A stretch of 64,000 nt of DNA from a virus, in the IMG/VR virus record IMGVR_UViG_3300046798_000124, positions 10,168 through 74,167 of that record, one strand, 5' to 3'. Below are positions 1-64,000 of the stretch, piece by piece. The notes under the pieces are model-generated. The model ran no database searches. It was given only the letters and a program-made list of their open reading frames with translations, and had not been told where the DNA came from. The translations under genes were made by a program, and so were the position numbers. Position 1 is the stretch's first letter, and each line of letters begins with the position of its first letter.

Positions 1-1
1 G

Positions 2-175
2 CCCCTGCTGGAGCCCGATCACGTCATCCAGTTGTTCCCACTCGAGGTTGTGCTGATCGACGTTGACGATCGGGAAGAGATCGGGACCGAACGGCACCCG
101 CTGCGCCGCCAACCGTGGCCCAAGCACCTGGGCGATCTGCTGGAGGTGCATAATCGAGGGGTAGATAAATGCCAT
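2..175 (-). CDS. major capsid protein, 5' part (runs off window start)
   Basis: Manual translation from ATG at 175 (AAAGG RBS upstream): MAFIYPSIMHLQQIAQVLGPRLAAQRVPFGPDLFPIVNVDQHNLEWEQLDDVIGLQQG. It directly follows the decoration gene, as lambda E follows D. Confidence 0.7.
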   Translation of the reverse strand, partial: MAFIYPSIMHLQQIAQVLGPRLAAQRVPFGPDLFPIVNVDQHNLEWEQLDDVIGLQQG

Positions 176-190
176 CTCACATCGCCTTTC

Positions 191-628
191 TTAGACGCCT
201 GGGAAGGCGATGATGCCGGCCGCGAGGTTGCCACTGATGTAGTGGGCGCCCATCACGGTCACGGCGTTGGCGTCCAGTCCGACCAGGTCACCGGTCTTGA
301 AGATCCCCGAGTAGAAGGCATCGACGGAGCGGGTCTTCTCGCCAGGATGCTCGCTTGTGCCGGCCGGTCCCCCGCCGAGGGTGGCGAACCCCAACGCGTC
401 GGTGACGCAGTCGTAGCGGAGGACACACTTCGGCACCTGGGACCCGTCGGCGTTGCCCGAGGCGTACGCCTTGTAGGTGCCAGGGGTAGCGGTCAACTCC
501 CCGAGGATCGTGCCCTTCAGGAAGGTGGTATTGGCGATCAGGTTGACGGCCTGTTCGGCGGCTTCGCTGTTCTCGAGGAACGGGTCGAGCCGACCCATGC
601 CCCAGGTCTGAATCGGGGTCGTTGGCAT
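191..628 (-). CDS. head decoration protein (lambda gpD-like)
   Basis: 145 aa; KGTILGE...YKAYASGNADGSQVPKCVL pattern; lies between protease and capsid genes. Confidence 0.75.
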   Translation of the reverse strand: MPTTPIQTWGMGRLDPFLENSEAAEQAVNLIANTTFLKGTILGELTATPGTYKAYASGNADGSQVPKCVLRYDCVTDALGFATLGGGPAGTSEHPGEKTRSVDAFYSGIFKTGDLVGLDANAVTVMGAHYISGNLAAGIIAFPGV

Positions 629-638
629 AATCGGCTCC

Positions 639-2267
639 TTACCGGTTCACACTGGCGATGCCGGCCAGCACCGTGCGACCAGTGGCGGTCTGCTGGAGGT
701 AGGCCGCGATCTGGGCCTCATCGGCCACGGCATTCGGATCGACCTTCGGCGTCTGCCGCTCGGCCATCACGAACTTGGTCACCCCGTCGAACATGTCGGC
801 GGTCAACTCGCGCCGGCCCTCTCGGGCCGCCAGCAGGTTCTCCAGGTGCGCGACGCGGGTCGTGGTCTTGCCCTGGCCCAGCTGGACTGGCCCGTGCGTC
901 TCGTCGTCGGAGGCCAACAGGCAGTAGAGCGCCATCAGATGCGGTCGCTCGGGCGCCAGTGACTTCATCTCATCCTCGCGCTCGCGGCAGAACGCCTCGG
1001 CGCGGATCTGGATCTGCTGGAACCGCAGGCGGGTGTTCTCGGCCTCGGCGGCGACCAGGCGCTGACGGAGGGTGGCATCACCCGTCAGGTCGGCCGGCGG
1101 TGGCGACGTGGGGACGATGTGGGCGGGAGTGGCAGTCGTGGTGCCCGTACCGTTCGTGGCGGACGCGTTCAGGCTCATGATCTGGGCCTCCTGATCAGCC
1201 GAGGCCGGCGCCTCGGCGGCGGCGACAAGCTGCCGCAGGCCATCCAGCAAATTGCCCATGGGGGCTCCTCCAACAGACGCGGCAGCCGGCGCCGGCACAG
1301 ACCTCGGACGGTCCGGCAGGACATCCAGCAACTCGTCGTCATCGGGCGTCGGGGCGGGTCCGGCCGGACCCTTCCTCCGCGTGTCCTTGCCCTCGGTCCT
1401 CCCGAGATCGGCGAGGACCTCCTCAAATGACCCCAGGCGGTCAGCCATACCGCTTGCGACGGCATCAGCCCCGACCTTGAGGCCTCCAGCGCCAAACTCC
1501 TCGAGGACGGTCTCGCGAGAAACGACTCGATTGGCAGCGACGTCGTCCACGAACAGATCGCCCAGCACGTCGACCAGGGCTTGCAGCTGGGCCGCCCCGG
1601 CCTTGCTCTTCGGGTCTGGCCGCTTCTGAGGTGAGGCCGAGGAGACGAACTCGACGTAGCCCTCACGCTCCTGGCCATCCGGGACGGCCATCACCACGCC
1701 AATCGACCCGACCGCCGCCGTCTTGTTGACGACGACCTCGGCAGCAGCCGACGCCAGCCAGTAGGCGGCACTGGCAGCCAGATCGCCGACGTAGGCCGTG
1801 ATCGACTTGGCGGATCTGCCGTCGCGGATGATCGACGCAAGCTCGGAGATCCCGGCCGCTTCGCCACCCGGGCTGTCGACGTCGAGCACGATCGACGTAA
1901 AGCTGTCGTCCTCGAGGGCTCGGGTGAAGTCCTTCGCCAGGAGCTCGACCGACGTCATCGGCCCACCCGAGAGCGAGGACATCAGGTTGCCCCGGCGGAT
2001 GATCGGCCCGGTGATCGGCAGGATCGCGGTCTGTCCCCGGCGATAGAGCGCCGCCGACCCATTAACCAGGACCGAGGTCTGCTGGTGGACGGCGTACCGA
2101 TTCCAGCGCGCAGCCTGGGCTGCCTCCTGGACACTCGGGTCAAAGTGGAAGGCTCGAGCGAGCATCTCCGGGCTGGTCTCATGCCGCTCGACGTACCGCA
2201 AGACAGCGGAGAGGACCTCGGGGCGGACAGCCCAGGCAGAGGCGTACAACTCGGCAAGGAGCGTCAT
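639..2267 (-). CDS. capsid maturation protease (S49/SppA-like) with C-terminal scaffold
   Basis: LDVDSPGG, AASAAYWLAS and VGSIGVV motifs, then a Pro/Ala linker and coiled-coil C-terminus. Confidence 0.9.
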   Translation of the reverse strand: MTLLAELYASAWAVRPEVLSAVLRYVERHETSPEMLARAFHFDPSVQEAAQAARWNRYAVHQQTSVLVNGSAALYRRGQTAILPITGPIIRRGNLMSSLSGGPMTSVELLAKDFTRALEDDSFTSIVLDVDSPGGEAAGISELASIIRDGRSAKSITAYVGDLAASAAYWLASAAAEVVVNKTAAVGSIGVVMAVPDGQEREGYVEFVSSASPQKRPDPKSKAGAAQLQALVDVLGDLFVDDVAANRVVSRETVLEEFGAGGLKVGADAVASGMADRLGSFEEVLADLGRTEGKDTRRKGPAGPAPTPDDDELLDVLPDRPRSVPAPAAASVGGAPMGNLLDGLRQLVAAAEAPASADQEAQIMSLNASATNGTGTTTATPAHIVPTSPPPADLTGDATLRQRLVAAEAENTRLRFQQIQIRAEAFCREREDEMKSLAPERPHLMALYCLLASDDETHGPVQLGQGKTTTRVAHLENLLAAREGRRELTADMFDGVTKFVMAERQTPKVDPNAVADEAQIAAYLQQTATGRTVLAGIASVNR

Positions 2268-3838
2268 GGTTGGTCCCTCCGTGGAGGCCTGGGTGCCGGC
2301 TGCCGGCCGCGGCCGCCGCGCTGGGCCGGCCCGGAGGGCGCACCCGGATCCGGTTCACCGGTGTCGGCCCCGCCGTTGCCCATCTCGCCGCCGTCGGGGG
2401 CCGACGGTTCACCGGGAGCCGGCGAGGCCGGCGGCTGCAAGAGGTTCGGTTGGCTCCAGTCACGGACCGGCAGACCCAGCTGGGCATCGAGGTCGGTGAG
2501 TTGGCTCGAATGCAGGTACGAGGCGCGCATCAGGGCGGCGACCGCCGACATCAGCGCCGGCACGTCCTGGTGTTCGGTCGTCCCCAGCGTGGGGATCGGC
2601 ACCAGCGTCTCCGCAGCCACCTCACCCCAGTTGCGTCGGACCCACGGCAGCAGGATCTGGTTCGAGACCATCTCGAGGACCGACTGCTTGCCCTGACGGA
2701 CGATGGTGTCGAGGACGTCCTGGTGGACCGAGGCTGCCGACCGGGCCTGGTGCTCACCTTCCTCGGTCGCCAGCTGCTGGGTCAGGATCGCCTTGATGAT
2801 CTGGGAGGAGTACATCCCGAGGGCGGTCTTGAAGGCCTGGCCGTCGCCCGTCAATTCGATCGGGTGGACGTCGGTCCCGTACGGCAGCGCCAGGGCGTAG
2901 CCGTTGCGCAGACCGAGCAGCGAGGCCAGCAGGTTCTCCTGCGGCGTCGGGAGGTCGGCTGCCACCGTCTCGTCGTCGTCAGGCGGCGACGACCCAAACG
3001 GATCGGTCTCAGGCACCGACTCGGCGTACTCGGGCGTGGTCGCCCAGACCGACGGCGAGGCGAACTGGCTGAGGTAGCGCAGGTACTCCGGGCTGACCTG
3101 GCGCTTCTTCCACCACGGGTCATAGGCCGGTCGCAACAGCGACGTGCCCCGGGGGTCGCAGTCCTCCGGCCGGTTCGTCAGAATGCAGAACTTGTCCGGC
3201 GGGATGATCCGAGCCGTCTCCGGATTGAGCAGCGCCCCGCTCGTCAGGACCGGATCGCCGGGTGCGGCTCCGAGCAGGCCGACCAGGTTCATATAGGGAT
3301 CGACCACGAACGCGACCTGCGTCCCCGGCTTCGGCTTGATCGAGGTCAGCATCAGCAGCCGCTCGGAGCCGTGGGTCTGCCACTCGGAGACCTGTTCGGC
3401 GACCTTGTTGCCGTAGGCCAGGGCGTCGAGCAGGTTCCACAGCACCGAGTTGATCGGTAGGGTCATCCGCTCGAACATCTGCTGGGCCAGGTCGCGGACC
3501 TTGACGGCGCGCTTGTAGGCTGGCTTCTTCTGGTCGTCGATCGCGGGAGCTAACTGGAGGCCGTCTTCGAGGATCGAGGCCTTCAGGATGTTGATCGCCG
3601 CGTTGACGTCCGGGTCGCGGAGCATCTGGACGTAGACATCGGCCCCGAAGTCGGCCGTCAGATCGTCAATCGGATGCGGCAGCGCGACCGGCTTCGTCGC
3701 TCCATAGCCCGAGGGCGGGCCACCACCCGAGACGAACTCCTTCCGGAGACGACGCGTCTCGGCACGCGTCAGGGCGGGGCCTGACGGCTGGATGACGCGG
3801 AGTGGGGGCTGACCTGGGGGTCTCGGCGAGACGGCCAC
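2264..3838 (-). CDS. portal protein (DUF935/Mu gp29-like)
   Basis: 524 aa; MLRDPDVNAA, LLDALAYGNKVAE, PRGTSLLRPAY, IIKAILTQQL motifs; position between terminase and protease. Confidence 0.85.
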   Translation of the reverse strand: MAVSPRPPGQPPLRVIQPSGPALTRAETRRLRKEFVSGGGPPSGYGATKPVALPHPIDDLTADFGADVYVQMLRDPDVNAAINILKASILEDGLQLAPAIDDQKKPAYKRAVKVRDLAQQMFERMTLPINSVLWNLLDALAYGNKVAEQVSEWQTHGSERLLMLTSIKPKPGTQVAFVVDPYMNLVGLLGAAPGDPVLTSGALLNPETARIIPPDKFCILTNRPEDCDPRGTSLLRPAYDPWWKKRQVSPEYLRYLSQFASPSVWATTPEYAESVPETDPFGSSPPDDDETVAADLPTPQENLLASLLGLRNGYALALPYGTDVHPIELTGDGQAFKTALGMYSSQIIKAILTQQLATEEGEHQARSAASVHQDVLDTIVRQGKQSVLEMVSNQILLPWVRRNWGEVAAETLVPIPTLGTTEHQDVPALMSAVAALMRASYLHSSQLTDLDAQLGLPVRDWSQPNLLQPPASPAPGEPSAPDGGEMGNGGADTGEPDPGAPSGPAQRGGRGRQPAPRPPRRDQP

Positions 3839-3952
3839 TGAACGGAGGTCCTCGTCTGTGAGGACCTGGCGCCCATCTCAGGTCAGTGGCGGCCCTGAAT
3901 GTCCGCCCAGCATGTCACGTTTCGGGAAGAGTACCACGCAACCTCTAACCGG

Positions 3953-4192
3953 TCAACAGGATTTCACCGGTGTCCAGGTCCATTTGCCGTCACACCCAGG
4001 CTCGAGGCAGTACAGCGTCACGAGACGCGTCACGGTACACGTCACGAGGTAGAGACGGGACCCGTCAGTCTCACCCATGACGCGTCGACACCCGTCACGG
4101 GGACACCGGACCTCGGCCCGCTCAGCCGTTGGGACGCGTACCGACGACGGTACGACGTGCATGGTCCCCTCGTTGCCGTCGCTCAAGCTCAT
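3953..4192 (-). CDS. small zinc-ribbon protein (possibly Mu Com-like)
   Basis: C-terminal part of ORF 3953..4780: EVRCPRDGC...LYCLEPGC; immediately upstream of portal; start uncertain. Confidence 0.45.
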   Translation of the reverse strand: MSLSDGNEGTMHVVPSSVRVPTAERAEVRCPRDGCRRVMGETDGSRLYLVTCTVTRLVTLYCLEPGCDGKWTWTPVKSC

Positions 4193-4439
4193 GCTCGGGG
4201 CAGGCCACATCTCCCCCCAAGCTCGCCGCGATCCACCGCCTCGACCACCAGACGGACCAGCTCCGAGATCGCCCGAGCGAACTCCGGCGGCATCTGGCCC
4301 TGGCCGTAGGCCCCGTGGATCGTCACCTCGACCGACTCGACGTGGCAGGCGCACACACAGGCACCACCACGCGGCAAGGGACAGGAATCCCGCACGTCGT
4401 TCCAACAGCACGCCTCGTCGTAGCCCGTCGTGTCCTGGC

Positions 4440-4784
4440 TCATGCCAACCCTCCCGGACCACGGGCGGCGCGCCGCCGGCGCTGGCGTTCTCGCTGCGCC
4501 GCAGCGGCCCCCTCGCGGCACTTCGTGGCCAGGGCTCCGGCGACGCGTCCCGTCCTCGGCGAGAACCGCTCGGCGGGCTCCCAGGCGCGGTGGTAGCTGC
4601 ACCAGTGCTCGCCCTGCTCGCAATGCTCCAGGTACACCTGGAGCGGGATCCCGAGGAGGGTCGCCCCGTGCCGCATCCGAGCGAGGTGCGTCTGGGGTGG
4701 CGTCGTCCACAAGGGGGGTCCCTCGACTTCCGCCCAGCGCAGCGTCTCGAGCCCGTCGCGCTCGAGGTAGTCGTACTCACTCAT
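4440..4784 (-). CDS. hypothetical protein
   Basis: 114 aa ORF with start/stop overlaps to neighbours. Confidence 0.55.
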   Translation of the reverse strand: MSEYDYLERDGLETLRWAEVEGPPLWTTPPQTHLARMRHGATLLGIPLQVYLEHCEQGEHWCSYHRAWEPAERFSPRTGRVAGALATKCREGAAAAQRERQRRRRAARGPGGLA

Positions 4785-4970
4785 GGCCTCCCCTCCCCCT
4801 GAACCCGCTCACCACGCTCGGCCGGCGACCAGGCCAGCACGGATTCCAGCAGGCCGTCACAGAGCCGTCCAACCTCAAGCAGCATGTCGCAGTGGTGGAG
4901 CCCGTCACGGTCGACCATCGCTGTCGGCCGGCGGCCATGCACCGAGCACCAGTATTCGAGCACCAGCATC

Positions 4971-5306
4971 TCAGACCTCCACTGGGACCAGGGTCGTGTA
5001 CCGCTCGGCCGAGTCAATCGGGTCGGCGTCCGAGCAGAGGAGCACCAGCTCCCAGACCGGCTCACCCCGCAGCCGGCAGAGCCGCCAGTCCCGAGCGATC
5101 ACCCGCAGCCGGGTCGTCTGAAAGGCCGGGTGGACGCAGAGCCCCGGCGGGATCTCCAGCAAGTCGCCACGATGGAACGCGTTGGCGTCGACCCCGGAGA
5201 TCTCAAACTGCGGCACCAGGAACGGTGCGTCGTCGCCCGTGCGCTGGCGCAAGGCCATCGGTCCGAGCAGGCACCCGCCGGCGATCACCCTGGTCAGCAT
5301 GGCCAA
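4971..5306 (-). CDS. hypothetical protein
   Basis: 111 aa ORF directly downstream of terminase. Confidence 0.55.
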   Translation of the reverse strand: MAMLTRVIAGGCLLGPMALRQRTGDDAPFLVPQFEISGVDANAFHRGDLLEIPPGLCVHPAFQTTRLRVIARDWRLCRLRGEPVWELVLLCSDADPIDSAERYTTLVPVEV

Positions 5307-5309
5307 CTC

Positions 5310-7283
5310 CTAGATGACGTACTCGCGGCGACCGCCTCGACGGAGCGGACGGTCGGGATTCCCATAGGACCGGCGAATATCCGCGCCGGCGGCACGCTCG
5401 ATGACCGCGCGCACCTGCGCGCGACGACTCGGACCGGCCGGCTGTGCGGGTCGACTGCCGTACCCGGCCGCCGGCTGCACGAGATCGCTGCGGTTACCAC
5501 CGACCGCCGCCGCGAACGTCGCCCCCGACGACGGCAGGGTCTCACGAGCGACCATGTCGTACACGCACGCATGCATCAAATGGTCTGGGCCGGAGTGCAG
5601 CCAGACCGAGACCGGCTGCCCTCGGGTGTCGGGCATCGTCGTCCGCGTCGGGCTCTGGAGATGGGCCTGGAACTCGGGGTCATTGACGACATCAGCCGGC
5701 GCCGGCTGGGCGATCTTGACGATCATGGCGCGGACCCGGTCGAGCGCCATCGTCCGATTGATCGTGATCACGTCAACCTTGAGGCGTTCCAGCAGCCGGC
5801 GGTTCCGCAGCTTCTTCAGATCGAGGCCGTCCATATGCCACAGCTGCCCTTTGAGGGCGCTCGGCCCGGGGTAGAAGGCGCGCAGCACGCGCCCTGGCCA
5901 GCGGGCGGCGAACTCCTTTGCCGAGTCAAGGTCCGGCTGGGCATCCACGATGCAGCGGCGAATCCTGAAGGTCCGCATCAAGCCATCGAGGTCGGCCCAC
6001 TCATCGACACTGCCCACCGCCAGGATGTAGCGCCGACCGTCGGCGGCGTTGGTGGCCGAGGTAACCCAGTGCTTCTTGAAGCCGACGTCAACACCAAGGG
6101 TCGGGTCCGTCCATCGCCCCTTCGGCAGTTGCCCGTTCTCGAGCGGGGATGCCAGCTGGAGGATCTGCTCGAGGGTGACCTTGCTGCCGGCCACGGTGTA
6201 CGGCAGGCCCAGGTCCGACTGGAAAAACTGCTGGCGCTCGAACGGGTCGGGGTTCACAGCAGCTGCGGCCAGTCGCAGCAAATCGACAGAAGGAAAGGCC
6301 ATCGGCGGCACCCAGTACCCCCGCAGGCCCTGGACCTCGGGCGCCTGCGAGACCCAGCGGCCCTCAGAGATCCGCTCCTCGTCGGTGACGAGGTCGCCGC
6401 ACTCCGGGCAGTGCAGGGTGACACGGTGGCGCCGGATCTCCTCGGAGGGCCACTCGCCCCAGGCATCATGACCCTGGCCACGGACCCGCACGTCGCGGAG
6501 GAAGTCGTACAGCACCCAGGCGCCGCATCGGTGACGCTGCTCGTAGCGGTGCTGATCGGAGTCGAGGAACATCCGGTGAATCCCAAAGCCGGGCACCGAG
6601 GGTGTCGAGATGTCGATCTCGCGGCGCACCATCGAGGCGTTCAGGCGGCGTCGCGCCAGCGCGACAGCCGAGCCGGCCATCTCATCGAACTCGTCCAGAA
6701 TCAGGACGTCGGCCGGGAAGCTCTTGAGCGCCGAGGTCGACCAGCCGCCACGCAGATAGAGGAAGCTCTCGCGGACCTGTTTGAAGGTCACGGCATTGAA
6801 GGCGTCGTCGCCGCCGCCGAACAACTGCGAGAGATAGGGACTTTCTCTCGCCAGTGAGGAGAGACGCTCCTTCGAGAAGTCCCCGAGGGCCTCTTTCTTG
6901 GGGAAAATATAGGCGACGTTCAGACCATCCTTGTCGTCGTCGGTCCAGACGGTCGCGCCCCGATCCAGGGCAAAGCCGGTGACGTTGATAGCGTACTCGG
7001 AGACGCCCCGCTGGGCCGGCTTGATGATCGCGATGTGCTGGTGCGGGTCAGCGTAGATCTGTTTAAGCGGGCGGTGGCGCTCTAAGCTGAACGCTCTACC
7101 CTCCAGCTTACGGTGGAGGATCGCCCACTCCAGGGCATTGGTCGGGCCGGTGGCTGCGTGCTTCGCGAACTCGCGCACGACAGACGGCGCCTGCGCTCGG
7201 GCCGCCTCGGCCTGGCCCTGCAACTGCCGTGAGAGGGACGAGAGGAGTGAGCCTCGGAGACGTGACCCGGATGGACTGGACAT
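5310..7283 (-). CDS. terminase large subunit (lambda GpA-type)
   Basis: KPAQRGVSE Walker A-like, LILDEFD Walker B, ISTP, CPECG Zn motif, and LGVDVG nuclease-domain start. Confidence 0.9.
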   Translation of the reverse strand: MSSPSGSRLRGSLLSSLSRQLQGQAEAARAQAPSVVREFAKHAATGPTNALEWAILHRKLEGRAFSLERHRPLKQIYADPHQHIAIIKPAQRGVSEYAINVTGFALDRGATVWTDDDKDGLNVAYIFPKKEALGDFSKERLSSLARESPYLSQLFGGGDDAFNAVTFKQVRESFLYLRGGWSTSALKSFPADVLILDEFDEMAGSAVALARRRLNASMVRREIDISTPSVPGFGIHRMFLDSDQHRYEQRHRCGAWVLYDFLRDVRVRGQGHDAWGEWPSEEIRRHRVTLHCPECGDLVTDEERISEGRWVSQAPEVQGLRGYWVPPMAFPSVDLLRLAAAAVNPDPFERQQFFQSDLGLPYTVAGSKVTLEQILQLASPLENGQLPKGRWTDPTLGVDVGFKKHWVTSATNAADGRRYILAVGSVDEWADLDGLMRTFRIRRCIVDAQPDLDSAKEFAARWPGRVLRAFYPGPSALKGQLWHMDGLDLKKLRNRRLLERLKVDVITINRTMALDRVRAMIVKIAQPAPADVVNDPEFQAHLQSPTRTTMPDTRGQPVSVWLHSGPDHLMHACVYDMVARETLPSSGATFAAAVGGNRSDLVQPAAGYGSRPAQPAGPSRRAQVRAVIERAAGADIRRSYGNPDRPLRRGGRREYVI

Positions 7284-7303
7284 GCCCCCTCCTCCGGGAG
7301 TGT

Positions 7304-8032
7304 CTACCGACGCTTGCGCGACCGCGCGGCGAGCGGGACGGCGTCGATCTGGACCAGCTGCTCAAGATCGGCGCCGATGGCCGATAACGTGTCAGGGTCG
7401 GTGACGTGGCGCCGCAACACATCGAGGACGGTTCCGAGCAGACCCAGCGCCTCATCCACCGTCAACGTCGCCTGGAGCTTCTCCAGGCGCTTGGCCTCCT
7501 GGTCCGCGAGTCTGGCTCTCCGATCCAGTTGCAGACCCAACTCTTCCCACGCCGCGTGATCAGCGAGACCCTGCTCGAGGGGCTCGGCCAGAAGCTCCAG
7601 CGCCTCCTGCATCTTGACGACGTTGCCAGCCGCACGATGGCGACGGAACTCACGCCAGAGTCGACCCAGCTGCTTCCAGGCAGCACCGGACTCACCACTC
7701 GTGACGCGCTCCAGGAGGCCGTTAATCCGCTCAGTAATCAGGGTGACATCGGCCTGGAGGCTGAGCAGCTCAGGGTCATCGTGGGTGGCCATGAACCGCT
7801 CACCGAGTGGCGCCGGCAGGTATTTGCTGTAGCGGCCATGTCGGTAGCCCGGCGCCTGTGAGCCCCTGAGGTTACGACCCCCATGGTGGTAGCAGCGTGT
7901 ACGCCCAATCATCGGCGGCAAGGGACAGAAGCGGCCGAACCGGTTCAGTGAGTTGCACTTCCCCTCAACCTGCTCGAGGTTGCCCGTTACGGGGATCGGG
8001 GTGCCCCTTGGGACGCCAACGGCTCTGCTCAT
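7304..8032 (-). CDS. HGGxSTG-domain protein, putative terminase small subunit
   Basis: C...C...RCYHHGG motif and YRHGRYSKYLP; immediately upstream of TerL. Confidence 0.65.
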   Translation of the reverse strand: MSRAVGVPRGTPIPVTGNLEQVEGKCNSLNRFGRFCPLPPMIGRTRCYHHGGRNLRGSQAPGYRHGRYSKYLPAPLGERFMATHDDPELLSLQADVTLITERINGLLERVTSGESGAAWKQLGRLWREFRRHRAAGNVVKMQEALELLAEPLEQGLADHAAWEELGLQLDRRARLADQEAKRLEKLQATLTVDEALGLLGTVLDVLRRHVTDPDTLSAIGADLEQLVQIDAVPLAARSRKRR

Positions 8033-8047
8033 AGGCCTATCCAGCGC

Positions 8048-9721
8048 TCATGTTCGCGATCCAAAAATCGAGCCGGCCTGTTTGAACCATGGCTCACGGG
8101 AGGGTGACACCGAACGCCCTCCACCATAAGACGCGTAGCGCGGCTTCCGCTTGAGCGGGAACGGCCGCGTTGCCCAGGCCACGAAGTCGGTCGGTACGAC
8201 GGCACAGACACAGGTCCACCCGAGCGGCATCCCCATCAGCCACTCGACGAACAGCGCCGAGAGTTGCGGGCGCAAGATCCGGCCGCCGAGCGAGGATGGC
8301 AGCCCAGCCGCCTCGGTCGTCGGGTCGGGGTGGCCAGGCAGGAAGCCGCCCGTCATCGACCGGGTGACCTGTTCCGTCAGCGGGCGACTGTTCCTGTGGG
8401 CGACCTCCTCCGAGGCCTCGCCCGACCGGAAGTCCGACTGCCTCGGCGTCATCCACTGGTGACGGACCTGATTCGGCAGCTGCTGCCCTCGGGTCTCGTT
8501 CCCCTTGCGCCGCTCCTGAGAGTCCTCCGAATTCGGCATCCGGTAGTCGCGCGCTGCCGGCGTCGCCCAGTCCTTCGTCATCCCCGTCAGGGAGTCCTGC
8601 GCCCCCGGATGGTTGCCGGCCGACTCCGCGTCCTCGGCCCGACTGGTCGGCCAGAGCCGGATCGCGTCCGTCAGCGTCGTCCCCGGATGCATGCGGCCAG
8701 TGGTTGTCGTATGTCGGCCAGCGGAGGCTGCCTCCTTGGTGTTGGCCGTCGGCCAGTTCGCCTGCGCCTCCTGCGACTCCTGGGCCACGATCGAGAGCGG
8801 CACCCCCGCCCCGTTGCCGTTGTAGCCCTTCTCCTTTAAGAGTGCCTGTCGCTTCCGCCAGGTCTCCGGCCCCTCGCCGTCGTTCGCCACCGACGCGTTC
8901 GGGGTCGGCCAGGTCGTCCTGGTCACTTCCTGGGCCTGACCGTACAGGAGCGGCTCGTCGGAACGCTCCCCACCACGGTAGGCGTTCCTGCCCCCCGACT
9001 TCTGGGTCTGCCCATTCTGATTGGCTTCCCAGATCCGCCGGTCCTGCGGCGTCAATTCCGTCTCGTCGTGGTACTCGCGCGGCAGGATCCCCTGGCTCAA
9101 CTCGGCCATCTGACCCAGTGAGGGCTCCGACCAGTGGCAGTCTACCGTCAACGAGCCCTGGCTCGCCCGATCCGCCGCCACCCGCGGCGTCGACCAGGGC
9201 TCGGTCCCAGGCGAGGCACCACCAGCGGTTTCGGCCATGGGGAGCGCCAACATCGCTCGCTCGGAGACAGCCCCATTCCGCATCGAACCCGCTTTCGGAA
9301 AGGCCCCCGAGAACAACGTCGAGTCCTCGTCCGGTGAGCTGGGCAACGTTCTCCAGGTAGACGTAGCGGGGTCGAACCTCGCGAAGGACGCGGAGGACCT
9401 CGAACCAGAGGCCGGAGCGCTCACCGTAGATGCCGGCGCCACGTCCGGCCAGGGAGATGTCCTGGCAGGGGAAGCCGGCAACGACAAGATCCACGACGCC
9501 ACGCCACGCTCGGCCGTCGAAGGTTTCGAGATCGTCCCAGATAGGGAAATGAGGTAGGGTGCCGTCAGACATGCGCGCCGCGAGAACGGCCACAGCAGGG
9601 GCTTCGTTCTCAACCGCAGCGACAGTTCGGTACCCGGGGAGAGCGCGTCCGACGCCGAGTCCAAGCCCGCCGATGCCGGCGCAGAGCTCAAGACCGTTGA
9701 GGGGACGTAGACCCACCCCAT
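8048..9721 (-). CDS. overlapping alternative-frame polypeptide (beta) of the C5 MTase, with WxTP repeats and a motif IX-like segment
   Basis: 557 aa open frame; ATG coupled (TGATG) to the upstream stop with a GGAGG RBS; six W-x-T-[PAS] repeats; LSALFVEWLMGMPLGWT near the C-terminus. Confidence 0.7.
   Translation of the reverse strand: MGWVYVPSTVLSSAPASAGLDSASDALSPGTELSLRLRTKPLLWPFSRRACLTAPYLISLSGTISKPSTAERGVASWILSLPASPARTSPWPDVAPASTVSAPASGSRSSASFARFDPATSTWRTLPSSPDEDSTLFSGAFPKAGSMRNGAVSERAMLALPMAETAGGASPGTEPWSTPRVAADRASQGSLTVDCHWSEPSLGQMAELSQGILPREYHDETELTPQDRRIWEANQNGQTQKSGGRNAYRGGERSDEPLLYGQAQEVTRTTWPTPNASVANDGEGPETWRKRQALLKEKGYNGNGAGVPLSIVAQESQEAQANWPTANTKEAASAGRHTTTTGRMHPGTTLTDAIRLWPTSRAEDAESAGNHPGAQDSLTGMTKDWATPAARDYRMPNSEDSQERRKGNETRGQQLPNQVRHQWMTPRQSDFRSGEASEEVAHRNSRPLTEQVTRSMTGGFLPGHPDPTTEAAGLPSSLGGRILRPQLSALFVEWLMGMPLGWTCVCAVVPTDFVAWATRPFPLKRKPRYASYGGGRSVSPSREPWFKQAGSIFGSRT
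8094..9716 (-). CDS. C5-cytosine DNA methyltransferase, catalytic (alpha) frame
   Basis: Motif I ELCAGIGG, IV GFPCQ, VI LENV, VIII PHGRNRWW and X LRGLGNA. Motif IX is not seen in this frame. Start probably GTG at 9716 or 9728. Confidence 0.85.
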   Translation of the reverse strand: MGLRPLNGLELCAGIGGLGLGVGRALPGYRTVAAVENEAPAVAVLAARMSDGTLPHFPIWDDLETFDGRAWRGVVDLVVAGFPCQDISLAGRGAGIYGERSGLWFEVLRVLREVRPRYVYLENVAQLTGRGLDVVLGGLSESGFDAEWGCLRASDVGAPHGRNRWWCLAWDRALVDAAGGGGSGEPGLVDGRLPLVGALTGSDGRVEPGDPAARVPRRDGIDAAGPADLGSQSEWADPEVGGQERLPWWGAFRRAAPVRSGPGSDQDDLADPERVGGERRRGAGDLAEATGTLKGEGLQRQRGGGAALDRGPGVAGGAGELADGQHQGGSLRWPTYDNHWPHASGDDADGRDPALADQSGRGRGVGRQPSGGAGLPDGDDEGLGDAGSARLPDAEFGGLSGAAQGERDPRAAAAESGPSPVDDAEAVGLPVGRGLGGGRPQEQSPADGTGHPVDDGRLPAWPPRPDDRGGWAAILARRPDLAPATLGAVRRVADGDAARVDLCLCRRTDRLRGLGNAAVPAQAEAALRVLWWRAFGVTLP

Positions 9722-10191
9722 CAGTCACCTCCCACCTCAAAGCTCGACAGCACCGTGGCGGTATGCAGAAGCTCCGGCTCGCCGTCAAGCTGGCGACGGG
9801 CCTGTTCGGCCACGTAGGCGTCGAAGCCCGGATCACGGTTCTGCTCGGCGCGGCGGGCGGTCTCTAGCTTCGCTCCAGGACAGCGTGGTCCCGCGTGGAT
9901 AGCCCGTCCGTACGGCAGGACGTGCCGCAGCGCCTCGAGGCGGGTCGGGCCGAGCCTGGGGATCGACCGCAACAGCCAGTCCGGGCAGGGGATGAGCACC
10001 CGGTAACAGGTGATACCTGCCCGCCTGATGGCCATGATGGTGTCCCGATCCAGACCCAGCCCCGACCACTCGGCCTCGGCGATCTCATCGTCGTACGGGT
10101 CGTGCCAGTAGATCCGGTGCGCCTCCCAGAAGGGAGCCAGATGGGCGGTGCTGGTGCGGTAGCGGCGCTCGGGCGGCACGATCATGACCAT
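9721..10191 (-). CDS. protein with an RNA polymerase alpha-CTD-like HhH domain
   Basis: LGLDRDTIMAIRRAGIT...LLRSIPRLGPTRLEALRHVL resembles the alpha-CTD pattern LxLsxRxxNxLkRAGI...LLxIxNLGxKSLxEI. Confidence 0.6.
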   Translation of the reverse strand: MVMIVPPERRYRTSTAHLAPFWEAHRIYWHDPYDDEIAEAEWSGLGLDRDTIMAIRRAGITCYRVLIPCPDWLLRSIPRLGPTRLEALRHVLPYGRAIHAGPRCPGAKLETARRAEQNRDPGFDAYVAEQARRQLDGEPELLHTATVLSSFEVGGD

Positions 10192-10194
10192 GGC

Positions 10195-10995
10195 TCAACC
10201 CCCAAGCCCACTCGGTGAGGCCGGCAGCAGGTAGGCTCGGACACCGGCATCCTCGAAGACCTCGGCAAGCTCCTCCAGGAGCTCCTCGGCCTCGGTCTCA
10301 CTCCGGCACTCGACCACGAGCGGGTGGACGAGATCATCGACGGCCCCGAGGTGACCCCCGCGACCGCCACCCTGTGGACCGAAGGCCGCGCCGACAACCC
10401 GCCCCTCAGGCGCATCATCCACAGGCTCACGCTTCGAACGGGCCGCAAGTCCCGCCAGCATCACCTTCAGGGGATCGGCCTGGACCTGGGCCTTCGCAGC
10501 CAGTTCCGCCAGCTTCTGTCGGTCGGCGGTCGCCATGGCGCCAATCGGGTCATGGGTCGCCAGAATCGCGGCCTCATCCTCGTCGCTCTGGCAGTCGATC
10601 CAGCCCACCGGCACCACCGCCTGGCCGGTCCGGATCGCCTCAGCGACCCTGAGGTGGCCGTCGAGGATGCGTCCGGAGCGCCGGCTCACCAGGACCTCGC
10701 CGACGAAGCCCACCTCCTCGATCGCCGCTTCGAGCGCCTCACGCTGGGCGACGGGGTGGCCCCGAAAGTTATCGGGGTGGTTGATCAGGTCCGAGGGGTC
10801 GACGAGGTCGTGGGCGACGACGCGGAGGTGCCATGCTGGGGTGGCGGCTCGGCGATCATCAGTGCCAACAGGACCGCCAGCCCCTGAAACTGCCGATGCT
10901 GTCGTGGCAGGGGTGGCGTCGGCACCCTCAGGCGAGAGTCGCGGGTCGGCTCGATCCGCTGATGAGGACGCGGTGCTCCGTCTGCCATCAGACAT
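10195..10995 (-). CDS. ParB/Srx N-terminal domain protein
   Basis: HPDNFRGH...AAIEEVGF...ILDGHLRVAEA...VPV; start taken as ATG at 10995. Confidence 0.75.
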   Translation of the reverse strand: MSDGRRSTASSSADRADPRLSPEGADATPATTASAVSGAGGPVGTDDRRAATPAWHLRVVAHDLVDPSDLINHPDNFRGHPVAQREALEAAIEEVGFVGEVLVSRRSGRILDGHLRVAEAIRTGQAVVPVGWIDCQSDEDEAAILATHDPIGAMATADRQKLAELAAKAQVQADPLKVMLAGLAARSKREPVDDAPEGRVVGAAFGPQGGGRGGHLGAVDDLVHPLVVECRSETEAEELLEELAEVFEDAGVRAYLLPASPSGLGG

Positions 10996-11152
10996 GTGCC
11001 CGGGCCAGCGCATGGCAGACGACGAGACCAGCAGCGAGGAACGCGAGGGCCAGGTCCGAGAGACCAAACGGCCCCAACTGGCCAACGCCGATCGAAGCCA
11101 GGAGCGCCAGGACACCGGCGATGGCGTAGAGCGCGGTCGCACCAACCAGCAT
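10988..11152 (-). CDS. small membrane protein (two TM segments)
   Basis: MLVGATALYAIAGVLALLASIGVG...LALAFLAAGLVVC; GAGGGG RBS. Confidence 0.55.
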   Translation of the reverse strand: MLVGATALYAIAGVLALLASIGVGQLGPFGLSDLALAFLAAGLVVCHALARAHV

Positions 11153-11351
11153 GACGTCCCCCTCGCTGTGGTGATATTCCTCAACGGATTTCGTTGAGGA
11201 TACTGCACACTCCAGGGTCCATGATACCGCACGGGTACCCAAAGTCCACCCAAACGGCCCAGGAATGGGTACTCCCTGGTCGGCTTGACTGGCTGACCAT
11301 GAGTGAGGACTGTGACCGCACGTCTGCGGTCGGCGACTGAGGAGATGGAAC

Positions 11352-11537
11352 ATGCTTGAACAACGCCAGTGGTGCGAGGACATCGAGACGCTGCTGGGGT
11401 ATGACGCGCGACCCGAGCCGCATTCCCGCTGCCGTCGCTGCGGGAGGGTCTACAGATGGTCCGGGTTCGTGTCGATCAAGATCGGCCCGTGTATCGCTGA
11501 GCGCTGGCCGTGTCTGGAATCGTCGGCCGGCGACTGA
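11352..11537 (+). CDS. small Cys-containing hypothetical protein (inverted island)
   Basis: GAGGAG RBS within a 14-bp repeat; CRRC motif. Confidence 0.5.
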   Translation: MLEQRQWCEDIETLLGYDARPEPHSRCRRCGRVYRWSGFVSIKIGPCIAERWPCLESSAGD

Positions 11538-11550
11538 GGAGGTGCGGGGG

Positions 11551-11841
11551 ATGGACAAGACAAGACTGGCTGAGATCAGACGCATCGCTCAGCATGCCGT
11601 CGATTATCCGTCAGTGACGGTTGGTGGCAGCATGTCGATGCCGTCATGGACGACGCAGCTCGGCGGCGCGGTGCTCGACCTCTTGGTCGAGCGGGCAGCT
11701 ATGCGGGCGGCGGGTGATGGGATGGCGCAGTGGTTGGAGACGTTGACGGAGCTTCACCCGGAGGCGCACTACAGCCGCGCGGCACTCCAGGCATGGCGGG
11801 CGCTCGCCGGCCAGGACGCGGCGACTGAGGAGGGGTCTTGA
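11551..11841 (+). CDS. hypothetical protein (inverted island)
   Basis: MDKTRLAEIRRI...; GAGGAGG RBS in the second repeat copy. Confidence 0.55.
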   Translation: MDKTRLAEIRRIAQHAVDYPSVTVGGSMSMPSWTTQLGGAVLDLLVERAAMRAAGDGMAQWLETLTELHPEAHYSRAALQAWRALAGQDAATEEGS

Positions 11842-12365
11842 CAGGATATTGTCCAGATTGCGGTGGAACCGCGTGCATCTGCCCGGTGCCGTCTGCCGCG
11901 ACGGATGACCATGAGCCGTGGGTGTACGGCGACCCAATGACGCCAGCACGCCTCGCCCGCATTCGTCAGGCAGCGAACGGCCCGTACGGCGTCACTGACG
12001 AGATGGCGGACGACCTGCTGGCCGAGGTCGCTCGCCTGCGATCCGAGCTCCACGATGCCAACGTTGCGGCGGTCGGCGCGGCCATGCTCCGTCAGAACAC
12101 GCTCAAGGAGCGGGACGCGCTGCGGGAGGCGATGGAGCGCATCGCGTACGGACCATGCGAACCCGGTTGCTATTCGGAGCGCGGATCGCCGTGCATATGC
12201 TGGCTAGACGTTGCGAGGCGGGCGCTCGCCGGGCGTGGCGAGGCAGTCCTACCCGACCCGCTCGACGGTGAAGTGGCACCATCTGAGCCACAGGATCGTC
12301 GGGACATCCCAGGTGGAGATACTGAGCGCGGCGTAGCGAATCTCGGCCAGGCCCCTGGCGGTTAG
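11838..12365 (+). CDS. hypothetical coiled-coil protein (possibly Ead/Ea22-like)
   Basis: LLAEVARLR...ERDALREAMERIA...ARRALAG; 3' end overlaps the convergent gene. Confidence 0.5.
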   Translation: MTGYCPDCGGTACICPVPSAATDDHEPWVYGDPMTPARLARIRQAANGPYGVTDEMADDLLAEVARLRSELHDANVAAVGAAMLRQNTLKERDALREAMERIAYGPCEPGCYSERGSPCICWLDVARRALAGRGEAVLPDPLDGEVAPSEPQDRRDIPGGDTERGVANLGQAPGG

Positions 12366-12722
12366 GTACACGGCGTCGTAGACCTCGGCCAGTTGCTCGA
12401 AGTCAATGGTCGGATCCGACCATTGGTCCGGCATCCAACGGTAGGGGCGATCCGCCACCGCAAGTTGAAAGCCGAGCCAGCTGTCGATCTCATAGACGAG
12501 CGGGTTCTCGGCCGTCACCCGCCAGAGCGCCCCGTCCTTCAGAAAGCCGGGATTGTCCGTCCCGAGGCACCAGTCCATCCAGAGCGACGGCAGTCCAGGG
12601 ACCTCCGGACAGGTCCAGAGTCCACCCGAGGGCTTGCCCAGTGGTCCGGCGTCCTTCATCGAGATCGGATTCCAGCGCTCCGGCACCGGCTCATCGCCAA
12701 CGAAGATGCTGCTGAGCGCCAC
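12249..12722 (-). CDS. hypothetical protein
   Basis: 157 aa globular-looking ORF (KPSGGLWT...YDAVYLT...TWDVPTILWL). Confidence 0.6.
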   Translation of the reverse strand: MALSSIFVGDEPVPERWNPISMKDAGPLGKPSGGLWTCPEVPGLPSLWMDWCLGTDNPGFLKDGALWRVTAENPLVYEIDSWLGFQLAVADRPYRWMPDQWSDPTIDFEQLAEVYDAVYLTARGLAEIRYAALSISTWDVPTILWLRWCHFTVERVG

Positions 12723-13282
12723 CGGCTACTCCCACGGCCCATGGGTGCGCTCCGGGTTCAGCACGACCGCGACCATCCAGATGTCGAGGATCGGGATGAG
12801 CTTCTGCCACTCGTCCTGGTCATCGAGATCGCTCCAGCGGTGCTCAACCGCGGTGACGCGCGCCTGAAGTGGCGGACCAACTGGACGGTCAAGATCCTGG
12901 ATAGGCCAGGGCAGGCACAGAAGCTCACCAACACGGGGAACGGCCTCAACCTCAAGCTCGATCTGATGCGACTCCGTGAGACGACGGTCATCAGGATGCC
13001 CGCTGGGGTGCAGCTCGACCCAGACCCGCATGTCAGGCCTCGGTCTCGGTCTGGCCGGTGTCCTCCAGGTCGGCGATGGTGCCGATGGGCGCGAAGTCCT
13101 TGACACCCAGGAGGACGCGGTCGCCGTGGCGCAGGTAGATGATGTCGTAGGGACCGTGTTCTGGCGGCCAGCAGACCAGCGCCGTCGCCCGCCAGGGGGC
13201 ACCTGGACGGCTGAGGTAGACGGCGGCGTACTCCTGGCCACGGAAGCGGTAGATGCCACCCTCACGGAGCGGGCTCACGGTG

Positions 13283-13720
13283 TCAGGTGCCGCCATAGTC
13301 CACCCCATAGATCGCCCGCAGGTAGGTCTCCTCCGAGACCAGCGGCCGGAGCGCCGCCATCAGCCGCTCGGCGCGCGCGGCCAGGCGCTTCGGACAATCG
13401 TGGTGGACCTCGACGCGGCCGAACCTCGGCTGAAGACAGGTGGAGTAGTGCTCGATCGTCTGGTGGCCGTCGTAGGTGCCAGAGGTCGTACAGGTTGGAC
13501 AGGCATGGATGGCCTCGGTATCGAAGCCGTCGGCAGCGAGCAGCACCCAGCCCTCCTCACCCACAAAGACACCCTTATGCCAGCCGGGCTTGACGCCATC
13601 GACCGTGGCGTAGAGCGTGGTCCCACAGGCGTCGTAGTCGTGGTAGCTCGGGTCGTCTCGACGGAACGCCGGCACCATGTCAGGCCGGCAGTTCAAACAG
13701 CCATGCACGTGCTCCGTCAT
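13283..13720 (-). CDS. Cys-rich hypothetical protein
   Basis: 145 aa, RBS-preceded; part of a tightly packed run of small - strand ORFs from 12.7 to 15.5 kb. Confidence 0.55.
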   Translation of the reverse strand: MTEHVHGCLNCRPDMVPAFRRDDPSYHDYDACGTTLYATVDGVKPGWHKGVFVGEEGWVLLAADGFDTEAIHACPTCTTSGTYDGHQTIEHYSTCLQPRFGRVEVHHDCPKRLAARAERLMAALRPLVSEETYLRAIYGVDYGGT

Positions 13721-14066
13721 GTCGGACTCCCGTCCTGCTTCCAGGCGGTGAGACAGGCGAAGCCACAGAACACCAGGTCACCGGTCTGGGCTCGGGGCAG
13801 TGTGATCCGGGTGTAGGTCGGCAGGCGCTTCCCACAGCCCGTGCAGTGGGTCGACTCAGCGGGCTTCGTGGCGGCCATCGTACACCTCCCCCCACGGCAT
13901 GGTACACCGACCACTGGCCGGCCAAAGACGGCTGTTTTCGACGGGTTTCGGCCGTCTTACGGCGCATATGCGGCGGCGTATGACCAGAATCGGCGCGTTG
14001 GTGCGACGCGCGTGGGGATCTCTCGAAGGGGGCGCCGAGTGGCGAACATATTGATTCATAGCTCCG

Positions 14067-14531
14067 TCACTCGGGATCGTGGACCGGCGGCAGGGCCTCG
14101 TCGGCGGCCTGAAAGGCGTCGAGGGCAGCCGAGGTTGCTTCGGCGGCGGCGGTTAGCATGCGCCTCCGGGTCTCCTCCGGCGCCTGGTGGTGGTTGTAGT
14201 AGGTGGTCAGCAGGAGATCAGCGGAGGCGAGGACGACGCGGGCGAGTGCCAGGCGCGTCCAGACGTAGCGCAGCTGCTGGCGCTGATGCTCGGCCTCAGC
14301 CGAGGCGTAGAGCGCCATCGCGGCCGCGGCCTGACCTGGGGGGTAGCGCGGCGGCTCTTCGGGAGTACCGACGCCTGGGCGCACGTGCTCCTCCATCAGG
14401 GCCGCGGCATAGACCAGGTGGCTCACGATCTCCTGTGCCACGCGCGGGGACAGATCCTGGCCGGCGGTATGCACGACGTCGAAGCTGGTCCTGACGGCCT
14501 CCAGCACCACCGCCGCTACCTTCGGGTCCAT
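14067..14531 (-). CDS. hypothetical helical protein
   Basis: ATG coupled to the upstream TGA at 14531. Confidence 0.55.
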   Translation of the reverse strand: MDPKVAAVVLEAVRTSFDVVHTAGQDLSPRVAQEIVSHLVYAAALMEEHVRPGVGTPEEPPRYPPGQAAAAMALYASAEAEHQRQQLRYVWTRLALARVVLASADLLLTTYYNHHQAPEETRRRMLTAAAEATSAALDAFQAADEALPPVHDPE

Positions 14532-14856
14532 CAGCGGGGCGCGTCCCACCGCGAGCGGGGCCTCGGGACACCAGGATTCCCGCGACTGGGATGCTGCGAG
14601 CTGTCAGCGCAGCGGGTACAGACCAGCGCCGAGCACGAGAGTCGCACCAGGAAGTCACCGGCCGATCCCAGACCGAGGTTGTTACACCAGAACCAGATCG
14701 AAACCCAGGCCTCACCGCCACGACGGACCTCACTCACCTCACGGACGTAGTGAACCCGACCGGTGGTCCGGATCCGAAAGTAGGACGGTGGGTCCGGCAG
14801 GACGGTGACGCCCCGATCAGGCATAGCCCGCTCGTACTCGGGCAGGCGCACCACGG

Positions 14857-15156
14857 CTAGCCACGGCCAGGTCGAGCTGCCGCAACCGTGGGGACGATGG
14901 AGGCCTGCTCGCGCTCAGTGAACGGGGCCTCGGCCATCACGACCCCGAGCGCCTTCGCCAGGTCCTCCCCCACCGCTCGGGCGGAATCCCGCACGGCAAG
15001 GCCAATCGTCTTCTCCAACCCCGGCGGGCCATCGGCCACCTTCACGTCGATGTCAACGGCGATCCCCACCTGCGTGGTCACCACTGTCACCTGGATCCCG
15101 ACAGCCAGCAACCCAGCATTGGGAAGCTGCAACGGCGGGCGCTTCTTCCTGGTCAT
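14857..15156 (-). CDS. hypothetical protein
   Basis: 99 aa, coupled start/stop. Confidence 0.5.
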   Translation of the reverse strand: MTRKKRPPLQLPNAGLLAVGIQVTVVTTQVGIAVDIDVKVADGPPGLEKTIGLAVRDSARAVGEDLAKALGVVMAEAPFTEREQASIVPTVAAARPGRG

Positions 15157-15509
15157 CAGACGGCATCCTCGGGCGGGGCGGCGGCGTCCTGGACCGCCCC
15201 AGCATAGTCAGCCAGGGTCAGCAGCAGCGTCCGGAGGGTCGGAGTGATGGCATCAGCCCCGAGGGTCAGACCCGGGACGAACGGCTCGGTCTGTTCGGCA
15301 CTGTGCAGCGCAGCTTCCATCAGCAGCATGGCGACGTCGTGATCAGAGGCGTCGACGCGGTGGTAGACGATCTCGAAGAGCGCGGCGAGGTGCAGGCTGA
15401 GATCATAGAACCACTCCAGGCGGGCAGCGACGGCGGCCGCGCGGTCAGAGAGGAGCGCGGGATCCTGCGTCATCAGGCCTCCTGGCGTACCGACGACGGT
15501 ACGGGCCAC
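15156..15509 (-). CDS. hypothetical protein, first gene of the left arm
   Basis: 117 aa with GGAG RBS. Confidence 0.5.
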   Translation of the reverse strand: MARTVVGTPGGLMTQDPALLSDRAAAVAARLEWFYDLSLHLAALFEIVYHRVDASDHDVAMLLMEAALHSAEQTEPFVPGLTLGADAITPTLRTLLLTLADYAGAVQDAAAPPEDAV

Positions 15510-16102
15510 TCATGTCTCCAGGATAGCACCAGAACGGCCGTGCTGAAAATCCGGAGCAAAAAAATACCCGGACCCCTGACAGCCAGCCAAAGCCCGGGAT
15601 CCGGGTACCGCATGGAGGGACGGCGTACGGTGGCCAGCACGCCGATACCCGAGGATAGCAGAACACCCGGTCAGTAGGGACGCACCCCCGGGACCGGGTG
15701 TCCATAGGCGAGGGGCTAAGACTCGCCCACCGCAGCATAGCAGAGAGATCCGGACCCAGAAAAGAGATGGCCCCATAGCGGAGGGAAAAACAGGAGGGAT
15801 GGTCGGTACAGCGCAGAGAAGTGAGATAGAGCAAGGGGTTGGGTGGGGACCATGAGCGGTACAGCCGTCCCGGGTTGGCGGCACGTTGCGCTCCCGGCTG
15901 CGCTGGACTCCGCGCTGGTACCGGTACCGAGCTATCGCCAGCACCTGACCTGGTTGTCAGTACTCGAGCATCATGCCTCGGGTGTCGGTAGAGCTGTGTC
16001 CTGTCGTCGATATCCGTACGGCCGGCCGGTAGCAGTAGCACCGGGCCTAGGCCGGTCGCGCGTACACACACGAGAACAACACGGCACACGGATGAGCGCT
16101 GG

Positions 16103-16263
16103 CCGGTAGCACGCCTATCTACTCGGTATGTGGCCCGGTGCCAGCAGCCCGGTAGTCGCCCGTTCTACTCGATAGGCCATGCGCCACCAGTACGCCGGTA
16201 GCCTTCACTGCTACTCGAAGTAACCCATACCCTACGCTCGCCGGCTACCACCCGGCCTACTCG
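16103..16263. repeat. four-copy array CCGGTAG-N9-CTACTCG with exact 46-bp period
   Basis: CCGGTAG at 16103, 16149, 16195 (CCGGCTA at 16241); CTACTCG at 16119, 16165, 16211, 16257. Confidence 0.85.
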
Positions 16264-16278
16264 GTACCGGGCCTACCC

Positions 16279-16308
16279 TTGACACTGGGGTATACCGTGG
16301 TGTACCGT
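16279..16308 (+). promoter_or_regulatory. sigma70-type early promoter with GGTATACC operator in the spacer
   Basis: TTGACA-18-TACCGT; GGTATACC at 16289-16296. Confidence 0.75.
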
Positions 16309-16338
16309 TAGGCCACCTTGACAACGGAGCGGCTAAGC

Positions 16339-16683
16339 ATGTCTTACACGCCACGCAATCCCGGCCTTCACAACCTGAGCGCACTACCGAGTGTTTTGCC
16401 ACTGCCTACCCCATACGTCGAACGTGCCTATCCCATGGCAGACGATAGCCCGGCTACCGGCGAGTGCTACTGCTCGGCCGACTGCGTGCGTGGCGAGCCC
16501 GGCGACACGTGCGACTGTACTGAGTGCCATGATGCCGAGTGGCTCACCATGACACCAGTACAGCGTATGTACTGCATGGATCATGCGGCCGGCCGTCACC
16601 GGCTACTCGCCCGGTCCGGGTGCCCGATGGCCGAATGTGCCGAACGTATCGCACGTAACCCGTACGTGAATGGGCATAGGTAA
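16339..16683 (+). CDS. Cys-rich hypothetical protein
   Basis: First ORF after the promoter; GGAG RBS; start uncertain. Confidence 0.5.
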   Translation: MSYTPRNPGLHNLSALPSVLPLPTPYVERAYPMADDSPATGECYCSADCVRGEPGDTCDCTECHDAEWLTMTPVQRMYCMDHAAGRHRLLARSGCPMAECAERIARNPYVNGHR

Positions 16684-16687
16684 CCCT

Positions 16688-17167
16688 ATGGATACGATGC
16701 CAGACACCACATGTCTACGCTGTGGTGGCGCCATGACATACCGTAACGATGCGTACCAGTATTGCCGTACATGTTTCTTCACTGGTAATGCGCATCATCG
16801 GGATATGTATGCTCCACTCATGGCACAGTTTCAGATGCTTCCACAGGTTGCCAGTGTGTATGTGAATCACACTGGCGGAGGATGTTTCGGTCTAGCAGTA
16901 CAGCTGTCCGATAGTCGGTACGCCTTTATGACCGATGCGTACTACGATGAAACTACCGGCGCGCTAGAGTACGATGCTACGCTGGACAACGGCCCGGATG
17001 GCCTACACTGCATGGTGCTGTATCCATCTGAGGATTCGTTCTACGATGACAACGACAGTACCGTATTGGAGTACGGTACCGGCCCGCATCTAGTCGAGTG
17101 GCTAGCCGGCCATATCTTCCTTGCTCATGAGATGAAGCTTCAAGATGAAGGATGGGCGCCGTCATGA
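16688..17167 (+). CDS. hypothetical protein with N-terminal Zn ribbon
   Basis: CLRCGG...CRTC; acidic C-terminus. Confidence 0.6.
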   Translation: MDTMPDTTCLRCGGAMTYRNDAYQYCRTCFFTGNAHHRDMYAPLMAQFQMLPQVASVYVNHTGGGCFGLAVQLSDSRYAFMTDAYYDETTGALEYDATLDNGPDGLHCMVLYPSEDSFYDDNDSTVLEYGTGPHLVEWLAGHIFLAHEMKLQDEGWAPS

Positions 17168-17379
17168 AGTGGCAGATTCGTTACTCGTATGCGGAACGGC
17201 CGAACGATTCACAGCTGTACGATGCGTACACCACCCGGACGCGCGCGCGTGCAACACTGGCCCGGCTCGCGGCCCGGTATGCATCCCAGTACGGCGACCG
17301 GCATGTCCGGTATCTCACGCCGGACAACATCGTCATAGCCGGCCGTACCGGATTCGACATCGTCAAGCGCTCGTCCTAG
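17164..17379 (+). CDS. hypothetical protein
   Basis: ATGA overlap with the upstream gene. Confidence 0.55.
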   Translation: MKWQIRYSYAERPNDSQLYDAYTTRTRARATLARLAARYASQYGDRHVRYLTPDNIVIAGRTGFDIVKRSS

Positions 17380-17462
17380 GATCGATCCGGCCGATAGCCG
17401 GCGAGTAACTCGCCGGCCTTCGAGTGGACCTATCCACTAGATCTCACAGCGGAGTAGACCCC

Positions 17463-18305
17463 ATGGCAACGTATAGCGCGCGTACCCTGAAGGCATCCCT
17501 AGGCTTTACCAGTCTCACGACGCCGGACGGCTATAACCCGAAACTGAAGAAAGGCCGGGCACAAGGGTACTCTTCGCTCATTCTGCATTTGGCCCCGGCG
17601 AAGCTGTCCGGCTATGACGTGTGCCAGTACGCGTCGGACCGGTGCCGGGCCGTTTGCCTTAACACGGCCGGCCATGGCGGGATCATCCGTCGAGGCGAAA
17701 CCACCAACGCTATCCAGACGGCCCGGATCGCCCGGACGCGTTGGCTGTTCGAAGATCGGCCGTCCTTTATGGCCCAGCTGGCCCATGAGATCACAACGCA
17801 TATCCGGCGAGCCCGGGCGCATGGTATGACGCCGGCCGTGCGTTTGAACGGTACCAGTGATCTTCCATGGGAAAAGATCACTGGCCCGGATGGCCGGACC
17901 ATCCTGGACAGCTTCGAGCGTGTCCAATTCTACGATTACACGAAAAGCGCCGGCCGCGCGCTTGCCTTCGCGGCCGGGCTTATGCCTTCGAACTACCACC
18001 TAACCTTTAGTCGCTCCGAGTCCAATGCGCTGGACGTGTCGGCCGTTCTCCGGGCCGGCGTCAACGTGGCAGCCGTGTTTGCCACGGCCGAACTACCGGC
18101 CGAGTGGAACGGCTCGCCGGTCATATCCGGCGACCATGATGATCTGCGATTCCTGGATCGCCGGCCGGCCATCGTTGGGCTAAAGGCAAAGGGAAAGGCC
18201 CGGCGCGACATCTCCGGATTCGTCATCCGTCCGGAGGATGCCCGGCCGGCTCTTGTCCTGCCGATGTTCGCTCAGGGTATGGCGCGCCCATCTATCGCCA
18301 TCTAG
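17463..18305 (+). CDS. GP88-family phage protein (Cys-motif, radical-SAM-like)
   Basis: VCQYASDRCRAVCL, VRLNGTSDLPWE, FYDYTK, NYHLTFSRSE, GDHDDLRFLD, VGLKAKG motifs. Confidence 0.8.
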   Translation: MATYSARTLKASLGFTSLTTPDGYNPKLKKGRAQGYSSLILHLAPAKLSGYDVCQYASDRCRAVCLNTAGHGGIIRRGETTNAIQTARIARTRWLFEDRPSFMAQLAHEITTHIRRARAHGMTPAVRLNGTSDLPWEKITGPDGRTILDSFERVQFYDYTKSAGRALAFAAGLMPSNYHLTFSRSESNALDVSAVLRAGVNVAAVFATAELPAEWNGSPVISGDHDDLRFLDRRPAIVGLKAKGKARRDISGFVIRPEDARPALVLPMFAQGMARPSIAI

Positions 18306-18310
18306 ACCCC

Positions 18311-18344
18311 ACAGGCCCGGCCTATCACAGGCCGGGCTGTTTTC
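18311..18344 (+). terminator. intrinsic terminator
   Basis: GCCCGGCCT/AGGCCGGGC stem followed by TGTTTT, just after the GP88 stop. Confidence 0.7.
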
Positions 18345-18453
18345 GTTAAGGGAGTTGCTCATGTCCAGACTCACAGCCGTTGTCGTGGTGTACGTGTCGA
18401 CGTTGGCAAGCGTCACAGCTGTTGCCGTGGCCTACCTGTCGCACTAGCCTAGC

Positions 18454-18760
18454 CAAACGAGCCCGGCCCATCATGGGCCGGGCTCGTTTGCTTTAACACG
18501 CGTCCTAGGCCGGCCTAGGACGCGTCCACAGCCCGGATCGGCCGATAGTCGACCTATCGGCCGTGTTTGCTTTAAGCGAGCCTACAGCGTTGCCACTGTC
18601 CACCGGTCCGATACCCCACAGCACCCGGCGAGCCGTCAACGGCTCGCCGGCGCGTTCTGACGCGTCCGGCGCGCCTAGGCCGGTGCTGTGGCCACCATTG
18701 GCCATAGCTACCCTGTGGACGCGTCCTAGGACGGCCGGTACCGTCGACGGTACCGGCGAG
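18454..18760. repeat. cluster of long perfect or near-perfect palindromes
   Basis: 18454-18490 (18-bp arms), 18498-18525 (perfect 28 bp), 18539-18563, 18625-18650, 18734-18757 (perfect 24 bp). Confidence 0.85.
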
Positions 18761-19140
18761 CCTATCCCGGCCGATGGTAGGCCCGGAACGCTCGCCGGCC
18801 GTAGCGTTACGTTACGCGTTACGATAGGCCCGGCCGACGGTACCCTGACTCGATTGTCCGTTGTCCGGTGTCAGGACGTGCGCGGCCAGGCCGCCGTGTC
18901 AGCTGACCCCGGTGTCAGGTCTCGGATGTCGCGACGACGACGGCCTGGCCTGGATGTCATAGGTCGGCCGACGCCGGCCGTCCGGAGCGGCCGGGAGCTC
19001 GGTCCGAAACGTCCTGACGCCGATGTCATGGCGACAGCGACCAGCTCGAGCCGTCACGCCAGCTGGAGCATGACCTCGGCGCCTGGCCGCCCCTGTCAGG
19101 ACCGCCCCGCCAGGTCGAGCTGGTCACGACCTCGACGACC

Positions 19141-19292
19141 TGACCGAAATGTCATGACCCCCGGGTCGAGACGAGGGGGTCGGGACGGGGGCGTCAGGAC
19201 CATCCGAGCAGGGGGCGGGAGGGGCGATTCCCTGTTAAGCAAGAACGGCCAGGGAATTTTTGATTTTCAGTTTCAGTCCGGCCGTTTTTCGG
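19141..19292 (+). repeat. bipartite dispersed element copy 1 (TGAC-N6-GTCA ... CAAGAACGGCCAGGGAATTTTTGATTTTCAG)
   Basis: Similar copies at 22264, 23202, 28914 and 42058. Confidence 0.8.
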
Positions 19293-19411
19293 ATTCTACC
19301 ATCTCGATCCAGACCTGGAGCTACCAGGATCGCCAGCCCGCTGGAGATTCCGCTCACTCGAAGGGATTCTCACCAGTTTTCACCAGTTTCTCGGATTCCC
19401 TCCGAAACCCC

Positions 19412-19440
19412 TTGACAGACGGTATACCGTGGTGTACCAT
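19412..19440 (+). promoter_or_regulatory. sigma70-type promoter with ACGGTATACCGT operator
   Basis: TTGACA-17-TACCAT; near-identical to the promoters at 16279 and 23788. Confidence 0.8.
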
Positions 19441-19469
19441 TGCCGTACACCCCAGAGGAGACACCCCTG

Positions 19470-19994
19470 ATGGACCCGATGACCCCAGAAACCTACCGTG
19501 CCCATGTCGCGGACATGGCTGATCTGATGCTCCAGTATCGCGCAGAAGACCCGTCCCTGGTGGGCGAGAAGCTCACCAGCGAGATCCACGAGTGGCTGAG
19601 CGCAGCCGACTCGTTCTTCCACTGGCACGACGGCGGCGAGCAGGGCACCGAGAACATTGCCCTGGACGTGCTGCGCTTCTCGGGCCACCGCCACGCTGCC
19701 GTGGAGGACGGACGCCCCGTCGCCGGCATCATCGCCCCCGACGAGGTGAACTTCGAGTACCTCGCCGCCCACGCCTTTGTGGCTGACGTGCTCGACCTCC
19801 TGGACCGCCGGGCCGTCCTGGATGCGACCCCCGACCTGACCGACCGCGACGCCATCATCGCGTGGCTCGTCCTGAACGATCCGAACGGCTGCCACAGCGA
19901 CGAGGACACCCTCGAAGAGGTGGGCGAGGTTCACACCCTGGAGTCGGCGCTCGCCTGCTACCGCGACCAGATGGGCCTGGAGCAGGTCTCCTGA
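19470..19994 (+). CDS. acidic hypothetical early protein
   Basis: AGAGGAG RBS after the promoter. Confidence 0.7.
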   Translation: MDPMTPETYRAHVADMADLMLQYRAEDPSLVGEKLTSEIHEWLSAADSFFHWHDGGEQGTENIALDVLRFSGHRHAAVEDGRPVAGIIAPDEVNFEYLAAHAFVADVLDLLDRRAVLDATPDLTDRDAIIAWLVLNDPNGCHSDEDTLEEVGEVHTLESALACYRDQMGLEQVS

Positions 19995-22182
19995 TGACCA
20001 CCGTAACCAACGACCTGACCACCCCGGAGCGCGCGGTTGCGCTCCTCCAGGCGCAGGGGATCCCCTGCCACTACGAGTCCTTCATGGGATCGATTTTCAT
20101 CGAGGACGACGGCGCCGAGTGGCACTTCGGCACCGTCAACGACACGTGGTGCGCCGACATCATGCACGACGCTGCTGTGGGCGACTCCTTCGGCTGCTGC
20201 GACACCGGGGTGCCCTCTGACACCCTCGACGCGCAGGCTCTTGCTTCCGCCATCGTCGCCGCCCTCATGCAGGGCACCGGCGTCGAAATCTGGAGGGACT
20301 GACCATGGACCGTTGCGAGTACGACGACGCCCCGACGCCTGAGCGACCGACGAAGGTCTGGCACACCAACCCGGACGGCCGTCGAGGGTACCTCTGGCAG
20401 TGGATCTGCCCGGACTGCGGCGTCGCCCACATCACCATCGTCAGCCCCACCATGTACGCCGGTCGCATGCCGTGCAGCCCCTGTCAGTGGAAGCGACAGG
20501 GCGGCACGTCTGCACCGCTCCCGCCCACCACCAAGAAGCCCAGGAGGGCACCCCGATGACGACCCTGAAGCGTTCCGTGGCCGAGGCCACCAGTGTCGAA
20601 GCCCACGAGGTCTACAGCCTCATCCTGAGCGAGGGCGAGCCGGCTGGCTACGCCTACGCCATCATCCTGGACGGTCTGGGCGAGGAGATTGACCGCCTGT
20701 TTGTCGAGCCGCCGCCACCGCTTAAGGATCGCTGCCACGACGAGGACATCTGGTGGGGCGACCACCCCGAATCGGACCTCCTGGGGTTCTCGTCCGACCA
20801 GTTCTCGCCCACCGCCATGCCCGGCGCTGGCTTCTACAACAACGTGGACGACATGTGGGGCTGCCCCGACTACCCGACGGCCATCGCGGCGCTCTTCCTG
20901 GAGCACGCCATCCGGGTGGACCAGGACTGGTACTTCGAGAACTCGGAGGCGTACTGGTCATGAATGCCCGATGCGCCCTGCTCGCCAACCCCTACCGTAA
21001 CGCCCCCGTGATGCAGTGCCCGACCGACATGCACCGCTTCCACTACCACGGCCACGACCCGGCCGGCCCGTTCCGCCCGATGGTGCCGGGCCGGCCCTGC
21101 CCTCACCGCCACAAGAGCGTGCAGGCAGCACTCGCCTGCACCGCCCGCCTGGAGGTCCCCCGATGACCGCCGCCAATACCACCGATGTCGTGCTCGTGAT
21201 CCGTGAGGGCGAGGTGCTCCTCCGTCGCGCCACCCCCGGGATCCGGGTGACCATCCTCAACTACGACATGGCCGAGGACTTGCTCCGCTCCGGTGCCATC
21301 ACCGACGACGGCACCGAGTGGGACGGTATCGGTACTCTCCACCACGACGAGCGCGGCACCCCCTACCTCATGACCAGCCCGGCCGTGACCTGTGCGGTGT
21401 GCTTCGACTGGATCGGGGACGACGAGCCGCGCACCAGCGTCGGCACCATGGACCGCGCCGCAAGCTTCTGCCGCCCCTGCACCATGGGGATGTCGCACGC
21501 GGACCTCATGACGGCACTCGCCACGGTCTGACTCGGCTGGTAGCCGTGCAGCTTTCCTGCACGGCCTCCAAGCGGGCCACCCGCTACCACCCCTGAGGAG
21601 ATCTCACATGACCACCGAGATAGCTCGCCATGCCCCCGTGATAGCCCTGCTCCGCGAGCAGGGGATCGCCGCTGAGGAAGCGGCGAGCGGCGGCAACTTC
21701 TACCACGTGAGTTTTGAGCTTCCGGACGGCGGCTACGTGCTGGCCGACGCCAATGAAGGCTGGTGGCTCGTCGGCCTCTATCGGCCGACTGACGACCCGT
21801 ACTGGCGGATGGCTGAGGGCGAGATGCACGACGCCGACCTCCAGGAGGACGCTGACCCCGCCCTGGTCGCCGCGTGGCTGCTGGACGTCGCCCGATGACG
21901 GCCGGACGATGTCAACGCTGCGGTTTCGCCGCCGCCGCCTACGATGAGTCGCTGTACAGGCAGTATGACGAGATGGTCTGCTGGGAGTGCTTCGAAGCTG
22001 AGCGACAGGCGCACCGGACCGCGTGCGAGATCTGCCATCAGCCGATCCCGCCCGACGACCCGCCACTCGGCGGCAGTGGCGCCCATGCCGCCTGCTACCG
22101 CCGCGCCGCCGCCGCCGACATGGACCGCCGTGCCCGCACGTACCGACGGGCGAACGGCATCCCCGACGCCGGCCGACCCTGA
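19994..22182 (+). other. run of seven small coupled early ORFs (19994-20302, 20305-20559, 20556-20963, 20960-21166, 21163-21531, 21608-21898, 21895-22182)
   Basis: ATGA/TGATG coupling, RBSs and GC3-rich codons; several acidic or CxxC proteins; no recognisable family. Confidence 0.65.
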
Positions 22183-22258
22183 CCCGTCGGCCTGGTCGCC
22201 GCCGCCAGGCCGCCGACGCCACGACCGCGGCCTCGAGAGCTCCAGCTCGTGACCCAGA

Positions 22259-22411
22259 GACCCTGACCCAGATGTCAGGTCGAGGGCGTCGGGATGGGAG
22301 GGTCGGGACCGAGGGGGCACGACCGCCAGGTCAGGTGCCATGGGCGGTGGCCGGAGGACAAGAACCGCCAGGGAATATTCGATTTTCACTTCGACGCCGA
22401 CCGATTTTCAG
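22259..22411 (+). repeat. bipartite dispersed element copy 2
   Basis: First 36 nt identical to 23197-23232; ACAAGAACCGCCAGGGAATATTCGATTTTCAC box. Confidence 0.85.
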
Positions 22412-22453
22412 GCTGGGCGACTTCACCGCCCCCGCCACCGAGAGGAGACGCTG

Positions 22454-23162
22454 ATGCTGTACGCCACCTTCCGCCGAGGATCCCACGATGAGACCACCCG
22501 GGTCCACCGGATCCCGTCCGTGACTGGTGAGCCGGGCTACTCCGACTACCGCCCCGCGCTCTGCGGCGCCACGGCGGCCCACCGCCTGTGGGCACCGGTC
22601 GAGACGCTGCCGCCGGCCGACGCCACCCCGCCCCGCGCCTATCTCTGCCCGCGCTGCTTCCCGGAGGGAGCCTCGTGACCACTGGTACCTGCGCCCGCTG
22701 TGACACGAGCTTCGAGCTTCACGGCTACCACTGGTGTCATCAGGTCTGCCCCGCCTGTATCCAGCCGCAGTGGATCGGGACCGATGGCACCATGCGCGCG
22801 GATGGCTTCTTCTGGCCCGCTGACCGCGAGCGGCTCGCCCGGCAGATCGCGGCCGATGGTGGCCGCTACATCCCCCGTTTCAAGGACTGACCATGTGGAG
22901 CATCTCCGATTCCCCGCCGCCAAGCTGGTACGAGCCGCCGGACGACATTGAGGAGGACGAACCCATGACAACGATCTATCGTCTGGCCGAGGGGCAGGGC
23001 TACGCGCTGGCCTTGCTCCAGACCGCCCCACAGGCCACCCCGTTCATGCGTATCCCGTGGGCCTCCCGCGTCATCAACGGCCCCCTGAAGCGCAGCGACG
23101 CTGCCCGCACCCTGTGGCAGGCGCGGCGACTCGGACGCATCGAGTCCATCACACGCACCTGA
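22454..23162 (+). other. small early ORFs (22454-22678, 22675-22890, ~22893-23162)
   Basis: RBS-preceded, coupled, with CxxC motifs. Confidence 0.55.
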
Positions 23163-23196
23163 CCCGCCCGACCAGGCCGGGAGCTCCTGTCGCTCC

Positions 23197-23345
23197 GACC
23201 CTGACCCAGATGTCAGGTCGAGGGCGTCGGGACCGCGGCGACCAGGCCCCCAGGTCAGGCCCAGGCCGGCGCCGGCGCCGGCCTCCAGAACACAAGAACC
23301 GCCAGGGAATCCGGGATTTTCAGTTCGGGTCCGTCCGATTTTTGG
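23197..23345 (+). repeat. bipartite dispersed element copy 3
   Basis: CCTGACCCAGATGTCAGG ... ACAAGAACCGCCAGGGAATCCGGGATTTTCAG. Confidence 0.85.
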
Positions 23346-23787
23346 ACCGCCCCAGAAAGGAGGAATCCATGACGGACGCGTGCAGCTGCCCCGAGCCGTT
23401 CACGGAGGACAGCTACCTCTGTCACCCGTGCGAGCAGCGGTGGATCGACGGCCTGATCGCCCAGGACGCCGACCGCGTACCCCCGGACGAGGTCGACAAC
23501 GACCTCGACGCGGCGTTCCCCGAGAACGCCTTGACTCCCCGCTAGGGAGGCGTTGGCGCCGGCGGCGATCTCACCCAACCGCCGGCGCCGACCACAGGAA
23601 AGCTGGGCACCCCCGTGGCGAACACAGCATACGCGACCGACCCCGTCGAGTACCGCGACATCCACGTCACAGTCTGCCGCTACCGCCGCCAGGGCCTCGT
23701 GTGCAGTACCTGCACCGCCGTCATCGAGCGCGCCGAGCGGGCACGCTCGACCGTCCAGATCCCCGAGAAACTCGTCTCCTGATCCTC

Positions 23788-23817
23788 TTGACAGACTGGT
23801 ATACCACGGTGTACCAT
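23788..23817 (+). promoter_or_regulatory. sigma70-type promoter with TGGTATACCA operator
   Basis: TTGACA-18-TACCAT. Confidence 0.8.
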
Positions 23818-23844
23818 CCTCATACACCCACGAAGGAGCACCCG

Positions 23845-24822
23845 ATGAGCATCGTCTACACGACCGTGACCGAGCGCGCCGACTACGACGGGATCGTCCT
23901 CTCCAGCACGCCCGTGGTCGTCTCGGCGACCGCCGGCCGCACCGATCCTGTGACCTTCCGCCGCGTCGAGCTGGATGACAGCTCAGACGGCTACTTCAGC
24001 CGCTATCAGGTCGAGCGGTACCACAGCTTCGGCTGCCTCGTCCTGTCGGAGGAGCAGTTCGAGCAGGAGGTCGACCAGGGCTTCATCGTCCTGGGCGAGC
24101 TACCGGCCTAGTCGCAGCACGCCGGGGCGGCGGTTGTCCCGCCCACGTTCGCCCATGGCTCCGGTACCGTCGGCGGTACCGGAGCCCACCACCACCCGAG
24201 AGGCACGAGCTTGGACTTCCAGACCTCGACCGAGACCACCGACTACGCTGCCGCAGCCAGGATCCACGTTCAGGGATCCTGTGGGCACCTCTTCTGGTGC
24301 TGGGTCAACGACCGCGACCAGAAGGTCGTGGACGCGATCCTCGATCAGGTCTGCGGCGCGCCGTGCCCGAGGGCCTCCTGCACCACCGGCGGCGCGTTTG
24401 TGCCGGTCCCGCACCCCGAAGTGCGCCACTTCACCCGCTAACCCACCACCCGAGAGGATCCGACCCATGCTCCTGATCAACACCGCGACCTGCTGCTGCG
24501 GCGACCTCGAATGGGCGCACGACGAGCACGGCTGCACGCGGGCCTTCTGCCCCTGCGCCACCTTTCGTCGCCACGTCGAGTGCGCGGCGTCACAGTCCGT
24601 GGCGCCATCCACCGGACACCGGGAGGCACCCTGATGACCTACCCCCCGCAGCCCCAGCCAGGACCGACCACGCGACCCCGCACCGTCCCCGAGTACGTCG
24701 GTTTCGGGTGCCTGGGCTGCCTGGGACTCGTCGCCGTCCTGATCGGCGGCTACCTCTCCCTGACCGTGCTGAGCGTCATCCTGGTCCTGATCTTCGCCGC
24801 GCTCAACACCACGCCCCACTGA
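23845..24822 (+). other. small early ORFs (23845-24111, 24211-24441, ~24466-24634, 24634-24822 membrane peptide)
   Basis: RBS-preceded ORFs downstream of the promoter. Confidence 0.55.
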
Positions 24823-24976
24823 CACGCCACGTGCCACAGCAGGGTATACTGAGGTATACCTCTGTGATGGTGGGTGGGGATCTGCACCCCACCCACCGGC
24901 CGGCCACCCGAAGGAGTCGACTTCAATGCCCGACCGTGAGCAGTGTATCCCACGTGAGCTTCTCTGGAGCGATGAC

Positions 24977-25429
24977 ATGTCGACACCCGCACCGCGCCCT
25001 GGCCCGATCCAGTTCCGTTCTGTCGAGCTTGAGCCCCATCTTGAAGCGCGCTCTGATGGCAGTCTGGGTCAGGTCGCCGTCCGCGACCTTGGTCGTTACT
25101 ACGAAGCCCTGAATCGAGCCCGTCCCACCTTCAGTCGTGATGAGGCACTGGCGATCATCGAGGTCTGCAACGGCACCCTCTGGGAGCCCTGGAGCATCCC
25201 CCTGCTCTGGGCGAGCGTCTCTGACGCGAAGGGCCTGGGCGAGCGCTGGTCCATCGACCAGGCCGCGCTGGTTGACCGCCTCCGCGCCCTCACCTACATC
25301 GAGATCCTCGCCATCATCGACTCAGCCGAGCGCGTCTGGCGTCAGGGCACCACCACCGGGCCGGCGCTCATCCAGACTCTTGAGGCGTCTGGCCTCATCG
25401 CTCCCACCCCCCAGGAGACCCGACCATGA
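24977..25429 (+). CDS. putative DNA-binding protein (possible ribbon-helix-helix N-terminus)
   Basis: IQFRSVELEPHLEAR...VRDLGRYY; preceded by tandem GGTATAC(T/C) sites at 24843-24860. Confidence 0.5.
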   Translation: MSTPAPRPGPIQFRSVELEPHLEARSDGSLGQVAVRDLGRYYEALNRARPTFSRDEALAIIEVCNGTLWEPWSIPLLWASVSDAKGLGERWSIDQAALVDRLRALTYIEILAIIDSAERVWRQGTTTGPALIQTLEASGLIAPTPQETRP

Positions 25430-26533
25430 CCACGAAGTACTTCTTCCACAGCCCGAGAGGTTTCTCGAATGAGGCAGACGTGTACGCCGTGCCGGCCGAG
25501 ATCGCAGAGCAGTGGCTCGAAACGTTCGAGGCCCGTCTCGGGTCGAGCGCCGACTACGCCGCGACCGCCGTCGAGCCGATCACGCGGAGGGTGGCCGAGA
25601 CACTGATCCGTCAGCCCGGCGTCGGCCTCCAGATCGACGGCGACGACTACAACTACGAGGACTGCACCACGAAGCAGCTGACCCCCGCCTCGCTGAGGTC
25701 GGCCCGCCGTGCGGCGACCGCGATGATCGCAGAGATCAAGCGGGAGATGGACTTCGAGGCCGAGATGGCCGACGCCTATCCCGAGTTCGCGGTGCAACCG
25801 CGATGACGATCCTGACGATCAGTCCCTACCAGAAGCCACCCTACACCCACGCCACGAACACCGGACGGCTGTTCCGCAGTCTGGGGGATGCCGAGGCGTA
25901 CGTCGCGGGACGGGACGCCTACTGGGCGGTGTTTGCCTCCATCCCCACGGATCAGGTCGGCAACTGGCAGGTACCGTTCCCGATGTCCAGGCAGCAGTAC
26001 GAGGACTGGGCTGAGCGGGTCGGCGTCGACGCCTGGGCCGACACCGTGATCCGCCAGAACGCCTACGCCTGCCAGTACTACGAACCCCAGACATTGACGC
26101 GTGAGACGGGCCTCCAGACGCTCAGGCTGCGACTCGCCAACCGCCGGCTGGCCCAGCTTGAATGGGATGACCGGCAGCGCCCCGTGGTCTTGCCGATGGA
26201 GGTGCTCCAGACCTGTGCGGCGTGTGGCACCACGCACCCTCCGCGCATGCTGCTGACCTCGCCAGTCGGAGTCGTATGCCCGGATTGTTATGACGAGGTG
26301 GAAGGATGACCCGCACCATCAATCGCTGCGAGTACGTGACCCGACGCGCCGGCCAGTCCGTCACCGGCCAGTCCATCCCCCTGGACGGCCACGGCGATAT
26401 GACGCAGATCTGCGGTCGGTTCGGCAGCCCTGTACCGCACACGTTCCACGTCAAGCGGCCGGGCACCACGAGCGTCTACGACCCACGGGAAGGCACGGTC
26501 ATTCGGTGTGCTGAGCACGCCGACACTGCGTGA
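25426..26533 (+). other. three coupled hypothetical ORFs (25426-25806, 25803-26309, 26306-26533)
   Basis: ATGA overlaps; the 25803 ORF ends in CxxC...CxxC. Confidence 0.6.
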
Positions 26534-26576
26534 GCTACTCAGCCTTCAATCCGCTACTTTCGAGAGGAGCACCTCA

Positions 26577-27143
26577 ATGACCGTACGAGATTGGCGAGCT
26601 GCGGAGTCGATCGTTACCCTGCCGATGGTCCCGATGCAGTTCGCCAACTTACTCCCGCATCAAGAGGGCCTGTACATCGCGGTGATCGGTCACTGCTATG
26701 TGGGGTACGTGGGCATGTCCTGGACCTCGATCCTTTGGCGTTGGTATCAGCACCGTGCGATGCGTGGTACGGCCGGGAAGGCGGCTGCCCTGATCGAACT
26801 GGCGCATCGTTTCAGGCTCGATGGCATACAGACACCGGTCCTGATCCACTATCTGGTCGATGCGTGGGAGCACAAGAAGGATCTCCTCGCTGATGAGCGG
26901 AGCATCCGGGACATCTGGAATCCGCCGCTCAACGCGCCGCGCTATGGCAAGGATGGGTCGCCGTGGTTGATCCGAGAGCATTGGGTGGCGCCACCAGAAG
27001 AAGGGGTCTACCGACCCAACATCGGATGGGACTATGTGACAGCTGAGCATGGTCCAACATACTGGACACCGCCCGAGACAGCGTTGACGAGCACGGTTGG
27101 GATGTCCCTCATGCCTCCTGGCACGACAGCTTCGAGTGTCTGA
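26577..27143 (+). CDS. GIY-YIG nuclease-like protein
   Basis: GLY...YVGMS...RWYQH...E...I...PPLN pattern. Confidence 0.55.
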   Translation: MTVRDWRAAESIVTLPMVPMQFANLLPHQEGLYIAVIGHCYVGYVGMSWTSILWRWYQHRAMRGTAGKAAALIELAHRFRLDGIQTPVLIHYLVDAWEHKKDLLADERSIRDIWNPPLNAPRYGKDGSPWLIREHWVAPPEEGVYRPNIGWDYVTAEHGPTYWTPPETALTSTVGMSLMPPGTTASSV

Positions 27144-28560
27144 CCTCGTCAGCCTTATGACGGCCACTCAGGAGAAACGATGCCAGGGACAGGTGGCGGC
27201 GACCCGCTTCCGAGGCGGATTCGTTGCGGCTGGTGTAACGACTACGAGACGCCAGTCATGCGGTCGCACGTGGCTGCCCTGGCTCGATTGGAGAGTCACG
27301 TCAAGGAGTCGCATCCAGTCAGATACGAAGCGGCGATCAAACGGTCTGCCGAGTGACGACGATAAGCACGATTTCGTCGGGCGTACAGGAGGGACCGTGC
27401 CAAGAACTACGGCCGATGTCGAGGCTGAGTTACTGCAAGACTACTACGGCGATCTACCCTGGCTCGACCTTCCGCCCACGTCGGGCTGGTACTGGTTCCG
27501 GGTCGTGCCATCGGTAGCGATCCACGGTCCAACCCGCGTACGCCTAATCGGAGGGCGCCTCGTCGGTCAGGTCCACGACGGCGGGAACGGCGAGAAGCCG
27601 GTGGAACACTTTCAGCGGCAGTGGGCTGGACCGCTGGCCCGGCCCGTCCCCGCTGAGTGACTGACCTATCGAGTTTTTCGTTCGACACACTCCGGAGGAC
27701 TGCTCATGTTCATCGCTGGAAACACCCACCCGCTGGTGCTCTTGATCGCCTACCTCGTCTTCGCGGTGCTCTGGATTCACCGGTGGCGGCAGGCCAGGCG
27801 CGACGGGCGCTGGCTGCTGATCTGAGTGGCCGATCTCTCTACTCTGTGCATACCTACGCCCTGGAGGGGATCATGACGACCCGAGGCCGGCTCTACCACC
27901 GCGCGTTCCGCTGCGGCGACTGCTGCGCGCTGCAAGTCGGTGAGAGCGACCTGTGCGCCGGAGCGTACGAGGGGATCTGTCACAAGGTCTGGTTCGAGAC
28001 CTACGGGACGAAGCCGTGGGAGGATGACCGATCCTGGGAGTTGACCCAGGATCTCAGCAACACGCCATTCTGAGTGACCGACCTACGCAGATTTTCGTCT
28101 GGCCTGCACTGGAGGCGTCTTGGAGAGGATCAGAGACCAACTGTTCGGTAGCATGCGGCTCGCTGTCGAAGCCGGACACACCTCTGGTCGAGCAGTCGCC
28201 CAGAACGGCGACGAGTGGGTCTGTGTCTCCTGGTCGCCGTTGCCGTCCGGTCAGACGGCCGTCTCGATAGCCATCGGCATTTCCGAATACCGTGCGCGGA
28301 TGCTCGCTGACCAGCGTCTTGCGGCTGAGGTTGCGAAGCACTGAGAGCCGACCTATGCAGCTTTTTCTTCCCCGCAAGGAGGTCACATGAGGCCAGACGC
28401 ACCGTTTTGCTCCCGCTGTGAACATGACGAGCGGCAACATCGCGTCTGGGCTGAGGGCTGCACCGCCATCATCACGATTGACGACAACGACGACGATGTC
28501 TACTGCGACTGCGAGCGGCTGTTTCTCGCAGTCGAGTGACGGAGATATCTAGCCTTTTTG
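27134..28560 (+). repeat. mini-gene array with conserved junction GAGTGaCyGAccTa...TTTT (ORFs 27180-27356, 27397-27660, 27706-27825, 27873-28073, 28120-28344, 28387-28539)
   Basis: Junction copies at 27134, 27351, 27655, 27824, 28072, 28343 and 28534, each overlapping or abutting a stop codon. Confidence 0.7.
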
Positions 28561-28607
28561 GCCCCACCCGGCGACTTCACCGCCGGCCACCACCGAGAGG
28601 AGACCCC

Positions 28608-28916
28608 ATGGACCCTGAGCTTCACGCCCGACTCACCCGGAGCGGCATCGACCCGGATCTGGCCCGTCTCTGCCGCCGCTGTCGGCACCCACGCCGCATC
28701 ACCGGCTACGAGCAGGGGCGGCTCTCCTGGGTCTGCCAGACCCCATCCTGCCTCGCCGTCGGCTCGCCCCACCTCGTCTCCAGCATCACGATCCAGGCGA
28801 CGTGCGCCCCCTGTGGCGACCCCGGTGAGCACCGCCTGGCCGAACTGTCGAACGGCGAGATGGTCGCCACCTGCCACGGCTGTCACACCGTGACGATCAT
28901 GTCCCCCCTACCCTGA
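28608..28916 (+). CDS. multi-CxxC zinc-binding hypothetical protein
   Basis: AGAGGAG RBS; four Cys pairs. Confidence 0.6.
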   Translation: MDPELHARLTRSGIDPDLARLCRRCRHPRRITGYEQGRLSWVCQTPSCLAVGSPHLVSSITIQATCAPCGDPGEHRLAELSNGEMVATCHGCHTVTIMSPLP

Positions 28917-29057
28917 CATCTGTGTCAGGTCGGATGGGTCGAGGCGTGGGGGTCGGGACGCCGAGGGCAGGGACCAGGCGGCGGCGATCCCCACGTCACC
29001 GACCACAAGGACAGCCAGGGAATCCGGGATTTTCGGAATGCCCTGACCGAATTTTCC
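28910..29057 (+). repeat. bipartite dispersed element copy 4
   Basis: CCTGACATCTGTGTCAGG ... ACAAGGACAGCCAGGGAATCCGGGATTTTCGG. Confidence 0.8.
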
Positions 29058-29092
29058 GCGCACCGCATCACCACCCGAAAGGAGCTCAGGCT

Positions 29093-29599
29093 GTGGTGTC
29101 CATCGCCAGAGACCCTGACGAATCGGCCGACGCGTTCCTGCTGCGCTACCTCACCACCGTCACCGAAGAGATGGTCGTGACCCAGCTGCCCACGCTGTCA
29201 TACGCCTGCTACGAGCATCTTGTCCTGACGCTGGGGCGGCCCTACACGGCCCAGCCGCTGTCACCCCTCGCCACCTACGGCGAGCCGAAGAAGTGCTACG
29301 CCAACACCCTCCAGTTGGTCCGTGAACTGCCCACGATCCAGTACGTCGAAGGCTTCGCCTACCACGCCGGAACCGGTATCGCCTACCTCCACGCCTGGGG
29401 CGCGGACACCCTCGGCCTGGTCTGGGACCGGACCTGGGAGGACACGGCCGGGTGTGCGTACTACGGGATCCCCTTCCCTCGAGCCGACCTCGAGCGGTTC
29501 GACGCCCTCGGTCCTGACTACCTCGGGATCATCGAGAGTCACTACCTGCTCGGCTCACCCCTGATGAAGACCGGCCGACTCTTCCCACCCGGTGCGTGA
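29093..29599 (+). CDS. hypothetical protein with a possible Cys-His (transglutaminase/papain-like) fold
   Basis: KKCYAN...YVEGFA...HAW...WDRTW...YYGIPF. Confidence 0.55.
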   Translation: MVSIARDPDESADAFLLRYLTTVTEEMVVTQLPTLSYACYEHLVLTLGRPYTAQPLSPLATYGEPKKCYANTLQLVRELPTIQYVEGFAYHAGTGIAYLHAWGADTLGLVWDRTWEDTAGCAYYGIPFPRADLERFDALGPDYLGIIESHYLLGSPLMKTGRLFPPGA

Positions 29600-29641
29600 C
29601 ACCAGCGTGTCACGCCGCCGACCGCGCCCAAGGAGGCTCCC

Positions 29642-30013
29642 ATGTCCCGTCCCAGCCACCCGTCACTCCCCACGTTCGCTCCCGAGATCGTGCTCCTCGA
29701 CCGCCCCAGTGTGATCCTGAGGATCAGTCTGGCGCTCCGTGCGCGGAGTGGCCGACCCTGGCGCGTCGTCGGCGGCCAGGTCGGCTCAGACTACGGACGC
29801 CTCGTCGTGAGCGCCCCAGCTGGCCGACGCACGACCGATGGCACGATGACCGACGAGGATCGTGTCGAGCTTGCCCACCTGCTCGCCATCCCGGAGCCGC
29901 TCGACCCGACCGGCTACGTGATCCCCGACAGCTACGACCACTACCGCGCCGCCATCGACCGCGCCGAAGGTCGGCCACCACGCGTCGTCCCCCAGGAGCA
30001 CCCGTGGGACTGA
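29642..30013 (+). CDS. hypothetical protein
   Basis: AAGGAGG RBS. Confidence 0.6.
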   Translation: MSRPSHPSLPTFAPEIVLLDRPSVILRISLALRARSGRPWRVVGGQVGSDYGRLVVSAPAGRRTTDGTMTDEDRVELAHLLAIPEPLDPTGYVIPDSYDHYRAAIDRAEGRPPRVVPQEHPWD

Positions 30014-30120
30014 CACCGAGGTGTTGAGACTCTTCATCAAACCCGTTGAACTCCGGTATCCTGGTACGGGGCACCTGGGCGCGAGGAGTACCCACTGCCC
30101 CAAGAACGAGCAGGGAGCGC

Positions 30121-30837
30121 GTGGTGCAGGCGTTGAACGAACGACACGGTGTGACCATGATCGACACAGCTGACCTGTCCGAGCGGGAGCGGGCACTGCT
30201 GACGCCGGCGGTGATTGCCCGCTGGACGGACGGGCTGGCCCCCGACGACGAGATCGACCCGACCGAGATCGTCGGCCTGGAGAAGCGGCGCCTCCAGGCG
30301 CTCCAGACGCTCCGGAAGGGCGCAGACCTCTCGGACCAGGAGTGGAAGCTGCTGCGCTTCCTCCAGCGCAACGAGGGGCGGACCTGTACCTACTTGCAGA
30401 TCGCGCGGCACCTCTGGCAGACGCCATCCCACCGCGTCACCGCCCAGAGCCTGATCAGTATCAATGCCAGCCGACAGGGCCTCGGCGGGGTCGTCACCAC
30501 CATCCACGTCCTGGTTCACGGCATCCGCTACAAGCTCGAGATCGACCCATTACGCCCACAGCACCTGTGCAATATCCGAGGCGTTGGGTATCGCTTTTAC
30601 TCGCTGCCGCCATCGCTCAACGATGGCGAGAACTACGAGCGGAGGGCCACCGAGTCCGCGGTCCTGCGCGAGCAGCTGTACCAGCAGCTGGGCCTGCTGG
30701 AGGGTGACTACGTGGCCGTCGAAGACCGCACCGGCACGCCCTACGAGACCCGTATTCGGCCCGGGCCAGAGCACCCGGATCACCCTGTCGCCATCGACGC
30801 CGACGTGATGACCGCTGCGTCCGAGCGACGGCCATGA
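30121..30837 (+). CDS. OmpR-type winged-helix (Trans_reg_C) protein without receiver domain
   Basis: LSDQEWKLLRFL...IARHLW...IHVLVHGIRYKLEIDPLRPQHLCNIRGVGYRF; start uncertain. Confidence 0.8.
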   Translation: MVQALNERHGVTMIDTADLSERERALLTPAVIARWTDGLAPDDEIDPTEIVGLEKRRLQALQTLRKGADLSDQEWKLLRFLQRNEGRTCTYLQIARHLWQTPSHRVTAQSLISINASRQGLGGVVTTIHVLVHGIRYKLEIDPLRPQHLCNIRGVGYRFYSLPPSLNDGENYERRATESAVLREQLYQQLGLLEGDYVAVEDRTGTPYETRIRPGPEHPDHPVAIDADVMTAASERRP

Positions 30838-31030
30838 ACGACGACAGGCTGGATCCCGCCCTGCTAGAGCGCCTCAGGTGCTCGACCTGTGGGGACGTGC
30901 GTCTGGTCCGTTCCGCCACCGTCGAAGAGGTGGAGCGTCGGGGTATCCCCACGACGTACGACGCCCTCTTCATCGTCCCGGCGCGGTGCCCTACCTGCGA
31001 CGGGCCGCCATCACTCCATGAGGAGACACC

Positions 31031-31408
31031 GTGCCCGAGTTGACCATCACCGTCAGCGACGACGACCTGGCCCGCCTCTGTGACGCCGGCGCCCAGCTGG
31101 GCACGACCGTTGAGCAGTTGGGCGCGGCGTTCATCCACCGTGGCCTCATGTACCAGCGCGCTGGTCCGCGCCCCAACACCCAGGCCCAGGCCGCTGCCCG
31201 TGCGCTGCGCCAGTTGGAGCTCGCACGGGTGCTGCGCGCACGGGGCGAGACGCCCATGACCTGGGCAGAGAAGCAGCGGCTGGCCCAGCACTTCGGCGTC
31301 ACCGAACGGACGCTCTACCGTGATCTCCTGGAGGTCACACGAGACCTCGGTCTGGTGCCCCCGGACGCCAGACGCACCCGCCCCACCCCGCAGACCCGCA
31401 CCGCATAA
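31031..31408 (+). CDS. HTH regulator (HTH_11/DeoR-like C-terminus, RHH-like N-terminus)
   Basis: LAQHFGVTERTLYRDL. Confidence 0.65.
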   Translation: MPELTITVSDDDLARLCDAGAQLGTTVEQLGAAFIHRGLMYQRAGPRPNTQAQAAARALRQLELARVLRARGETPMTWAEKQRLAQHFGVTERTLYRDLLEVTRDLGLVPPDARRTRPTPQTRTA

Positions 31409-31420
31409 CCCACGCAGACG

Positions 31421-31457
31421 ACGGTACTTGACATGATCATGTCAAGTACCGTACACT
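31421..31457 (+). promoter_or_regulatory. promoter embedded in a perfect 32-bp palindrome
   Basis: ACGGTACTTGACATGA|TCATGTCAAGTACCGT; TTGACA(31428)-18-TACACT. Confidence 0.75.
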
Positions 31458-31532
31458 CTGGTGGACAGGAAAATGGCCGTGCAAGACTTCACCCTTGCAC
31501 GGCCGATGCGCCACCCGAGAGGAGACCCCGAC

Positions 31533-32240
31533 ATGGTCGCTCCAGCAGTCTACCAGACCAAGCTCGCGAAGACGGAGGCCACGATCGCGGCCCGCGCCGT
31601 TGAGGTATTCGCACAGTACCGCAGCTGGCGATTCGCCCACCGCAAGGCCGATGGCCACCCGTTCTTCATCATGGACGGCAGTCCGGTCAAGCAGTCGGAC
31701 GGCACGATGGACCAGCCGGTCTATTACGTCGACCTCCACGACTGCACCTGCCCGTCCCACCGTGATGGGCACATGGCCTGCAAGCACATGCGGGCGGTTC
31801 GACTCTGGTTCAACGCCGTGAAGGCGGGTGAGATCACGATCCCTCGCCGGATGACGGCGAGGGATCGTGACGTGATGGAAGCCGCCCACGCCGAGAACGA
31901 GGCGATGGATGTGGCCGAGTCGGCCGACGCCCTGCTCGACGCCTACCACCGCGAGCAAGCACGGCGCCGTGCAGCGGCGTACGCCGAGCCCGAGCAGGAC
32001 TGGTGGCAGACCGCCGACGGCGGCATCGTCTGGCTCCAGCCCGGCGACAGCTACGGCCCGGACACCGAGGGTCTCTCCGAGGTCGGTCAGCCGGCGCCGG
32101 CGGCGCCCACGGTACCGACGTCGGTACGCATGGCTGGCCTCAGTGAGGTCTGGCCCGCCTGTCAGGCTGCTGGATGCACCGACGACACGGAACCCCATGA
32201 GCGCTTCTGTCGACGCCACGTCCTTGTCGACGCATTCTGA
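31533..32240 (+). CDS. SWIM zinc finger protein
   Basis: CTCPSH...CKHMRAV. Confidence 0.75.
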   Translation: MVAPAVYQTKLAKTEATIAARAVEVFAQYRSWRFAHRKADGHPFFIMDGSPVKQSDGTMDQPVYYVDLHDCTCPSHRDGHMACKHMRAVRLWFNAVKAGEITIPRRMTARDRDVMEAAHAENEAMDVAESADALLDAYHREQARRRAAAYAEPEQDWWQTADGGIVWLQPGDSYGPDTEGLSEVGQPAPAAPTVPTSVRMAGLSEVWPACQAAGCTDDTEPHERFCRRHVLVDAF

Positions 32241-32257
32241 GAATCCAAGGAGAGCCC

Positions 32258-32611
32258 GTGACCACCATCGCCGGATGTGACCATCACGATCAGACCGGGC
32301 TGGTCCCGGACAACCGCAGCCGAGCCCGTATGCTCGACCAGTTCGCGGCGGCCAGCGCCTTCGGGCGGGCCTTCTTTCAGATGGTGCTGGGCGCCGACCT
32401 GGACCTCTCCGTCGTGACGCCCACGGGCGTCCTGCGTCCACAGCCGACGATCACCATCGAGACCGAGAAGTTCCTGACCGCCTGGACCGCCTACATGGCG
32501 TGGCGCGAGCAGGAGCCGAGAGGCGACGATCTGCTGCCACCCTTTACCCGTGGCAGCGAGATCCGGGTTCCTCCCGACGAGATCGCGGACCCCCCTGAAG
32601 GAAGCGACTGA
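32258..32611 (+). CDS. hypothetical protein
   Basis: AAGGAG RBS, GTG start. Confidence 0.55.
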   Translation: MTTIAGCDHHDQTGLVPDNRSRARMLDQFAAASAFGRAFFQMVLGADLDLSVVTPTGVLRPQPTITIETEKFLTAWTAYMAWREQEPRGDDLLPPFTRGSEIRVPPDEIADPPEGSD

Positions 32612-32667
32612 GAAGGGCGTCTCAGGCGCTGGTGTGGGGTCAACTGACCTCAAGGGTAGCGAGGGAC

Positions 32668-33327
32668 TCAGGGAGCGTGAAACGGCGGGGGAGCGCGCAT
32701 GATGTAGACGATCGTCCCGGCCACCTTGACCTGGTCGGGGCGTAGCGTGCTCCCATCCGATAAGCCGTAACTGTGGTGTCCGCCACGGATGAACCGCCAG
32801 GCCGTCAACGTCGCCGCGCCGTGGAGGAGCAGGACCAACTGCTCGCTCGTGGCGCGCGCGTCGGGGTCGAACAGGACTTGATCGCCGGGGAGGACGTGCG
32901 GCGTCATCCCGCCACCGTCGACGGTGGCCACGTAGACGCGAGCGCGTCCATCAAGCTGGGAGGCCGCGACGGTCAGGGTCCGTCCGGTCGGCACCAGCAC
33001 GCCATCCGGGCCGAGCGTGACCTCCGGCGCGAGTGTCACACCTTCGATACCTAGCAGCGCCGTATCCCGCAGGCCCGGCATCCGGGTCTGCTTCTGGACA
33101 CTGCCGATCAGGGTTGATTCCGGCACCTCCAGGGCCGTGCAGATGTCGCGAATGGTCGAGATACGTGGGGACTGGATCCGACCCCGCGTCAGGAGTGAGA
33201 GCTGGGAGACCGACACACCGGAGCGTGCCGACAGCCGGTGCAGTGATACCCCCCTTCTGCGCAGGAGCGTCCGCAGGCGCTGACCTATCGTCGTCTCGTC
33301 GTTCGGGGTGTGCGCGAGTGCCTGCAC
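32668..33327 (-). CDS. CI-like repressor (XRE HTH plus degenerate S24 domain)
   Basis: N-terminal XRE HTH; C-terminal YVATVDGGGMTPHVLPGDQVLFDP; divergent from a Cro-like gene. Confidence 0.8.
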   Translation of the reverse strand: MQALAHTPNDETTIGQRLRTLLRRRGVSLHRLSARSGVSVSQLSLLTRGRIQSPRISTIRDICTALEVPESTLIGSVQKQTRMPGLRDTALLGIEGVTLAPEVTLGPDGVLVPTGRTLTVAASQLDGRARVYVATVDGGGMTPHVLPGDQVLFDPDARATSEQLVLLLHGAATLTAWRFIRGGHHSYGLSDGSTLRPDQVKVAGTIVYIMRAPPPFHAP

Positions 33328-33401
33328 GAGTGTTGAACCTCCTCATCAGCCAGTGTACAAGAGCCGGCGTTGAAATGCATGCTGGGTCTTGTGGTCTGGC
33401 T

Positions 33402-33431
33402 GTTGACTTCCGTCAACGAGGCGTGTACCGT
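33402..33431 (+). promoter_or_regulatory. rightward promoter with overlapping operator GTTGAC-N4-GTCAAC
   Basis: TTGACT-17-TACCGT; palindrome at 33402-33417. Confidence 0.65.
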
Positions 33432-33450
33432 TCCAGAGCACTGCCCTGAC

Positions 33451-33834
33451 ATGACCGCCTGGGAGGCCCCACCGATGGCGCTGGACCCTGGCACCTTTCG
33501 ACGCCGTGAGCGCACCATCGCCGATCCCGTTCCTGAGCTGACCCTGGTCGAGCAGCTGGAGGCCCAGTCGAAGGCTGAGTCGATCAGCGCCCGTGCGCTG
33601 ATGCGGGCGATTGGCGTCGACCAGGGGCACTGGTCGAAGGTCCGACGGGGCCAGGAGCGGTTCGGCGTCCAGAGTTGCACCAAGATCGTCGCCGCCTACC
33701 CGGCGATGCGGGCCGCTGCTGCCCGCTACCTGACCGCAAGCTACGGCCGGCCCTGTCTGAGCTTGCTCGAAGACGCCAGCCACCTCGTCCAGGCTGGGAG
33801 GGACGCCGACCGTCGTCGCACCGCCCACCGCTAA
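33451..33834 (+). CDS. Cro-like XRE HTH protein
   Basis: SARALMRAIGVDQGHWSKVRRG. Confidence 0.6.
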   Translation: MTAWEAPPMALDPGTFRRRERTIADPVPELTLVEQLEAQSKAESISARALMRAIGVDQGHWSKVRRGQERFGVQSCTKIVAAYPAMRAAAARYLTASYGRPCLSLLEDASHLVQAGRDADRRRTAHR

Positions 33835-33844
33835 CCCCCAGCAC

Positions 33845-33878
33845 ACCAACAGCCCGGCCTGGTGGCCGGGCTGTTGGT
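33845..33878 (+). terminator. strong hairpin after the cro-like gene
   Basis: ACCAACAGCCCGGCC/GGCCGGGCTGTTGGT 15-bp stem. Confidence 0.6.
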
Positions 33879-33960
33879 TGAGGAGATCCGAGCGTGGTGC
33901 CGCCGCGCTCCCTGTCATCGTACCGCACCCGTCGTAGTCCGGGAAGTTGAGGAGGTCGTG

Positions 33961-34197
33961 ATGCAGAGCCAGCGCAACGGTGCCCAGAGGCCAGTCTCGC
34001 TCGACACCTTCAAGCTGATGCGCGGCGAACAGCTGCACCACCGCGAGCGCCAGGACGCCCACGACGACGGGGTGATGCAGGGGTTCTTCCTCGGCCTGTG
34101 TGCAGCGGTGCTCGGCTGGTTCGTGATCTCGGGCCATCTGGTGCGCCTGCTCTACGCCCTCGTCAGATCCATGCTGGCGCTGGACGGTGGAGCGTGA
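33961..34197 (+). CDS. small membrane protein
   Basis: GAGGAGG RBS; hydrophobic C-terminal half. Confidence 0.55.
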   Translation: MQSQRNGAQRPVSLDTFKLMRGEQLHHRERQDAHDDGVMQGFFLGLCAAVLGWFVISGHLVRLLYALVRSMLALDGGA

Positions 34198-35246
34198 GTG
34201 CGCCTGCCCATCGACCGGAGAAAACAAGCCCGGCGACCCGGCCGAAACTGGAGCATTTCGGTGCGATCATCAACGAGTTCATCTCGATCTGGAAAACGCC
34301 GGGCAAGATGATCTCAGCGCCATGGGCACACCCGCGCGTTCTCCACTTCGACTTGCACGCGGCCACCGGTCATGGCGTTGAGGGGCGGGACGGCAGTGCG
34401 TTGATCGCACTCCGCAACATGCTCGCCCGAGATCTCTCTTTCGAGTCGTTTCTCTTCGAGCAGAAGCGGTACAAGTGCGACGCGCTCCGAGAGAACATCG
34501 TGGCGATGCTTCAAGAGCATCGCGAGGCGGTGGTGGAGGGTCCGTTTCGCTCGTATCTCGGCCACACCGCGAGACGCACACCCTGTATCGAAGTGTGCCC
34601 GGTCTGTCACCCGTCGGATCTCGCTGCCTGGATCGACGACCACGCCCACATCATCATCGGCGACCACAATGAGACCATCGATGGTGTCCTGGCCGATCTC
34701 CGTGGACGACTGAGGAAGCGCGCCTACGGCCTGGTCGTGGCCGACCCGTACGGGATCAGTGATCTCGGTCAGGAGCCGCTCATCAAACTATCGCGGGAGC
34801 CACTTCTCCAGCGCGTCGATCAACTCGTCAACGTGGCGACGACAGCCGCGAAGCGCGGCGGCTACCAGCCGGCCTACGACCTCCTCGCGCCCATCCAGAA
34901 GACACGCCGCCTCGTGCGCGAGACGTTGCCAGGCGGCGTCGATCACGGCTGGAACTGGACGATGTTTCTGTTCTCAAACTGGCGTGCCGTGCCGGCGTTC
35001 ATCCGCCTCGGATTCCACGACACGCAATCACCGGAGGGGAAGCAGCTGCTGGACCGCTTCGGCCTCACCGAGCGCCAGCGCAGAGGTGTGACCTCAGCCC
35101 CTTTCGCGATGACGCGGGGTACCGGAGCTACGCCGAGTACCTCGCCCACCCCCGGTTTCGGGCCGTGCGAGCCGATGTCTTCGCCCGCTGCGGCGGCCTC
35201 TGTGAACGGTTCGACCGCACCCGAGCCTCAGAGGTCCATCACGTGA
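34194..35246 (+). CDS. three-Cys-motif partner protein (TcmP/GMT-like SAM-binding fold)
   Basis: TRPKLEHF...FDLHAATG...GSALIAL...GDHNE...VADPYG; adjacent to DUF5131; GTGA coupling at the start. Confidence 0.7.
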   Translation: MSAPAHRPEKTSPATRPKLEHFGAIINEFISIWKTPGKMISAPWAHPRVLHFDLHAATGHGVEGRDGSALIALRNMLARDLSFESFLFEQKRYKCDALRENIVAMLQEHREAVVEGPFRSYLGHTARRTPCIEVCPVCHPSDLAAWIDDHAHIIIGDHNETIDGVLADLRGRLRKRAYGLVVADPYGISDLGQEPLIKLSREPLLQRVDQLVNVATTAAKRGGYQPAYDLLAPIQKTRRLVRETLPGGVDHGWNWTMFLFSNWRAVPAFIRLGFHDTQSPEGKQLLDRFGLTERQRRGVTSAPFAMTRGTGATPSTSPTPGFGPCEPMSSPAAAASVNGSTAPEPQRSIT

Positions 35247-35338
35247 GATACCCGCCGTGGGGCACATTCGACACCGAAGAGAACCTGCTTGCAGTCTGCC
35301 GCCGTTGCCACTGCGAGATCCATGGGAAGGACGCATGA
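35099..35338 (+). CDS. HNH endonuclease domain in the -1 frame of the TcmP-like gene, no own start codon seen
   Basis: PFRDDAGYRSYAEYLAHPRFRAVRADVFARCGGLCERFDRTRASEVHHVRYPPWGTFDTEENLLAVCRRCHCEIHGKDA*; stop overlaps the next ATG (ATGA). Confidence 0.7.
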   Translation, partial: PFRDDAGYRSYAEYLAHPRFRAVRADVFARCGGLCERFDRTRASEVHHVRYPPWGTFDTEENLLAVCRRCHCEIHGKDA

Positions 35339-36759
35339 CGGTACAGCTCGCGGTGCTCAACAGCCAGGTCATGACGGTCGAGGATCAACTTGCTGAGAGC
35401 GAGGCGATCATGGAGCGGGGGCTCTCGAGTTTCCTTGAAGTCGGCCGTGAGTTGATGAAGATCAGGGCTCACGAACTCTACAAGACGAGCGGCTACCGGA
35501 GTTTCTCCGACTACCTGATGGCCCGCTGGCCCGACTTAGGGCGGGCCTACGCTGATCGTGTCATTGCTGCAACAAGGGTCGTAGACAACCTCGCGCCAAT
35601 TGGCGGCACATTACCCGTAAGCGAGTCGCAAGTCCGACCACTGACGGTTCTTGAAGCACCTGAGCAGCTTGAAGCGTGGCAGCGTGTTTTGGAGAAGACC
35701 GGCAAGAAACCCGTCACCGCCAAGCTGGTCGAGCAGACGGTCGAGGAGTTGAAAGCCGAGATCGCCGCCCGCATCGAACCCGAAGAGGACGAAGCGGAAG
35801 AAGAGACACCGGACCTCGATCACCCGCCGATCTACCACGACGATGAAGAGGACGATGAAGAGGACGAGGAGGGTGTCCCTGAGCCTGATGCCCCGGACGC
35901 CGAGCCCGAACCCGAAGAGACGCCGTTGCTGGTCCTCCAGGTTGTTGCCGAGCAGGCTCCAACTATTCGTCCCTACTACGACCTTCCCGCCTGGGAGGCG
36001 CTCTCGGCCGATGAGCAGCAGTGGGTGATTGCACACGCCGCCGACAAGAGCGGCGCAGGATTCAATCGGACGAACGATAACGTCGAGTGGGCGCTCTGGA
36101 CCTGGAATCCCGTCACCGGCTGCAATCATGGGTGCGACTACTGCTACGCCCGCGACATCGCCAATCGCTTCTATGAGGATCTGCCGGAGGGTGAGCGATT
36201 CGCGCCGGTCTTCCGCCCGAATCGACTCCACGCGCCCCGTCGGATGAAGGTGCCGGCCGCCGCCGCGCGGAATGTCGGCGAGAAGAACGTCTTTACGGGG
36301 TCGATGACCGACCTCTTCGGCAAGTGGGTGCCGCAGGACTGGATCGACGCCGTCTTTCATGAGGTCGTCCGTGCCGAGGAGTGGAACTTCCTCTTCCTGA
36401 CGAAGTTCCCGCAGCGCCTTGCCGAACAGCAGTGGCCCGAGAACGCCTGGGTGGGCACGACCGTCGACCGTCAGGCGCGGGTCGCCACCGCCGAGCGGGC
36501 GTTCCGAGGTGTCACAGCCGGCATCAAGTGGCTCTCGGTCGAGCCGATGCTCGAGCGGCTGACCTTCTCGTCGCTGGAGATGTTCGACTGGGTCGTGATC
36601 GGCGGCGCCTCCGAGAGCAGCCAGACGCCGGCGTCGCAGCCACCGACGGAATGGGTCGAGCACCTCGTCCGTCAGGCCCGCGCCGCCGGCTGCCAGGTCT
36701 ATTTCAAGACCAACCTCGGCTATCGGCCTCGCGAGTACCCACAGGGAGTGACACGATGA
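35335..36759 (+). CDS. DUF5131 (phage Gp37/Gp68 radical-SAM-like) protein with N-terminal helical domain and acidic linker
   Basis: VEWALWTWNPVTGCNHGCDYCYA, VFTGSMTDLF, LTKFP, WLSVEPMLE, DWVVIGG, VYFK motifs. Confidence 0.9.
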   Translation: MTVQLAVLNSQVMTVEDQLAESEAIMERGLSSFLEVGRELMKIRAHELYKTSGYRSFSDYLMARWPDLGRAYADRVIAATRVVDNLAPIGGTLPVSESQVRPLTVLEAPEQLEAWQRVLEKTGKKPVTAKLVEQTVEELKAEIAARIEPEEDEAEEETPDLDHPPIYHDDEEDDEEDEEGVPEPDAPDAEPEPEETPLLVLQVVAEQAPTIRPYYDLPAWEALSADEQQWVIAHAADKSGAGFNRTNDNVEWALWTWNPVTGCNHGCDYCYARDIANRFYEDLPEGERFAPVFRPNRLHAPRRMKVPAAAARNVGEKNVFTGSMTDLFGKWVPQDWIDAVFHEVVRAEEWNFLFLTKFPQRLAEQQWPENAWVGTTVDRQARVATAERAFRGVTAGIKWLSVEPMLERLTFSSLEMFDWVVIGGASESSQTPASQPPTEWVEHLVRQARAAGCQVYFKTNLGYRPREYPQGVTR

Positions 36760-37003
36760 ACAGCACGGCGCAGCTTCCCGAGATCGTTGGCATATTCTGG
36801 GCGTGTCGTGGCTGCGGCGACGCAGTCTATCCGCAACGCTGCGAGCACGGAGACAGCGTGCCACTCAACCGGGATGGGACCTGTCACTGGGAGACGTGCC
36901 CGGCAGCCGGCCCGGATGGACCACCGGGGAGCGTGCTGCTCGTGCGACGCTCCGATGGCACATTCCGTCCGTACGCAGCACTCTCGCAGGAGCGGACTCC
37001 ATC

Positions 37004-37369
37004 GTGACGGCGGTCCTGCTCGCGGCGTGGATCGCCCTGGCCTCAGCCGCCGGCTCCCCGGAGCCGGCGCCGGCCTGGTGCAGCGAGATGAACGTCACGG
37101 GGTACGTCCGCTCGGAATATGGGCCGCTGACCTACGACGAAACCCCGATCTGGGTCGAGGGTATCGCCGCCGCCAGCTGGAACATCCCGCTGGGGTGGTA
37201 TGTCGAGGTTGAAGGGGTAGGCATGTTCCGCGTGGCCGACCGCGGCATGCTCGGCAATTCGGGCTGGGTCGATATCGCCGTCTGGAGCCGCCAGGAAGCC
37301 TATGCCTTGACAGGGCGGAAGAACGTCTGTGTGTTCTCGCCCGACCAGCTGGGGACGCAGGCACCATGA
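37004..37369 (+). CDS. secreted 3D-domain-like (MltA-type) protein
   Basis: Signal peptide; VTGY...IAAAS..IPLG...VADRG...WVDIAV. Confidence 0.65.
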   Translation: MTAVLLAAWIALASAAGSPEPAPAWCSEMNVTGYVRSEYGPLTYDETPIWVEGIAAASWNIPLGWYVEVEGVGMFRVADRGMLGNSGWVDIAVWSRQEAYALTGRKNVCVFSPDQLGTQAP

Positions 37370-37431
37370 AGCCGGCGGCCGGCTGCCCATCCCCGTGGCG
37401 CCGGCCGCCGGTCCTCTCGGCCCATCGCTGG

Positions 37432-37593
37432 TCAGGCCGCGACGCGCTCCGAATGTCGCCACTCGCGCAGCGCACGGCGCAGCAAGTGAACGATGAGGCT
37501 GTTGACACTCCGATCGTCTTCAGCCGCCCATTCGGTCAGTTCAGCCAGCACGTCAGCCGGCAAGCGCAGCAGCTTGTTCGCCATTTCAGCCAT
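37432..37593 (-). CDS. Arc/ribbon-helix-helix DNA-binding protein
   Basis: LLRLPADVLAELTEWAAEDDRSVNSLIVHLLRRAL. Confidence 0.75.
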   Translation of the reverse strand: MAEMANKLLRLPADVLAELTEWAAEDDRSVNSLIVHLLRRALREWRHSERVAA

Positions 37594-37674
37594 GTATCTA
37601 GTGTAGACCACCTTGCCATCTCCTTGCACGGGTGTGATATCATGACTGTACCACATTCGTATGGAGTCTGAATC

Positions 37675-38469
37675 ATGATCACCGAAGAGCGCGCCAACGA
37701 GATCCTCGACGACACTGAGGACGAGGACGAGACCCTGGTGGTCACGCCACTCTCGACCTACGAGAAGCTGGCGCTGCCGTTCGACCTGGCCGACCACGCC
37801 CGCGTCAACAAGGGGGGCATGGATCAGACGTTCGCGCCGTGGACGGTGTACGTCGAGCGGCTGAACAGCGTCCTCGGCGTCGAGAACTGGTCGTACCGGA
37901 TCCCACGCGAGGGGTTCACCGAGACCGAGTGCTGGGTGCTCGCGGAGATCACCGCCTTCATCGACGGCGCCGAGATCGTGCGCCAGCAGTACGGCTCGGA
38001 GCCGATCGTCAAGGGTCGGGACGCCAAGCCGACCACCGACCTGTTGAAGTCAACGGCGTCGGACGCGCTCAAGAAAGCCGCGTCTCTGCTCGGCGTCGGC
38101 CTCTACCTCTCGATCAAGGAGGAGCGCCTCGCCATCGAGCAGGCGATGCGTGAGGCGGTCATGGAGGCTGCCGGGCAGATGCGCGGCGCTGGAGGCCCCC
38201 AGAGGGCGCCACAGGGTCAGGATCGGCCTGCCCCCGCCCCGACCCCGATGCGGCCACCACAGGCCGCTCAGCCGGCGCCGGCGCCGCTCGCAACTGGCGA
38301 GCGCGCCAGCCTGGAGAACAAGTACGAGGCGCTTCGCGAACAGGCTCGCCACACGGGCTTCCAGGCATCCTGGGCCACCGGTGGTCCCGAGCAGTTCAAC
38401 GACATCCAACTGCCCAAGTACATCAACCTGCTGGAGCAGCACGTCGCTCGTCAGCGAGTGTCCGCGTGA
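37675..38469 (+). CDS. Rad52/Rad22-family single-strand annealing protein (Sak-like)
   Basis: YVERLNSVLGVENWS...LLKSTASDALKKAASLLGVGLYL. Confidence 0.85.
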   Translation: MITEERANEILDDTEDEDETLVVTPLSTYEKLALPFDLADHARVNKGGMDQTFAPWTVYVERLNSVLGVENWSYRIPREGFTETECWVLAEITAFIDGAEIVRQQYGSEPIVKGRDAKPTTDLLKSTASDALKKAASLLGVGLYLSIKEERLAIEQAMREAVMEAAGQMRGAGGPQRAPQGQDRPAPAPTPMRPPQAAQPAPAPLATGERASLENKYEALREQARHTGFQASWATGGPEQFNDIQLPKYINLLEQHVARQRVSA

Positions 38470-38659
38470 CAGCCGCTGAGAGCCCTGGACGCACTGAAGG
38501 CGCCCCTGCGAGGACGCCCTCAGCCGCGCAGTCTTCGACGCCTCACCGAGCGCAGAAGAAACCCGTCACGGTCATTCTACCAGGTGAGACGTCCCACGTC
38601 GACCAGTGGGAGGTCGCGATGTCCGATCAATGCGCGCTCTGGCAGCAGGGGGGCAACTG

Positions 38660-48210: not shown

Positions 48211-48456
48211 GGGAGAAACAGTCTATTTCATGAAAGTTCCAGGCTGTTCGTGTCACAACCGCGCCGACAGGAAAAGAGGGGAGGCTCCATCCTGCCAGCA
48301 CGGTCGCCCCGTGGGGTGCGGGCATCATCCCAGGAGGTCAGGGGGTGGCAACGTGTCCTCGCCGTCGATCTCCTGTCGGACGAGGCTGACCATGACGACG
48401 CCACACGCGAGCAGCAGGAGCACCAGCAGTCCCATGGTCCACACGGTCGCCTCCTC

Positions 48457-49812
48457 TCAAGCCACGGGTGCGTACCGCTCGAGGCGGCCGACGGTGAGCA
48501 AATAGGTGTAGCTCACGCCGTTCTGACCGGTGGCCTGCTCGATGTCGTGAGGCGAGGGGGCGCCCAGCGGTAGCCAGGTCGAGCAGCGCACTGCCGGCAG
48601 CGTATTGTCCACCGCCATGGCGTCAAGAATTCCGGAGCCAATCTGTCCCCGCCACGGTCCATACGGATCGGTCGGATCCGGTGGCGAGATCGGCATCTCG
48701 GCCTCGGCGGCGGTATGGACCAGCCGCACGAGTGAGAAGCTCCCCAGGTACTCGAACTGCTCACGGTTCATGACCTGGCCAACCCCTTTCCACCCAAAAG
48801 CTGGGTTGGCGAGGAGCAGCTTGCCGTCAGCGGTCCCACGACAACCAGACCAGTGTCCCCAGGCCCTGCCGCCAATCAGCAGCGGGTGCTTCCGCGTCCT
48901 GGCTTCGGCTACGACGTCGTCGAACTCGACGTGGGCGTCCCACTCGCCGTGGTAACCGTTCTCGCCGTAGTGGCGCGTTGCCCAGGCAGCGAGGTTCTCG
49001 CCAGTCGCCAGCAAGAGGCCCTCGTCCATACTGACGACACCCTCTGACAGCATGCTGTTCTCCAGCCACTGCTCGGTCGGTAGCCTGCCGTACGAAAAAA
49101 GTCCCCACCTCATACTCGTGCAAGAACACGACCAATTGTCGTTTTGACTAATGGCAGGGTAGGTCCAGTCGAAGGTTGGCAGCGGTATCTCGGCGGGTGG
49201 TGACACGGCGACTCCTCCTGGTGGACCGAGGTCGCGGCAGATGCCGGCGATCCGTGCTGCACCTTCTGGATCGCGCCCGCCGTAGACCAGCTGTCTGACC
49301 CAGCCCCAGTCCTGCTCCTCGCAGGCATTGATCAGGGAGTACCCCTGCGGGTAGCTGACACTGGGCAAGGCACGGGTGTCTCTGAACCAGAGCGCGATGA
49401 TCGCCGCCGCCACGTCCGGATCGAGCGCCCCATCCGGGTTGCTGACGAGGTCGATACTCCCAGGAGCGGCACCCCACAGCGACTCGACTTTCTGGCCATA
49501 CGTCCGATAGTTATTCTCGTGCGTCAGTTGGATTTCACCTCGCCCAAAAAATGGATAATAGTCGAGTGTTTTTCGATAAGATTCCGCAGGCTCGGGCTCC
49601 CCCAGGTAGCACCCCTCCCTGACAGGAGCAAACTCCGAGGCTGACTCGATCGCGGTTGTACCCTGGACCCCTATCGCGACGTTGGGGGTCCAGATCCCAC
49701 AGGCGTTCAGCTGCGCTGCAATGCGGGGCCAATGCTCTCGAACATTGTCGAGCGGACACTCGCAGGCCAGGGCGATGCGGTCTGCTGGCCAGAAGCTCCA
49801 CGGATCGATCAT
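48457..49812 (-). CDS. endolysin: GH19-like glycosidase plus C39-like peptidase
   Basis: FFGRGEIQLTHENNY (GH19); SQNDNWSCSCTS...GHW...LLANP (C39-like). Confidence 0.8.
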   Translation of the reverse strand: MIDPWSFWPADRIALACECPLDNVREHWPRIAAQLNACGIWTPNVAIGVQGTTAIESASEFAPVREGCYLGEPEPAESYRKTLDYYPFFGRGEIQLTHENNYRTYGQKVESLWGAAPGSIDLVSNPDGALDPDVAAAIIALWFRDTRALPSVSYPQGYSLINACEEQDWGWVRQLVYGGRDPEGAARIAGICRDLGPPGGVAVSPPAEIPLPTFDWTYPAISQNDNWSCSCTSMRWGLFSYGRLPTEQWLENSMLSEGVVSMDEGLLLATGENLAAWATRHYGENGYHGEWDAHVEFDDVVAEARTRKHPLLIGGRAWGHWSGCRGTADGKLLLANPAFGWKGVGQVMNREQFEYLGSFSLVRLVHTAAEAEMPISPPDPTDPYGPWRGQIGSGILDAMAVDNTLPAVRCSTWLPLGAPSPHDIEQATGQNGVSYTYLLTVGRLERYAPVA

Positions 49813-50031
49813 CGATGTCGCTCCAGACTGGCCGCCTTCCGCCAGTTCGCGCGTGTGCTGTACCGAGCGCCGAGGCGCTGGCTCGACGGCTTGCGCGGGC
49901 GCGTCGGTGGTCGGCGCTGGCGTGCTCCACGCAGCCGCCTCACGGCCCAAGCACCACCTTCCAGAACGCCTGACCCCACAGCACCCAGGCGACCAGCAGC
50001 CCGATCAAGAGCAGCAGCAGGAAGAGCCCCA

Positions 50032-50244
50032 TCAGTCGTCCCCTGGTGTGACGGTGCGGTTGACTGCAGTGGTGACGATCGTGTTCCAGGCGCCAAGCAC
50101 TATTGCAAACCAGGATAACCCTAAGATGAATGGCGGTTCGGTTGAGGCCACGGTGAGTTGGCTGACAGGCCAGCCGATCAGCGACCCGATCAAAAGCACC
50201 CAGGCCAGGATCACCTGGGCACGCGGGCTCATGAGGGCGTTCAT
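50032..50244 (-). CDS. putative holin (2 TM)
   Basis: Small hydrophobic protein upstream of the endolysin; a further 30-aa TM peptide (MGLFLLLLLIGLLVAW...) follows. Confidence 0.5.
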   Translation of the reverse strand: MNALMSPRAQVILAWVLLIGSLIGWPVSQLTVASTEPPFILGLSWFAIVLGAWNTIVTTAVNRTVTPGDD

Positions 50245-50534
50245 CCGCCGTTCCGACTGACCAGGATCAGCCCAAGCTCCTGCTCGCCCGACCTGGGGTA
50301 CCGAGCGTCAACCCGCTGGAGGTACTGCTCCAGCCGATCCAGCCGCCCCTCGATGGACCTCAGGTGCATCAGCATGAACGTCTCGGTCTCGACAGAACGC
50401 TGGAGCATCGCGGCCAGCTGAGCCATCCCCTGGCAGGCGTGGATCGCTTCCAGAGCTTGTAACTCCTCGACCGTGAGCTTCCTCCCCGGGTCAGTCAGGT
50501 CCGCTTCCCACATCCTCTGACTCTGCTGCGTCAC
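50241..50534 (-). CDS. hypothetical coiled-coil protein in the lysis cassette
   Basis: 97 aa coupled ORF. Confidence 0.5.
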   Translation of the reverse strand: MTQQSQRMWEADLTDPGRKLTVEELQALEAIHACQGMAQLAAMLQRSVETETFMLMHLRSIEGRLDRLEQYLQRVDARYPRSGEQELGLILVSRNGG

Positions 50535-50538
50535 TGAC

Positions 50539-51717
50539 TCACACCTTTCGTATAAACATCACGACCTGGTACGGTGGATAGCCGTTGTTCGGGCCGGCGG
50601 TCGGGCTGTTGTTGACTCCGGTGTTGGCCGGAGTCGATCCGTCGATCTGACCAGGACCACCGGTGTTGTCGCTGTTCCCACCGGTATTGCCCGTGCCCGC
50701 CTGGCCGGTGTTCCCAGCGATATCCATCGTGCCAGGGTCGTGGGTATGACTCCCATCACCACTGGTGTTGCCGGTCCCGCCGGTGGTGTTCTGGCCGCTT
50801 GGCCCTGACGTTTTTCCGCTGATACTCAGCGGACTGCCGCTATGGCTGTGGTCAGGTCCACTGTGGACGTGGCCGGACATGCCGTGGAGGTGGGGCGCGA
50901 CGCCGTGCTGGTGGCTGGCCATCAAGTGGGTATGGCCGGCCGTCCCGCCGACCTGGGTCAGCGCGCCGATACCAGGATTCCCCGTGAAGCCCGGGACACT
51001 GTCATCGAACCCAATCGGCATCAGGTTGCGCATCGTTGTCTCGATGACCCAGCCGGATGGCGGGGTGTTGGCGTTGCGCCACATCGCGATCACCCCAACC
51101 GGCACCTCGACCGAGGCGCCTGGGACTGACGCGGCGATGTCAGCCTTCGCCTGGGCGTAGGTCAGTCCGTTGAACAGGTCGGCGTCCAGTCCGGAGTTGA
51201 CCCCGTCGTTCATGCTATGCCAGATCTTGGCCCAGCCTATCGTCCCGCCGTTGACAATCATCCGGATGTAACTGTTCTTCACGTCGGAGATGTCGAACGC
51301 CAGCTGGACCCGGTAGTCAACCCCCCAACTGGGGTGGCGGGACTGGATCAGGTGCCAGTCGGCTGGCACTGGCGTGACAGGTGGTGCATCACCCACGACG
51401 GGGAACGCGATCCGATAGAACCCTGACCCCGGCAGCGCGCCCGCAAATGAGTTGACGTTGGGATCGACGCTGACCTGATTAACCTTCTGCTCGATCATCG
51501 CCGCGCTCGGGATGGTCCCGTTCTGGTAGTCGCCGGCCTGCAACAGGCGCCAGAGGGCGCTGGTCGGCCCGTTCGCGATCAGCAGCCGACTGGCGGCCAG
51601 CGGGTCGCCACCGGTCCGACTGTCCAGCAGCGCGACGTTGGTCCCAACGGAGTTGCCCCAGTTGGAGGTGATGATGTTGCCCGGCGCCCAGGTGACCGGC
51701 AGGGGTATCAGTGGCAT
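50539..51717 (-). CDS. tail fibre protein
   Basis: WAKIWHSMNDGVNSGLDADL, VPVGVIAMW collar-like motif, HxH repeats, PPYQVVMFIRK end. Confidence 0.8.
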   Translation of the reverse strand: MPLIPLPVTWAPGNIITSNWGNSVGTNVALLDSRTGGDPLAASRLLIANGPTSALWRLLQAGDYQNGTIPSAAMIEQKVNQVSVDPNVNSFAGALPGSGFYRIAFPVVGDAPPVTPVPADWHLIQSRHPSWGVDYRVQLAFDISDVKNSYIRMIVNGGTIGWAKIWHSMNDGVNSGLDADLFNGLTYAQAKADIAASVPGASVEVPVGVIAMWRNANTPPSGWVIETTMRNLMPIGFDDSVPGFTGNPGIGALTQVGGTAGHTHLMASHQHGVAPHLHGMSGHVHSGPDHSHSGSPLSISGKTSGPSGQNTTGGTGNTSGDGSHTHDPGTMDIAGNTGQAGTGNTGGNSDNTGGPGQIDGSTPANTGVNNSPTAGPNNGYPPYQVVMFIRKV

Positions 51718-51720
51718 GAT

Positions 51721-52305
51721 TTACGTCCCCAGTCCACCCGGCGAGAAGCGTCCCACGAACGCCCGTGCTATCCAGTCGATGGAGCGCCCCGCCGCTCCCG
51801 TCACCGAGATCAGGGCGTCATTCCCACTGAAGGAGAAGCCGACCGTCCAGCTGGAGGCGGCTGGGTCCTGGTGTGTCACCAGGCTTGTCATCGCGCCAAC
51901 CTGGACCGGTCCAGCAGCCAGACGCTTCACGGTCACGTCGACCTTGAGCTTCTTGACCGCGCCGTTCCCGGCGTCGACCCCCATGACCTTCGCCTCAATG
52001 TCGTAGCCTGTCATCGTCGAGAGTGGGAGACGGAGCAGTTCATGGGTGACACCGTCGGTGGTACGTATGACCCCGTCGGTCTCGGTCGCGGCGGCGAACT
52101 CGGTGACCAACGGTGGGGCCACATGGGCGTCGACGACCGGTTCAGCCTCCGGCGGCAACGCAAGCTGCGTCCCGGTGTCGTCGTAGGTATGCAGGTTCGT
52201 CTGTTGCTGCTCGTCGAGAAACGTCCCCAGCCCCGGCACGATGATCGTGGCTGCCGCCAGCTCCTGCTGGAGCAGCGGGAGGTCGACGCGCTTCGTGATG
52301 ATCAT
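51721..52305 (-). CDS. tail-associated protein
   Basis: Beta-rich; lies among fibre genes. Confidence 0.55.
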   Translation of the reverse strand: MIITKRVDLPLLQQELAAATIIVPGLGTFLDEQQQTNLHTYDDTGTQLALPPEAEPVVDAHVAPPLVTEFAAATETDGVIRTTDGVTHELLRLPLSTMTGYDIEAKVMGVDAGNGAVKKLKVDVTVKRLAAGPVQVGAMTSLVTHQDPAASSWTVGFSFSGNDALISVTGAAGRSIDWIARAFVGRFSPGGLGT

Positions 52306-52309
52306 CGAC

Positions 52310-53056
52310 TCACCTCTTCAACTGGATCGCGTAGATGACGCCGTTCAGCATCTGGGCGGTCATGGACGCGTTCGACGTCCGCCAGCGCCAGTTCAGGGTG
52401 TGGGCAACGGCCGACGGGATCGAGAACCGTCCGCCGGCCACCAGCATCTGCTGGGCGTTGTTCGTCGCGACGATGATCGGCATATCGAAAAATTCCGAGC
52501 CACCGTCGAGGTTGAAGGCGAAGTAGATCGCGTTACCGGCGTTGAGCGAGGTGTAGACACTGCCGATCGCCCAGACCAGGATCTCGTCGTTGATCGCGGA
52601 TACTGGTATCGACAGGGATCCACCCGTGACGTTCACATACGCAGGGTTCGCCGTTGACTGCCCAAGCACGGTGGCGCCGTAGCCCTGTGTGACGGCGTGG
52701 GCCTGGATGTTCAGGGCCGTCACGGAATTGTTGGCCATATTTGCGTTGTCGATCGTTTGACCGGCAATGTTGCCGCCCGCTCCGCCGATGATGGTGCCGA
52801 CCGCGATGTCGCTGGTCGCACCGGGGCCGCCGACGATCTGCCCCCAGGCCGACTGGCCGCTGGCGGTCCGTCGCAGCACTCCCGGGGTCGCCCCCGGGGC
52901 TGTTCCCCCCAGTCCCAGCTTGGTCGCCAGGTTCTCGATGTTCGTCAGCATCCGGTTGGTCCCCGCGACATGACCGAGGCCCCCGTGCATCGAGAACAGG
53001 GTCTCGGCGACGGTCGCGTCGGGGACGTCGGGGATACCGGTGGGAAAATCAACCAT
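52310..53056 (-). CDS. minor tail or fibre protein
   Basis: Gly/Asn-rich repeats (IDNANMANNSVTALNIQAHAVTQ) and a beta-sandwich-like C-terminus. Confidence 0.65.
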   Translation of the reverse strand: MVDFPTGIPDVPDATVAETLFSMHGGLGHVAGTNRMLTNIENLATKLGLGGTAPGATPGVLRRTASGQSAWGQIVGGPGATSDIAVGTIIGGAGGNIAGQTIDNANMANNSVTALNIQAHAVTQGYGATVLGQSTANPAYVNVTGGSLSIPVSAINDEILVWAIGSVYTSLNAGNAIYFAFNLDGGSEFFDMPIIVATNNAQQMLVAGGRFSIPSAVAHTLNWRWRTSNASMTAQMLNGVIYAIQLKR

Positions 53057-53067
53057 CGTCCCTCCTC

Positions 53068-54777
53068 CTATTCACCGAAGACGCCGGTGCCGCTGGGCGG
53101 TGGGCCGGCGCTGCCGAAGACGGCGGAATCGAAGCGTCCGCCGACCCGGTCAAAGACCCGTTCGACGCCCAGCGTCACGGTATGGAGACCGCCACCCGGG
53201 GCGATCTCGTGGGAGATCTGTTCGACCCAGTACGGCTCGTTGATGGCGCCGTGCTGCTGGTACCAGCGGATCCGATCCGACACCCGGATGTGCATGATCG
53301 CGTTCATGTGCGCGGCGTCGACATTGACGATCCGCAGGGTCGCCTGCCGCCGTTCGGCCTGGTAGCGCAGGGCCATGCTGTTGACGATGTCCAGGGCCTG
53401 GCCGCGTTCGATCTCGGGCCAGGCGTCCATCGCGTGCTCTCGCGGCTGGTAACGGGCAGCGGCAACCGACGTATCGACCGTCGACCGGATCACCGATTCC
53501 GACCGCACGGGCAGGCTGACAGCGCGCAGCTGCGGGCCGTCGCTCCCACCAGCCCCGCCGAAGATCACCGCCCCGCCCGGTCCGGCGTTCCACTGGATCC
53601 GTACCAGGGTGCCCGACATCGACAGGAGCACCGGCGGCGCGACCAGCGTCCCGCTAAAGACGGTGTAATCCCCGCCCAGATCCAGCATATGCGCCTGCTT
53701 GTACGGCTCTTTCGTCACCCCTTCGATGACCGAGATGCCGGCTGGCAGGGCCAGCAACCCGCCATACTCCCAGACCCGTGCGACCTCCGGCGGATCGCCC
53801 GGCGGGTCCTGATCCGGGAACGGCGCACGATGGTTGATCGTCAGGGTCGCGGCCGAGATCACTTCATCCGGATTACTGCGGTACTCCGTCGGCGTCGTAT
53901 CGAACAGGATCGTGACGTCGGTCAGGCCATTCGCGAAGGTGTTCGCGTCGTTCGTGGGGACCTCAGCAGCATTCGCACTCGGGTTGGCCAGGAACCCGCC
54001 ACCGATGATCCACTGATCATCGGTGGATCTGGGGTTGTTGAAGCGGAACTGGCGACCCTCGAAGTGAAAGACGCCGGCCTGTTCGTAGGCGCAGCCGCCC
54101 GCCCCTTCCGCCGCCAGCAGCTGGTTCAGGATCGTCAGGCCGTCCTGGCTGCCATCCATCCACCAGTAGGTCAGGATCGTGTCGGCCTCGTCGATCACGC
54201 GCATCGCCGGGTCCCAGCCGATGGCGTCCAGCAGGACGGTGATCGCGTCGGAGACCCGGAACGGCACCGTTGGCGTGCTCTCGTACAGCTGGGTCGTCTG
54301 GGGGCGCTTGTCCAGCAGGATCGAGAACCGCCCCAGCGCCCGCACCTGGAGCGACCGCTGGGGACGGGTCAGGGTGTGCTCGACCGTGTTGACCTCGCCC
54401 GCGAACAGGCGTAACGCCTCCTTGCCGTTGGCGGCAAAGAAGACATCGTTCGCCATGACACTCGCGCTGTTACACCCGGGCGGGTCACCCCAGAGGATGT
54501 CGAAGTAGACCTTCGGGCCTCTCCCGACGAGCGGGCCGATCGGGCCGCCCGGCGAGAACTCGCCGCCCCAGTTGTTCAACGTCAGGTCGAACGCGGGCGC
54601 GGCTGGCGGGGCGTAGGCCCGGATCTGATCGCGGCCGATCCCGTCGACCGACAGGCCTGGCTGGTTCAGGTAGTACCCGGACACGTCGTCATAGGGCGTC
54701 GCCCCGACGGCCGTGCCGGTGCCCCAAATTATACATGGGTGGTAGTCGGCGGTTCGGGGGCGCGGATCGGCCGGCAT
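53068..54777 (-). CDS. tail tip or hub protein
   Basis: 569 aa directly downstream of the tape measure gene. Confidence 0.7.
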   Translation of the reverse strand: MPADPRPRTADYHPCIIWGTGTAVGATPYDDVSGYYLNQPGLSVDGIGRDQIRAYAPPAAPAFDLTLNNWGGEFSPGGPIGPLVGRGPKVYFDILWGDPPGCNSASVMANDVFFAANGKEALRLFAGEVNTVEHTLTRPQRSLQVRALGRFSILLDKRPQTTQLYESTPTVPFRVSDAITVLLDAIGWDPAMRVIDEADTILTYWWMDGSQDGLTILNQLLAAEGAGGCAYEQAGVFHFEGRQFRFNNPRSTDDQWIIGGGFLANPSANAAEVPTNDANTFANGLTDVTILFDTTPTEYRSNPDEVISAATLTINHRAPFPDQDPPGDPPEVARVWEYGGLLALPAGISVIEGVTKEPYKQAHMLDLGGDYTVFSGTLVAPPVLLSMSGTLVRIQWNAGPGGAVIFGGAGGSDGPQLRAVSLPVRSESVIRSTVDTSVAAARYQPREHAMDAWPEIERGQALDIVNSMALRYQAERRQATLRIVNVDAAHMNAIMHIRVSDRIRWYQQHGAINEPYWVEQISHEIAPGGGLHTVTLGVERVFDRVGGRFDSAVFGSAGPPPSGTGVFGE

Positions 54778-57700
54778 CAGCGTGGCACCGTCCCCAGGAA
54801 CTTGCGTCCCCGCTGGACATTGAGGTTGTAGCCGTCGATCCAGAACCGTTCGACTTCACGGTTCCCGATGTAGACCGGCATCTCGACGGTGGTGTGCCCG
54901 CCCTGTCCGCCACCCCCCATCGGCGTCACCCATTCAGGCGCTGCTTCACCCGCCATGGCGTAGGCGCCCAGCGTCTTGCCGACCAGCAGCGTCGGCTCTG
55001 GGATCAACCCGCCACGCGCGAACCCTGGCAGGCCCTGATGGACCCCGATGCCACGCTTCAGCGGGCCGTACCACTCGCCCCAGCCGTGCTCCAGGGCGTA
55101 GTCCAGCGCCCAGTCAATCGACGCCGGCCAGGCCCGAGCGTCCTCGGGCTGCCAGCCGGTGTCTTTCGTGAACTGTGTCCCCTGGCCCGCCTGATAGCCG
55201 TACCGCTCGTACCCCTTGCCGCCGTAGTGCTGCTGGAACGGCCAGAACGACCAGCCCGAGTCGAACTTGCCGATGCGCATCGGCTCCAGCCCACCCTCGC
55301 TGTCGACGACTTCCAGGGCAACGTCTTCGTCGATGTCACGCTTCTTGGCCGCGTTGCGGATGTACGTCTCGATCCGGTCGGCGTTGGCATGAGGGTCGCC
55401 GGCGTTCTTGCCGCCGGGCAGCGGGATCCGATACTGCCGCCCGAACAGACTGAAGACCAGGTAGCCGTCCTGGATCGACATGCCGTGGCCGAGATCGCGG
55501 TCACCAGCCAGCTGCGGTCCCTCGCCCGTCAGGTACGGGACCGGGTCGATATGCCCGCCGTTGACCGAGGTCCTGACGGCGTAGTGGAGGTGGGGCGAGC
55601 CCTCGGTTCCTGACTCGCCAAGGACCCCGATGTCCTGGCCGGCGTCGACGTGCTCACCCTGATCGACCAGATAGCGCTGGGCGTGGCCGTAGTAGTTGTA
55701 GAGACCATCGTCGGTCCGGATAATGAGCCCGTTGCCGCCGGCCGACTCGAACCCCTTCCAGTAGACGGTCCCCGGCTGGAACGCGCCGAACGTCTGGCCC
55801 ATCCCGTTGTTCGGCCCCGGCAACGCCAGGTCGATGCCCTGGTGGCGGGATGGCCCGCCTGACCACATCGCCCCACCCGAGAAGGGGCCGTTGTACGGCG
55901 CGTCGTAGGGGAACGTGACGCGCCAGGGGCTGGGGATCCCGCCCGCTGACGGCCCTCGCCCCTGTGGCTTGTCGGACCCTCGGCCACCGCCATGATCGCC
56001 GTCGTCGTCGCCGCCGCCATCACCCGACTTGACATCGATCTTCTGGTCTTTGAGCAGGCGCTTGAAGTTCTCCGCGATGTCAGCGAACGTCTTGTCCGCA
56101 ACCTCCATGATCGGCTTTTGGAAATTGTCTTCCCAGTCTTTCTTGGTGTCCTTCAAGCCCTCGATGGTGTTCTTGTGGACATCCTCCAGTTGCTTGAACA
56201 GGCCATGGACCGGGTCATTGAAGGTCGATTCGATGGCCTTCTTCTCGTTGTCGTACTGCTTGTTGACCTCAATGGTGCGGAGGTCGTATTGCTCCTTGGT
56301 CGTCTCGTACGCCTGCTTGAGCTTCGGGATCAGGCCGGTCTCGGGGTCGTCGTAGACGTCGTGGATCCGCTGGGTCTCGTTGCGAGCCAGGGTGTCGGCT
56401 GCATCTTTCCGCAGCCCCCACTCGGTGGTGTACTGCTCGAGGGCATCCTTGCTGGCCTGGATCTGGGCATCCGAGGTGTCGTGGGCCGCCAGCTGTTCGA
56501 TGCGGGCGGTCTCCTCGGCCTCCTTGCGCTTGTCCTGCGCCGCCAGATCCTCGGCCGTGCGGTGGTCCCGAATGCGCCGCTGGACCTCTTTGAGGGCATC
56601 TTCATCGCGACGCTGAAGCTCCTGGTTATCGTCGTCTTCCTGCTTCTTCTTGACAGCCAGGGCCGCCAGCGCCGCGTCGCGCTCATCCTCGATCCGAATC
56701 TTCTTCTTGGCCAGGGCGTCCTTCTCGCGCCGCTCGGCATCTTCGAGCTTGGTCTTGGCGTCGTCGGCAACCTCCTGCCGCTTGACCTTCTCCTGCTCGA
56801 GCGCATCCTTCCGCGCTGCCAGGCCGTCCTTGATCTTGGTCAGGTCGTCGTCAGCCGCGATCTTCCGCGCGTCCAGGAGATCCTTGACCAGCTTTAGCTC
56901 ATCGTCGGCTGCGATCTTCCTGGCATCGAGCACATCCTTGACCAGGGTGTACTCATCGTCGGCCGCCCGCTTCCTGGCGTCGATCCCGTCCTTGATCTGC
57001 TCCAGCTCGTCGTCGGCCGCCCGCTTCTTGGCGTCGACCTCGTCCTTGATGACGCGGAGGGCGTCGTCGGCCGCATCCTTGCGCCCCTTGACGCTCTTCT
57101 CGACGGCGTCGAGCGTCTCGTCGGCCAGCTTCTTCTGGTCGTCAATGGCGTCGAGGATCTGCTGGTGCTCGCGATCGGCCTGGTTCTTAGCGAGTTTTCC
57201 CCCCTCAACGAGGGCGTCCTTCTTCGCTTTGAGCTGGGCGACCGCAGCGTCGTGAACGGCATCCGCCGTCTCATCGGCAATCGCCCGCTCAGCAGCCGCA
57301 ACCTCGGCGGCGTTGCCACCAGACTGGGCCTTCGCCAGGGCGCTCTGGAGGTCGGCCATCTTCGAGGCGCGCTTGTCGGTCTCCTGGGCCGCGTCGAGCG
57401 CGTCCACCGACGCGTCCACAAACGCCAGCTGTGCCCGCAGCTCCTCTTCGAGGTTGTCGAGGACGGTCTGGTGACGGTCATCCTCGGCGTCTTTCCGCTC
57501 CTTGAGTGCGTCGATGGCGGCGTCGTGGATCTCCTTCGCCAGATCCAGCTCGTCGTCGAGCCCGTCGACGGTCGTCCGGTGCGCCCGCTCTGCGGCGTCG
57601 GCCTGATCTTCGAGCCCCCGGGTGATCACATCGTGGGCGTCTTCGGCGCGCTTCGCCTCGTCGTCCAGGCCACGGGTGACGGTGTCGTGGCGCTTCTGCG

Positions 57701-59795
57701 CGGCGTTCGCCTCGTCCTCGATGGCACGGGTCAGACTGTCGTGCTTCTTCTCGGCCGCATCCGCCTCAGCCTGGATCTGACGGAGGACGCCGGTGTGGGC
57801 CTTCTCGGCGGCCTGCCCTTCCTGCTCGATACCCCTGACGGCGGCGTCGTGGCGCTTCTCCTCGGCCTTGGCGTGCTCCTCGACGGAGCGGAGCTTCTTG
57901 CGGTGGGTCTCGTCGGCCTTCTTGGCCTCAGCCTCGACCCCACGGACGTCGGCCTCGGCCGCATCACGGACCGCCTTGACCTCAGTCTCGATCCCCTCGA
58001 TGACGGCCTCGTGGCGGTCGGCCAGGTCCCGCTTCTGTCGCTCGGTCTGATCCTCCAGCGCCCGATCTTCCTGGACGCGGGCCGCATCACGGACCCGGTC
58101 CTCGGCCTCGAGCTGGTCTTTGATCGCGCGCAACCGGTCTTGCGACCCCCGGACCGCCGCCTCCTCGACCTCCTTGATCCGTCGCTGCTGGGCCTGCGAC
58201 GCGTCGGTTGCGGCGTCCTTCTCAGCCTCCAGTTGCTTGAGGGTGGCGCGGTGGGTTTCATCGACCGCCCGCAGCTCCTCCTCCTTGAGCTTCTGGAGGT
58301 GGGCCAACCGGACTTCGTACAGGTCCTCAGCGGCCTGCTTCTGGGCGGCGATAGCCGCGAGCGCCGCGTCCTTGGTCGCCTGTGCCGCCTCGACCTGGGC
58401 ATCCTTATCGGCCTGGAGCGCGGCCTTCTTGTCGTCGTAGGCGCGGTTCTCCTGCTCGATCTGCTTGTCGATGGCCATCTTCTGGAGCTTCTCGAGTTGC
58501 TCCAGGTGCTTCTGGGTGCGCTCCTTGTTGTCCGCCTTGGCCTGCTCGTCGATCTTCTTGCCGTTGGCGATGGCCTCCTCGAGGGTCGGACCGATGATCC
58601 GTTCGCCAGCGTGCTTGTTCTGTTCGATGATCTCGTGGATGTTCTGGTTGACGAGCCCCAGGACGCCGACCACGGCCGCCAGTTGCGGCCCAAGCAAGAC
58701 GCGCAGCCACTCCGGCAGGCCCTTCTGTTCGGCGGCCTGCTGACCCGTCTGGAAGAGCGCACTGACCGTTTTGGTGTAGTCAATGATGTACGGCAGGCTG
58801 ACCGCGAGCAGGCGGGCGAACTCGACCAGAGCCGGATTCAACTCCTTGCCGAGTGCGGCCTGGAGGTTCTCAACGGCGGCGACCATCTTGTCGATGGCAC
58901 CGGCGGCCTCTTCGGCCCGCTTGGCCGCGATCCCTTCGTACTCGTTGCTCTGCTTCTGGAACTCGTTCAGGACGATCTGGGTCTTCTGACGGACCCCCAT
59001 CGTCTGCCAGCGCTTGTACTCCTCGGAGTTGACGTCCTGGAGCGCCTTCAGGTAGTTCGACTGCAAGCTGAAGCCAAGGAACTCAATCGCCTCGGCCTCG
59101 CCACGGATAGCCGGCCCGACCCGCTTGGCCGCCTCCTCCAGGCTGACCCCCTTGGCGGCAGCCGCATCGGCCGACCGCTTCTGGAGATCGATCAGTTGCT
59201 CGGTCGACAGACCGTAGTTCTTCTCGAGGGTCGCGAACTCGTTCAGCGCCGCCGTCGCATCCGAGAGCGAGCGACCGGACAACTCGGCCAGGGCTGCGGC
59301 CTGCTGCTGGTACATCGGGGCCAGCTCTTTGAACTGGGCCTGGAGACGGAACTGCTCCTGGTTCAACTTCTGGGCCGCGTCGACGACACCCAGGATCGAC
59401 TCGCGGACCAGCAAGGCCCCCGACGCGATGGCGCCGAACCCGGTCAGGGTCGCCAGGGTCGCCCCGATGCTCTTGAACGACGCCGCCATGTCGGCGCCGG
59501 ACTTCGCGGCGCCATTCATGTCGTAGCCGAGTTGCTTCAGCAGGATGGAATAGTTCTTCACGCTCTTGCTGAGTACGGCGACATTGGCCTCGTGTGATCT
59601 GGCCATCGCTTCCAGCGACGCCTTCTGGGCGGCGTTGGACGCGATGGCCGAGTCGGCCCAGGCCTTCTGGGCCTTCGCCATCTCGCTGGTCGCCGCCTGG
59701 GTCGCGATCTTGGCGTGATTGAGGGTCGTGATCAGCTGCTGGTTGTCACCGTAGAGCGTGAAAAACGCGCCGCCGAGGTTCAGTCCTCCTGGCAT
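54777..59795 (-). CDS. tape measure protein with M23 peptidase and lysozyme-like C-terminal domains
   Basis: 1672 aa; long helical repeats; HQGIDL...YGH...PHLHY (M23); IRNAAKKRDID...VVDSEGG...WPFQ (lysozyme-like). Confidence 0.9.
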   Translation of the reverse strand: MPGGLNLGGAFFTLYGDNQQLITTLNHAKIATQAATSEMAKAQKAWADSAIASNAAQKASLEAMARSHEANVAVLSKSVKNYSILLKQLGYDMNGAAKSGADMAASFKSIGATLATLTGFGAIASGALLVRESILGVVDAAQKLNQEQFRLQAQFKELAPMYQQQAAALAELSGRSLSDATAALNEFATLEKNYGLSTEQLIDLQKRSADAAAAKGVSLEEAAKRVGPAIRGEAEAIEFLGFSLQSNYLKALQDVNSEEYKRWQTMGVRQKTQIVLNEFQKQSNEYEGIAAKRAEEAAGAIDKMVAAVENLQAALGKELNPALVEFARLLAVSLPYIIDYTKTVSALFQTGQQAAEQKGLPEWLRVLLGPQLAAVVGVLGLVNQNIHEIIEQNKHAGERIIGPTLEEAIANGKKIDEQAKADNKERTQKHLEQLEKLQKMAIDKQIEQENRAYDDKKAALQADKDAQVEAAQATKDAALAAIAAQKQAAEDLYEVRLAHLQKLKEEELRAVDETHRATLKQLEAEKDAATDASQAQQRRIKEVEEAAVRGSQDRLRAIKDQLEAEDRVRDAARVQEDRALEDQTERQKRDLADRHEAVIEGIETEVKAVRDAAEADVRGVEAEAKKADETHRKKLRSVEEHAKAEEKRHDAAVRGIEQEGQAAEKAHTGVLRQIQAEADAAEKKHDSLTRAIEDEANAAQKRHDTVTRGLDDEAKRAEDAHDVITRGLEDQADAAERAHRTTVDGLDDELDLAKEIHDAAIDALKERKDAEDDRHQTVLDNLEEELRAQLAFVDASVDALDAAQETDKRASKMADLQSALAKAQSGGNAAEVAAAERAIADETADAVHDAAVAQLKAKKDALVEGGKLAKNQADREHQQILDAIDDQKKLADETLDAVEKSVKGRKDAADDALRVIKDEVDAKKRAADDELEQIKDGIDARKRAADDEYTLVKDVLDARKIAADDELKLVKDLLDARKIAADDDLTKIKDGLAARKDALEQEKVKRQEVADDAKTKLEDAERREKDALAKKKIRIEDERDAALAALAVKKKQEDDDNQELQRRDEDALKEVQRRIRDHRTAEDLAAQDKRKEAEETARIEQLAAHDTSDAQIQASKDALEQYTTEWGLRKDAADTLARNETQRIHDVYDDPETGLIPKLKQAYETTKEQYDLRTIEVNKQYDNEKKAIESTFNDPVHGLFKQLEDVHKNTIEGLKDTKKDWEDNFQKPIMEVADKTFADIAENFKRLLKDQKIDVKSGDGGGDDDGDHGGGRGSDKPQGRGPSAGGIPSPWRVTFPYDAPYNGPFSGGAMWSGGPSRHQGIDLALPGPNNGMGQTFGAFQPGTVYWKGFESAGGNGLIIRTDDGLYNYYGHAQRYLVDQGEHVDAGQDIGVLGESGTEGSPHLHYAVRTSVNGGHIDPVPYLTGEGPQLAGDRDLGHGMSIQDGYLVFSLFGRQYRIPLPGGKNAGDPHANADRIETYIRNAAKKRDIDEDVALEVVDSEGGLEPMRIGKFDSGWSFWPFQQHYGGKGYERYGYQAGQGTQFTKDTGWQPEDARAWPASIDWALDYALEHGWGEWYGPLKRGIGVHQGLPGFARGGLIPEPTLLVGKTLGAYAMAGEAAPEWVTPMGGGGQGGHTTVEMPVYIGNREVERFWIDGYNLNVQRGRKFLGTVPR

Positions 59796-59796
59796 G

Positions 59797-60117
59797 TCAG
59801 ACCACCATCCTTGGCGTCACGCGGAGGACACCCTCACTGGCGGCAGCGACCGCACCCAGGCCGGCCAGGCGGTACTGCCACGGTCCTGACTGGTCGATCA
59901 GGACGGCGTAGTAGAAGCGGCCCGGCGACTCGTTGGTCAGCGACCCATCCGGACCCGCACCGGGCCAGCCGTACGTCAGCTTGGTGCCGTCAGGCTTCGT
60001 GATCTCCAGGGTCACGGTCGTCGGGTTCGTGGGGGTCGCGGTGATGTCGGTGAACGCCACCGACGCCTCGTCTAATGACGGGTTGCCGAACCGGATCAGA
60101 TCGCCGATATCTGTCAT
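59797..60117 (-). CDS. small Ig/BppU-like virion protein
   Basis: NPTTVTLEITKPDGT...GRFYY...SGPWQYR. Confidence 0.55.
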   Translation of the reverse strand: MTDIGDLIRFGNPSLDEASVAFTDITATPTNPTTVTLEITKPDGTKLTYGWPGAGPDGSLTNESPGRFYYAVLIDQSGPWQYRLAGLGAVAAASEGVLRVTPRMVV

Positions 60118-62705
60118 CGTGGTGCCGCTCCTACCAGGACCTGTCCGTCGGTGGCCGTGCCGGCCTCAACCTGATCGACCTCTGCCGCGCCGGCCAGCAG
60201 CGCACCCTCCGATGCGGCGCCCGCCCCGACGCCGACAACCCTCGCCGTGCCGGCCACCACCCCACCGACGGCCGCGTGGCCGGCCGTCACCCAGCCTGGC
60301 ACCTGGGAGAGCCCAATCAGGACGACGCCGGCGCCGTAGGTCGACAGGCGGGTGGTGGTCACACGGGTCGATGTGCTGACATCGGCGGCGTGGGCCAGGG
60401 ACCGGGCCACGGCCAGCCCGGTCCGCGCCGACGATGCCGCCAGCGCCATCCGCCCAGAGGCCGTGACGACGGCGGTCCCCGTGGTCCCCCGCCCACCGAG
60501 CGCCGCGAGTCGGGTGCCGGCTGAGAGCGTGACGCTGGTCTCGGTCGCCAGGTGGAACGTCCCGACCTGTCCCTGCCCCCGTGCCCGGAGGGCGACCTGG
60601 GTCGCGCTGCTCCGGCTGACCACGGCCGCACCACGCGCGGCCATGCGCACCGTGACCGTGGTGCTACTGGCCTTGACCGCGACGCTGGCCAGTCGAGACC
60701 GCCCGTCCACCGTCGCCTGGGCCTGCGCCACCGTCGCCTGCGTACCGACGACGGTACCGCGCCCGGTGGCGCGCCCGCTGACATCGGACACGCCCTGCTT
60801 CGCGACGACGGCAGCCAGCTCACCCAGGCCACGCAGCAGGGCCGTACTCTGGGCGAGCTTGACGACGGTGGCCGACAGCAGGCCCCGGCCTCGCAGGCCG
60901 GCCTGGGTCTGCCCATCCTTGATGACGGCGGCGGCCAGCGCCGCCCGGGCACGGAGACCGGCCAGGGCACTGACGGCGTGTGTGCCGAGGCCCGCGAGAC
61001 GACCAGCAGCGTGCAGCTCCGCGCTGGTCGCCGATGCGCGGGTCGCCGTCGACAGCAGGCGCGACCCGCCACGGAGCGTCACCGTGGTGGTCGAGGCGCC
61101 CAGGCGTGTGGCGGTCAGACGGCCGACGCCGCGCAGGACGGCCCCTGCCTGGACGATGGTCTTTCCCGCCACCACGGCCACACGAGACGGCCCGCGCAGA
61201 CTGACGGCGGTCGTGCCGGCGTGGGCCTGCGCGATCTGGGCGCTCGCGGTCGCCCGCACCACCGTGGCGGTCGTAGTCGCCCGGACCCCGTCGACCCGAC
61301 CGGAGCCTGCGGCCCGCAGAACCAGCGTCGTCTCCGACGCCCTGGTGCCAGCGAGGGCGGAACTGGCGCGACTGCTGATGACTGCGGCCGTGGCCGCTGC
61401 GTGGGTCGCCACCGTGCGCCCGGCAGTCGTCGCGCGCGCGACGACGGTGTCGGCGGTCTGGGGGTTGGCCGCTGCGACCGCGACGACGGTCGTCTGGGCG
61501 CGTGCCCGCAGCAGCGCGGCAGCCGTACGGGCTACCGTACCCAGACCCGCCAGGCGACCGGCCCCGGTCCAACGCACGCCGGTCAGTGACGTGCGGGCGA
61601 CCACCGACGCCTGCTGCCCACGGGCCGCGATCGTGACGGACGCTGTCGCTGTCTTGCTGGCCTGGACCGTGCTGCGCCCGGTCGCCCGCAGGGTGACGCT
61701 GGTCGTACTGGCCTTCGCACCGTCCACCGCGACCCGGGCCGTCGCCCGCTGGACGGTCGCGGTCGCGGCGGTCCGCGTGGCGAGAGTGGCGAGACGGGCT
61801 GCGGCCCGCACGACGGCGGCCGTCGCTCCGGTCCGGGTCGCGACCGCTGCCAGACCGCCCCGGCCACGCAGCGTCACACTGGTGATCGCCCCACCGGGCA
61901 CCGGGACCATCAGCTGCGCCCAGATGACGACGGCGCGCCGACGGACCTCGGTCTCGACCTTGACGGCGGTCAGGGCGGATCGGGCACGCCCGCGCACCAC
62001 CGGAGCCGACGCCGCACCCTTGCCAGAGACGGTCGCGACCCGCGACGACGCCCCCCGTAGGGTGACGCTGGTGGTGGTGGCTGGTCCGGCCTGGAACGTC
62101 AGGGTGTTGGCAAATTCCAGCCAGGGGTTCTCGGTAGCGCTGGTCGACGTATCGTTGACCGGTGCATCGGTGGCACCGGACTCGCCCAGGATGAACTGAC
62201 CGTTGTGACCCTGGATCCCACCGGTGTTCACCGGGGTTCCACCGAAACCCAACTCCAAGACGAGACGGTCGCCATCCGCGACCGTGACGCTGGTCGTCGT
62301 CGCGCTATCGGTCCGGTTTTGATAGGTGGTCGAGACTTCCAGACCGTCACGGCGAATCGCCAGCAGAGTCCCGCCGACTGACCCGGTCTCCTGCCAGGTG
62401 AACAGCTTCCAGGTCACAAACAGGTTATTGCCGGCGTTGACTTCGAGTGCCTGGAGCGTCAGGGTGACGGTCTGGGCACTGATCGTCTGGGCCGCAAGCG
62501 GCGGCGAAATCAGCTGGACGACCATCGCGTCGGCATTGACCAGGTGATCGACGGCATCGGGGGTGTAGGTGGCGATGGCCAGGGCCGTGCTGCCCTTGGC
62601 CACCGACATCGGCAGTCGCGCAACCTGCTGATGCTCCCACTCAGCCGAGACCGTGGGGGCGACCGGCGGCGTCCCGGTGGAGGCGAGGTAAAAACGCGAC
62701 GCCAC
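60114..62705 (-). CDS. virion protein with N-terminal beta domain and long Ala/Thr/Arg-rich repeats
   Basis: 863 aa; repeated TTSVTLRGxGRL-type units. Confidence 0.65.
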   Translation of the reverse strand: MASRFYLASTGTPPVAPTVSAEWEHQQVARLPMSVAKGSTALAIATYTPDAVDHLVNADAMVVQLISPPLAAQTISAQTVTLTLQALEVNAGNNLFVTWKLFTWQETGSVGGTLLAIRRDGLEVSTTYQNRTDSATTTSVTVADGDRLVLELGFGGTPVNTGGIQGHNGQFILGESGATDAPVNDTSTSATENPWLEFANTLTFQAGPATTTSVTLRGASSRVATVSGKGAASAPVVRGRARSALTAVKVETEVRRRAVVIWAQLMVPVPGGAITSVTLRGRGGLAAVATRTGATAAVVRAAARLATLATRTAATATVQRATARVAVDGAKASTTSVTLRATGRSTVQASKTATASVTIAARGQQASVVARTSLTGVRWTGAGRLAGLGTVARTAAALLRARAQTTVVAVAAANPQTADTVVARATTAGRTVATHAAATAAVISSRASSALAGTRASETTLVLRAAGSGRVDGVRATTTATVVRATASAQIAQAHAGTTAVSLRGPSRVAVVAGKTIVQAGAVLRGVGRLTATRLGASTTTVTLRGGSRLLSTATRASATSAELHAAGRLAGLGTHAVSALAGLRARAALAAAVIKDGQTQAGLRGRGLLSATVVKLAQSTALLRGLGELAAVVAKQGVSDVSGRATGRGTVVGTQATVAQAQATVDGRSRLASVAVKASSTTVTVRMAARGAAVVSRSSATQVALRARGQGQVGTFHLATETSVTLSAGTRLAALGGRGTTGTAVVTASGRMALAASSARTGLAVARSLAHAADVSTSTRVTTTRLSTYGAGVVLIGLSQVPGWVTAGHAAVGGVVAGTARVVGVGAGAASEGALLAGAAEVDQVEAGTATDGQVLVGAAPR

Positions 62706-62707
62706 GT

Positions 62708-63472
62708 CTAGACCTTCACCGCGCTGAATTCGAGGATCAGCCCCTGCTCGTAATCCGCTGGCGTCAGCAGGGCGGCCTGGGTCGGCAGGATCGATACCTC
62801 GACGGTGACCACGTCCTGGATATTCGGTTCAGCCCCCACGGCAATCGCCGTCGTGCCATCGTGGGCGTACAGCGTCACCGTCAGATCGATGCGGTCCCCG
62901 GCCAGGTCGTCCTTCTTGAACATGACCCGTAGGGTGTGATTGCCGGTGGTGCCGGGATCGTCCAGGGGCGCAAGCAGGACCCGACACTGATCGACGACCA
63001 GCGGCGAGAGACTGGACTGGATGTAATCGGCGCCATCGGGGATCTGCTCGTCGATACTGGCGTACAGATCGACGGCGGATCCCAGCTGGGTGGTCCAACT
63101 CCCGTCGGCCAGATCCGCGACGGGCGCCGAGACCTGGAATTGCAGCGCCGTGGCCGTGCTGGCCCCGGTCCCACGGACCCGCAGTGCGACCACGGCTGCC
63201 GCCTGGTGGATGGCGTCCGGGGCCAGCCGCCCACTGGCCCGCACCAGGACCACAGCGACGGCCCCACGAACCGCTGGGGCGGCCCCACGGCCGGTAGCCC
63301 GGAGGACGACCGCGGTCTGTGACCCGGCGGCGGCCACGGCATCCAGGCGTGACCCACCCCGCAGGGCGACCGTGGTGGCGCTGGCCTTCGCACCGCTCGC
63401 CTGGACCCGCCCGGTTGCCCGGGCGGTGACGACGGTGGCGGCGAGCTGGAGGCGCCAGAACAGCAGCAGCAT
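62708..63472 (-). CDS. virion protein with Ala/Thr/Arg repeats and C-terminal beta domain
   Basis: Same repeat type as the neighbour. Confidence 0.6.
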   Translation of the reverse strand: MLLLFWRLQLAATVVTARATGRVQASGAKASATTVALRGGSRLDAVAAAGSQTAVVLRATGRGAAPAVRGAVAVVLVRASGRLAPDAIHQAAAVVALRVRGTGASTATALQFQVSAPVADLADGSWTTQLGSAVDLYASIDEQIPDGADYIQSSLSPLVVDQCRVLLAPLDDPGTTGNHTLRVMFKKDDLAGDRIDLTVTLYAHDGTTAIAVGAEPNIQDVVTVEVSILPTQAALLTPADYEQGLILEFSAVKV

Positions 63473-63476
63473 GGGG

Positions 63477-64000
63477 CTACCGCTTCAGCTCCATGACGGT
63501 CAGGCTGCCGCCGAAGCCGTTCAGCTGCGAGGCGCTGACCCTGAAGCGCGCCCGGACGGTATGCACACCGGCGGCGAGACCCGTAAAGCGGTGGGCCGTC
63601 GACTGGGTAAACTGGGCGGCGCCCGTCGCTGGTACGGTCACGACTTCGGCGACTTCGGCCCCGTTATCGACGTTCAGCGCCAGGTAGGCAGCGTTCCCGT
63701 TCGCGGTCATGTTGCCGCAGTAGGTGGCCCAGGCCAGGATGTCGCCGCCGACCGTTGTCAGGGGCAGGCCCGTGGCGTTGATGTCAGCGTAGGTGGTCAG
63801 ATTGGTCGTCGCGTTCAACACCTGCCACGCCGCCTGGGTCACGGCGTTGGGTTGGATGTCGGCGGTCGCGACCGCCCGACGGGTACCGGTCGCGGTGTCG
63901 GAGACCGTGCCGCCGGTGTTGCCCGCCAGGTTGTTCAGGCCGATGTAGGCGTTGGTGCCAGCCGAGACGTTGATGCCGTACGAGCCATTGCCGGTTGAGA
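63477..64000 (-). CDS. fibre-like protein, 3' part (runs off window end)
   Basis: Frame is open to the window edge; IQPNAVTQ...LTVMELKR resembles the 52310..53056 C-terminus. Confidence 0.6.
   Translation of the reverse strand, partial: STGNGSYGINVSAGTNAYIGLNNLAGNTGGTVSDTATGTRRAVATADIQPNAVTQAAWQVLNATTNLTTYADINATGLPLTTVGGDILAWATYCGNMTANGNAAYLALNVDNGAEVAEVVTVPATGAAQFTQSTAHRFTGLAAGVHTVRARFRVSASQLNGFGGSLTVMELKR

What the first reader, a model, noticed from the sequence alone, without database searches (positions are those of the whole stretch)
26528..28608. Cassette-like array of mini-genes joined by a conserved ~25-nt junction motif
Seen: seven consecutive gene junctions share GAGTGaCyGAccTay-x-AG-x-TTTT at or over the stop codon: 27134 gagtgtctgacctcgtcagcctta; 27351 gagtgacgacgataagcacgattt; 27655 gagtgactgacctatcgagttttt; 27824 gagtggccgatctctctactct; 28072 gagtgaccgacctacgcagatttt; 28343 gagagccgacctatgcagcttttt; 28534 gagtgacggagatatctagccttttt. 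In six of the seven, an RBS and the next unrelated 39-87 aa ORF follow about 45-50 nt later (Zn-finger-like, TM peptide, Cys-rich); the last gap is about 74 nt. The block looks less GC-rich than its flanks and is headed by a GIY-YIG-like gene. Neighbouring early genes use ATGA coupling instead. Inference: individually acquired and exchangeable gene cassettes (integron-like but without attC hairpins), or an RNA-processing/translation signal for an anti-defence peptide array.
Basis: partly seen in the sequence, partly recalled or inferred. Interest (0 to 1): 0.8.

Follow-up and report, generated by a model that had tools for sequence, protein, structure and literature searches.

The report
Repeated linker between small phage genes
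A soil phage separates eight unrelated small early genes with diverged copies of one ~45-60-nt spacer; the repeat is real, is not integron-like, and resembles the intergenic repeat motifs already described in other phages, most likely acting as a small expression or regulatory unit in front of each gene.

Summary
The seven listed junctions carry a co-oriented motif, consensus GAGTGAC-n-GAcc-T-a-nnn-A-g-nn-TTT. Left out of its own weight matrix, each site ranks 0-8th of 148,207 genome positions. Four copies are strong, one is moderate and two are weak. There is also a degenerate head copy at 26528 and one stray copy on the minus strand (14037-14074), which again overlaps a stop codon. Similarity covers the whole stop-to-Shine-Dalgarno linker, not only 25 nt.

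The linkers are unstructured. They have no hairpin, attC-like site or terminator, and no Rfam family or sigma-70 -35 box. The contig has no integrase. The ORFs are not paralogues.

The block is compositionally atypical, and its genes differ in how widely they occur elsewhere. In one relative, known only as a protein, the 87-aa gene runs straight into a different gene with no linker. Four other soil or rhizosphere metagenomes show the same gene order.

Best reading (about 0.35): each linker is a DNA-level expression or regulatory adaptor, comparable to T4 PeSLs and to the intergenic repeats of actinobacteriophages. Its repeated homology could also allow genes to be shuffled. An RNA-level role and a passive recombination scar remain possible. 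I class it as a new member of a known kind, of moderate interest.

The parts
26528..26576 (+). Linker 0: degenerate head copy of the motif with a 4-5-nt deletion, then SD and the start of the 188-aa gene
   Evidence: Alignment A1. nhmmer E = 0.13 when left out of the profile, so weak on its own. It lies 49 nt before the ATG.
26577..27143 (+). 188-aa gene, probably a distant GIY-YIG-fold nuclease. It has no homologue elsewhere and GC3 of 0.70
   Evidence: No Pfam or PHROG hit. No homologue found. My AlphaFold2 model was unusable. ESM Atlas feature and structure neighbours are all GIY-YIG or UvrC.
27134..27179 (+). Linker 1. The stop codon used is the third TGA position of the motif. It contains a GAGTG...CACTC inverted repeat
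   Evidence: E = 3e-4.
27180..27356 (+). 58-aa Cys/His-containing ORF, GC3 0.68
   Evidence: no family hit.
27351..27396 (+). Linker 2, a weak copy
   Evidence: Leave-one-out matrix rank 4 of 148,207. nhmmer is not significant on its own.
27397..27660 (+). 87-aa gene, a conserved phage protein family of unknown function
   Evidence: Seven other clusters at 53-75% identity (8 rows listed, one being the window's own protein). The C-terminal tails vary after the conserved RPVP.
27655..27705 (+). Linker 3, the best copy. TGA-g-TGA-c-TGA closes all three frames. GAGTG...CACTC abuts the SD
   Evidence: E = 7e-7.
27706..27825 (+). 39-aa hydrophobic (transmembrane-like) peptide gene, GC3 0.90-0.92. 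Absent at this position in the relative that encodes P0018
27824..27872 (+). Linker 4, a weak copy
   Evidence: Leave-one-out matrix rank 2; nhmmer E = 0.4.
27873..28073 (+). 66-aa Cys-rich ORF, GC3 0.85. Its N-terminus is weakly similar to the second half of P0018
   Evidence: 10 of 22 identical residues, E = 0.012; suggestive only.
28072..28119 (+). Linker 5, a strong copy
   Evidence: E = 1e-6.
28120..28344 (+). 74-aa gene. The TTG start is supported by homology. It has distant relatives among small proteins and inside repeats of very large proteins
28343..28386 (+). Linker 6, a moderate copy with a 1-nt deletion in the GAGTG box
   Evidence: E = 0.03.
28387..28539 (+). 50-aa Cys-rich acidic ORF, GC3 0.73
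   Evidence: Only a weak PHROG HNH-type hit, E = 0.007.
28534..28607 (+). Linker 7, a chimera. The 5' part is the motif. The 3' 35 nt (28570-28604) is a leader shared at 91% identity with the leader of the gene at 22454
   Evidence: E = 1e-3.
28608..28916 (+). 102-aa zinc-ribbon-like gene, the last of the array, GC3 0.86
14037..14074 (-). Stray ninth copy on the other strand. Its GAG-TGA supplies the stop codon of the leftward gene 14067-14549. No gene follows at the usual distance
   Evidence: nhmmer E = 1.3e-3 and not in the training set; sequence.
23788..23817 (+). Canonical promoter-like site (TTGACA-N18-TACCAT) upstream of the block, nearly identical to the one at 19412
28914..29092 (+). 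Copy 4 of a separate dispersed bipartite element (palindrome TGAC-N6-GTCA, then T-tracts) that closes the array

Best explanation
The block is a stack of unrelated accessory early genes in a 74-kb, 66% GC soil siphovirus-like phage. Each gene is preceded by a diverged copy of one ancestral intercistronic linker.

A linker reads, 5' to 3':
- a box, GAGTGAC-n-GAcc, whose TGA triplets supply the stop codon of the upstream gene in whichever frame that gene arrives;
- an invariant T-N4-A-N3-T followed by a T-tract;
- about 12 nt;
- a GGAGG Shine-Dalgarno sequence, then the start codon.

I read the linker as a DNA-level, per-gene expression or regulatory adaptor. In this reading the invariant A-N3-T acts as a -10-like element without a -35 box, and the 5' box is the binding site of a phage or host factor. 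Each small gene would then get its own start of transcription, or its own regulatory check-point, inside the long early operon.

As a by-product, the repeated homology gives a recombination system a place to add, lose or swap small genes. This is how PeSLs behave in T4-type phages.

Shown here: the repeat itself, its register with stop and start codons, its lack of structure, the unrelatedness and atypical composition of the genes, and the different neighbour in one relative.

Inferred: promoter or factor-binding activity, and any role in recombination.
For: 1. The motif is real and its sites evolve unevenly. Each copy ranks 0-8th of 148,207 positions when left out. Six invariant columns give P = 0.005. 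This argues for constraint on particular bases, not only shared ancestry.
2. All copies run in the direction of transcription, including the single minus-strand copy in a leftward operon.
3. The invariant A and T are spaced as positions -11 and -7 of a -10 hexamer. The T lies 24-30 nt before the start codon in six linkers. In the phage's two canonical TTGACA/TACCAT promoter-like sites the same distance is 28 and 30 nt.
4. In linker 7 the motif's T-tract is joined to a 35-nt leader. That leader follows a T-tract of the separate bipartite element upstream of gene 22454, so the two T-tracts occupy equivalent positions.
5. The linkers do not fold. Their z-scores are -1.2 to +1.8, and three are less structured than shuffled sequence. 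This fits a signal read as DNA or as single-stranded RNA, not a hairpin.
6. The ORFs are not paralogues and similarity stops at the linker edges.
7. Block GC3 is 0.77 against 0.85 in the flanks (P = 1e-6) and is heterogeneous between neighbouring genes (P = 0.002).
8. The block genes differ in how widely they occur elsewhere, and one relative has a different junction after the 87-aa gene.
9. Precedents exist. PeSLs run from the upstream stop codon through a promoter to the SD and start, upstream of ORFans (PMC2839356). Microbacterium phage clusters EC and EI carry co-oriented 18- and 30-bp intergenic repeats; the EC repeats lie 21-30 bp upstream of start codons (PMC7302621).
Against: - There is no -35 box. 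The first base of the putative -10 hexamer is C or G in five of seven copies, unlike the phage's own TACCAT sites.
- The best-conserved box would lie only about 4 nt upstream of the putative -10, an unusual place for an activator site.
- The contig has no sigma-factor region 2 and no phage RNA polymerase. The only candidate factor seen is a winged-helix Trans_reg_C protein at about 30.1-30.8 kb, and nothing links it to the motif.
- The stray copy at 14037-14074 keeps the stop-codon association but has no gene at the usual distance and lacks the T of A-N3-T. This fits a gene-end function better than a promoter.
- There are no transcript data.
- Four other metagenomes show identical gene order and no deletion joints at the motif. 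They hold nearly the same phage, so the test is weak.
Confidence: 0.35

Rival explanations
1. The signal acts in the mRNA. The unstructured, U-rich linker would be an endoribonuclease processing or stability site that separates the cistrons, or a ribosome standby or re-initiation platform placed between the stop codon and the next SD.
For: - The motif always starts at the stop codon, and the stray ninth copy keeps that association without a downstream gene.
- The linkers are as unstructured as, or less structured than, shuffled controls.
- The T-tract (U-tract in RNA) lies 10-15 nt 5' of the SD.
- Three or four copies have GAGTG...CACT(C), with the 3' arm directly abutting the SD.
- All copies are on the transcribed strand.
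Against: - No conserved secondary structure, no covariation and no Rfam match.
- The closing stem is present in fewer than half of the copies.
- Other well-separated genes of this phage use a different C/A-rich leader without a U-tract, so the linker is not a general requirement for translation.
- Selection for an unstructured region alone would not keep specific bases invariant.
Confidence: 0.25
2. The linkers are passive recombination scars, or 'boundary sequences'. They are homologous by descent because each small gene arrived, or was shuffled, by recombination at a pre-existing linker. On this view they have no sequence-specific function beyond carrying a stop codon and an SD.
For: - Homology spans the whole linker, and the copies fall into sub-families: 27655/28072/28343, and 26528/27134/28534.
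- Linker 7 is visibly chimeric.
- Upstream genes end at the first, second or third TGA of the box, as expected if ORFs simply read into a shared junction.
- Neighbouring genes differ in GC3 and in how widely they occur elsewhere.
- Relatives of the 87-aa gene have different tails straight after the conserved core.
- Short conserved boundary sequences are an established proposal for phage mosaicism (PMC3029335).
Against: - Significant rate heterogeneity among sites, with six invariant columns, points to selection on particular bases.
- The longest shared stretches are only 16-18 nt, which is marginal for homologous recombination.
- No rearranged forms appear in four metagenomes.
Confidence: 0.2
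3. The sites work like stoperators: asymmetric binding sites for a phage DNA-binding protein that blocks or tunes elongating RNA polymerase at each gene boundary, without any promoter activity.
For: - The motif is asymmetric, lies in short intergenic regions, and is oriented with transcription on both strands. Those are the defining geometric features of Cluster A stoperators (PMC3029335).
- The conserved 5' box is about 12-14 bp, similar in size to the 13-bp stoperators.
- A winged-helix protein is encoded 1.2 kb downstream.
Against: - Eight of nine copies are packed into 2 kb instead of spread over the genome.
- No integrase or recognisable immunity repressor was found, so there is no evidence that the phage is temperate.
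- The T-tract and the A-N3-T outside the box are also conserved.
Confidence: 0.12
4. These are integron-like cassettes, excised and inserted by site-specific recombination at the motif.
For: A co-oriented array of short unrelated ORFs separated by a repeated junction.
Against: - No tyrosine or serine recombinase in the 74-kb contig, which is about 86% complete by CheckV and probably complete given its 126-bp terminal overlap.
- No imperfect inverted repeat or foldable attC-like site.
- Every ORF has its own SD.
- No excision joints in four metagenomes.
- The exact motif pattern recurs in no related contig in the viral, metagenome or genome collections.
Confidence: 0.03

Closest known systems
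PeSL (promoter-early stem-loop) regulatory cassettes of T4-type phages (Arbiol et al. 2010, PMC2839356; Comeau et al. 2014, PMC4122927)
   Same: - A repeated composite intergenic unit that begins at the stop codon of the upstream gene and ends with the SD and start codon of the next.
- It sits in front of small ORFans in a variable early region and is co-oriented with transcription.
- In PeSLs, repeated homology between neighbouring units has been shown to mediate shuffling. The same could apply here.
   Different: - PeSLs contain a consensus sigma-70 -35/-10 promoter, an AT-rich upstream region and a stable stem-loop terminator. The present linkers have no -35 box, no stem-loop and no terminator.
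- There are 8-9 copies, not about 50.
- The genome is high-GC and siphovirus-like.
- Neither minicircles nor recombinant forms were seen or could be tested properly.
Asymmetric intergenic repeats of Microbacterium phages: cluster EC 18-bp motif and cluster EI 30-bp motif (Jacobs-Sera et al. 2020, PMC7302621)
   Same: - Asymmetric motifs in short intergenic regions. The EC copies are all oriented the same way.
- The EC motifs lie upstream of the ribosome-binding site, 21-30 bp before start codons. Here the 3' end of the conserved part lies about 20-27 nt before the start codon.
- They occur largely among small non-structural genes, and their function is unknown.
   Different: - No sequence similarity.
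- Those motifs are dispersed over the genome, and those phages carry a sigma-factor gene. Here the copies are clustered, overlap the upstream stop codon, and no sigma factor was found.
Stoperators of Cluster A mycobacteriophages (PMC3029335; PMC9283540)
   Same: [quoted passage not shown]
   Different: - Stoperators number 24-34 per genome, are spread genome-wide, and belong to a repressor-based immunity system of temperate phages.
- Here there are 9 copies, 8 of them within 2 kb, with no repressor or integrase identified.
Start-associated sequences (SAS/ESAS) of Cluster K mycobacteriophages and cluster EF Microbacterium phages (as described in PMC7302621)
   Same: A conserved sequence tied to translation starts of a subset of genes, with a weaker extended element upstream.
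   Different: - SAS coincide with the ribosome-binding site itself. The motif here lies 20-50 nt upstream and its SD regions are ordinary.
- A separate recurring C/A-rich leader ending in GAGAGGAG in this phage is the closer SAS analogue.
Short conserved boundary sequences at module junctions of lambdoid phages (concept as cited in PMC3029335)
   Same: Short homologous sequences at gene boundaries that could direct homologous recombination and create mosaic gene order.
   Different: Boundary sequences were defined by comparing genomes. Here the repeat is seen within one genome, and relatives' DNA could not be obtained.
Integron attC gene cassettes
   Same: A co-oriented array of short unrelated ORFs with a repeated junction.
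   Different: No integrase, no attC secondary structure, and each ORF has its own SD.

Membership tests
Integron gene-cassette array | An adjacent IntI-type tyrosine recombinase | tested here: not met
   No PF00589 match (E <= 0.1) in the whole 74-kb contig. No serine recombinase either (PF07508).
Integron gene-cassette array | attC sites: imperfect inverted repeats that fold into a recombinogenic hairpin | tested here: not met
   Folds of all seven junctions have z-scores of -1.2 to +1.8 against shuffles, with no shared hairpin.
Integron gene-cassette array | Excised circular cassettes, or variable cassette order between close relatives | tested here: inconclusive
   Contigs from four other soil or rhizosphere runs bridge junctions 27655-28534 in the same order, with no joints. 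They are nearly the same phage at low depth.
PeSL (T4-type promoter-early stem-loop) | A sigma-70 consensus -35 and -10 promoter | tested here: not met
   The promoter scan finds no site in any linker. There is only an A-N3-T, with no -35 box.
PeSL (T4-type promoter-early stem-loop) | A stable stem-loop acting as terminator or attenuator | tested here: not met
   no terminator-like site and no significant structure.
PeSL (T4-type promoter-early stem-loop) | Spans upstream stop codon to downstream SD and start, upstream of ORFans in a variable region | tested here: met
   for the anatomy; for the heterogeneous origin of the genes.
PeSL (T4-type promoter-early stem-loop) | Recombination between copies produces indels, replacements or minicircles | tested here: inconclusive
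   Protein P0018 shows a relative in which the 87-aa gene runs directly into another ORF, with neither the linker nor the 39-aa gene. The relative's DNA was not obtainable. No joints.
Stoperator (Cluster A mycobacteriophages) | Asymmetric site, intergenic, oriented with transcription | tested here: met
Stoperator (Cluster A mycobacteriophages) | Many copies spread across both genome arms | tested here: not met
   Whole-genome matrix and nhmmer scans find 8 clustered copies and 1 elsewhere.
Stoperator (Cluster A mycobacteriophages) | A cognate immunity repressor that binds the site | not testable with these tools
   No integrase was found. A winged-helix protein is present, but binding cannot be tested in silico.
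Intrinsic terminator | A GC-rich hairpin directly followed by a U-tract | tested here: not met
   T-tracts are present, but no preceding hairpin.
Actinobacteriophage-type asymmetric intergenic repeat (e.g. Microbacterium cluster EC/EI) | A co-oriented repeat in short intergenic gaps, upstream of the RBS and a few tens of nt from the start codon | tested here: met
   compared with the descriptions in PMC7302621. This is a descriptive class with no known mechanism.
GIY-YIG nuclease (the 188-aa head gene) | A match to the GIY-YIG domain model | tested here: not met
   No PF01541 hit at E <= 10 and none in the Pfam scan at E <= 1.
GIY-YIG nuclease (the 188-aa head gene) | The GIY-YIG fold | tested here: inconclusive
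   My AlphaFold2 model had pLDDT 38. In the ESM Atlas, 21 of 30 feature neighbours (score 0.94) and all 10 structure neighbours (TM 0.43-0.52) are GIY-YIG or UvrC. By my own reading, the sequence has GLY-x10-YVG-x-S...RW-x2-H...E...N.

The most novel reading that the evidence does not exclude
The linker is a portable 'plug-in' adaptor: a stop codon usable in any frame, then a regulatory box, a minimal promoter and an SD. Through recombination between copies, it would let a high-GC siphovirus capture, stack and exchange unrelated small genes. The array may have been seeded or driven by the free-standing GIY-YIG-like nuclease at its head. This would be an independent, structurally different counterpart of the T4 PeSL minicircle system.
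Probability: 0.15. Interest if true: 0.6.

Novelty: new member of a known kind. Interest (0 to 1): 0.35.

Why it matters
Phage early regions are full of small accessory genes, and how these are gathered and expressed is known mechanistically only for a few model systems such as the T4 PeSLs. A second, sequence-unrelated linker family would suggest that repeated intercistronic adaptors are a general route to building such gene arrays. This one lies in a high-GC soil phage and has a clear register between the upstream stop codon and the downstream start. It would also give a handle for finding array boundaries in metagenomic phages, and a short list of ORFs to test for host-takeover or counter-defence activity. 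As it stands, this is one more phage intergenic repeat of unproven function, in a genome without cultured relatives.

Tried and rejected
Searches for relatives' DNA:
- Megablast, blastn and tblastn against the INPHARED phage collection found nothing usable for the block or for its 188-aa and 87-aa genes. The downstream 168-aa gene has one distant hit.
- IMG/VR and GTDB scans with the 188-aa protein, the 168-aa family and the 87-aa family were empty.
- The portal protein finds only distant fragments.
The contigs that encode the relatives found as proteins (P0003-P0020) could therefore not be fetched.

Motif pattern scans: scans of the viral, metagenome and genome collections gave only single chance hits in unrelated contigs.

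RNA runs: no RNA holder was listed.

Structure of the 188-aa protein: the AlphaFold2 model had pLDDT 38 and was unusable. The PDB sequence search gave only noise.

Readings considered and dropped:
- Tandem duplication of gene plus linker: there is no paralogy between the ORFs.
- A designed three-frame stop: only one linker closes all three frames.
- An ECF-type promoter, GTGAC-N17-CGT: the CGT is present in only 3-4 copies and the invariant bases would fall in the spacer. No sigma region 2 was found.
- A T7-like promoter: no phage RNA polymerase hit, though that search's controls were silent.
- A sigma-54-like -24/-12 reading: it fits only two copies, by my own inspection.
- RNase III-type hairpins or a riboswitch.
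- A CRISPR-like array: the intervals are 170-610 nt and coding.
- A cleavage site for the GIY-YIG protein: unlikely, because the sites sit in the phage's own genome.
- The mycobacterial RNase E preference (RN|CNU, recalled from memory) matches GACCU in four copies, but carries too little information to count.

Full report
**Context.** The window is 64 kb of a 74,167-bp IMG/VR viral contig with 66% GC. CheckV estimates it 86% complete. A 126-bp exact overlap between the two contig ends suggests that it is in fact complete. It encodes a portal protein, an endolysin, a 1,672-aa ORF that is probably the tape-measure protein, and several DNA methyltransferases. It has no tRNA genes. It has no close relative among cultured phages or in IMG/VR. 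The finding lies in a rightward early region. About 3 kb upstream of the block is a canonical promoter-like site at 23788 (TTGACA-N18-TACCAT). This site is nearly identical to one at 19412.

**Observation.**
- A weight matrix built from six sites ranks the seventh 0-8th among 148,207 genome positions, for every site left out.
- With a gapped profile, leave-one-out E-values are 7e-7 (27655), 1e-6 (28072), 3e-4 (27134), 1e-3 (28534), 0.03 (28343), 0.4 (27824) and 13 (27351). Four copies are therefore strong, one is moderate and two are weak. The weak ones are credible mainly because they sit in register at a stop codon.
- The profile finds one further copy in the genome, on the minus strand at 14037-14074 (E = 1.3e-3). 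Its GAG-TGA is again the stop codon of a gene, the leftward gene 14067-14549.
- The junction ahead of the 188-aa gene (26528) looks like a copy with a small deletion (E = 0.13 when left out).
- MAFFT shows that similarity runs through the whole linker up to the Shine-Dalgarno sequence. The copies fall into sub-families.
- In an 8-copy, 30-column alignment, six columns are invariant: GAG, a C, a T and an A. Two T columns are nearly invariant. This is more than expected if mismatches fell at random (P = 0.005).
- Motif 5' end to start codon is 44-51 nt in six linkers and 74 nt in the last.

The side claims also hold.
- Upstream genes overlap by ATGA.
- The block is less GC-rich.
- Its pooled GC3 is 0.77 against 0.85 in the flanking genes (P = 1e-6). 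It is heterogeneous between neighbours: five genes are at 0.69-0.74 and three at 0.86-0.92 (P = 0.002).
- The 'GIY-YIG-like' head gene gets no HMM support. My own fold model failed. The ESM Atlas places it among GIY-YIG and UvrC proteins both by language-model features and by its predicted structure. The label is therefore a reasonable lead.

**What the linker is not.**
- None of the seven junction RNAs folds better than shuffled sequence, and three fold worse.
- No terminator-like or sigma-70-like site falls in a linker, and no Rfam family matches.
- The contig has no tyrosine or serine recombinase, no sigma-factor region 2 and no single-subunit RNA polymerase hit.
- The ORFs share no detectable similarity, and nucleotide similarity stops at the linker edges. 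The array is therefore not a diverged tandem duplication.
- Only one linker closes all three reading frames, so a deliberate three-frame stop is not a conserved property.
- What is conserved is that the upstream gene always ends within the first ten bases of the box. It uses the first TGA position three times, the second three times and the third once. The box is therefore a nucleotide-level feature into which ORFs read, not a conserved C-terminus.

**Comparative evidence.**
- The exact motif pattern occurs in no related contig in the viral, metagenome or genome collections.
- Eleven soil or rhizosphere runs hold more than a quarter of the sampled words of the stretch. I laid four of them on the region. 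Their contigs are the same phage at low depth. One strain is 4-5% divergent at 24.9-25.8 kb but at most 1.4% divergent across the block. The contigs bridge the junctions from 27655 to 28534 in the same order, with no joints at the motif. This argues weakly against frequent rearrangement.
- At the protein level the block genes behave differently from each other.
  - The 188-aa gene has no homologue among 5.8 billion proteins.
  - The 87-aa gene belongs to a family with seven other clusters at 53-75% identity. Their tails diverge immediately after the conserved RPVP.
  - The 74-aa gene has only relatives at or below 44% identity. They support its TTG start.
  - The gene just downstream of the array has seven homologues at 49-69% identity.
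- One member of the 87-aa family, P0018, occurs on 17 JGI contigs of up to 127 kb. It reads on without a stop through a few residues that look like a translated Shine-Dalgarno sequence, into a different Cys-rich ORF. In that relative there is neither a linker nor the 39-aa peptide gene at this position. The second ORF is at best weakly similar to the window's 66-aa gene (10 of 22 identical residues, E = 0.012).
- This is the only direct sign of gene gain or loss at a linker.

**Mechanism.** Three readings survive.

1. *DNA-level adaptor (about 0.35).* I rank this first for four reasons.
   - The invariant A and T are spaced like positions -11 and -7 of a -10 element.
   - The T lies 24-30 nt before the start codon in six linkers. 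The two canonical promoter-like sites of the phage have 28 and 30 nt.
   - Linker 7 is a chimera. The motif's T-tract is followed by a 35-nt leader that elsewhere follows a T-tract of the separate bipartite element.
   - Specific bases, not just composition, are conserved.
   
   The weaknesses are:
   - there is no -35 box;
   - the first base of the putative -10 hexamer is atypical;
   - the conserved box sits unusually close to the putative -10;
   - the stray copy has no downstream gene.
2. *RNA-level role (about 0.25).* This is supported by the constant tie to stop codons, the lack of structure, the U-tract just 5' of the Shine-Dalgarno sequence, and a GAGTG...CACT(C) pairing that abuts the Shine-Dalgarno sequence in three or four copies. 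That pairing is not general.
3. *Passive recombination linker (about 0.2).* This is supported by whole-linker homology, sub-families, chimerism and the heterogeneous origins of the genes.

A stoperator-like roadblock (about 0.12) fits the asymmetry and orientation of the sites, but not their clustering or the lack of an immunity system. An integron-like mechanism is effectively excluded (about 0.03). The first and third readings can both be true, as they are for PeSLs.

**Comparison with known systems.**
- The nearest functional analogue is the PeSL of T4-type phages. It likewise runs from the upstream stop codon to the downstream start in front of ORFans, and it mediates shuffling and minicircle formation (PMC2839356). 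The present linkers fail two defining PeSL features, the sigma-70 promoter and the stem-loop.
- The nearest descriptive analogues are the asymmetric intergenic repeats of Microbacterium phages of clusters EC and EI. The EC repeats are co-oriented and lie 21-30 bp upstream of start codons. Their function is unknown (PMC7302621).
- Stoperators and 'boundary sequences' (PMC3029335) each share part of the logic.

**Verdict.** The feature is real and statistically solid. It is a new member of a known kind: repeated intergenic linker or regulatory motifs in phage accessory-gene regions. Its function is unproven. The integron analogy should be dropped. The cassette-like, mosaic nature of the genes is plausible, but it is documented by only one protein-level case. 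Interest is moderate (0.35).

Noticed in passing
window 63875-64000 and contig bases 27-152 (upstream of the window): A 126-bp stretch is 100% identical between the two ends of the contig. The 'linear, 86% complete' record is therefore probably a complete circularly assembled or terminally redundant genome of about 74.0 kb.
   Followed up: no
window 19412-19440 and 23788-23817: Two nearly identical promoter-like sites, TTGACA-N17/18-TACCAT. Both contain the same palindrome-like GGTATACC...GGTGTACC spacer, and each lies 28-30 nt before an ATG. They are probably the main early promoters with a shared operator.
   Followed up: partly
window 21590-21607, 22430-22453, 24190-24210, 24445-24466, 24905-24925, 28585-28607, 29065-29092: At least seven genes share a second type of leader, C/A-rich (CCACCACC) and running into a GAGAGGAG-type Shine-Dalgarno sequence. 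This resembles the start-associated sequences of Cluster K and EF actinobacteriophages.
   Followed up: no
window 22416-22449 and 28570-28604: A 35-nt leader containing a small GC hairpin is shared at 91% identity between the upstream regions of two unrelated genes. This shows that leader segments have been copied around the genome.
   Followed up: partly
window 28120-28344: The 74-aa protein matches small phage-like proteins of 76-110 aa. It also matches 2-10 repeated stretches inside very large proteins of up to 5,081 aa (P0023-P0029). It may therefore be a free-standing copy of a repeat domain.
   Followed up: no
window 24860-25822: In one rhizosphere or soil run (X4) the co-occurring strain differs by 4-5% here, but by at most 1.4% over the following 5 kb. 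This is a local divergence hot-spot or a recombination patch.
   Followed up: no
window 30046-30837: This ORF carries an OmpR/PhoB-type winged-helix domain (Trans_reg_C, E = 9e-10). It is the only clear DNA-binding regulator seen near the array.
   Followed up: no
window 13890-13975 (minus strand): Downstream of the stray motif copy lie an 8-bp-stem hairpin and then a GGTGTACCAT -10-like box resembling the two early promoters. This is probably a terminator-promoter pair inside the leftward operon.
   Followed up: no
window 56956-57050; also contig bases about 3917-4978, upstream of the window: A 41-nt tandem repeat lies inside the 1,672-aa ORF (probable tape-measure gene). Outside the window, two adjacent segments of about 456 nt are 84% identical and are probably paralogous genes.
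   Followed up: no

What the first reader, a model, noticed from the sequence alone, without database searches (positions are those of the whole stretch)
34194..36759. Candidate programmed -1 frameshift fuses a TcmP-like SAM-binding protein to a start-less HNH nuclease, coupled to DUF5131
Seen: in the TcmP-like frame the codons GCC CCT TTC give an in-frame X_XXY_YYZ heptamer, C_CCT_TTC (35099-35105). Eight nt downstream is a hairpin, GCGGGGTAC-CGG...CCG-A-GTACCTCGC (35114-35145). The -1 frame encodes a convincing HNH domain (YAEYL...EVHH...ENLLAVCRRCHCEIH). I found no ATG/GTG/TTG for it in the ~55 codons read upstream, and the ORF track lists none. Its stop overlaps the DUF5131 start (ATGA, 35335-35338). 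The 0-frame tail after the heptamer is low-complexity. Known: TcmP-like and DUF5131 genes are usual partners and are suspected DNA-modification enzymes. Inference: the phage makes TcmP alone and a TcmP-HNH fusion at a set ratio, possibly a modification-plus-cleavage (self/non-self) module.
Basis: partly seen in the sequence, partly recalled or inferred. Interest (0 to 1): 0.85.

Follow-up and report, generated by a model that had tools for sequence, protein, structure and literature searches.

The report
Conserved frameshift joins TcmP to HNH
In a soil phage, a small HNH nuclease gene with no start codon is most likely made by ribosomes slipping back one base at the end of the preceding methyltransferase-like gene; the same arrangement recurs in many unrelated phage contigs, which makes it a probable new, widespread case of programmed frameshifting.

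Summary
The heptamer C_CCT_TTC (35099-35105) lies in the TcmP-like reading frame. An intact HNH domain lies in the -1 frame, with no ATG/GTG/TTG before its conserved N-terminus. Its stop overlaps the DUF5131 start (ATGA).

It is not an assembly error: four independent sample assemblies show no difference at the site.

Comparison of 115 distinct HNH loci shows that TcmP-HNH-DUF5131 is a conserved phage cassette with three junction types:
- HNH with its own start at the TcmP stop (44 loci).
- In-frame TcmP-HNH fusion (12 loci).
- Start-less HNH in the -1 frame (14 loci, plus 6 whose only starts lie far upstream).

Of the 14 start-less loci, 12 carry a canonical slippery heptamer in the TcmP frame at the same position: C_CCU_UUY, U_UUU_UUC or A_AAA_AAG. 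The other two carry a U_UUC tetramer. Only 1 of 44 own-start loci has a heptamer (Fisher p = 1.3e-9). The trait occurs in at least four TcmP clades. In the overlap, selection acts on the HNH frame and not on the 0-frame tail.

The hairpin is real but marginal (z = -1.84) and is not conserved in the nearest relatives.

Verdict: a programmed -1 ribosomal frameshift makes TcmP and a 381-aa TcmP-HNH fusion (confidence about 0.85). It is a new member of a known kind. The cassette's biochemical function remains unknown. I found no paper describing this frameshift. Earlier notes of this scan describe the cassette on other DNA, but none of those returned mentions a frameshift.

The parts
34194..35246 (+). 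TcmP-like ORF in the 0 frame (350 aa including a 46-aa tail). The GTG start overlaps the stop of the upstream ORF (GTGA).
   Evidence: AlphaFold model pLDDT 86 with an RlmJ-like class I methyltransferase fold.
35082..35088 (+). Shine-Dalgarno-like AGAGGTG 10 nt upstream of the heptamer. It is a possible stimulator but is not conserved in relatives.
   Evidence: Sequence; relatives. Inference only.
35099..35105 (+). Slippery heptamer C_CCT_TTC on the conserved C-terminal (L/A)PF motif of TcmP.
   Evidence: C_CC.U_UU.C is among the high-efficiency -1 motifs in E. coli (PMC4066793).
35106..35246 (+). 0-frame tail of TcmP. It is not selected as protein and is the wrong-frame reading of HNH.
35114..35145 (+). 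Hairpin of 12 bp with one bulge and a 7-nt loop, 8 nt downstream of the heptamer.
   Evidence: -20 kcal/mol, z = -1.84. Not conserved in L058, L059 or L097.
35105..35338 (+). HNH nuclease domain in the -1 frame: 77 codons after the slip, then the stop TGA at 35336-35338. It has no initiation codon of its own.
35335..36759 (+). DUF5131 (three-Cys, CxxxCxxC radical-SAM-like) protein with a 230-aa N-terminal extension and an acidic linker. Its ATG overlaps the HNH stop (ATGA).

Best explanation
A programmed -1 ribosomal frameshift links the two genes. Ribosomes translating the TcmP-like gene reach C_CCU_UUC with tRNA-Pro on CCU in the P site and tRNA-Phe on UUC in the A site. A fraction slips back one base to CCC_UUU and continues in the -1 frame through the HNH domain to the TGA at 35336-35338. 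This gives a 381-aa TcmP-HNH fusion whose junction peptide reads ...VTSAPF|RDDAGYR....

Ribosomes that do not slip make TcmP with a meaningless 46-aa tail and stop at 35246. The phage therefore makes TcmP alone and nuclease-bearing TcmP at a ratio set by the site.

The DUF5131 radical-SAM-like partner starts at the ATGA overlap and has its own GGAAGGA ribosome-binding site.

Shown: the sequence anatomy, its correctness, its conservation, and selection on the HNH frame. Inferred: that slippage actually happens, its efficiency, and what the three proteins do (probably an early-expressed DNA-directed activity).
For: 1. The anatomy is as described. No near-cognate start with a ribosome-binding site is visible in the -1 frame (reading).

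2. The sequence is correct. Contigs from four other samples cover 35099-35105 with 0 differences and 0 gaps.

3. P0002, a 65%-identical TcmP, has the same 0-frame tail.

4. Of the 148 non-self hits listed in the TcmP profile search, 21 align into the tail. The 18 I read show the 'PTPSTS'-type wrong-frame reading of the HNH motif YAEYL.

5. Nearly all 57 viral HNH loci have DUF5131 downstream, and many have TcmP upstream.

6. Among 115 distinct loci, 12 of the 14 start-less -1 loci carry a canonical in-register heptamer inside the window where a shift gives an open fusion: CCCTTTC/T, TTTTTTC or AAAAAAG. The other two carry CTT TTC. Only 1 of 44 own-start loci has a heptamer (Fisher p = 1.3e-9).

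7. All three heptamer types belong to the top-efficiency classes in E. coli, and U_UU.C is the second-best tetramer (PMC4066793).

8. Selection acts at the nucleotide level. In the frameshift class the motif is always NNC CCT TTY, although the residue before Pro varies (A, H, L). PF motifs in own-start loci use CCG.

9. In the overlap, substitutions concentrate at HNH third positions. HNH-frame identity is 55-79%, against 22-61% for the tail frame.

10. The HNH catalytic motif is intact in all frameshift-class loci.

11. The trait needs at least 4 changes on a TcmP tree. W and L058 share only 35% TcmP identity yet keep the heptamer.

12. Natural in-frame fusions exist.

13. A second clade (L016, L019, L113, L121, L130, L134 and the Streptomyces isolate L139) keeps a GCGGCG/CGCCGC hairpin exactly 7 nt after the heptamer.
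Against: - No protein or RNA evidence exists, and no frameshift efficiency is known.
- The window's hairpin is only marginally better than shuffles, and its closest relatives lack it. No stimulator common to all loci was found.
- Loci are related, so the Fisher test overstates independence. The tree forces only 4 or more changes.
- The window's HNH has Phe in place of the second Cys of the first CxxC zinc pair (CERF instead of CERC). This could mean decay, although a clade-specific Cys four residues before the first Cys might substitute.
- E. coli motif efficiencies may not transfer to an actinobacterial host.
Confidence: 0.85

Rival explanations
1. HNH is translated on its own, from GTG 35165 or from a non-canonical codon, as a separate small protein that overlaps the TcmP tail.
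For: GTG 35165 is the first canonical start in the frame. It would leave the CxxC...HH...N...CxxC...H core as a 57-aa product. Most relatives do express HNH as a separate 74-87 aa protein.
Against: - A start at 35165 would remove the nearly invariant N-terminal segment Y..YxEYLxHP.F. This segment is perfectly kept in the window and its clade, which is unexpected if it were untranslated.
- No Shine-Dalgarno sequence precedes 35165.
- It does not explain why start-less loci, and almost only those, carry slippery heptamers in the upstream frame.
Confidence: 0.06
2. The HNH gene is a decaying remnant that lost its ATGA start, and it is not expressed in this phage.
For: One mutation in an ancestral ATGA overlap would remove both the TcmP stop and the HNH start, and would give exactly this frame relation. 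The window's HNH has lost one zinc-ligand Cys.
Against: - The ORF is intact in 20 or more diverged loci from at least four clades.
- Substitutions follow the HNH codon pattern.
- Catalytic residues are kept.
- The slippery motif is conserved at synonymous sites.
- The sequence is identical in four further samples.
Confidence: 0.05
3. RNA polymerase slippage in the homopolymer run adds one base to part of the transcripts, and normal translation of those transcripts gives the fusion.
For: Some relatives have long runs at the site, where transcriptional slippage is known to occur: A9 in L122 and L126, and T6 in L019, L060, L076 and L100.
Against: The window has only C4 followed by T3, as do most C_CCT_TTC loci. 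Runs this short are below what is known to support polymerase slippage (established knowledge; review PMC5009743). The in-register X_XXY_YYZ constraint is specific to ribosomal slippage.
Confidence: 0.03
4. A one-base assembly or sequencing error splits a true in-frame TcmP-HNH fusion.
For: The site is a short homopolymer pair, and in-frame fusions exist in relatives.
Against: Four independent assemblies agree base for base. P0002 and at least 20 other contigs from different studies share the frame offset.
Confidence: 0.01

Closest known systems
Bacterial and phage -1 programmed ribosomal frameshifts of the X_XXY_YYZ type (dnaX A_AAA_AAG, IS3/IS911 orfA-orfB, phage tail chaperone G/GT)
   Same: - An in-register slippery heptamer from the efficient bacterial classes.
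- A downstream ORF in the -1 frame without a start.
- Two products from one mRNA at a set ratio.
- Homologues with fused or separate genes.
- In one clade, a GC hairpin 7 nt downstream.
   Different: - A new gene family: a methyltransferase-fold TcmP-like protein fused to a small HNH nuclease in a radical-SAM cassette.
- Three different heptamers are used at the same junction in different lineages.
- No universal stimulator was found.
- No experimental proof exists.
TcmP / DUF5131 'three-Cys-motif' pair (NCBIfam TIGR04474 with Pfam PF07505; PADLOC candidates PDC-M30 and PDC-M41)
   Same: - DUF5131 with CxxxCxxC lies directly downstream (148.5 bits; PDC-M41B E = 1.7e-41).
- The partner is a methyltransferase-fold protein with a weak TIGR04474 match.
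   Different: - The partner scores below the curated TcmP cut-off.
- A dedicated small HNH is inserted between the pair.
- DUF5131 carries a 230-aa N-terminal extension.
- The setting is the early operon of a temperate phage rather than a bacterial defence island.
Stand-alone phage HNH proteins of this subfamily (74-87 aa; P0004-P0035)
   Same: 55-68% identity over the aligned stretch. The Y..YAEYL.HP.F N-terminal segment and the HH...N...CxxCH core are the same.
   Different: The window's copy has no start codon, overlaps the upstream ORF by 47 codons, and has CERF in place of CERC.

Membership tests
-1 programmed ribosomal frameshift site | Slippery X_XXY_YYZ heptamer in register with the upstream (0) frame | tested here: met
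   C_CCT_TTC at 35099-35105, with codons GCC CCT TTC in the frame of 34194-35246.
-1 programmed ribosomal frameshift site | Downstream coding region in the -1 frame that is open across the site and has no initiation codon of its own | tested here: met
   The -1 frame is open from 34763 to 35338. The first ATG/GTG/TTG is at 35165, inside the domain.
-1 programmed ribosomal frameshift site | Motif and frame offset conserved in diverged homologues beyond what the protein sequence requires | tested here: met
   12 of 14 start-less loci have a heptamer, against 1 of 44 own-start loci. The motif is always NNC CCT TTY, while own-start loci use CCG. Alternative heptamers occur at the same position, and the trait is found in at least 4 clades.
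-1 programmed ribosomal frameshift site | Stimulatory RNA structure or internal Shine-Dalgarno sequence at the proper spacing | tested here: inconclusive
   The window has a hairpin 8 nt downstream (z = -1.84) and AGAGGTG 10 nt upstream, but neither is conserved in L058, L059 or L097. The L016 clade has a conserved hairpin at 7 nt.
-1 programmed ribosomal frameshift site | Trans-frame protein product observed | not testable with these tools
   No RNA run is listed and no proteomics is available.
TcmP (NCBIfam TIGR04474) | Score at or above the curated cut-off | tested here: not met
   33.2-33.9 bits against a cut-off of 53. 54 of 61 aligned homologues hit the model at E <= 1e-3.
TcmP (NCBIfam TIGR04474) | Encoded next to a three-Cys-motif DUF5131 protein | tested here: met
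   DUF5131 lies at 35335-36759. The same linkage is seen in nearly all related loci.
HNH endonuclease (Pfam PF01844) | Score above the gathering threshold and catalytic His/Asn/His present | tested here: met
   23.7 bits against 21.4. HH, N and CxxCH...H are conserved.
HNH endonuclease (Pfam PF01844) | Four zinc-ligand cysteines (two CxxC pairs) | tested here: not met
   The first pair reads C-E-R-F in the window, where at least 90% of relatives have C-E-R-C. A clade-specific Cys lies four residues before the first Cys.
DUF5131 (Pfam PF07505, radical-SAM-like) | Score above threshold and a CxxxCxxC motif | tested here: met
   148.5 bits against 28.9. The motif CNHGCDYC is visible in the translation.

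The most novel reading that the evidence does not exclude
The frameshift fixes a sub-stoichiometric share of nuclease-bearing TcmP subunits in a TcmP/DUF5131 complex. That complex would perform an undescribed radical-SAM chemistry on DNA coupled to nicking or cleavage early in infection, for anti-defence, host takeover or self-marking. The three interchangeable junction types (separate, fused, frameshifted) would then be evolutionary settings of the nuclease dose.
Probability: 0.3. Interest if true: 0.85.

Novelty: new member of a known kind. Interest (0 to 1): 0.68.

Why it matters
- It adds a widespread, probably conserved recoding event to the short list of bacterial and phage -1 frameshifts outside IS elements, dnaX and tail chaperones. 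The comparative support is unusually clear: three top-class heptamers are interchanged at one junction, next to natural fused and split forms.

- It corrects annotation. In this contig and in about one in seven related TcmP database clusters, the HNH gene is not called and TcmP carries a spurious tail.

- It shows that the HNH nuclease works physically attached to, or in fixed proportion with, the methyltransferase-like partner of an uncharacterised radical-SAM enzyme. That constrains hypotheses about the TcmP/DUF5131 system, which is listed only as an untested defence candidate.

- A cultured Streptomyces isolate (L139) carries the frameshift form, so the prediction can be tested at the bench.

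Tried and rejected
Their heptamers are inferred only from the proteins.
- Scans for TcmP loci in viral and genome contigs found nothing. The HNH alignment worked instead.
- BLAST against GenBank phages gave no match with either DNA or the HNH protein.
- Rfam found nothing at the junction.
- No RNA holder is listed for the stretch, so expression could not be examined.
- Downstream folding of 15 frameshift-class loci gave mostly insignificant z-scores, so I drop a universal stimulatory hairpin.
- An assembly error is rejected.
- The PDB sequence search gave only a weak RlmJ hit for TcmP and nothing for DUF5131.
- I did not build the trans-frame fusion sequence for folding, because joined sequences may not be typed. 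I also did not run complex prediction, because the natural fusions already answer whether the two domains can work as one chain.
Full report
**Observation.** The ORF 34194-35246 reads ...TCA GCC CCT TTC GCG... in its own frame, so C_CCT_TTC at 35099-35105 is an in-register X_XXY_YYZ heptamer. The -1 frame is open from 34763 to 35338 and contains no ATG, GTG or TTG before GTG 35165. Translated from 35054, the -1 frame matches Pfam HNH (23.7 bits, cut-off 21.4) and several PHROG HNH families (best E = 2e-9). Its TGA (35336-35338) overlaps the ATG (35335) of a 474-aa protein. The C-terminal half of that protein is DUF5131 (148.5 bits) with a CNHGCDYC motif. The upstream ORF hits NCBIfam TcmP only below threshold (33 bits against 53). 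However, 54 of 61 aligned homologues also hit TcmP. An AlphaFold model (pLDDT 86) has a class I methyltransferase fold closest to RlmJ (Foldseek E = 1e-6, TM about 0.45).

**Not an error.** Logan contigs from four other soil or rhizosphere samples span 35099-35105 with no differing letter and no gap. A 65%-identical homologue (P0002, 351 aa) has the same long 0-frame tail ending at the same place.

**The HNH family and the cassette.** The -1 product has many relatives that are stand-alone proteins of 74-87 aa, at 55-68% identity. They share a nearly invariant N-terminal segment (Y..YAEYL.HP.F) and the HH...N...CxxCH core. Homology to them extends upstream to about the heptamer. A start at GTG 35165 would therefore remove a conserved part of the protein. 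Loci fetched with the HNH alignment from viral contigs (57), metagenomes (80) and genomes (12) show that this HNH almost always sits between a TcmP-like gene and a DUF5131 gene. Earlier notes of this scan describe the same trio in other phage genomes, but none of those returned mentions a frameshift.

**Three junction types.** I anchored each locus on the first conserved Tyr of HNH and classified 115 distinct junctions.
- In 44 loci, HNH has its own start at or near the TcmP stop, typically as an ATGA or GTGA overlap.
- In 12 loci, TcmP and HNH form one in-frame ORF (for example L006, L017, L032, and L140 from Actinomadura cremea). P0122 is a protein of the same fused kind.
- In 14 loci, HNH has no canonical start and lies in the -1 frame relative to TcmP, as in the window.
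- Six further loci have the same offset, and their only candidate starts lie far upstream.

Of the 14 start-less loci, 12 have a canonical heptamer in the TcmP frame, inside the window where a -1 shift gives an uninterrupted fusion.
- CCCTTTC or CCCTTTT: the window, L010, L016, L019, L058, L059, L121, L134 and L137. L097, L113/L124 and L130 have the same motif but fall among the six with far-upstream starts. L086 also has it but was left unclassified.
- TTTTTTC: L100, with L060 and L076 among the six.
- AAAAAAG: L122 and L126.

The remaining two start-less loci (L105 and L109) read CCG CTT TTC. L002 and L118 have CTT TTC, and L022-L025 have GCT TTC, so all of these carry an in-register U_UUC tetramer. 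Only 1 of 44 own-start loci has any in-register heptamer there (Fisher p = 1.3e-9).

According to the systematic E. coli study, H_HH.U_UU.Y and V_VV.A_AA.R are among the most efficient -1 heptamers, C_CC.U_UU.C gives high-level frameshifting, and U_UU.C is the second most shift-prone tetramer (PMC4066793). All motifs found at this junction therefore belong to the efficient classes.

**Selection at the nucleotide level.** The heptamer sits on a conserved C-terminal TcmP motif, (L)PF or LF(DL). Many TcmP proteins of the own-start loci end within a few residues of it. In the frameshift class the codons are always NNC CCT TTY. The residue before Pro varies (Ala in the window, His in L058, Leu elsewhere), but its third base stays C. 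Own-start loci with a PF motif use CCG for Pro. The window and L058 share only 35% TcmP identity yet keep the heptamer.

In the 126-nt overlap, differences between the window and L058, L059, L097 and L002 fall about twice as often on HNH third codon positions as on first or second positions. The HNH frame is 55-79% identical, against 22-61% for the tail frame. The 0-frame tail is therefore not a selected protein, while the HNH frame is.

The tails of TcmP database representatives ('..PTPSTS..') are the wrong-frame reading of YAEYL. Of the 148 non-self hits listed in the profile search, 21 align into this tail. The arrangement is therefore common, and gene callers routinely mis-annotate it.

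**Phylogenetic spread.** On a tree of the TcmP core, built with the junction left out, the frameshift state needs 8-9 changes by parsimony and at least 4 on strongly supported branches. It is interleaved with own-start and fused forms. The loci are therefore not independent samples, but the trait was gained or kept several times.

**Stimulators.** No single element is shared by all loci. The window's hairpin is absent from L058, L059 and L097. Its Shine-Dalgarno-like AGAGGTG 10 nt upstream is also not conserved. A second clade (L016, L019, L113, L121, L130, L134 and L139) keeps GCGGCG-loop-CGCCGC exactly 7 nt after the heptamer, while the spacer and the loop vary. Rfam finds nothing.

**Mechanism proposed.** tRNA-Pro on CCU and tRNA-Phe on UUC re-pair on CCC and UUU. 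If a GGG-anticodon tRNA-Pro reads CCU, the move to CCC replaces a G:U wobble with a G:C pair (inference from standard decoding rules). The products are TcmP with a tail (350 aa) and TcmP-HNH (304 + 77 = 381 aa). The model places the PF motif just after the last helix, at a domain boundary.

**Caveats.**
- There is no direct evidence of the product.
- The window's HNH has CERF where relatives have CERC, so one zinc ligand is lost. The window, L058, L059 and L002 share an extra Cys four residues before the first Cys.

**Context.** The cassette lies at the start of the rightward early operon of a temperate phage. It sits next to a divergent CI-like repressor (HTH plus peptidase S24). Downstream follow a weak, sub-threshold Rad52-like match, an HTH protein, an IstB-like ATPase and an N6/N4 DNA methylase. 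Isolate genomes with related cassettes are Streptomyces, Actinomadura, Streptacidiphilus and Streptosporangium, so the host is probably an actinomycete.

**Literature.** The searchable library holds one paper naming DUF5131 and two naming TcmP in this sense, and all three are mere listings. The 2016 recoding review does not mention HNH or radical-SAM cases. I found no description of this frameshift.

**Verdict.** The hairpin is doubtful as a stimulator, and the functional story is untested.

Noticed in passing
L031:2792-2862; L073 and L107 (anchors 2501 and 1384): Three loci have a start-less HNH in the +1 frame relative to TcmP. L031 reads AAA TTT CCT at the junction. This may be +1 frameshifting or non-canonical initiation. 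The relative L092 has an ATG 15 nt before the conserved Tyr.
   Followed up: partly
L067, L080, L095 (junctions): Some in-frame TcmP-HNH fusions still read CTC CCT TTT at the homologous position. Fused and frameshifted forms may interconvert by one-base changes in the T run.
   Followed up: partly
window 35189-35203: The window's HNH reads C-E-R-F where at least 90% of relatives have C-E-R-C (a TGC to TTC change). The change is identical in four other samples. A clade-specific Cys (ARCGG) lies four residues before the first Cys.
   Followed up: partly
window 35335-36030: DUF5131 carries a 230-aa N-terminal extension with a strongly acidic linker (EEDEAEEE...DDEEDDEEDEE). It has no Pfam match and only a weak PHROG hit. 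Earlier scan notes on other phages call the equivalent part ParB-like.
   Followed up: no
window 39631-42074: The 514-aa ORF with a C-terminal N6/N4 DNA methylase domain overlaps the preceding IstB-like ORF by about 234 nt. The true start, or the relation between the two, was not examined.
   Followed up: no
L139:2465-2510 (Streptomyces sp. NPDC005322, NZ_JBEXGF010000005.1): A cultured isolate carries the frameshift-type junction: CTC CCT TTC, a 7-nt spacer, a GCGGCG/CGCCGC hairpin, and no HNH start within 150 nt. It is a tractable test system.
   Followed up: partly
P0038-P0170 (public protein clusters): Many database TcmP entries carry spurious C-terminal tails of 40-90 residues, and the overlapping HNH is uncalled. 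This is a systematic annotation error for the family.
   Followed up: partly
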